Positions 1 through 32,000 of a stretch of DNA of 32,000 nucleotides are shown here, one piece after another. Both the position numbers and the translations under genes were made by a program. Numbering within the stretch: the first letter of the stretch is position 1; each line of letters begins with the position of its first letter. Below the pieces are notes generated by a model. That model worked only from the letters and a program-made list of their open reading frames with translations. It was not told where the DNA came from and did not search any database. The DNA lies in the NCBI RefSeq assembly GCF_000400465.1, contig NW_008806274.1, positions 630,244-662,243 of the forward strand, in the 5' to 3' direction. Source of the DNA: Wallemia ichthyophaga EXF-994 (taxonomy: Eukaryota; Fungi; Basidiomycota).

Positions 1-1806
1 AGGACTCAGTAAAAGCATACCTGGCTGGAAGCAGTCCTCAGGATTTTCCAACAAGGATCAAGAATGCACTTCTGCCCTATCTTTACGTTCTGGAGTCGCG
101 GAATGAAAGACAAACAGGAGTAACCGATACCGAACTCCACGAGAGATTGCTTATCAATATTATACTCGCCGTTGAAATGGATTCGGTTTTGAGCTTGATA
201 GAAGCTAGCAGACCTGATTTGAGTATTAGCGAGAGGGTGATTAAGGACGACAAACTACTGGTTGCAATATCTCTAACTCTGCTCTATACAACAACACGCA
301 CTGACATTATCGACACTATTCAAAGAGTCTTCGAATGTATGCCTGCTTGGGAAGGTGGTTTGAGTTGCAGGGTGAGAGATGTCACAGATTTCACGAATGA
401 AGGTCGTGCAGAGGTCGTACAAAGATTCAAGGCTCTCGATGTATCACAACTTGGCTCACTTCTCGATCATTTAGACATACACATTGAATCGATGGAGATC
501 TTGGCTAGATGGTCAATCAACGTAACCCTATCGAGAATCGAGTTGTGTGATTACGAACAACAACTGACATGGGCGAGGATGTTGACGCGTAGAAGCGTGG
601 GTACTTTAGGAGAAAATATCGAGAGTGGATCAGAATGGGAAGCGTTGCTAGATGACATGGTCAAGCTGTCGAACAGTGATGATGGCAGAGCGCTTGGGCT
701 GTTAGAGCGGGATATTGTCGTTAGGATTTTCTTTAGTGGTCTACTGAATTCTGCGAGTGGGTTTGCATCTTGATGGTACAAAATGTGTTTCTAACAGAAG
801 CATAGAATTTGAACTAGCCAGAGAGCTCCTGTCTTCTCCAGACTCATTGCTGTCATCTCTTGATAGAAATTTAGTGAACGAAATAGTGTTGGAAACATCC
901 CAAGAATTCTTCGATAATGCGACAGACGGAAATATCAATTACGGATACATGAGGCTATCTAAGGAAGTTTTAGAAGTAGGTGCTCAGAATGCACGTGATG
1001 TTAACTCTCGCAAAGAGTTTATACTTGCAACATCGAGACTCTGCTCATTCAACCTGGTAAACGTTCAAGGTGTTTACATAACACCGCTCGAAGTCAGACT
1101 GGAGGGTGATAAGTTGGTGTTTATTGACCAGTTGTTGAGTACACACAGGGATGCGTATCAGCATCCCGCCAGAATTATGGCGCTGGCTGAAGGTCTCGAC
1201 AGCAGTCTGAAAGACAACACCAAACGTCAAGTGGAGGTTTTAGGGAGGGTAATAGATGCTGCTATCAGATATGAAGACTATGAGCAAGCTTTTAGCGTTA
1301 CGCAGACTGACGATTACCAACAAAAGCTGACGTTCGGTGAAGACGAAGAAGACAGACGATGGGTGTCATTCTACAAACTGGGCGTGGAGATCAGATGGTC
1401 GTCAGTCTCTAACAGGCTGGATTGTTTGGCTCAAGCTATGCGGTTGTGTCCTCATCGGAGACTGCATGATGTTTTATCAAAGTGGAAAGAATTGGAAGAG
1501 AGCAAAGATAGGATAGTACCAATGGAGAAGAAGGAGGGAACGGTGAAAGATGCAAGTGGGGTACTCGCCTCGATTGTTCGCCCAACGACAATCGAAACAC
1601 AAACACGTCATTTGCTATCAGGTGGGTTGAGAAGATTGAAGAGTGTATCAGCAGGATCGCCGGGTGTTTCGTCGCAAGGGATGTCATCATCAAGCAATTC
1701 GCAGAGCCATTCTCAACCACAAGCCCATCCACACCAAACATTTGGTCTGGGGTTGGAGGAGAAGTTAACGCGCGGAGTGGGTTGGCTGATCGGGGCAGAA
1801 GAGTAG
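1..1806 (+). CDS. SEC39: Sec39-domain protein (Dsl1/NRZ tethering complex subunit), 5'-truncated by window edge; intron 757..805
   Basis: Frame 3 is open from the window start. Intron GTGGGT..CTAAC..TAG (49 nt) joins ORFs 147..773 and 757..1806 in frame (NSA-K-FELARELL). The motif SQEFFDNATDGN..G.M followed by ILATSRLCSF resembles the Sec39 domain (recognised from family knowledge). Confidence 0.75.
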
Positions 1807-1881
1807 GCGCAGCTTTGTAGAAAAGATAAAGAAATGTATTTTAAGATTGAAATCGATATCTAAGCGCCCGTTCCAACACCC

Positions 1882-2832
1882 ATGTCTGGACTTGTGCGAC
1901 AGCTACTCAGGAATAACAGGAGAAATATAAATTTACGAGAATTCCACTCGACTCGTCGGCGATGTAGCGGGTGGAGTGAAAGTAAGGAGAACAAGGATGT
2001 CATACCATCGACGAACCCACCGCAGCCACCACTCTCAACGACGCCGACGCTTGACTTTTTCAAGGACCTCGGCAAAGCAGACAGAGTGTATCATCCATTT
2101 GATACGTACAAGTTTGTGACTACGTTGCAAGCGTATGCATACTCGAGGCGTGTCTCTGAGATAATAATGGTAGCGACGAGGTGAGTGGACTGTGTATCGA
2201 ACACAAGCATTAGTAATCCACAGCACCGAACAGGACTCTGCTCATCCAACACGCCTTGATAGCCAGGAGCTCTCTAATGACGAGAGAAGATCTCGAGAAT
2301 GTGGGTGTGGATGATACGAAACTGGATAAACCGTCTCACAGCGCGTATTTAGTCAAGCTACCTCTTCCAGGCAGCGCTCACGGAGCTGCGTGTGGAGCTC
2401 AGCATCAGAGGCCGTGCAGACGCGAGTGCGTTGCGGAGCCTGACGACGGCGCTCACACGCGAGGTGGATGGTTTGGAGCAGAAGATGAAGGAGGACGTCG
2501 GCGGATTGAAGGATGACATCGAGCTCGATATGAACAACCGCAAGGACGAGACACAGTCGGATGGAAAGGCGTTCGAAATAAATGTACAGTCGCTCAACAA
2601 CAGAATCACAGTGGCCACGGGTGAGTTGAGGACTGAGGTTGAGAGGGATAAATGGGATACGACAATTCGTGTTGTCGGTGTTATTTTCTTCGAGGCTGTC
2701 TGCATCGTCGCCGCTGTGTTGCTATCGGATCCGGAAGATGTCCAGAAAAAGAAGCACAAGACTCGACTGCCTACAGCAGAGGAATTGGGGATCAGGGAGA
2801 CTGAAGATGAAGTTCAACAGCGTGTGATATGA
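1882..2832 (+). CDS. Mitochondrial DUF1640/CCDC90 (Fmp32/Put6/Put7/MCUR1-like) coiled-coil membrane protein; introns about 2181..2233 and 2301..2352
   Basis: N-terminal presequence-like R/S-rich peptide, PFDTYKFVTTLQ motif, spliced DLEN-SSYLFQAALTELR, coiled coil, DLKDDIELDMNNRK and a C-terminal TM helix (VVGVIFFEAVCIVAAVLL). Confidence 0.8.
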
Positions 2833-2860
2833 TGATTACATTTCATTTTTACAGTGTGTT

Positions 2861-3452
2861 TCATGTGTTATCGGTGCGCTTTATATTCCCGCCATTGCCC
2901 TTGCTTCTGCCTCGGGCTCTGCCGCGCCCACGTCCTCGCCCGCTACTTTCCTGGGTCTGAATTGGCTCAGCAGACGCGTACTTGGATGTCTTTGAACCAA
3001 TTCGGAGACTAGAAAGCTTGGATGTTAGCTCATCGTCGTCTGAGTGAGTGGTTGTGGGTGATTTCTGTGCTGCGTGACTACGCCTCTCAGTCTCATCACC
3101 AGCACTCAAACTCTTATCACCATCGCCACTGTCACTGCTATTCTTCTTGGGTGTGGGTGTCGCACTCCCCGATGCAGCTCTCAGCCGGCTCTGAGGCGGT
3201 CGATATCTCTCGACATCCTCGACTGGTCTAAACCCCGGCCTAATTTTGATCTGTTTCCTGACGCTGTTTTGAGTGCCACGATTAGCTGTGGGTCGTCGTC
3301 GTGGAAATATTCGCCCACCTTCCATCACTGCGTACACTCACCGGTATTTCCCTGCCGCCATCCTCACTATCGACAATACCAGCAACGGTGCTTGCGGGGC
3401 TTTTCTGGGGTGAGCTGGGTGAGCTAGGTGTGAGTGTGTTGGGTGAAGTCAT
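2861..3452 (-). CDS. PYM1: PYM/WIBG (partner of Y14 and Mago; EJC disassembly factor); intron 3264..3318
   Basis: Spliced model reads MTSPNTLTP..STVAGIVDSEDGGREIPVSVRSDGS|VRKQIKIRPGFRPVEDVERYRP, matching the Mago-binding domain. Intron GTGGGC..CTAAT..CAG is 55 nt. Confidence 0.85.
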
Positions 3453-3518
3453 TCAACTGAATTGTTGGAATTGGATGTAATACACGACGCGAACACAATA
3501 CAAATCGCAACACAAACA

Positions 3519-4719
3519 TCATTCTTCTTTCTTCCCGATTTGTTCCAGTAGCACTTGTTCGTTGAGCGTGTTTTGATGCTCGCCAACTGCCGTATGACTT
3601 TGTTAGATGGCGCTCAAAGGGTACAAAATTCTCACTCACAGAAAAGCCGCTCAAGATTCCTGTACCAGCCCAGATGCCATATTCTGTCATCCACTTTGAG
3701 CACCTGCTGGCCAACTCTGAGATATTCTACCGGCTCGAGATATTTGAGTGTGTTTTGTAGATGAGGATCCGAGGGGTTTTTGTGAGCCTGCTGCGTGAGC
3801 TAAAAGGGGTTGTAAGTGAGTATTGAATACGCTTTTCACGCTAATTCATACACACCCTCTCAAACGACCTTCGCCGCTCAATGTCGACACTCGAGTGCGA
3901 AACCAAGACACCGCGCATGACGGTGCAGAACAGGGCGGCAGCGACACCGCTAACGACGGTAGCCGCGAGAGCGGTGAGTGCCACGTCGAGTCTAATGTCG
4001 CGTACGGTGTGTGCAGTGTGTGCAGCGGTGCTAAACCGCCAGTATCCCAGCGCATAGCGAATGGCCCGCGCACCCACGGGGCCAGGAAAGTAAGCAGCGG
4101 GAGTATCCCAGAAAACAGAACGGACCCATGCATCGTGTCTACTGAGCTCGCGCACTTGGCGGAAATTGGTCAGCAGACTGGGGAGGATCGGTGCAGCACC
4201 AACCACACTCACGACGGGCATCAGCGCGCACGTGATGAGAAAGGAGGGCAGAGTGTCGCGCGCGATACACGCATCGAACCAGACACAATGGTGGTCGAAC
4301 TGTGCGCGGTCGCGGCGGCATACGGAGCAGTGGCGCGTGCGCGGCGCCTTCACGCGTCCTCCGCACGCATCGCGGTGGCAGCGCCGCGCCTGTCCGTCGG
4401 CCAGACAGGGCGTGTAGCGAGAGTTGTAGACGGCGCAAGTGGGAGTGGGAGTGTCGCTCGAGTGGCCCGCACGCTTCAGCACCGTCGCGTAGTAGTGCCA
4501 CAGGAGCGCGGCATAGAGGAGGTGGAACGCGCCGCCGTATACACATCGCTTGAGGTTTTGCAGTGTGGGTAGTATCTCGAGCATACAGATTCGGTATCCC
4601 TTTCTAACATGTCGGGCTAGTTAGATATACAGCACATGATGCACACAGTTACACACTCACACAGCCAACAGCGTCAGCAAGCACACCGAGCACTTGCCGA
4701 GTAGCCACGCACTTGGCAT
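3519..4719 (-). CDS. DHHC-family protein S-palmitoyltransferase, 4 exons (introns 4604..4660, about 3801..3855, about 3587..3638)
   Basis: PRTRHCSVCRRDRAQFDHHCVWFDACI is a DHHC cysteine-rich domain with flanking TM helices. In-frame splicing gives MPSAWLLGKCSVCLLTLLAVKGYRICML.. and a C-terminus ..HLGWYRNLERLFFGEHQ..GKKEE*. Without the last intron the stop is at 3632. Confidence 0.85.
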
Positions 4720-4751
4720 TGAAGCTGTTGAACGGTGACGTCGACGGCGCG

Positions 4752-5144
4752 ATGAGTGCTAATAACACGACCATTGGCAGAGAGAAATTCGACATGGATC
4801 ACTTGCGCCCAGTCATGCGCAGAGTATTGAATGCGTCACTCACCAACGCCAAATACCAAGACTTGGACAGCGACGCAACGGCAGCGATAGCGCATAAGAT
4901 CAAGCAGCACATGCTGGAGCAGTCTGGCCAAGGTTTCAAATACATAGTCTTTGTAAACGCCTCCAAAAATAATAATCAGGGTCTCAGAGCGGATGCGAGC
5001 ATGCATTGGGAGATGGATGCTGACGCCTTTGTACAAGATGTTTATCAGTCTGTGAGTTGTGGAGTTGAAATATTGAAAATGGCTGAGTGCGTCTTGCAGG
5101 AACATATCATTTGTATCTGCGTAGCATATGCGATTAGAATATGA
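4752..5144 (+). CDS. Dynein light chain Tctex-1 family; intron 5052..5099
   Basis: IAHKIKQHML..GFKYIVFV..NNNQGLRADASMHWEMDADAFVQDVYQS|EHIICICVAYAI is the Tctex-1 signature. The 48-nt GTGAGT..CAG intron is in frame. The start at ATG 4752 is inferred. Confidence 0.85.
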   Translation: MSANNTTIGREKFDMDHLRPVMRRVLNASLTNAKYQDLDSDATAAIAHKIKQHMLEQSGQGFKYIVFVNASKNNNQGLRADASMHWEMDADAFVQDVYQSVSCGVEILKMAECVLQEHIICICVAYAIRI

Positions 5145-5210
5145 TGTTGATGTTTATTTGAGATATGAGATTTGATACGAGATATTACCATGATATTTCT
5201 TACGTCTGTG

Positions 5211-6245
5211 TTATTGTGTTTGGTCGCCCATCTCAGCCTCGCGCAACACGCCGTCCAACTTGGGATCGTTAGGCCACCACTCTGGGATACGAGCTTGGAC
5301 ATGCCAGTGAGGGTCGTTGCCGCTGTCGCCCCTAATGAACAGGCCATCTGGGGCACGCACGAGCATTTCCAATCTGAGGAGGGCGATACCGCTGATACTT
5401 CCATCGGGGTTGGGCAAGGTTCCGCAGAGTTTGCCCACCTGTTTCGGTGTTTTGAGGGATGGCAGTTGAGCGTAAATGTTAGTCATAGGTGGAGGTGTGG
5501 GAGTGTCTCCTTCATTCTGCCTCCGTTGCAGCGTGATTGGGAGAATGCGCTTTCTCACTACTCCCGTGTGCTGGGTGCGTATAGTAAGCTCCTGCCCCAC
5601 GTAGCAGCCTTTGCGGAAGTTGACGCCGTTCATGTAGTCGATGTTGGACTCGAGCGGCAGGCTCTTTTCTGGCCATAGATCGTCTATGCCCTCGGGCACA
5701 CCTAGGGAGTATCTCCTGCGGGAGTATTCGGGGTGTGTGGAGTGTGCAGAGTGTTCATCGCGTGCATCGCGTGCATCGCGTGACTCAGCAAGAATCCTTC
5801 GTCCCATTCCTGGCGCGCGAGGATCGATCATGGAAGCGATTGAAGCGATTTGGTGGTGCTCCTGCTCCTGTTCCTGCTCCTGTTCACCCACACCACCTTC
5901 ATCCTTCCAATACACACCAACACCCTCTACGCCTTCCACCTTCACTTTGGAGCGCAGCTTGTATTTGTTGCACAGCGCCACGACGCCCGCACTGACTCGG
6001 CTATCGACATCGAGATAAAAACAATCCGCGCTAGTCGGGTAGATGAAGGTATCGTAGAGCATGCGGCCTGGCGGGCTGAGGATGGCAGCGTATCGCCCGC
6101 CGTCTTGCGGAGTAGGGATGGTTTGTGTACACAGTCCGTTGAGGAATTTGGCACTATCTCTACCATGCACGCTAATAACTGAGCGTGAGTGTAGCTGTAG
6201 CTGTAGCGACTTGAATAATTGCTGTGCGATTTGCGTTGCTTTCAT
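5211..6245 (-). CDS. IBA57: Iba57/Caf17 mitochondrial [4Fe-4S] assembly factor (aminomethyltransferase-like)
   Basis: RSVISVHGRDSAKFLNGL, RRYSLGVPEG, LPLESNIDYMNGVNFRKGCYVGQELT (KGCYxGQE motif). Confidence 0.93.
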   Translation of the reverse strand: MKATQIAQQLFKSLQLQLHSRSVISVHGRDSAKFLNGLCTQTIPTPQDGGRYAAILSPPGRMLYDTFIYPTSADCFYLDVDSRVSAGVVALCNKYKLRSKVKVEGVEGVGVYWKDEGGVGEQEQEQEQEHHQIASIASMIDPRAPGMGRRILAESRDARDARDEHSAHSTHPEYSRRRYSLGVPEGIDDLWPEKSLPLESNIDYMNGVNFRKGCYVGQELTIRTQHTGVVRKRILPITLQRRQNEGDTPTPPPMTNIYAQLPSLKTPKQVGKLCGTLPNPDGSISGIALLRLEMLVRAPDGLFIRGDSGNDPHWHVQARIPEWWPNDPKLDGVLREAEMGDQTQ

Positions 6246-6315
6246 ATTCCTGTGATTCTGTGCTCGCGTCGTCCTTGACTGTCGGCGACTACGAACTACA
6301 AATCAAGATCAATCC

Positions 6316-6576
6316 ATGGGCGCTTGTGGCAAACTCCGCTCTCAACTCGCAGAATGCCTTAGCAAGTCGGAGTGTCTGCAGAGCGGGAAATCGGCTCAGG
6401 AATGCCTCCGAGAAGACCAAGTGCCGCGCGAATGCCAGCAGCTGCGATTGGCGTTTATGGAATGCAAGCGTGATTTGGTGTGTATGATTTGCAGTGCAGT
6501 TACATAAATAGGCTTATACGTCGTTTAGCTCGATGCCAGGAAGCGGTTTAGAGGTGTTTCTGGGGGTGGCAATTAG
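6316..6576 (+). CDS. PET191: Pet191/COA5 twin-CX9C cytochrome c oxidase assembly factor; intron 6478..6528
   Basis: CGKLRSQLAECLSKSECL..AQECL..VPRECQQLRLAFMECKRDL|LDARKRFRG matches the family C-terminal xxRKRFRG. The intron is 51 nt (GTGTGT..TAG). Confidence 0.88.
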
Positions 6577-6604
6577 ACGGCTAGACGGCTAACCGGCTAA
6601 AAAA

Positions 6605-7551
6605 CTAAAACTCCTCGCCAAAATCACCCTCATCAAGATCCTATTTGTATTATTAGTATTGAGGATTATTTGTAAACAGAACAACGCACGGCTGGCTCAT
6701 TGGGCTCCTCATCCTCACCGAATTGGATCGAGTTGTCGATGTGCGAGAGGAGATTGTCAATGCTATCCTCATCTGTGACATCGAGTGGAATGAATTGGAT
6801 CAAGTTGTGGTCTTCTATCAGACCGACTATAGCCTGGTTGAGGGAATGAAATTTTGGGTTAGTGTCTCGGTTGATTTCATCGAGAATGAGTGTAGGATCT
6901 GGGTCAAGATATCTCTCGAGATCCTTCTTCTTCCTGCCAGTGCTGATGACGCTCTCGGGTTCATTTCCCACCAAATCCATCTTAGTCATGACGTTTATAT
7001 GCGGTACTTCTAAGTTGATCATTGCTGAAGTAGCGCTGAGGACCCCAGCGAAGAACTTGGAGCGATCATCCATGAACTGAGCCTCGAGGAGGTATGTCGC
7101 AGCCACCTTAACGTCGAGTTTGTGGAGGCTGTCGACCAGCATCTGCATGAGGGGAAAGTGGGTGTAGAGTTCAATCTGACCTGGGCAGTCAATAACCAAG
7201 TAATCATCCTCGTAAGTTCCTATTTGCTCTTCTAACCAGTCCAGATTCTGCATTAGATATTCAAAGCAGTAGATCAGAGCGCCATTCGGACCAAGGCTAA
7301 GCTCATCCATAACATCCTCCAGACTAATCAAATCGCGGATATCAATCTCAGGCTGCACATCGAAATTCTCAGCTGCAGGATCGAGATTGAATAGGTGCAT
7401 TTTGCGATGGGTAGCATGGGCATGCTGGATTAGAGCTGAACTGAACGTCGATTTGCCCGCTCCCGCAGGACCAGAGACGAGTAGAGCGTATTTGCCCCTG
7501 TGTTGTATGAATTAGATATGTGGATGTTGATAACGCGTGTAGAAATTACAT
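6605..7551 (-). CDS. GPN3: GPN-loop GTPase 3; introns 7498..7549 (inside the start codon) and 6641..6689
   Basis: MGKYALLVSGPAGAGKST (P-loop), NLDPAAE, LGPNGAL (GPN loop), DCPGQIELYTH. The last exon reads DLDEGDFGEEF*. Confidence 0.92.
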
Positions 7552-7642
7552 TACGTAGTTGTTTGAGTGGAAGAAGGTTGTTGATCGAGAACGACGACGA
7601 CGACGACCAAGACAACAACGACAAGAACAAGAATACAATATC

Positions 7643-8044
7643 ATGCAAACACCTGGAGTAACAATCGATGGTAGCGATACAGTGGCCCAACCAGAATCAC
7701 TACTCAATCCAGCCACTTTCACACCACCTAATCACAACTACCCAAATATACGCATAGAGTATTGCGATAGGTGTAGATGGTCTCCTCGTGCTCAATGGCT
7801 TATGACTGAATTGCTCCTGACTTTCCCTCCACCGGCCATCGAAGCCATCACACTCATCCCGCGCAACGACGAATCTTCTGCGGGGAGATTCAGAGTGTGG
7901 CTCTATGACGCGTCCTCTAGCCCACCAAAGCTTCTATGGGACAGGAAAGTCGAAGGCGCTTTCCCCGAAGCTAAACAGCTCAAACAAAGAGTTAGGGATA
8001 GCATCGCGCCAGGTATGTCGTTAGGGCACAGCGATAAGAAGTAG
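7643..8044 (+). CDS. SelT/SelW/SelH (Rdx) family thioredoxin-fold protein, Cys-type CxxC
   Basis: IRIEYCDRCRWSPRAQWLMTELLLTF..GRFRVWL..LWDRKVEGAFPEAKQLKQRVRD. There is no in-frame TGA, so this is not a selenoprotein. Confidence 0.88.
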   Translation: MQTPGVTIDGSDTVAQPESLLNPATFTPPNHNYPNIRIEYCDRCRWSPRAQWLMTELLLTFPPPAIEAITLIPRNDESSAGRFRVWLYDASSSPPKLLWDRKVEGAFPEAKQLKQRVRDSIAPGMSLGHSDKK

Positions 8045-8106
8045 CTTTCTTTCCCAACAAACTCCATCGATAAGAAAGGAAAGTGAAAATATTCATTACA
8101 CTGTCT

Positions 8107-8468
8107 CTACCACGAAGCTTTATGTACACCTTCCAATTCATCTCTCAACGCCTGTAATCTGAATTGGAAACGCGTAAGTCCCTGCTGCAAACCCGCGCCT
8201 CTACCTGTGACTTTGCACCTGTTACGAATCATGGTTGGCCTTGAAGCAGATTCAAATGAGTTTAGAGTGAGTTGTGCTTGGTGGCGTACTTGAGAGGGTA
8301 AGGTGGTATTCCTAGCGACGTAGAGGAAAGACCTTCTGTGGTAGATGTTAGTCGTGCTATCGCTGCAGCTACAGCCACACAAGCCACATACCTCTGTACC
8401 TCCCGCTTAGCTACCATCTCACGTCTATGTATATCCCTAAGCACTCTACTTGAAGGTCCTGTTGGCAT
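8107..8468 (-). CDS. MRP2: Mitochondrial ribosomal protein uS14m; intron 8336..8391
   Basis: RVLRDIHRREMVAKREVQR|RRSFLYVARN..RPTMIRNRCKVTGRG..LTRFQFRLQALRDELEGVHKASW. Confidence 0.92.
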
Positions 8469-8536
8469 TTTTCAAGGTGGATTGGTCGTCGTTATCCAAC
8501 CTTCTTTTTCCACTGCCACCACTACCCCACACGCTT

Positions 8537-8803
8537 ATGAAAAATTACCTTCCTACTCCCCGCTCAGCAGCTACATCGGCGATATTCTGCCTCACTTTCT
8601 CAGCCGCTTTGATTTCGACGCTGGTGAGCGGGAGTAGTGGGAGTAGTCCACGCACTTCTATACCCCCTTGCCCTGGCCAGAAAGCACGCAAAAGAGAATT
8701 TGATGAGCTCGACAAACCTCCTCGATTCAGCCTCTACGATCATTTGAAGACGTTTACAGGTTTTGGATCAAGTAGGAAACATGATTTTATACGAGAAGTC
8801 TAG
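8537..8803 (+). CDS. Small Coa2-like mitochondrial protein (tentative)
   Basis: 88-aa ORF MKNYLPTPRSAATSAIFCLTFSAALISTLV..IPPCPG. The hydrophobic segment followed by PCP resembles the LPCPA motif I recall from yeast Coa2. It may contain an in-frame 57-nt intron (GTGAGC..CCAG). Confidence 0.45.
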   Translation: MKNYLPTPRSAATSAIFCLTFSAALISTLVSGSSGSSPRTSIPPCPGQKARKREFDELDKPPRFSLYDHLKTFTGFGSSRKHDFIREV

Positions 8804-9150
8804 AGGAGGGGTTTAGAGAGGCGTGGGGTGATCAAATAGCTTTAATAAGACTCAATGTGTTTGAAATGGACATGGAAATGATGGAGAAGACCAATTTTCA
8901 CTGGTTTATACTAGTCGTTTAGCTCAGTGAAGCGTGGAAAATGGCAGTGATTAGATTTGAAATACTCGCAAGATCCAACGGAATACTCAAAGCAATATTC
9001 AACGTAGTATTCAAGTTGGGTTTGAAATAGAAGACATGGTAAACAAAACAATCTTGTATTTGCCTTATAATAGAATGTTAGAAGTAATTTAGCTTATGTA
9101 TATTCATATAAAGGGATATTGATATGCTTATCCACCCTTTAATCCCCTCA

Positions 9151-10375
9151 ATGGACACCAATAACTTCAAAGTGACCAGTTCACGCTACAAAATACACAC
9201 GGCGGAAGAATTCCCAGAGTTACGCAATGATCTTATTCTTCAAGCTGCTAGGGGTGAGTGGAGTGTAGGTATCCACACACACGCACTCACACACACCCAG
9301 GCAAGAAGACAGCCCGAGCCCCAACATGGATAATGAGGCAAGCGGGGCGTTATTTACCTGGTGAATACATGATTATATACACCACTGACACCTCTAAATC
9401 CCCTCAGAATTCAGAAAACTGCGCGAAAGCCACTCATTCTTTGAAATCTGTCAAACGCCTCAACTAGCATGCGAGATAACGATGCAGCCGATATTGCGTT
9501 ATGAGGGATTATTAGATGCGTCAATAATCTTCTCGGACATACTAGTAATTCCACAGGCATTAGGTATGGAAGTGCAGATGTTACCAGCCCAAGGGCCTCA
9601 TTTCCCCGCGCCGCTAGAGTCGCCTGAAGACATAGGGCGATTGCACAAACACGTCGACGTTGACGAGGAGCTATCGTATGTATTCCGTGCGATAACGCTG
9701 ACGCGCCACGCTCTATCTGGCCGCGTCCCACTGATCGGGTTTGCCGGTGCGCCGTGGACGCTATTTGCATATATGGTAGAAGGCGGCGGAAGTAAGACGT
9801 TTGCGCGTGCCAAGCGGTGGTTGTTCGACTGGCCCGAGGCGAGCGATGGTGTGCTCGAGCGCATAACGGCCGTGCTCATCCCCTATCTCGTCGGGCAGGT
9901 GCGTGCGGGTGCGCAGCTCCTGCAGGTGTTCGATAGCTGGGCTAGTGAGCTGTCTCACCACCACTACGTCCGCTTTGCTCTGCCCGCTCTGCGTAGAGTT
10001 AAGGAGGGCGTACATGCACAGTGTAACGCTGAAGGTATTACCACTCCCCCGCTCATCGTCTTCGCGAAGAACGTCACTCATACTGTCCTCCCACTCCTCG
10101 AAGAAATCGGCTTCGACGTCGTCGGGCTCGATTGGACTACAGCGCCAAGCGAAGTCAGCAACCGCACTAGCGCTGTACAGGGCAATTTCGATCCAAGTAT
10201 TCTATACGCCTCCGATGAGGCTATTAGGAGCGAAGTTAAAACTGTCGCTAATATGTTCAAACATAGGAACACCCCCGGTTGGATATCTAATCTTGGTCAC
10301 GGCATCACGCCAGGCGTCAAGCCAGAGAGTGTGAGAGTGTTCCTTGAGGCTGTACAGGAGTGTAGCAGGGAATGA
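9151..10375 (+). CDS. HEM12: Uroporphyrinogen decarboxylase; introns 9254..9300 and about 9361..9407
   Basis: LRNDLILQAARG|KKTARAPTWIMRQAGRYLP|EFRK, IIFSDILVIPQALG, LIGFAGAPWTL..YMVEGG, QVFDSW, NLGHGITP. Confidence 0.96.
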
Positions 10376-10437
10376 ATATTTTAATTTGTATCAAGTTTAA
10401 TGTCAAGTATACATCATCATAACGAATATAACGTAAT

Positions 10438-10968
10438 ATGGTCGTATATGCGCTTTATATATTTAACAAGTGGGTGCGTCGTGTGTGAGAGAAATTAATG
10501 GCTAATTGTAATTTGTTAACTCTTCAGACACTCGCGCTGCGTGCACAGGCAGAAATGGGAGCACAACCGGCAGCCAGCCAAGGAGCTGAGTGAGGAAGAG
10601 GAGGAGAAGCTAATATACGGGGTAGTGTTCTCGCTCAAGGGGCTAGTAAAGAAGGTGGCTGGGAAGTGAGTTTGAATAACATTCCAATTGGCCAGCCAGC
10701 CAGCTCACACAGCTACAGCGACAGTGAACAATTCCAAAGCATAAAAACGAGTAAATACAGACTACACGTGTTTGAATCACAGAGTAATTTCAAATTTATT
10801 CTGATGACTGATCAAAATACGACGGGAATGGCTAGCCACCTTCACGCTATCTACGCGGGGCCATTCAACGGCGCAGTCGTGCGTAATCCACTTGTAGGGG
10901 TGGATGGAGTGGTGACGAATGATAAGCTGTGCAAGGGAATCGAGGGGGTGCTAAGGGGTTTAAAGTAG
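10438..10968 (+). CDS. BET5: TRAPP complex subunit Bet5/TRAPPC1 (sybindin-like); introns 10470..10527 and 10666..10712
   Basis: MVVYALYIFNK|HSRCVH..EEEEKLIYGVVFSLKGLVKKV|..TSKYRLHVFESQSNFKFILMTD..VVRNPL. Confidence 0.88.
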
Positions 10969-10993
10969 ATGAATGAATACATGATAATACACA

Positions 10994-11470
10994 CTACAAA
11001 CGCCTCTTGAGTTGCATTTCGTGGTGGATATCGAGTGTAGGCGTGGATGGCTTATCGACGACTGAGTGTACATCAGCGAAAGTGATTTGCTCGTCGACGC
11101 CGTCAAGAACGTCTTTCTGGAGGTTACGTGGCTGCTGCAACGCAGGCATGCTCACATCCTCAGAAACCAGCTTCCTCTCCATCATTTTACGCATTGGTGT
11201 GCCTAAACCGTAAGTGTTTCTCTCGAGCTTGAGTTTGAGCATGGATTGGTGGTTATACCAGCCATCGAGACGCGATTCGAGGGGATGCTTAGGTGGCGAG
11301 TGTACCTGCGACCACTCCAAGCCATTCCTAAGCTTGTCTGGTATATTGTACTCAGCGTGTAGCTTGTCTGCAGGGATGGCTGTGGCATGCGATTGAGGTG
11401 GAATTAATTGAATGTTATTTGACTGTGGATTGTAAATAATAGCACTCCCCTAATCCTACTCCCTCACCAT
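10994..11470 (-). CDS. UMP1: Proteasome maturation factor Ump1/POMP; the first coding exon is the ATG only, intron 11423..11467
   Basis: DKLRNGL..KHPLESRL..RNTYGLGTPMRKMMERKLVS..DVLDGVDEQI..DIHHEMQLK. ATG|GTGAGG..CACAG restores the frame to MSNNIQLIPP. Confidence 0.88.
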
Positions 11471-11555
11471 TTCAAATTTAAATTTCTTTTGAGCGTCGCT
11501 GAATGACGAAAGCGCCTGCAACTTTGCTCGTTTATCTCGAACAACGACATTCAAA

Positions 11556-13390
11556 ATGGACAAGGCGGGGATTATCCAGCTAGAGAAGAAGCGCAAGAGG
11601 AATCAGAAGAGGCAGGATGATCACAAGGAGGATCACAAGGAGGAACACAAGGAAGAACACAAGGAAGAAGACATGGAAGACATGGAAAACACCTCCACAA
11701 CTCTCCCTGATCTCCCCCCTACATCCTCCGACTACCAGGAACTCTCCCCCGAGCAATTCCACTTCGACTCGCTCGATCTCACTCCCGGCACTCGCAACGC
11801 AATCAACGACCTCGGCTTCAAATCCATGACTCAGGTACAGGCAAAGACTATCCCTCCCCTTATGGCTGGTAGGGATGTCCTTGGTGCTGCCCACACCGGT
11901 TCTGGCAAAACTTTAGCCTTCCTCATCCCCGCTATTGAAATGTTATCAAGACTTCACTTTAAACCGAGAAATGGTGGGTGATGAATGCTTCATATACCCT
12001 CTACTAATACCACACAGGCACCGGCGCTATCGTCATCTCTCCTACTCGCGAATTGGCCCTGCAGATCTTCGGTGTCGCAAAAGAAATAATGAAAAATCAC
12101 AACCAAACGTTTGGTATTATCATGGGTGGCGCTAACCGCAAAGCTGAGGCCGACAAGCTCCAGAAAGGTGTAAATCTTATCATCGCTACCCCCGGTCGTC
12201 TCCTCGATCACCTTCAAAACACTAAAGGTTTCGTCTTCTCTAACATGAAATCTCTCATCATAGATGAGGCTGACAGAATTTTGGAAATTGGTTTCGAAGA
12301 AGAAATGAGACAGATTGTTAAAATTCTCCCAACTGAAAACAGACAGACTATGCTCTTCTCTGCTACGCAAACTACTAAAGTTACTGATCTCGCTAGAGTC
12401 TCCCTTAGACAGGGTCCTCTTTATATCAACGTTCATGAGGAGAAATCGGCTGCAACCAACGAGCAGCTTGAACAGGGCTATGTTGTTTGTGAATCTGATG
12501 CGAGATTCCTCCTTTTATTCACCTTTTTAAAGAAGAATCTCAAGAAAAAGGTTATTGTCTTCTTTAGTAGCTGCAACAGCGTTAAGTATCATGGAGAATT
12601 GCTCAACTACATTGACATTCCAGTACTAGATTTGCACGGCAAACAAAAACAACAAAAGCGCACAAACACATTTTTCGAATTCTGCAACGCTCCAACTGGT
12701 ATTTTGCTATGCACAGATGTCGCAGCGCGTGGATTAGATATACCTGCCGTTGATTGGATTATTCAATTCGATCCACCAGACGATCCAAGAGATTACATTC
12801 ACAGAGTTGGTAGAACTGCTAGAGCAGGCAAGGCTGGTAAATCTCTCCTATTCCTTCTGCCCACTGAGCTTGGCTTTTTGAGATTCCTGAAAACAGCAAA
12901 GGTCCCTCTCAATGAGTATAGCTTCCCTAAGGAGAAGATAGCCAATGTACAAACGCAGTTGGAGAAACTGATCAACAAGAATTACTACTTGCATCAGTCG
13001 GCTAAAGATGGTTATAGGTCGTATCTTCAATCATACGCTTCGTACTCACTCAAGAAGATATTCGATGTGAATAAGTTGGACCTCAACAAGGTGGCTAAAG
13101 CTTTCGGATTCTCTGTACCACCAAAGGTGAATGTATCGATTGGAACCAACCTCAAGTCGTCCAAGGAGAGCGTAGGCAAGAAGGGCAAGGGTATGGATAG
13201 ATTGGATGACTCAGAGTTGGCCGCTATACAGGATGCACAATCTGACAATCCAGACCAAGATGATCAAGAGGATGAAAAACCAAAGAAGAGGAGATCAAAC
13301 AAGACTGGCGAGTATAATAAGCAGGGCGTTGATAAAGGTGCATACAGACAGAAACAACACAGCAAGAATGGATCGCAGTGGAGTCGCTAA
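11556..13390 (+). CDS. HAS1: DEAD-box RNA helicase Has1/DDX18; intron 11974..12017
   Basis: [50 protein letters not shown]. Confidence 0.96.
11619..11687 (+). repeat. 12-bp coding tandem repeat in the HAS1 N-terminus (DHKE/EHKE x4, then EDME)
   Basis: gatcacaaggag x2, gaacacaaggaa x2, gaagacatggaa, gacatggaa, read directly from the sequence. Confidence 0.85.
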
Positions 13391-13472
13391 TTGAGGAGCT
13401 TTATGAGTCTATACAAGTAGGCTATAAAAATATTACAAAGCAAAAATGCAAACATGGCAAACAAATAAAACC

Positions 13473-13885
13473 TCAGAAAGCAAATGAAACTGCCTTCTTC
13501 TTCTTGGGTACCTCGTTCTGATTGATAGATTTGTTATTATTACTTATATTTATATTCTTGTTCATTTTATTGAGACGCTTCTTAGTCTTGCGTAGTTTGG
13601 CACGCTGTTCGAGTTCCTGAGTCTTGTCAAGCACTGCACGACTGTGGCTCGAGTTGTGCGAGGCTGAAGACTTTTCTTTTTTATTATGTTCTTGCTTTTG
13701 TTGTGTATCTTGTGCTTTCTTTTTCTGATATGTGTGTTAGAGAGCTGTAGGTAGTATACGCCACACTAAGCACACACAGCTTTCAAGAATTTATCCGAAG
13801 ACGCTTTATCAGATTGATTGGATACCAATGCAGCCAAGTCATTCAACGCAGATGCGTCCTTGACGAATTTCTTTTTCGACACCAT
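13473..13885 (-). CDS. LOC1: Loc1-like 60S biogenesis/RNA-localisation protein; intron 13725..13777; not in the ORF track
   Basis: Spliced product is MVSKKKFVKDASALNDLAALVSNQSDKASSDKFLKA|KKKAQ..RAKLRKTKKRLNK..PKKKKAVSFAF*. The KKFV..L..L start and KKxVSFA end resemble Loc1. The protein is highly basic. Confidence 0.65.
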
Positions 13886-13916
13886 CGCCGTCGTGTTGGA
13901 GAAGCCACCACGAATT

Positions 13917-14978
13917 ATGTCACGTAGTATACCATTAACGTGTTCTGGACAGTGCGTGTATCTGTATCATACAACGCCCAGCCCGACTCACCCACGCAGC
14001 ACGCGTCCAGTTGTCCAATTGCAATTCTCCGCACTTCAGCCAGACAATACATTTTGTCTGATAAGTTCGTGTAAAGAGTGCGTCAGCGTGTTTTCATGTT
14101 AGAATTCTCCGTTTAAGCGTATTCACAGCGGCAATCCGATGCTTCGCGACGGGGGCACTGGTGACTGGATAGGTACATTCTTAGGACACAAAGGGGCAGT
14201 GTGGTCAGCCAAACTAAGTCTCGACACCGCGCTCGCTGTCACTGCGTCTGCAGATTTCAGCGCCAAGGTCTGGGACAGCTATACAGGGACGTGCTTGCAC
14301 ACTCTCCCGCACAACCACATCGTACGCTCTGCGGCTATCTCGCCAGATGGGCTGCGCGTGCTTACCGGGGGCAATGAACGTCTATTGAGGCTATTTCATT
14401 TGGGTGATATCGATAACGTCACCACGCTGGAATCTAGTACGGGCGACGTGCACGCGCATTCAACCACCATAAAATCGGTTCTATGGCAAGATACAGCGCA
14501 TGCCATCAGTGGGTCTGAAGATGGCGAGATAAAGTGGTGGACGCTTTCCAACTCGGACAAGGACTACACAGAATGCACAAAGACAATCCAACTCGATCAT
14601 CCACTCAGCTTCTTGGAGTGGTCGGCCAATGGCCATATAATGATCGCTATTGCAGCTAACGACGTCTATTTCTTCGACACACACTCTCCAGGCAGCTTGC
14701 TTAAATGTCTCACTCTCCCTCATAAACCATCCTGCGCATCTATCCACCCAATAACCCGCGATAGGTTCGTCGTCGGCTTGGCTGACGATACCTGGGTGAG
14801 GATTTACGATTACAACAGCGCCCAGGAACTCGACTGCTTCAAGGGCCATCATGGCCCCGTTCACGCTGTCGAGTTTAGTCCTGATGGAGAATACTTTGCG
14901 TCTGGCTCCGAAGACGGCACTATAAGAATGTGGCAGAATACCCCCGGTCGTGCGTATGGTTTGTGGAATGGATGCTGA
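13917..14978 (+). CDS. STRAP: WD40 protein STRAP/UNRIP (serine-threonine kinase receptor-associated); introns 13952..13999 and about 14078..14127
   Basis: MSRSIPLTCSGH|TRPVV..LISSCK|..PMLRDG.TGDWIGTFLGHKGAVW..GHHGPVHAVEFSPDGEYFASGSEDGTIRMW. Confidence 0.9.
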
Positions 14979-15082
14979 TTTAAAGTGTTATTTTATACTG
15001 TGTATCTCATATCTTACATGACATTTGATATCTTATTCCCCTTTTGCGTCCTCCGCTATTCTTGTTCCCAAACTTCCAACTG

Positions 15083-17063
15083 ATGCTACGCCGATTTCCA
15101 TTGCGCGTACAACCACGCACACTCACACCACTTACACACAATTTGGCCCTCCGTGGCAGCTTGGTTGCGTCTCGCTCAGCGCCTCCTCTCTCGCTGCTCA
15201 AACAACAGCCACTGTCCACGCCTGCAACCGCACTGAGGCTCTACTCCACCAACAGCACAGAGAAAGAGAAGAAGCATAAGGACGATAAGGACTCGAAAGC
15301 AATCACCACTGATCCTCTCTCCACGAGAGTTTGGTCGAAAGTTAAGCACGAAGCTCAGCATTACTGGCATGGCTCCAAGTTGTTAGCCAAGGAAATCAGA
15401 ATTTCCGCTAGATTGCAGATTAGATTGCTTAGGGGAAAGAAACTCACACGTAGAGAAAGACGCCAGTTGAAACGCACGACTTCAGACCTTCTCAGGTTAA
15501 TCCCATTCGTACCATTCGTTCTTATCCCTTTCATGGAACTCTTCCTCCCCGTTGCTCTCAAGCTCTTCCCTAATATGCTCCCATCTACTTTCGAAGACAA
15601 GTTCGCTGCTGATGAGAAGAAGAGGAAGTTGTTGAGAGTGCGTCTCGAAATGGCAAAGTTCTTGCAGGAAACTATCAAAGAGTCTGGTATTAGAGCTTCT
15701 GAATCCGTTACTGGTAGTGATGAGTTTAAGGAGTTCTTTAGGAAGGTTGGTGTCGAGGTATTATACACTATTTCACTCATTTACACACATGGTGCAGATT
15801 AGAACTACCGGTGAACACCCTTCTCATAGCGATGTAGTAAAGGTAGCTAGACTGTTCAATAACGATCTCACCTTGGACAACCTCAGTCGACCACAGCTCG
15901 TCTCAATGTGTCGTTACATGAATATTAACGCTTTTGGTACCGACAACTACCTCAGAGGTCACATTAGAAGGCGATTAGAACACCTCAAGAGAGATGATGT
16001 TCTCATTAAATCTGAAAATGTTGACTCACTTTCTACTTCAGAGTTGCAACATGCTTGTCAATCGAGAGGTATCAGAGTTGCAACGCACTCAAATGCAAGA
16101 TTACGTGATGATTTAAGTCAATGGGTTGAGTTGCACACTACACAAGAAATATCTGGTGTTCTTTTGGTCCTATCCAAGGCATTCAACTTTGCTCATTTAG
16201 AAGACTCTGTTATCGCTTCTTTGGAAGCAACGCTCTGTAGTCTTCCAGATGTTCTTCTCAATGAAGCTGAATTAGAAGTGAGTGACGAAGCAACGTACAA
16301 GCAGAAGCTGGATGTGTTGCAAGAACAAGAAGAACTCATTGAAGATGAAGCTGAGCAAGAGCAGAAGGAAGTTGAAGCTAGACAGGCTCAAAAGGAAGCT
16401 GAGAAGGCTAAGAAAGGTGAGGAGTTAGAGAAAGCTAGAAATCTCCTACCTGATCAAGAAACCGATAAACAACACGAGGATGACATTCGCATGACGCCTG
16501 AACAGCTCGGGGAATTGGGTCAGGCTCTTAACATTCTTTCTGCTAAATCATCAGTTCTCAAGGAAAGAGTTGAGTTAGAAACCCTAGTTGAACAAACTCG
16601 CGACGCTGAAAGACAGGCTGAGGAAGCTCAAGCTGGTTTACCTCAAGAGGAGAAGAAGGTAGATAAGACGAATGAGAATGTTAAGAAACAAGTCAAATCC
16701 ATGATCAATAAGATTGATAGTCAATTATCAGATTACGACGAAAAAGTCGGTACACAACTCAATCTAATTCAAGTGAACAACCTTGGTCAGATTTCTATTC
16801 ACGATTTGAAGCAAGCATTGAGAGTGATTAAGCACTCACCAGATGAAGAACATATCGATACAATAGTGCACAAATTAGACGTAGACAAGGATGGACTCGT
16901 TATGCTCGACGATGTCGTTGAATTGGCTCAAGAGGAAGGTCTTGGTACTGTGCTTGACGACTCTTCCCAAAAGATTGTCGATCAAGGTAGCGAAATTAGA
17001 GGTAATGACAAAAATAATGAGTCTTCAAAGAAGATCAAGAAGGAGGAAATTGTGCAGCATTAA
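15083..17063 (+). CDS. MDM38: LETM1/Mdm38 mitochondrial inner-membrane protein with a C-terminal EF-hand; intron 15746..15797
   Basis: KVKHEAQHYWHGSKLL..LTRRERRQLKRTTSDLLRLIPF..FMELFLPVALKLFPNMLPSTFE, LTLDNLSRPQLVSMC, LQHACQSRG. Confidence 0.94.
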
Positions 17064-17227
17064 CGAATAATTTAATGATTTGATGCATAGGAAAAGGAAG
17101 TCGACGCTCGTTATTTACTTTTTTATTATTACAAGTATCAATAAACAACTATAAGTATAACACGTGGTACATCTTTAACTTAGATAGATTGCGCGAGTTG
17201 TGCAAATGCGAGAAATTGAAATTGAAA

Positions 17228-18784
17228 TCACAGCATTCTCTTGCTTGCTAATTGCGAAGATCCAGATGTTAAATCATCATCATGAGAGAAGCTGCTCTTC
17301 CTATCATCGCTATGATTCGACACGCCCGAGATAGCATCAGCTTTGTTAAAACCACTTCTCGTAACCCTGGACGGTGCCCTGCTGATACTTTTGGCTATAT
17401 CTTTGGCCTTTTGAGATGCTTTCGATTTTGACGATTTGTTTGACTTGATACTAGGCGCTGTCTCGGATGTATGAACTTGCGTTAGCGTTTGTGTAGCTGG
17501 TAAAATTTCACTCTCTAGCTTCGTGTGCAGATGCGCTTGTGGTGATCTGCTAGAAGTACCGTTTTCTTTAGCTGTGTGCGGAGATGTTTGCAACTTTGAT
17601 GCCTTGCCAACATGATCATCCTCCACTTTTTGCTTATACATCGCCGATGCTTCCGTATTGTCAATATCAACTCGATCAACTACTATTCCTTCCACGGCAG
17701 GGACTTTAGTTGTCTCAAAGTGTAATTGTTCACCTTGAGGACTAATTTCATTCAAAAATAATTGTTCATTTGGAAGAATGGATTTCTCCATGTGCACCTC
17801 CCCAGCTAGAAGCTTAGTTGTCTTGAGGTGCACTTGCTCATCTGGAAGACTCGATCTCTCTTTGCAGATCTCCTCATCTAAAAGAACCATGTTGTCGCTG
17901 GCTGGAGTATTAAACTCATCCTGTCCATCTTGATCAGCACCAAATGAAGCTTCTGCTAAATGAGATTTGGTGATTGTGGATTGCACAGGCCTGAATAGTA
18001 AAAACGAAAGTTATAAATCGCGGTATTAATTAGAGCTGTTTATCTTACAATTCGCTTTTATCAATATCCAAACCAAGAGCATTGTCTTGCTGGTTGAGGG
18101 GAGATCTAGGGCTCGATTTTGCTGAACGTACTGAGGATTTATTAGATGTCGTACCTGTATTAGATTCAGGTACAAGTAATTTGGAGTAATCGGTCTGAAG
18201 TTGATTTAGAGGGTGAGGGTGAGATGATAGGCGGAACTTACGGATTTGTTGTCTAATTGCCATTCCGATGGATTAGTGGATTGCATATCCACGTTAGTCG
18301 TTGAGATTGGTTTATTTAACATGTGAAAGAGGAACCCAGCAGTGGAAAGTAGCCATAGCAACGCTGAGACTAGGAGTACGTGCTGAAATCTAGTTTTTTG
18401 GAGTAAATCACCCAACTTATCTTGATTTTGTTGATATAACAGGCTAACCAAGTTGTACTTGTATATTCTAGCGTAATAATATCCAACTCTAACCAAATCA
18501 ATCAGTAAGGTTGCACTGTTTGCTTCCTTAATTGATACCGAAGGTGGTGATTCTAATATTGGTGTTGTTGATGCTGATATCAACTTTCTGAGGTGATCAA
18601 CTGAGCTGCCGATGTTGTACTGGAATCGATCATCCAAAACTTGAACCAATGGGATTGTCTGGTTCGTATTAGAGTCTGGAGCTACGTAACATCCATCAAA
18701 CTCACTCCGAATCCTAGAAGCAACGCCAGCAACGAAACTGCAATGCCGGTCAAAATCATCGTTCAGAAAGAGAGAGTGGAGCAT
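17228..18784 (-). CDS. Hypothetical multi-exon protein (globular-looking N-terminal block, possible TM helix, long S/E/K-rich disordered tail); 5' end unresolved
   Basis: ORFs 18206..18784, 18045..18263 and 17228..17986 join in frame through introns 18253..18320 (weak GTTAAA donor) and 17991..18048 (GTAAGA..CAG). I do not recognise the family. Confidence 0.5.
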
Positions 18785-19076
18785 CGGAGAATGAATCGTG
18801 TGGGAATGAATTCAAATTAATATAAAATGTCAATAAACTCGCGTTTATATTCAAATTCGCGTGTATTTTTGAGAACATCTTGTCGAAATCCCCTGAACAG
18901 GCTTTGCTCATTTCTCCACCTATCCGCTGCTCTTTGAATGTGCGGTATTTTTTCATACAAACACAACTGCGTGTACGAAAGAATACCAGATTCTGAATAG
19001 TTTATTTCCACAACCTTCGAGAACCTCCGATTGGATTGATATAGATGACGGCACCTTCTTCAATCTTACCATTCAA

Positions 19077-21567
19077 ATGTTATCAAGGAGATTAAATTTG
19101 AGATTTTCACGGCAATTCACTAGGCGTACACTATCAAATCTATCAAAACCTCTTCCTCGCCTCACTCCCACACCTTCCCTACCGCAATATGCCCTTATCC
19201 AGCGGCGCGGGATGCAAATGAAGATGGGTGGCGCACCTTCCCAAGGCGACACTCTAAAGCAATTCAGTGTCGACCTCACAGAACTCGCAAAATCCGGCAA
19301 ACTAGATCCAGTCCTAGGGCGAGATGACGAGATTAGACGAACTATCCAAATATTATCCCGTAGAACAAAATCCAATCCTGTCCTCCTCGGTAATCCCGGT
19401 GTTGGTAAGACTGCAATTCTTGAAGGACTAGCTCAGCGAATTGTGAACAATGAGGTGCCTGAATCACTCCAAGGCCGTCGAGTACTCAGTCTAGATCTAG
19501 CGGGTATGATCGCAGGTGCTTCTTTCAGAGGCTCTTTTGAAGAACGCTTCAAAGGTCTTCTCGCAGATATCGAAGCTGAACAGGGCAAGATTGTTGTTTT
19601 CATCGATGAGCTCCACACTCTACTCAACCTTGGTAAAGCGGAGGGTAGCATCGATGGCGGTAACCTTATCAAACCTCAACTGGCGCGTGGATTGCAGCTC
19701 GTTGGTGCAACTACCCTCGATGAATATCGCAAAACTATTGAGAAAGATGGCGCTCTCGCTAGACGCTTCCAGCCTATACAGGTCGAAGAACCTAGCCTTG
19801 CTGCTACCATATCCATACTCAGAGGCTTGAAAAGTCGATACGAGACTCATCATGGTGTCATAATTGGTGACGACGCCCTCGTAGCTGCTGCAAAGCATAG
19901 CGATAGGTATATTAGCGATCGATTCTTGCCAGACAAAGCCATCGATCTTGTAGACGAAGCTGCTTCCACGCTCAGATTAGCACAAGAGAGCAAACCAGAG
20001 TCATTGGCCAAGCTAGACCGAGATATTCTTGAGATACAGGTGCGCAAATTTTAATCTTCTTGGTGAAACCACTTTAACTCTTACGGTAGATTGAGCTACA
20101 ATCCTTACAAAACGACGACAATACACTGTCTATAGAACGCAGAGATACACTAGAGAAATTAGTCAACGAATACAAAGAGGAGTCAGAGAGACTGACCAAG
20201 ATCTGGAATGAAGAAAGAGCCAAGATTTCTGACGCTAAGGTCGCCAAAGAGGAGCTCGAGAGAGCGTACATAGACTTAGAAATATCGCAAAGGCATGGCG
20301 ATCTCGAGCGAGCATCTAGACTGCGCTACGAAAGTATACCATCGCTTCAACGTGATATTGAGATAGCGGAGAAGCAAGCTGAAGAAGGAACTACAATGCT
20401 CCTCGTCAAGGACAGAGTGGCGAGCGATGACATTGCGAGAGTCATCTCGCGCATGACTGGAATACCAATCAGCAACCTCCTTCAAGGCGAAATTGAGAAA
20501 TTGCTTCATGTATGTGTGTTGGTTTTCGCTGTCGTGTTTATACTAACAAACACACCCAGCTTGAAGATAAGTTGACTGAGAGAGTTCTTGGACAGGACCA
20601 CATTATCAAAGCAGTTGCAGATGCCGTGCGATTGTCGAGAGCTGGTTTGCAATCAGACAACAGACCCATAGCGTCATTCCTCTTCCTCGGTCCAACCGGT
20701 ACCGGTAAGACGGAGCTATCGAAAGCGCTCTCCGGGGCATTGTTCAATGATGAAAAGCGAGCATTGATCAACATCAACATGTCGGAATATCAAGAAAAGC
20801 ATACAGTATCGCGTCTGGTCGGTGCACCACCTGGCTATGTAGGATACGAGGAATCAGGACAGTTAACAGAAGCGGTGAGACGTAGACCATACTCGGTCGT
20901 TCTGCTTGATGAGTTCGAGAAGGCACATCCAGATGTATCAAATATCATGTTACAACTACTCGATGAAGGCACCTTGACAGATAGCCAAGGTCGTAAGGTT
21001 GATTTCAGGAACACGATAATTATAGCCACCTCTAATCTCGGTTCTGATATACTCTCAAGACCCGAGAGCACAGGTCCTGATGAGAATGTGACCGAGGAAG
21101 CTACCAAAGAGGTGCTAGAACGGGTTGAAAAAGTGTACCCACCAGAGCTTCTCAATCGACTTGATCATATGTTAGTGTTCAACAAACTTAACCACAGGTC
21201 AATCAAAGACATTGCTAGATTGCGTATCACTGAAGTCAACAAGATGCTTGGGGAAAAGAAGATGCGTTTGGATGTCAGTGATGAGGTTATCGATCATTTG
21301 GCGGAGATTGGATACTCGTCAACATATGGCGCTAGAGCTATTCTGAGAACTGTTAGAGCTAGTATCGCAAACCCCCTCGCGAGGAAGATCATACAGGGAT
21401 CGGTTCGCGATGGTGAGGCAGTGAGAGTCACTATGGAGGATGGCAAGGTAGTGATTGCGGACAATCACACACCACAGCCTCTTGATGAAACATTACCCAA
21501 TCATGTCAAGGAGGAGGAGCAAGCATTGAGAGATGATGATCATGATGATCCGGATCAATACAAGTAA
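19077..21567 (+). CDS. HSP78: Mitochondrial ClpB/Hsp78 disaggregase; introns 20040..20089 and 20510..20559
   Basis: Presequence, [73 protein letters not shown]. It lacks the Clp N-domain. Confidence 0.95.
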
Positions 21568-21674
21568 AAGTCAACATACTAAATGCATCCACACCACTTA
21601 AGATATTAATGTTCACATAAATTATAATAATCACGTTATATATATTACAGATTAATCTTGGTATCTGAATTGTT

Positions 21675-24239
21675 CTACACTCGGTTGAAGTAGTTCTCTA
21701 TGGAAGACTCAGATCTCACTCTGGGTTTCTTTTTCGTGGCACCACTTGAGGATGAACCACTTGACTTGCGTCTCATTACTCTACTTTTAGGTATATCTAT
21801 GTTAAGTTCGGAGGGCGTGCGCACCCTTCCGATTCCTAATTCCGGCGGGGGCATTGATGAATTCTTTTTGATTGTAAGTGTATCGTTACTGTTTTTCGTA
21901 GCAAGTGGCGGTTGCTCCGAGTGGGATCGGTGCATGATTGCATTCTGATTCTGTTTGATCGTCTGCTCTGATTCAGATCTCTTCATCTGCGCAACGGGTC
22001 CAGGCGTGGCAGGTTTAGTTGGTAAATCTGGTACGCTTTTTCGCTTTCTGGGTGGTCTGTTGATAATTTTTACCTCGTCATCCTCATTTTCGAGCGTATT
22101 CGAAGCGACTACATGACATAGATCTACTTCGCACTGTGTTGAGAGGAGCACGTCATTCCACACCTGCACATGTTTTTAGCGCGGGTAGGCAATGGAGCTC
22201 AAAACCCACCTTTTGTGTCTCTGAAAGTGTATCACCCGGTCCTTTCACCTCTGCAAACTTGGCAGTATGCGTGTCTGTGCGCCACAGCCTGATGAAGTCT
22301 TAATGAGCGTTCAAGGATAAAACTTTAACTCACACTAGATCTGGCATTCCACCCGTACGATGATCCCAGTCCTGACACAATACTCTGAAGATCTGTGCCA
22401 GACAACGTCCACCAAGACACTATAAATGTTAGCAAATCCAGCTCAAGTAATTCAGCGTACCTCAGCCAGTCCCACCAACTGCCCCCGTTCATAGTCCCAA
22501 TTCACAGCTATCGCCCAAGTGCGTTTCTCCATCTCTGCATCGTACCTCTCAGCGACGAGATCAGCTGCGCCAATCTCGCAGATTTCACCCAGACGCGACT
22601 CAATAGCATCTCTGCGCAGTTCGTAAAAGTCGCCATCGTGAAGGTCGAGTGGAGCGATTTGGAAAGGCGTCTCGAAGGCGCCCTCGGCAGGATCGAAAAT
22701 GATATCCCAGAGCGCGAGGACGAAGATAGTGCGAACGATGCGTCCTTCTGTATGTAAGCCCTGCCAGCCTTCGATATTATACGCCTGCAGTGCAATATCT
22801 TCGACTCGGACTACGTCCATACTTTCGCTCGTACTGCCATCTTCTTCTTGGATCACAACAGGAAAGAAAGGCTTCCAAAGCGAGTGTGTCGTCATAGCCG
22901 TGTAGTCTCGCACAGCATAGACGTACTTTTTGGTAGGATTGCGCAGCGTTATCGCGGGCGTGCGGTCTTCAGGTGCCACATTGAGAACTTTAGATTTTTC
23001 AAGTCTAGCAACGCGTCTATAAAGATCCGGTTTGTAGATTTCGTGCGTGTCGTGATCCATCAGAGCATCTGCACATATGTTGAGTGCCTCGGTATAGGAA
23101 GAGAGGCGATCATCTTTGTAGTGCGTCATGAGAACGAGCGCGAGACGAGAATACCAAGCACCGCGTCTAGCTGTACGCCAAACTCTCTGTTGCAGTAATT
23201 CTTTCAGCAGACGAACCTCAGCTTGATAGTCCTTGTTGCGCGAGTAGATGGCTGATAGTTTGTGCACTAGACGTGTGTAGACATGGCCAGGTGAATAGCG
23301 CGCGCGCCAGTTACGTATTGTCGTATGCGACGCGGATATCTGTTCCCACCTGCCCACTACACTCTCAGCTAACCCTTGCGCTTCAGGGTATTCGCGCGCA
23401 TCTAATGCATTATCAAACTCTGCTTCGAGGTTGAGCGCGTGTATGAATTCAATCAGCGTGCTGCGACTATCGAATGCTATTGTGCGTGTGTGTGTGGGCT
23501 GCGGATAGTGCCGTTTGTTAAAGGATGAGAGTAATTGGTGGGGAGGCGAAAATAAAGTTGATTGGCGCGAATAAACGAATGCAAGTCTGTTGAATAGATT
23601 GTGTATCGGGGGATTTACGCGTATGACTTTACCCATTTGGTTGAGTATTGTGGATTTCAGTGAGAAGGATTGGTTAAGTAGATTGCCGCTGAGGTTGAAA
23701 GACAAACCGCCACTGTTAGTTAGTGTAGATTGAGTGGTTGAGGTATTGAGTATGGCATGAATCATGTTTGTGCGTGTCTGTTGCTTCGGAAGGCAATTAA
23801 ACTTGGTAGAAATTGCCACCAAGTCTTGATTGTTGCAAATATTGAGCAAGTACTCGATGGAAATTGTTTGTAGGTTCAAGTATTCAGTTGATTGAATGAA
23901 GTTGAGATCTTTCCACGCGTCTTGATCGCCTTGAACGCGAGCAGTATCTAGTGACTGATTGATAGCTATAGCCAGATCAGCGTCGTCTACAGTCTCATGA
24001 TATGGATGAATAATGAGGTCATCAAGGATCTCGTCCAAATCAAAATTTAAATCAAAAGTCGATAGCTTGTGCCACTTGGAAGGCTGACGGTTGAGTAATT
24101 TGGTTAAGAATATTCTGTGATTATAGTAGAGATTGCTGAAGGCATGGAAGTACTTGAGTTCCTGTGGGGTGAATAGATAGCTCTCCTTATCCAAAACCGT
24201 GGATATGCCAGTTTCAATTAATTCTACGTATTTGTCCAT
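21675..24239 (-). CDS. FAN1: Fanconi-associated nuclease 1 (VRR-NUC domain); three short introns between about 22170 and 22460
   Basis: YSPGHVYTR, RRGAWYSRLALVL, GLHTEGRI..LWDIIF..FETPFQIAPLDL. Spliced VRR-NUC reads RTGGMPDLVLW..FAEVKGPGDTLSETQKVW (PD-(D/E)xK). Confidence 0.92.
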
Positions 24240-24405
24240 GTAGATCGAGCCAGATTGAGCCAGATTGATGCAGATGATGGATGTTGAGCCACAGCCACAA
24301 AACAAGATCCAGTACCTTTAAAATCAATTCAAACGATATCCGGTACCTTCCTAACTAATAGTTTTAATTAACTCGTCTTCAATTCGCCACTCTTATCATT
24401 TTTAT

Positions 24406-24415
24406 CGACGCGTCG
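24406..24415. promoter_or_regulatory. Palindrome CGACGCGTCG containing an MCB (ACGCGT) in the FAN1/YCF1 divergent promoter
   Basis: Perfect 10-bp palindrome read directly from the sequence. MCB function is inferred from ascomycete MBF biology. Confidence 0.35.
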
Positions 24416-24447
24416 CTGGTTGAATTCAAACGGCGACAGTAAGGAAA

Positions 24448-27400
24448 ATGAGGGAGCTGCTATGTAATAACAGGGAGGGCTACTCCCTGTATTCAACAGA
24501 GCGCGACTTCGATAGTACAATATGCTTCGAGAATTTCAATTTGATCACGTTGCCATCGCTGCTATTCATATTAATAAGCATCAGCGATATCTGGAGGAGT
24601 TTAAAGCACCCAATAAGGACTGATACGAATTCAAGGCTTAGATTTGGTGTTAAGATTGCTGGTTATATTTCACTCAACCTTCTACTGCTTGTTCAGCTAT
24701 TCGATAGGCTCGATTATAGCATAGAAACTATAAGCCAGGCATCAGTGCAAATCTCCATTACACTAGCCTTATTCCTTTCAATCATCCATCACAACAGATT
24801 CAACAAACCTTCGAGTCTTCTCCTCTTATTTTACCCAACCATCATTCTATCCAACTTGATCAAGCTTAGAACTGTAATTATCAGCGATTACACCTCTATT
24901 AACCCTCATTTACTTATTCCTACCATCCTCATTCTCGCTTTCATCTGGCTAGTTGAGTCTAGTGGCCCTGGTTATCCTCCTTCAAATGATCCTTTGAAAG
25001 ACGCTTCCATTTACTCGTTGTGAGTATTTTTTATCCTTTAAAACTTACACTCACTATCTTCACAGATGTTCTTTCTCTTGGCTCACCCCTCTTCTCAAAT
25101 TAGGTAGACAACGCTTCATAAACGAAGAAGATCTCTGGGATTTACCCGAGAAAGATCACTCTGAGCACGTAGGCCGCAAACTACAGAAGAAGTGGCACTA
25201 TCAAACTACTAAATCATCCAACAAACCCTCTCTATGGCTCGCCTTATGTAAAGCTTACGGAAAGGACTACCTCATTTACGCGTCCTTCTTCAAAATGCTA
25301 CAAGATTCTCTAACTTTTGTTCAACCTCAATTACTCAAGAGCCTCTTGCAATTCGTCAATTCTCAACGCTCAGATAGCCCTGAACCTCTAATCAAAGGTT
25401 ACTGTTTAGCTATCGTCATGTTTGTCTCAGCCGTCTCCCAATCTACTTTCCTTCACCAATACTTCCAATTAGTTTTCATGACTGGTTTGAGAGTCAGAGC
25501 TGGTTTGGTCAATCTCCTTTACGACAAATCACTTCACTTGAACAACAACGAAAAAGCTCAAAGACCAACAGGCGACGTTGTCAATTTGATGTCCGTAGAT
25601 ACCAACAGACTGACTGATCTTTGCACTTATGGTCATATCCTCTGGTCAGGTCCTCTCCAGATTTTATTGGCCTTCATCTCTCTCTACAACCTCTTAGGAT
25701 GGCAATCATTTGTTGGTGTAGGCGTTATGATTGTTTCCATCCCAATCACTACCGTTATTGCCAGATATGTTAAGAAGCTATCGTTAGAGCAAATGAAAAT
25801 CAAAGACAAGCGTACGCATGTCATGAATGAGCTGCTCACCAACATGAAGTCAATCAAGCTTTTTGCTTGGGAGGACTCTTTCGCACAGAAGCTCTTACAT
25901 ATTCGCAACAACGAAGAGCTGCACATTCTCAGGAAGATTGGTGTTGTAAATGGCATAAGTAACTTTGTCTGGATGCTGACACCATTCCTTGTCTCATTTA
26001 CCACATTCTGGGTTTATTCTGTCACATCTAAAGAGCCGCTAACCTCAGACAAGATTTTCCCTGGTCTGGCCATCTTCCAACTCCTCTCATTTCCACTCTT
26101 TATGATCTCGAACATCATTACCTCCACCATCGAATCAGCAGTTTCGGTGGACAGGCTCAAAGACTTCCTACTCGCTGGTGAACTGGACCCTGAAGCCAAA
26201 TTACAGGTCATCCCCAATGATATTAACGTTGGTGAAGAGGTTGTTCGTATCAGCCATGGTGATTTCGCGTGGAGTGAAGATGCGCATATGCCAATATTAC
26301 AAGATATAAATCTGAGCGTTAAGATGGGTGAGTTGGTCGCCCTCGTCGGAAGAGTCGGTGATGGTAAATCATCAATGGTCCAAGCAATTCTTGGTGAAAT
26401 GCACAAATTCGAAGGTACTGTCAACGTCAAAGGCTCTATTGCATACTATGGCCAATCCCCTTGGATTATGGGTGCGACAGTAAAAGAGAACATACTTTTT
26501 GGTCACAAATTCGATCAAGACTTTTATAACCTTGTCATCGAATCTTGTGCGTTGAGAAGCGATTTAGAGTTGCTACCACAGGGTGATATGACAGAGGTTG
26601 GCGAGAAAGGTATTACTTTGTCAGGTGGTCAAAAAGCTAGAGTTGCTCTTGCTAGGGCTGTTTACTCACGTGCTGATATTTATCTCCTTGACGATCCGCT
26701 GTGCGCTGTGGATGCTCACGTTGGTAGACATCTCTGGAATAATGTCATAGGTCATAGCGGTATACTCAAGAATAAGACTAGAATAATCTCAACCAACAAT
26801 GCTGGATACTTTGATCAGGTCGATGCACTCGTCATGCTCAAGAGAGGTGTTATACTTGAGAAGGATTCCTACTTGTCGGCTATACAACGTCAAGGTCAGT
26901 TGTGGCAGCTTATGATGAAATTAGGTTGGTATCGTTAATGGAGAAGCTCTGCCTATTTCTTACACTCTTCCAGGTAAAGGTGGTGGTCATTCAACAACCA
27001 ATTCCTCCGGCACCTCGCTCAATGAACTTAACAACTCTAATGGCAAAGGCACACCACCAACTGACGGTGAAAATACACTCGTGAATGGAGAATTAGATAA
27101 ACAATCACATACTATCTTTGTCGATGAACAGAGTGAAGGTCCAAAAGTGGATGTTGTTAATGGTGTATGCACTGAAGAAACTAAGCCTAGAGAGAAGAGA
27201 ATGTCAATGAGTATGCGTCGGGCTTCTGTCGTCTCACTAGATAAAGCCAAAGCTATCGCTTTGGATGCTATGCGCAATTCATCCCAGCCTAAGGAACAAA
27301 TGGGTAGAGGCAACATCAAGACTGAAGTATATAAGAGTGAGTTGGGATTTTTTTACGAGACAATTTCTAACGATACTTAAGAATACGCCGAATCAAGCTC

Positions 27401-29207
27401 TTATTGGGGTGTTATCGCTTTCTTGATCACAGCTTGTCTTATTCAAGTGTTCTCGGTCGCTGGGTCTGTTGTACTCAAGAATTGGGGTGAAGCCAACAAC
27501 AATGGCGAAGCTAATGACATCAAGTGTGAGTGTTTACTTGTTGGGTTATTTCTCGTTTGACATACCGCAGATCTCCTCGAATACTTTGCTTGCGGTTTGC
27601 TTTCGGCCATCTTCATGTTCATCACTGCATTTTTACTGTAAGCTCGGCGCTGTAATGGAGTGTTATGCTAACTGAAAACAACCAGCTGGGCTGTCTGCTC
27701 AATTAAATGTTCAAAACATCTCCATGATGACATGTTCCATGCCGTAATGAGAGCACCATTAGGCTACTTTGAGAGAACGCCAGTCGGTGTTATCCTCAAT
27801 AGATTCTCTCGCGATGTCCAAGTTATTGACGAGGTACTGGTCAGAGTTATTTCCGGATTTTTTAGAACGTTAATCGTTGTTATTTCAATAGTTTTCGTTA
27901 TTGGTGGAGCTTTACCACCATTCTTACTGATGATTATCCCACTTTCCATATTCTATCAATGGATCATGAAGCTCTACCTCTCAACCTCACGTGAAATTAA
28001 ACGTTTAGATGCAGTTTCAAGATCGCCAGTCTTCAGCTGGTTCCAAGAATCATTAGGTGGACTACCAACTATCAGGGCATTTAGGCAACAATCCAGATTT
28101 ATTGCTTCAGAGACACTAAGGATGGATAGAAATCTAATGGCATCTCTTCCTGCCATGTCTATCAACAGATGGTTGGCCATGAGATTAGAAGTGTTGGGTT
28201 CGTCCGTTATACTTGCTACAGCATTATTTGCTGTAACTAGCGTCAAGAGATTCAATCTCGATGCCGGTTTAGTTGGTTTGTGTATTTCATACGCACTGCA
28301 AATCACAGGTGGATTGAACTGGTTCGTCAGATGCGCTGGTGAAGTTGAGCAAAATATCGTTTCAGTTGAGAGAGTTTATGAGTTGGCTCAATTAGAACCT
28401 GAAGCGCTGCCAATTGTCGAAGATAACAGGCCTTCGGCTGAATGGCCAGACAGGGGTTCAGTAGTGTTCAACAATTTCTCGGCCAAGTATAGACCAGAGC
28501 TTTCGCCAGTGTTGAAGGATATTAATCTCAACATCAACCCTTCAGAGAAGATTGGTGTCGTTGGTAGAACAGGAGCTGGTAAATCATCATTAACGCTATG
28601 CTTGTTCAGAATCCTTGAAGCATTTAAAGGTGAAATCAAGATTGATGGAATTGATATCTCCACCATAGGATTGAAAGACTTGAGATCAAGATTGGCAATT
28701 ATACCACAAGATGCTCAGCTTTTCGATGCAACGGTGAGAGAAAACCTTGATCCAGAAGCTGCACATTCAGATGACGAGATATGGCGTGCATTGGAGTCGA
28801 CAGATTTATCCGAACATATTACGGAGTTAGGTGGATTAAACTCTCAGGTAGCTGAAGGTGGAAGTAATCTATCGAATGGACAAAGACAACTCGTAGCTAT
28901 CGCTAGAGCTCTATTAACTAATTCCAGAATATTAATTCTTGATGAAGCTACATCTGCTATCGATTCAATGACGGATAATTACATACAAAATACTATTCGT
29001 AAACAATTCAAAGATATGACTATTATCACTATCGCTCACAGATTGAGAACAATCATTGATTACGACAAGATTCTCGTGCTTGATAAGGGTACGATAGGCG
29101 AGTTTGATACTCCGTATAATCTGCTTCTAAAGAAAGACGGTATTTTCTCGTCAATGGTCAAGCAATCAGGTGAAGAAGATGAATTGAGATCTGTAATTGG
29201 TTGTTAA
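24448..29207 (+). CDS. YCF1: ABCC/MRP full-size ABC transporter with TMD0 (Ycf1/Bpt1-like vacuolar glutathione-conjugate pump), several introns
   Basis: TMD0, FSWLTPLL-type L0 segment, NBD1 GRVGDGKSS / LSGGQKARVALARAVY / YLLDD, NBD2 GRTGAGKSS / LSNGQRQL / ILDEATSAID. Exact orthology (YCF1 vs BPT1) is not resolved. Confidence 0.85.
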
Positions 29208-29383
29208 TCGTCGTTTGAAGTTCAAACTCTTTATATCTATCTGCATATTTGTTACATTAATTATTGATTAGTTATTTAAAAGAAAGTACATGGCTCTGAT
29301 AATAAGAGTAAGCAGGATTAGAAAGCAAGGGGTGCGACTGCGTGTTTTGAAATAATAATACTATAATAGCGCTGCTACTCTTA

Positions 29384-30799
29384 TCATTCTGTAGACTGTT
29401 GTATGGAAGGGAACTTAATTGGTGGTAGGTTAAGACTGAATGGATTCATCAAAGGTGGTTGTGAGGGTTCGTTATGCTTTCTTCTCTTGATTGGTAGTGG
29501 ATCAGACACTGGTAGTGATCGATACTTTTCAACATCAGGATCTTTCGAAGGTTCGCTTGTGATTTGTTGAATTTGAGAAAATTTCGGTATCGATGGCAAA
29601 TGAGGTGGTGATATTGCTTGATAGTGCATAGGGGAAAGGTTTGACTGATACTGTTGAAATTGATAGTATTTTTGCTGTTTAGCTTCGTGTTGATTGAGGT
29701 CACTCAATTGAGATTGAGCTTGTTGTAACGATATGGTAATAGAATTCAAGTGACCTTGATATGCTTGCTTTTGTTGTTCCAAATTCGAACAATGCTGCTC
29801 TAATTGCAATTTGCTCAAATTTGGTGGTTGTGGTGATTTCATTGTCTTGTACGTACCACCAAACTCAGGTTCGTCTGATGAAGCGGAAGATGTCGATTGT
29901 CGTTTGAGTGGATTGGGATGAATGCTAAGTTCTTTAGTTGATGATGCTGGCACACCTCCATCTTGTATACCCATTAAAGTTACGGCTGCTTCGTGCTCAT
30001 TTTGAGGGATTGAGTGTTGATTTTGGGGTGTAAGGTTGTTGAGTGGTGAATTAACTTGAGGGAGAGGAACAGATGAAGTTGGAACAGATGAAGGCATTCT
30101 CTTTCTTCTCTTTATGATAGTCTTTTTCATATGTACGGGCCTGGGAGCGTTATGAAGTTTCTGATAAAGACCACAGGCGTTACATTGAGGTTTGCCATCA
30201 TCAGTTCTTCTCCAAAGAGGGGTAGTAGTGGTGTTGCAATTTGCACACTGTAAGCCACCTAACTGTTGTGCGTGGTGTTGTTGCTGTTCGGGATTTAGAG
30301 TGTTGGGTGGGGAGGGTGCGGGAGCGGGCGCAGGAACGGGAGGTTGCGGGACCGAAGAACTGGATTGAGACATCTCTTGAGATTTTTGTAGTTGATGCCT
30401 TTGAGCGTTGTTATATGCGGGACAACCAGTGCAAGAGCTAGTACCACCTGTACCGTTGCAATAACCGCCACCGGGACAACTGCCAGAGGTCTTCAGAACT
30501 TCGGATTGATTTATACAAGTAGATTGTAATGTGGTTGGCCTTGGAGTGTTTCTATTCTTTTCGTACAATCCTTATCAGATATCGTTATCAGCGGATAGTA
30601 ATTGAGATAAGAGATTCTACTCACCACACGCATTACATAAATTCTGATCATTAAGGCCACGCCTCCATAGGGGAGTATTCCAAGTACCGCAATTTGAGCA
30701 TGTGGTTTTGATCGCTGCATCACTTGTACTGCTTTGTGATATTGCAGCGCTTGTACTTGGTACTGGTTGCTCAATTCTCTCTATCTGTGCCGTGGACAT
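29384..30799 (-). CDS. sreA: Iron-responsive GATA repressor, SreA/Urbs1/Fep1/Sfu1 type (ZnF1 - Cys-rich region - ZnF2); intron 30571..30624
   Basis: ZnF1 [19 protein letters not shown]|LY, Cys-rich [24 protein letters not shown], ZnF2 [40 protein letters not shown]. Confidence 0.93.
30572..30580 (-). promoter_or_regulatory. ATCTGATAA, SreA-type consensus site inside the sreA intron, overlapping the 3' splice site
   Basis: Plus-strand TTATCAGAT is the reverse complement of ATCTGATAA. The ATCWGATAA consensus is established for Aspergillus SreA-type factors. Function here is inferred. Confidence 0.5.
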
Positions 30800-30996
30800 G
30801 AATTATTGTGGTGGTAAGGAACAACGACGTCTCGACGAATGAGATGCGAGATATTATAAAGATTTACAATTATTTTCTATTTTATTGCTTTGATCTTAAG
30901 CGATTAGACTATTTCACTTTCATAGCCTCATCCGGGTTTGCTTAACTGTTTTCATTCAATGTGAAGTTTTTCACCACCTAGATTGTGTGGATCATC

Positions 30997-31005
30997 ATCA
31001 GATAA
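30997..31005 (+). promoter_or_regulatory. ATCAGATAA, SreA-type consensus site in the sreA/ABZ1 divergent promoter
   Basis: Exact match to ATCWGATAA, 68 bp before the ABZ1 ATG and about 200 bp before the sreA ATG. Confidence 0.45.
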
Positions 31006-31073
31006 ATAAACGATTTCATCCGTTGTGGAGGCTGGTGAGATGGGTATTTTAACACTGTTAACACACAACAACC

Positions 31074-32000
31074 ATGACGATCAAGTTGTTGATTGTAGAT
31101 CATCACGATTCTTATACGAATAATATACTCAGTCTGTTAGCTGGGATTGAAGGTATATACACATTGGTCATAAATCATGATAAATTGTTTGATTACAAGT
31201 CAATCGATTCATTCGACGGCATAATTATCAGCCCAGGTCCAGGAAGATCTGATTATGATAGCGATTTCGGGATAAGCGCGAGTATAATCAAATATGCTTT
31301 AACCATAAATAAACCTTTATTAGGTATTTGCTTGGGTCATCAAGGCATAGCAACCACTCTATCACCTCAGTCCCGGTTGATCCCTGTGAATAGCTTGAAA
31401 CACGGCCATATCACTCCTATATCATTAAGCGAAAGCCCTTTGTTTAGAAATATTCAATCCATTATTAATGTTGTCACTTACAACTCACTCACTATCAATC
31501 CACCCCTTTTCAACCATTTCAACATAATTGCGACTGAATTACATGACAGGAGCTCTATCATGGCTTTAGAACACTCCTACGCTCCTCTTTACGGCTTACA
31601 ATTCCATCCTGAATCCATTCAATCTCAACATGGTTCACTTATCATGAACAATTTCTTAGATATTTGCCATAAATTCAAGAATGTCACTCTAGAAATACCA
31701 ACCCATCTCATAGAAAGCTCTTCTATTGCAATTCCATCTCAATCAACGCCCTGCGTCCAGGAATCTGCATTTAAAGTGACGCAGCGACCACTTGATCTAC
31801 CAGATGATCCTCAACAAGTCTTCAATTATAGCGTCAGACAATTAACAGGACTAGGAAGTGTCTGGCTAGACTCTGCGAGACTCATTCAAGGTGTTGAATC
31901 CATGTCTTATCTCGCAAAACCTGCTATTGCAATATCATTCAAGCTATCAGATCATTCTTTGAGCATAAAAACGGAGCATGAGGGATTTCAAGTAACTATA
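31074..32000 (+). CDS. ABZ1: Aminodeoxychorismate (PABA) synthase, GATase domain and linker; 3'-truncated by window edge; not in the ORF track
   Basis: MTIKLLIVDHHDSYTNNI, IISPGPG, GICLGHQG, YNSL, GLQFHPES. The frame continues past the GATase domain to the window end, as expected for the fused fungal enzyme. Confidence 0.85.
   Translation, partial: MTIKLLIVDHHDSYTNNILSLLAGIEGIYTLVINHDKLFDYKSIDSFDGIIISPGPGRSDYDSDFGISASIIKYALTINKPLLGICLGHQGIATTLSPQSRLIPVNSLKHGHITPISLSESPLFRNIQSIINVVTYNSLTINPPLFNHFNIIATELHDRSSIMALEHSYAPLYGLQFHPESIQSQHGSLIMNNFLDICHKFKNVTLEIPTHLIESSSIAIPSQSTPCVQESAFKVTQRPLDLPDDPQQVFNYSVRQLTGLGSVWLDSARLIQGVESMSYLAKPAIAISFKLSDHSLSIKTEHEGFQVTI

Follow-up and report, generated by a model that had tools for sequence, protein, structure and literature searches.

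A conserved cluster of GATA motifs in a 54-nt intron of a Wallemia iron-type GATA repressor gene: a candidate intragenic operator

The window, that is, the whole 32,000-nucleotide stretch of DNA analyzed from the halophilic basidiomycete Wallemia ichthyophaga, contains a two-exon gene for an iron-type GATA repressor (Table 1). The spliced product is a protein of 453 aa with 100% full-length identity to the annotated W. ichthyophaga protein E3P92_00226, so the gene model agrees with the public annotation. Splicing of the 54-nt intron restores a canonical GATA finger. As the earlier note had read it, the unspliced frame gives CNACGE followed immediately by a stop codon.

The spliced product contains two Pfam PF00320 domains (E = 1.3e-25), with finger cysteines in the arrangement CX2CX17CX2C (C34-C37-C55-C58 and C167-C170-C188-C191). 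Between the two fingers lies a CX5CX8CX2C block, C90-PGGGY-C96-NGTGGTSS-C105-TG-C108, which corresponds to the iron or Fe-S ligand region characteristic of SreA/Fep1/Urbs1-type repressors, and the same four cysteines were observed in all retrieved Wallemia and Agaricomycete orthologues. The C-terminal portion of exon 2 encodes a Q-rich, coiled-coil-like tail. The best named relatives in protein searches are described as siderophore transcription factor SreA, sreP, and siderophore regulation protein, with E values of ~1e-41 to 1e-44; some matches bear generic "nitrogen GATA activator" names. The two GATA fingers, the CX5CX8CX2C block, and the siderophore-regulator relatives led us to accept the proposal that the gene encodes an iron GATA repressor. 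On every sequence feature that could be tested the gene is clearly a member of the SreA/Fep1/Urbs1-type family, and iron-dependent repression is predicted for its product.

The GATA gene is separated by a 274-bp intergenic region from a divergently transcribed gene for a PABA-synthase-like protein (ATG at 31074). Genes for a Ycf1/abc3-like ABC transporter and a FAN1-like protein are also close by. All four Wallemia lineages that we compared share the order PABA-synthase-like gene, GATA gene, ABC transporter, FAN1-like gene. These lineages are W. ichthyophaga, W. hederae, W. mellicola, and a lineage assembled from SRR25399871, the latter three having been found by protein search; one of the four has ~80% DNA identity to the window.

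Table 1. Positions of the gene, its intron, and the associated sequence motifs, counted from the first letter of the window.
Feature	Position	Strand	Remarks
Exon 1 of the iron-type GATA repressor gene	30799..30625	-	ATG at 30799; aa 1-58 and first base of Gly59
Zinc finger 1 core, C34..C58	30626..30700	-	Within exon 1
Intron, GTGAGT...AAG, GTGAGTAGAATCTCTTATCTCAATTACTATCCGCTGATAACGATATCTGATAAG	30624..30571	-	54 nt; phase 1; splits CNACG/LY
GATA site 1, AGATAAG (gene sense CTTATCT)	30605..30611	+	AGATAA at 30605..30610; invariant in 4/4 lineages; outside the splice signals
GATA site 2, CTGATAACGA	30582..30591	-	Invariant 10-mer; CTGATAA at 30585..30591; overlaps the probable branch point
GATA site 3, TGATAAG	30571..30577	-	Terminal AG is the 3' splice site; invariant in 4/4 lineages
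Full extended site ATCTGATAA	30572..30580	-	Overlaps site 3; W. ichthyophaga only
Exon 2, including stop	30570..29384	-	Remainder of finger 1, Cys-rich block, zinc finger 2, tail
Cys-rich block, C90-X5-C96-X8-C105-X2-C108	30422..30478	-	Within exon 2
Zinc finger 2, C167..C191	30173..30247	-	Within exon 2
TATA-like TATAATA	30852..30858	-	One of only two four-way 7-mers in the 5' intergenic region
ATCAGATAA, full extended consensus	30997..31005	+	5' intergenic; 198 bp upstream of the GATA-gene ATG and 69 bp upstream of the PABA-synthase-like ATG

The intron carries three GATAA sites at the coordinates and on the strands given for them in the earlier note, the third being a full extended site whose flanking AG is the acceptor. 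One site is inverted (AGATAAG) and two are direct (TGATAAC and TGATAAG), the latter 11-13 bp apart. GATAA occurs 85 times in the window when both strands are counted, giving an expectation of 0.14 per 54 nt and a probability of 4e-4 for three or more; with the rate taken from 32 control introns of neighboring genes (6 GATAA in 1482 nt) this probability is 1.5e-3. The three sites observed thus compare with an expectation of 0.14-0.22.

Site 2 overlaps the probable branch point, which is either ATAAC or CTGAT at 14-17 nt before the AG (ATAAC at 14 nt). Window and control introns alike use YTRAC branch points, mostly CTAAC, which in the window introns precede the AG by 10-14 nt; ATAAC was also found in one control intron. 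The AAG acceptor had been called unusual; it is ordinary in Wallemia, being used by 7 of the 32 control introns. Two broader interpretations of the splice-site sequences were considered and rejected. TGATAAG is not a general Wallemia intron ending: it has 12 matches in the window (5.2 expected), and only the copy in this intron ends a recognizable intron. Nor is CTGATAAC a branch-point consensus for the genus, as it occurs once in the window and the introns use YTRAC.

The orthologous intron was compared across the four lineages. It lies at the same codon and in the same phase in all of them, with lengths of 54, 54, 54, and 53 nt, even though the orthologous proteins are only 62-77% identical among Wallemia lineages. 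CTTATCT, CTGATAACGA, and TGATAAG/G (the slash marking the splice junction) are common to all four introns, and every conserved block holds a WGATAA core. In W. ichthyophaga, 25 of the 48 bases that follow the donor hexamer fall in four-way shared blocks of at least 6 nt. The alignment that the earlier note had proposed as a check was positive for the three GATAA cores, which are invariant; ATCWGATAA is confined to W. ichthyophaga. The four introns contain 3, 3, 4, and 3 GATAA, the fourth site of W. hederae being an additional TTATC; such a gain resembles the turnover of sites commonly seen in binding-site clusters.

Eight introns of the neighboring ABC-transporter and FAN1-like genes, with orthologues in the same four genomes, served as controls. 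These contain no four-way shared 5-mer, and the number of bases in shared blocks of at least 6 nt is zero. Across lineages they retain only recognizable donor and acceptor sites and a YTRAC branch point, which itself drifts between species (CTAAC, TTAAC, CTGAC, and others). In the GATA-gene intron, by contrast, a rare ATAAC branch point is frozen together with its flanks as a 10-mer in all four lineages. The presence of four-way blocks in this intron and their absence from the eight controls indicate that the motifs are under selection beyond the needs of splicing, and this pattern argues that they are functional. Site 2 does overlap the probable branch point, as the earlier caveat on splicing-driven GATAA enrichment supposed, but the conserved blocks exceed what splicing needs and include site 1, which contains no splice signal.

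Further Wallemia-like copies were sought in JGI metagenomes by protein and by an exon-1/donor DNA pattern independent of intron content, and none were found, so the comparison rests on the four lineages. Within species, diversity is too low to be informative: alleles of W. ichthyophaga share 99-100% identity, and the intron does not differ among four W. mellicola strains.

WGATAA is the published core of the sites bound by Fep1, Urbs1, and SreA, and ATCWGATAA has been defined as an extended consensus (PMC2610380). The window contains four ATCWGATAA against 0.86 expected, a number reached in 0 of 100 shuffles. Two of these, at 13806 and 16725 (ATCTGATAA), are in ordinary coding sequence, as had been stated earlier, but the earlier count had missed the fourth, ATCAGATAA, which is the intergenic copy in Table 1. 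The intronic ATCTGATAA sits in the regulator gene's own intron and not upstream of an iron-regulated gene. Although this site had been put forward as a SreA-type extended site, the extension is not conserved: the acceptor region of the other three lineages reads AATTGATAA or ATATGATAA, and the invariant portion is only TGATAAG. The upstream site behaves in the same way. Its TTATC core is kept in 4/4 lineages beside a conserved CCAC(A/T)ACGGAT block, and the other lineages likewise lack the ATC extension there.

The intron is the most conserved non-coding stretch of the neighborhood, the three intergenic regions holding only a handful of four-way 7-mers. Judged from the TATA-like element, transcription would start ~200-260 bp upstream of the intron. 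The promoter region of the neighboring ABC transporter likewise contains a TGATAAG kept in all four lineages and, taken with the conserved TTATC upstream of the GATA gene, this shows that GATAAG recurs as a conserved non-coding motif at this locus. The Schizosaccharomyces pombe gene of the same ABC class, abc3+, is reportedly repressed by Fep1, in work ascribed to Pouliot et al. in 2010. S. pombe Abc3 is a vacuolar transporter and has been studied in fep1-delta cells.

The conservation of the intron points to possible control of the gene from inside, either by the regulator itself or by a related GATA factor. The reading we favor, which is plausible but which we would not yet call probable, is that the intron is a GATA operator acting at the DNA level and bound by the gene's own product. 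Specifically, the cluster of three WGATAA motifs would act on DNA as an intragenic operator located some 0.2 kb past the promoter. In its iron-loaded form, the protein encoded by the gene would bind this cluster as well as the one conserved GATA site of the 5' intergenic region and would thereby repress its own transcription, a negative autoregulation that would cap the amount of repressor when iron is plentiful. Two of the three sites coincide with the branch point and the 3' splice site, so that the same bases would have two roles.

What the sequences establish is the identity of the gene, its sites, and their selective conservation; the proposal adds three inferred elements, namely recognition of the sites as DNA, the gene's own product as the reader, and the direction of the effect. 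Recognition as DNA is consistent with the fact that GATA sites account for all three conserved blocks, the fourth W. hederae site, and the non-splicing site 1. As to which protein reads the sites, the gene's own product is the most economical choice, since full ATCWGATAA sites have evolved in W. ichthyophaga at both places, the intron and the upstream region. With family members established as repressors, the expected direction is negative feedback when cells are iron-replete. The negative-feedback module proposed in the earlier note thus survives in part: its motifs are constrained and have GATA-like cores, whereas its specific mechanism and the arguments it drew from ATCWGATAA and from the AAG acceptor are not supported.

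The strongest competitor for the same conserved bases is an RNA structure. CUUAUC in the 5' half of the intron could pair with GAUAAG at its 3' end in a stem of 6-8 bp that would loop out the branch point, bury the AAG acceptor, and tune splicing; a retained intron would cut the protein short within finger 1 and would bring about nonsense-mediated decay. Because site 3 is the exact reverse complement of site 1, part of the conservation is explained by an RNA stem. The stem is present in the minimum free energy fold of three of the four orthologues and in the centroid of the fourth, and RNAalifold gives a consensus of 7 pairs at -5.45 kcal/mol. Its 6-bp core is invariant, and the arms extend in W. 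mellicola to a perfect 8 bp (ACCTTATC/GATAAGGT), where the exon base differs from that of the other species. The combination of the stem with a non-consensus ATAAC and an AAG acceptor would make splicing tunable, and the intron length is held at 53-54 nt. Moreover, every orthologue has an in-frame stop inside the retained intron, a finding that also eliminates intron retention as a source of an in-frame isoform. Despite these points we consider the RNA stem possible but rather unlikely. None of the 7 predicted pairs has changed on both sides, a covariation test of low power given the invariant core. The fold z-scores of the four orthologues relative to shuffled sequences are weak (-1.99, -1.11, -0.32, and -1.34), the outer pair is broken in W. 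hederae (G/G), and Rfam gave no match at E<=1 in 30300..31100. The ordinary status of AAG acceptors in Wallemia also speaks against it. Furthermore, the stem leaves unexplained the invariant 10-mer CTGATAACGA and the invariant T flanking each arm. The T after CTTATC and before GATAAG fits WGATAA but would be a T/T mismatch in the hairpin. We therefore favor a DNA-site reading over the RNA stem because the stem is short, has weak z-scores, is unaccompanied by covariation or an Rfam match, and does not account for the 10-mer or the flanking T residues.

If the sites are recognized as DNA, they could be read by a different GATA factor, such as a nitrogen regulator of the AreA/Gat1/Dal80 type, which would link the iron repressor to another signal. 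WGATAA and GATAAG are equally core motifs for nitrogen-type GATA factors, GATAAG is their preferred core, and repressors of the Dal80 type act through paired GATAA sites with a spacing of 15-35 bp, which the GATAA pair in the intron fits. What is conserved in the Wallemia intron is WGATAAG/WGATAAC; the ATC extension, a mark of SreA-type sites in Asco- and Basidiomycota (PMC2610380), is not part of it. The conserved core is common to both types of factor, so a nitrogen-type GATA factor stays a candidate reader, although an unlikely one. Nothing specific points to another GATA factor, the full ATCWGATAA in the intron and promoter of W. ichthyophaga fits SreA-type recognition, and the conserved TGATAAG lies upstream of a transporter of the class whose S. 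pombe member is said to be Fep1-repressed. The simplest alternative, that nothing beyond splicing is involved and GATAA is a by-product of the branch point (CTRAY/ATAAC), the AAG acceptor, and chance, draws on the overlap of site 2 with the probable branch point and of site 3 with the acceptor, and on the occurrence of ATAAC-type branch points and AAG acceptors among the control introns. Those controls, however, keep only signals of the 5-nt class that vary between species, whereas here blocks of 7, 10, and 7 nt are invariant, including the non-splicing site 1. Three or more GATAA in 54 nt would arise with a probability of ~1e-3 per intron, yet they are present in 4/4 lineages. Splicing plus chance is already a very unlikely explanation.

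A further variant would combine DNA binding with splicing control. If the repressor's own sites over the branch point and 3' splice site formed a dual-coded iron switch, the iron-loaded repressor, on the template or on the nascent transcript and possibly in competition with the CUUAUC/GAUAAG stem, would gate co-transcriptional splicing and toggle the output between the full two-finger repressor and a truncated transcript targeted to nonsense-mediated decay. We regard this as quite improbable; if true, it would couple iron sensing directly to the splicing of the sensor's own message.

The closest known systems are the SreA/Fep1/Urbs1/Sfu1/Sre1 repressors themselves. The Wallemia protein resembles them in having two GATA fingers flanking a CX5CX8CX2C block, and the intron motifs match their WGATAA core, with one intron site and one promoter site in W. 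ichthyophaga matching the full ATCWGATAA. Unlike their known operators, which are in the promoters of iron-uptake genes, the Wallemia cluster is in the repressor's own intron and over splice signals, and the extended consensus is not conserved across the genus. Several genes for GATA factors are autoregulated, among them those of vertebrate GATA-2, through an intronic enhancer, yeast DAL80/GAT1, and Aspergillus areA. Like them, the Wallemia gene itself carries multiple conserved GATA motifs, two of which form an inverted pair. Those factors, however, either activate or act as nitrogen repressors, and their sites lie in promoters or long enhancer introns, whereas the Wallemia case concerns an iron-sensing repressor and a 54-nt intron with sites on the branch point and the 3' splice site. 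Palindromic GATA motifs have likewise been described in the vertebrate GATA-1 gene (PMC2610380). Compared with structured or weak-signal fungal introns regulated by retention and nonsense-mediated decay, the Wallemia intron is similarly short; its branch point departs from the consensus, its acceptor is AAG, its 3' splice site may be covered by a stem, and its retention gives premature stops. It differs in its lack of covariation, its weak thermodynamic signal, and the number of conserved bases, which exceeds the needs of a stem.

Fungal iron homeostasis is usually described in terms of a cross-repression loop of the SreA-HapX type, and Aspergillus sreA is known to be controlled by HapX. If our preferred reading, the intragenic operator bound by the gene's own product, is correct, the intronic GATA cluster would add a negative autoregulatory arm to such a loop, and the intron would illustrate compactly how one set of bases can serve as both transcription-factor sites and splice signals. 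In the literature searched we found no report of autoregulation or intronic operators of SreA-type factors and nothing on iron regulation in Wallemia; direct self-control of a GATA iron repressor would be new relative to that literature. Site 1 (CTTATCT) is separable from the splice signals, and the DNA and RNA readings are distinguishable.

Orthologues from outside Wallemia were also examined. The Mucor orthologue has no intron, and the Pseudozyma orthologue has an intron in finger 2 only, which lacks GATAA. In Lentinus, Coprinopsis, and Rickenella an intron is found at the same position and in the same phase, with lengths of ~435, 619, and 209 nt and 1, 1, and 0 GATAA, respectively. Deep conservation of the cluster was therefore rejected; the lack of GATAA enrichment in these three Agaricomycete introns restricts the cluster to the genus Wallemia, where, judged from the alignment, it would constitute a genus-wide conserved regulatory element in a key regulator. 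An 11-mer common to the Lentinus and Coprinopsis introns is not significant, having been equaled in 15 of 300 shuffles. The Agaricomycete introns at this position are unusually long, and CACGTG is present in all three species examined, a hint that basidiomycete iron regulators may in general have a regulatory hot spot here.

A fourth match to the extended SreA consensus ATCWGATAA, ATCAGATAA (30997..31005), lies in the 5' intergenic region of the iron-repressor GATA gene itself, and its TTATC core is common to all four Wallemia lineages. A conserved CCAC(A/T)ACGGAT block is found close by, near the ATG (31074) of the divergent PABA-synthase-like gene. Either the GATA gene or the PABA-synthase-like gene could be the one served by the upstream ATCWGATAA site. 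The intergenic region between the two genes is 274 bp in W. ichthyophaga versus 456-473 bp in the three relatives, and the conserved distal block is about 185 bp nearer the GATA gene in W. ichthyophaga than in the relatives.

Upstream of the Ycf1/abc3-like ABC transporter gene (ATG 24448), a TCTTATC motif, which reads TGATAAGA on the other strand, is conserved four ways, as is a GACGCGT element resembling an MluI box. The Schizosaccharomyces pombe relative of this transporter, abc3+, is reported to be repressed by Fep1, so the Wallemia gene could be part of the same iron regulon. The window also holds a CAF17/IBA57-like Fe-S assembly gene and a gene for uroporphyrinogen decarboxylase, an enzyme of heme synthesis.

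TGATAAG occurs 12 times in the whole window, with 5.2 copies expected, and none of 100 shuffles gave at least 12; the majority of the copies are in coding sequence or stop codons rather than at intron ends. AAG acceptors are frequent in Wallemia, being present in 7 of the 32 introns examined (among them window 27337..27381 and control introns in L010 and L011, two of the relatives' loci), and in one intron of the ABC gene the AAG acceptor is retained in three of the four lineages.

In three Agaricomycetes the intron splitting zinc finger 1 of the GATA gene occupies the same CNACG|LY position and is unusually long. A single CACGTG E-box is present in each of these introns (3/3), at a distance of 60-110 nt from the donor, where about 0.05-0.15 would be expected per intron; the remainder of each locus has 0-1 other copies. 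The E-box may thus mark a conserved bHLH site within the same intron. Zinc finger 2 is also split by an intron at the homologous CNACG|LY position in the Agaricomycetes and in Pseudozyma. Wallemia has no intron at this finger 2 position and therefore has lost, or never gained, the finger 2 intron while retaining that of finger 1.

Positions of the features and intergenic spans compared
Feature	Locus	Position	Strand	Remark
ATCWGATAA site ATCAGATAA	window	30997..31005	+	GATA gene 5' intergenic region
CCAC(A/T)ACGGAT block	window	31015..31035		entry span; 25-33 nt from TTATC core
TCTTATC	window	24392..24398	-	ABC transporter upstream region
GACGCGT	window	~24407..24413		ABC transporter upstream region
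CAF17/IBA57-like; uroporphyrinogen decarboxylase	window	5211..6245; 9482..10375	-; +	coordinates in listing order
GATA/PABA-synthase-like intergenic	window	30800..31073
	L010	9289..9761
	L011	9543..10000
	L012	9545..10000
Finger 1 intron, Lentinus	L007	1838..2272		~435 nt
Finger 1 intron, Coprinopsis	L008	1808..2426		~619 nt
Finger 1 intron, Rickenella	L013	842..1050		~209 nt
Finger 2 intron, Lentinus	L007	~2897..3279
Finger 2 intron, Coprinopsis	L008	~2982..3238
Finger 2 intron, Rickenella	L013	~1660..1743
Finger 2 intron, Pseudozyma	L014	~2186..2290

The Wallemia lineage in Logan accession SRR25399871 (L001/L010) has ~80% DNA identity to the window over 4.6 kb. It stands nearer than W. hederae to W. 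ichthyophaga and may represent an undescribed or unsequenced Wallemia species.
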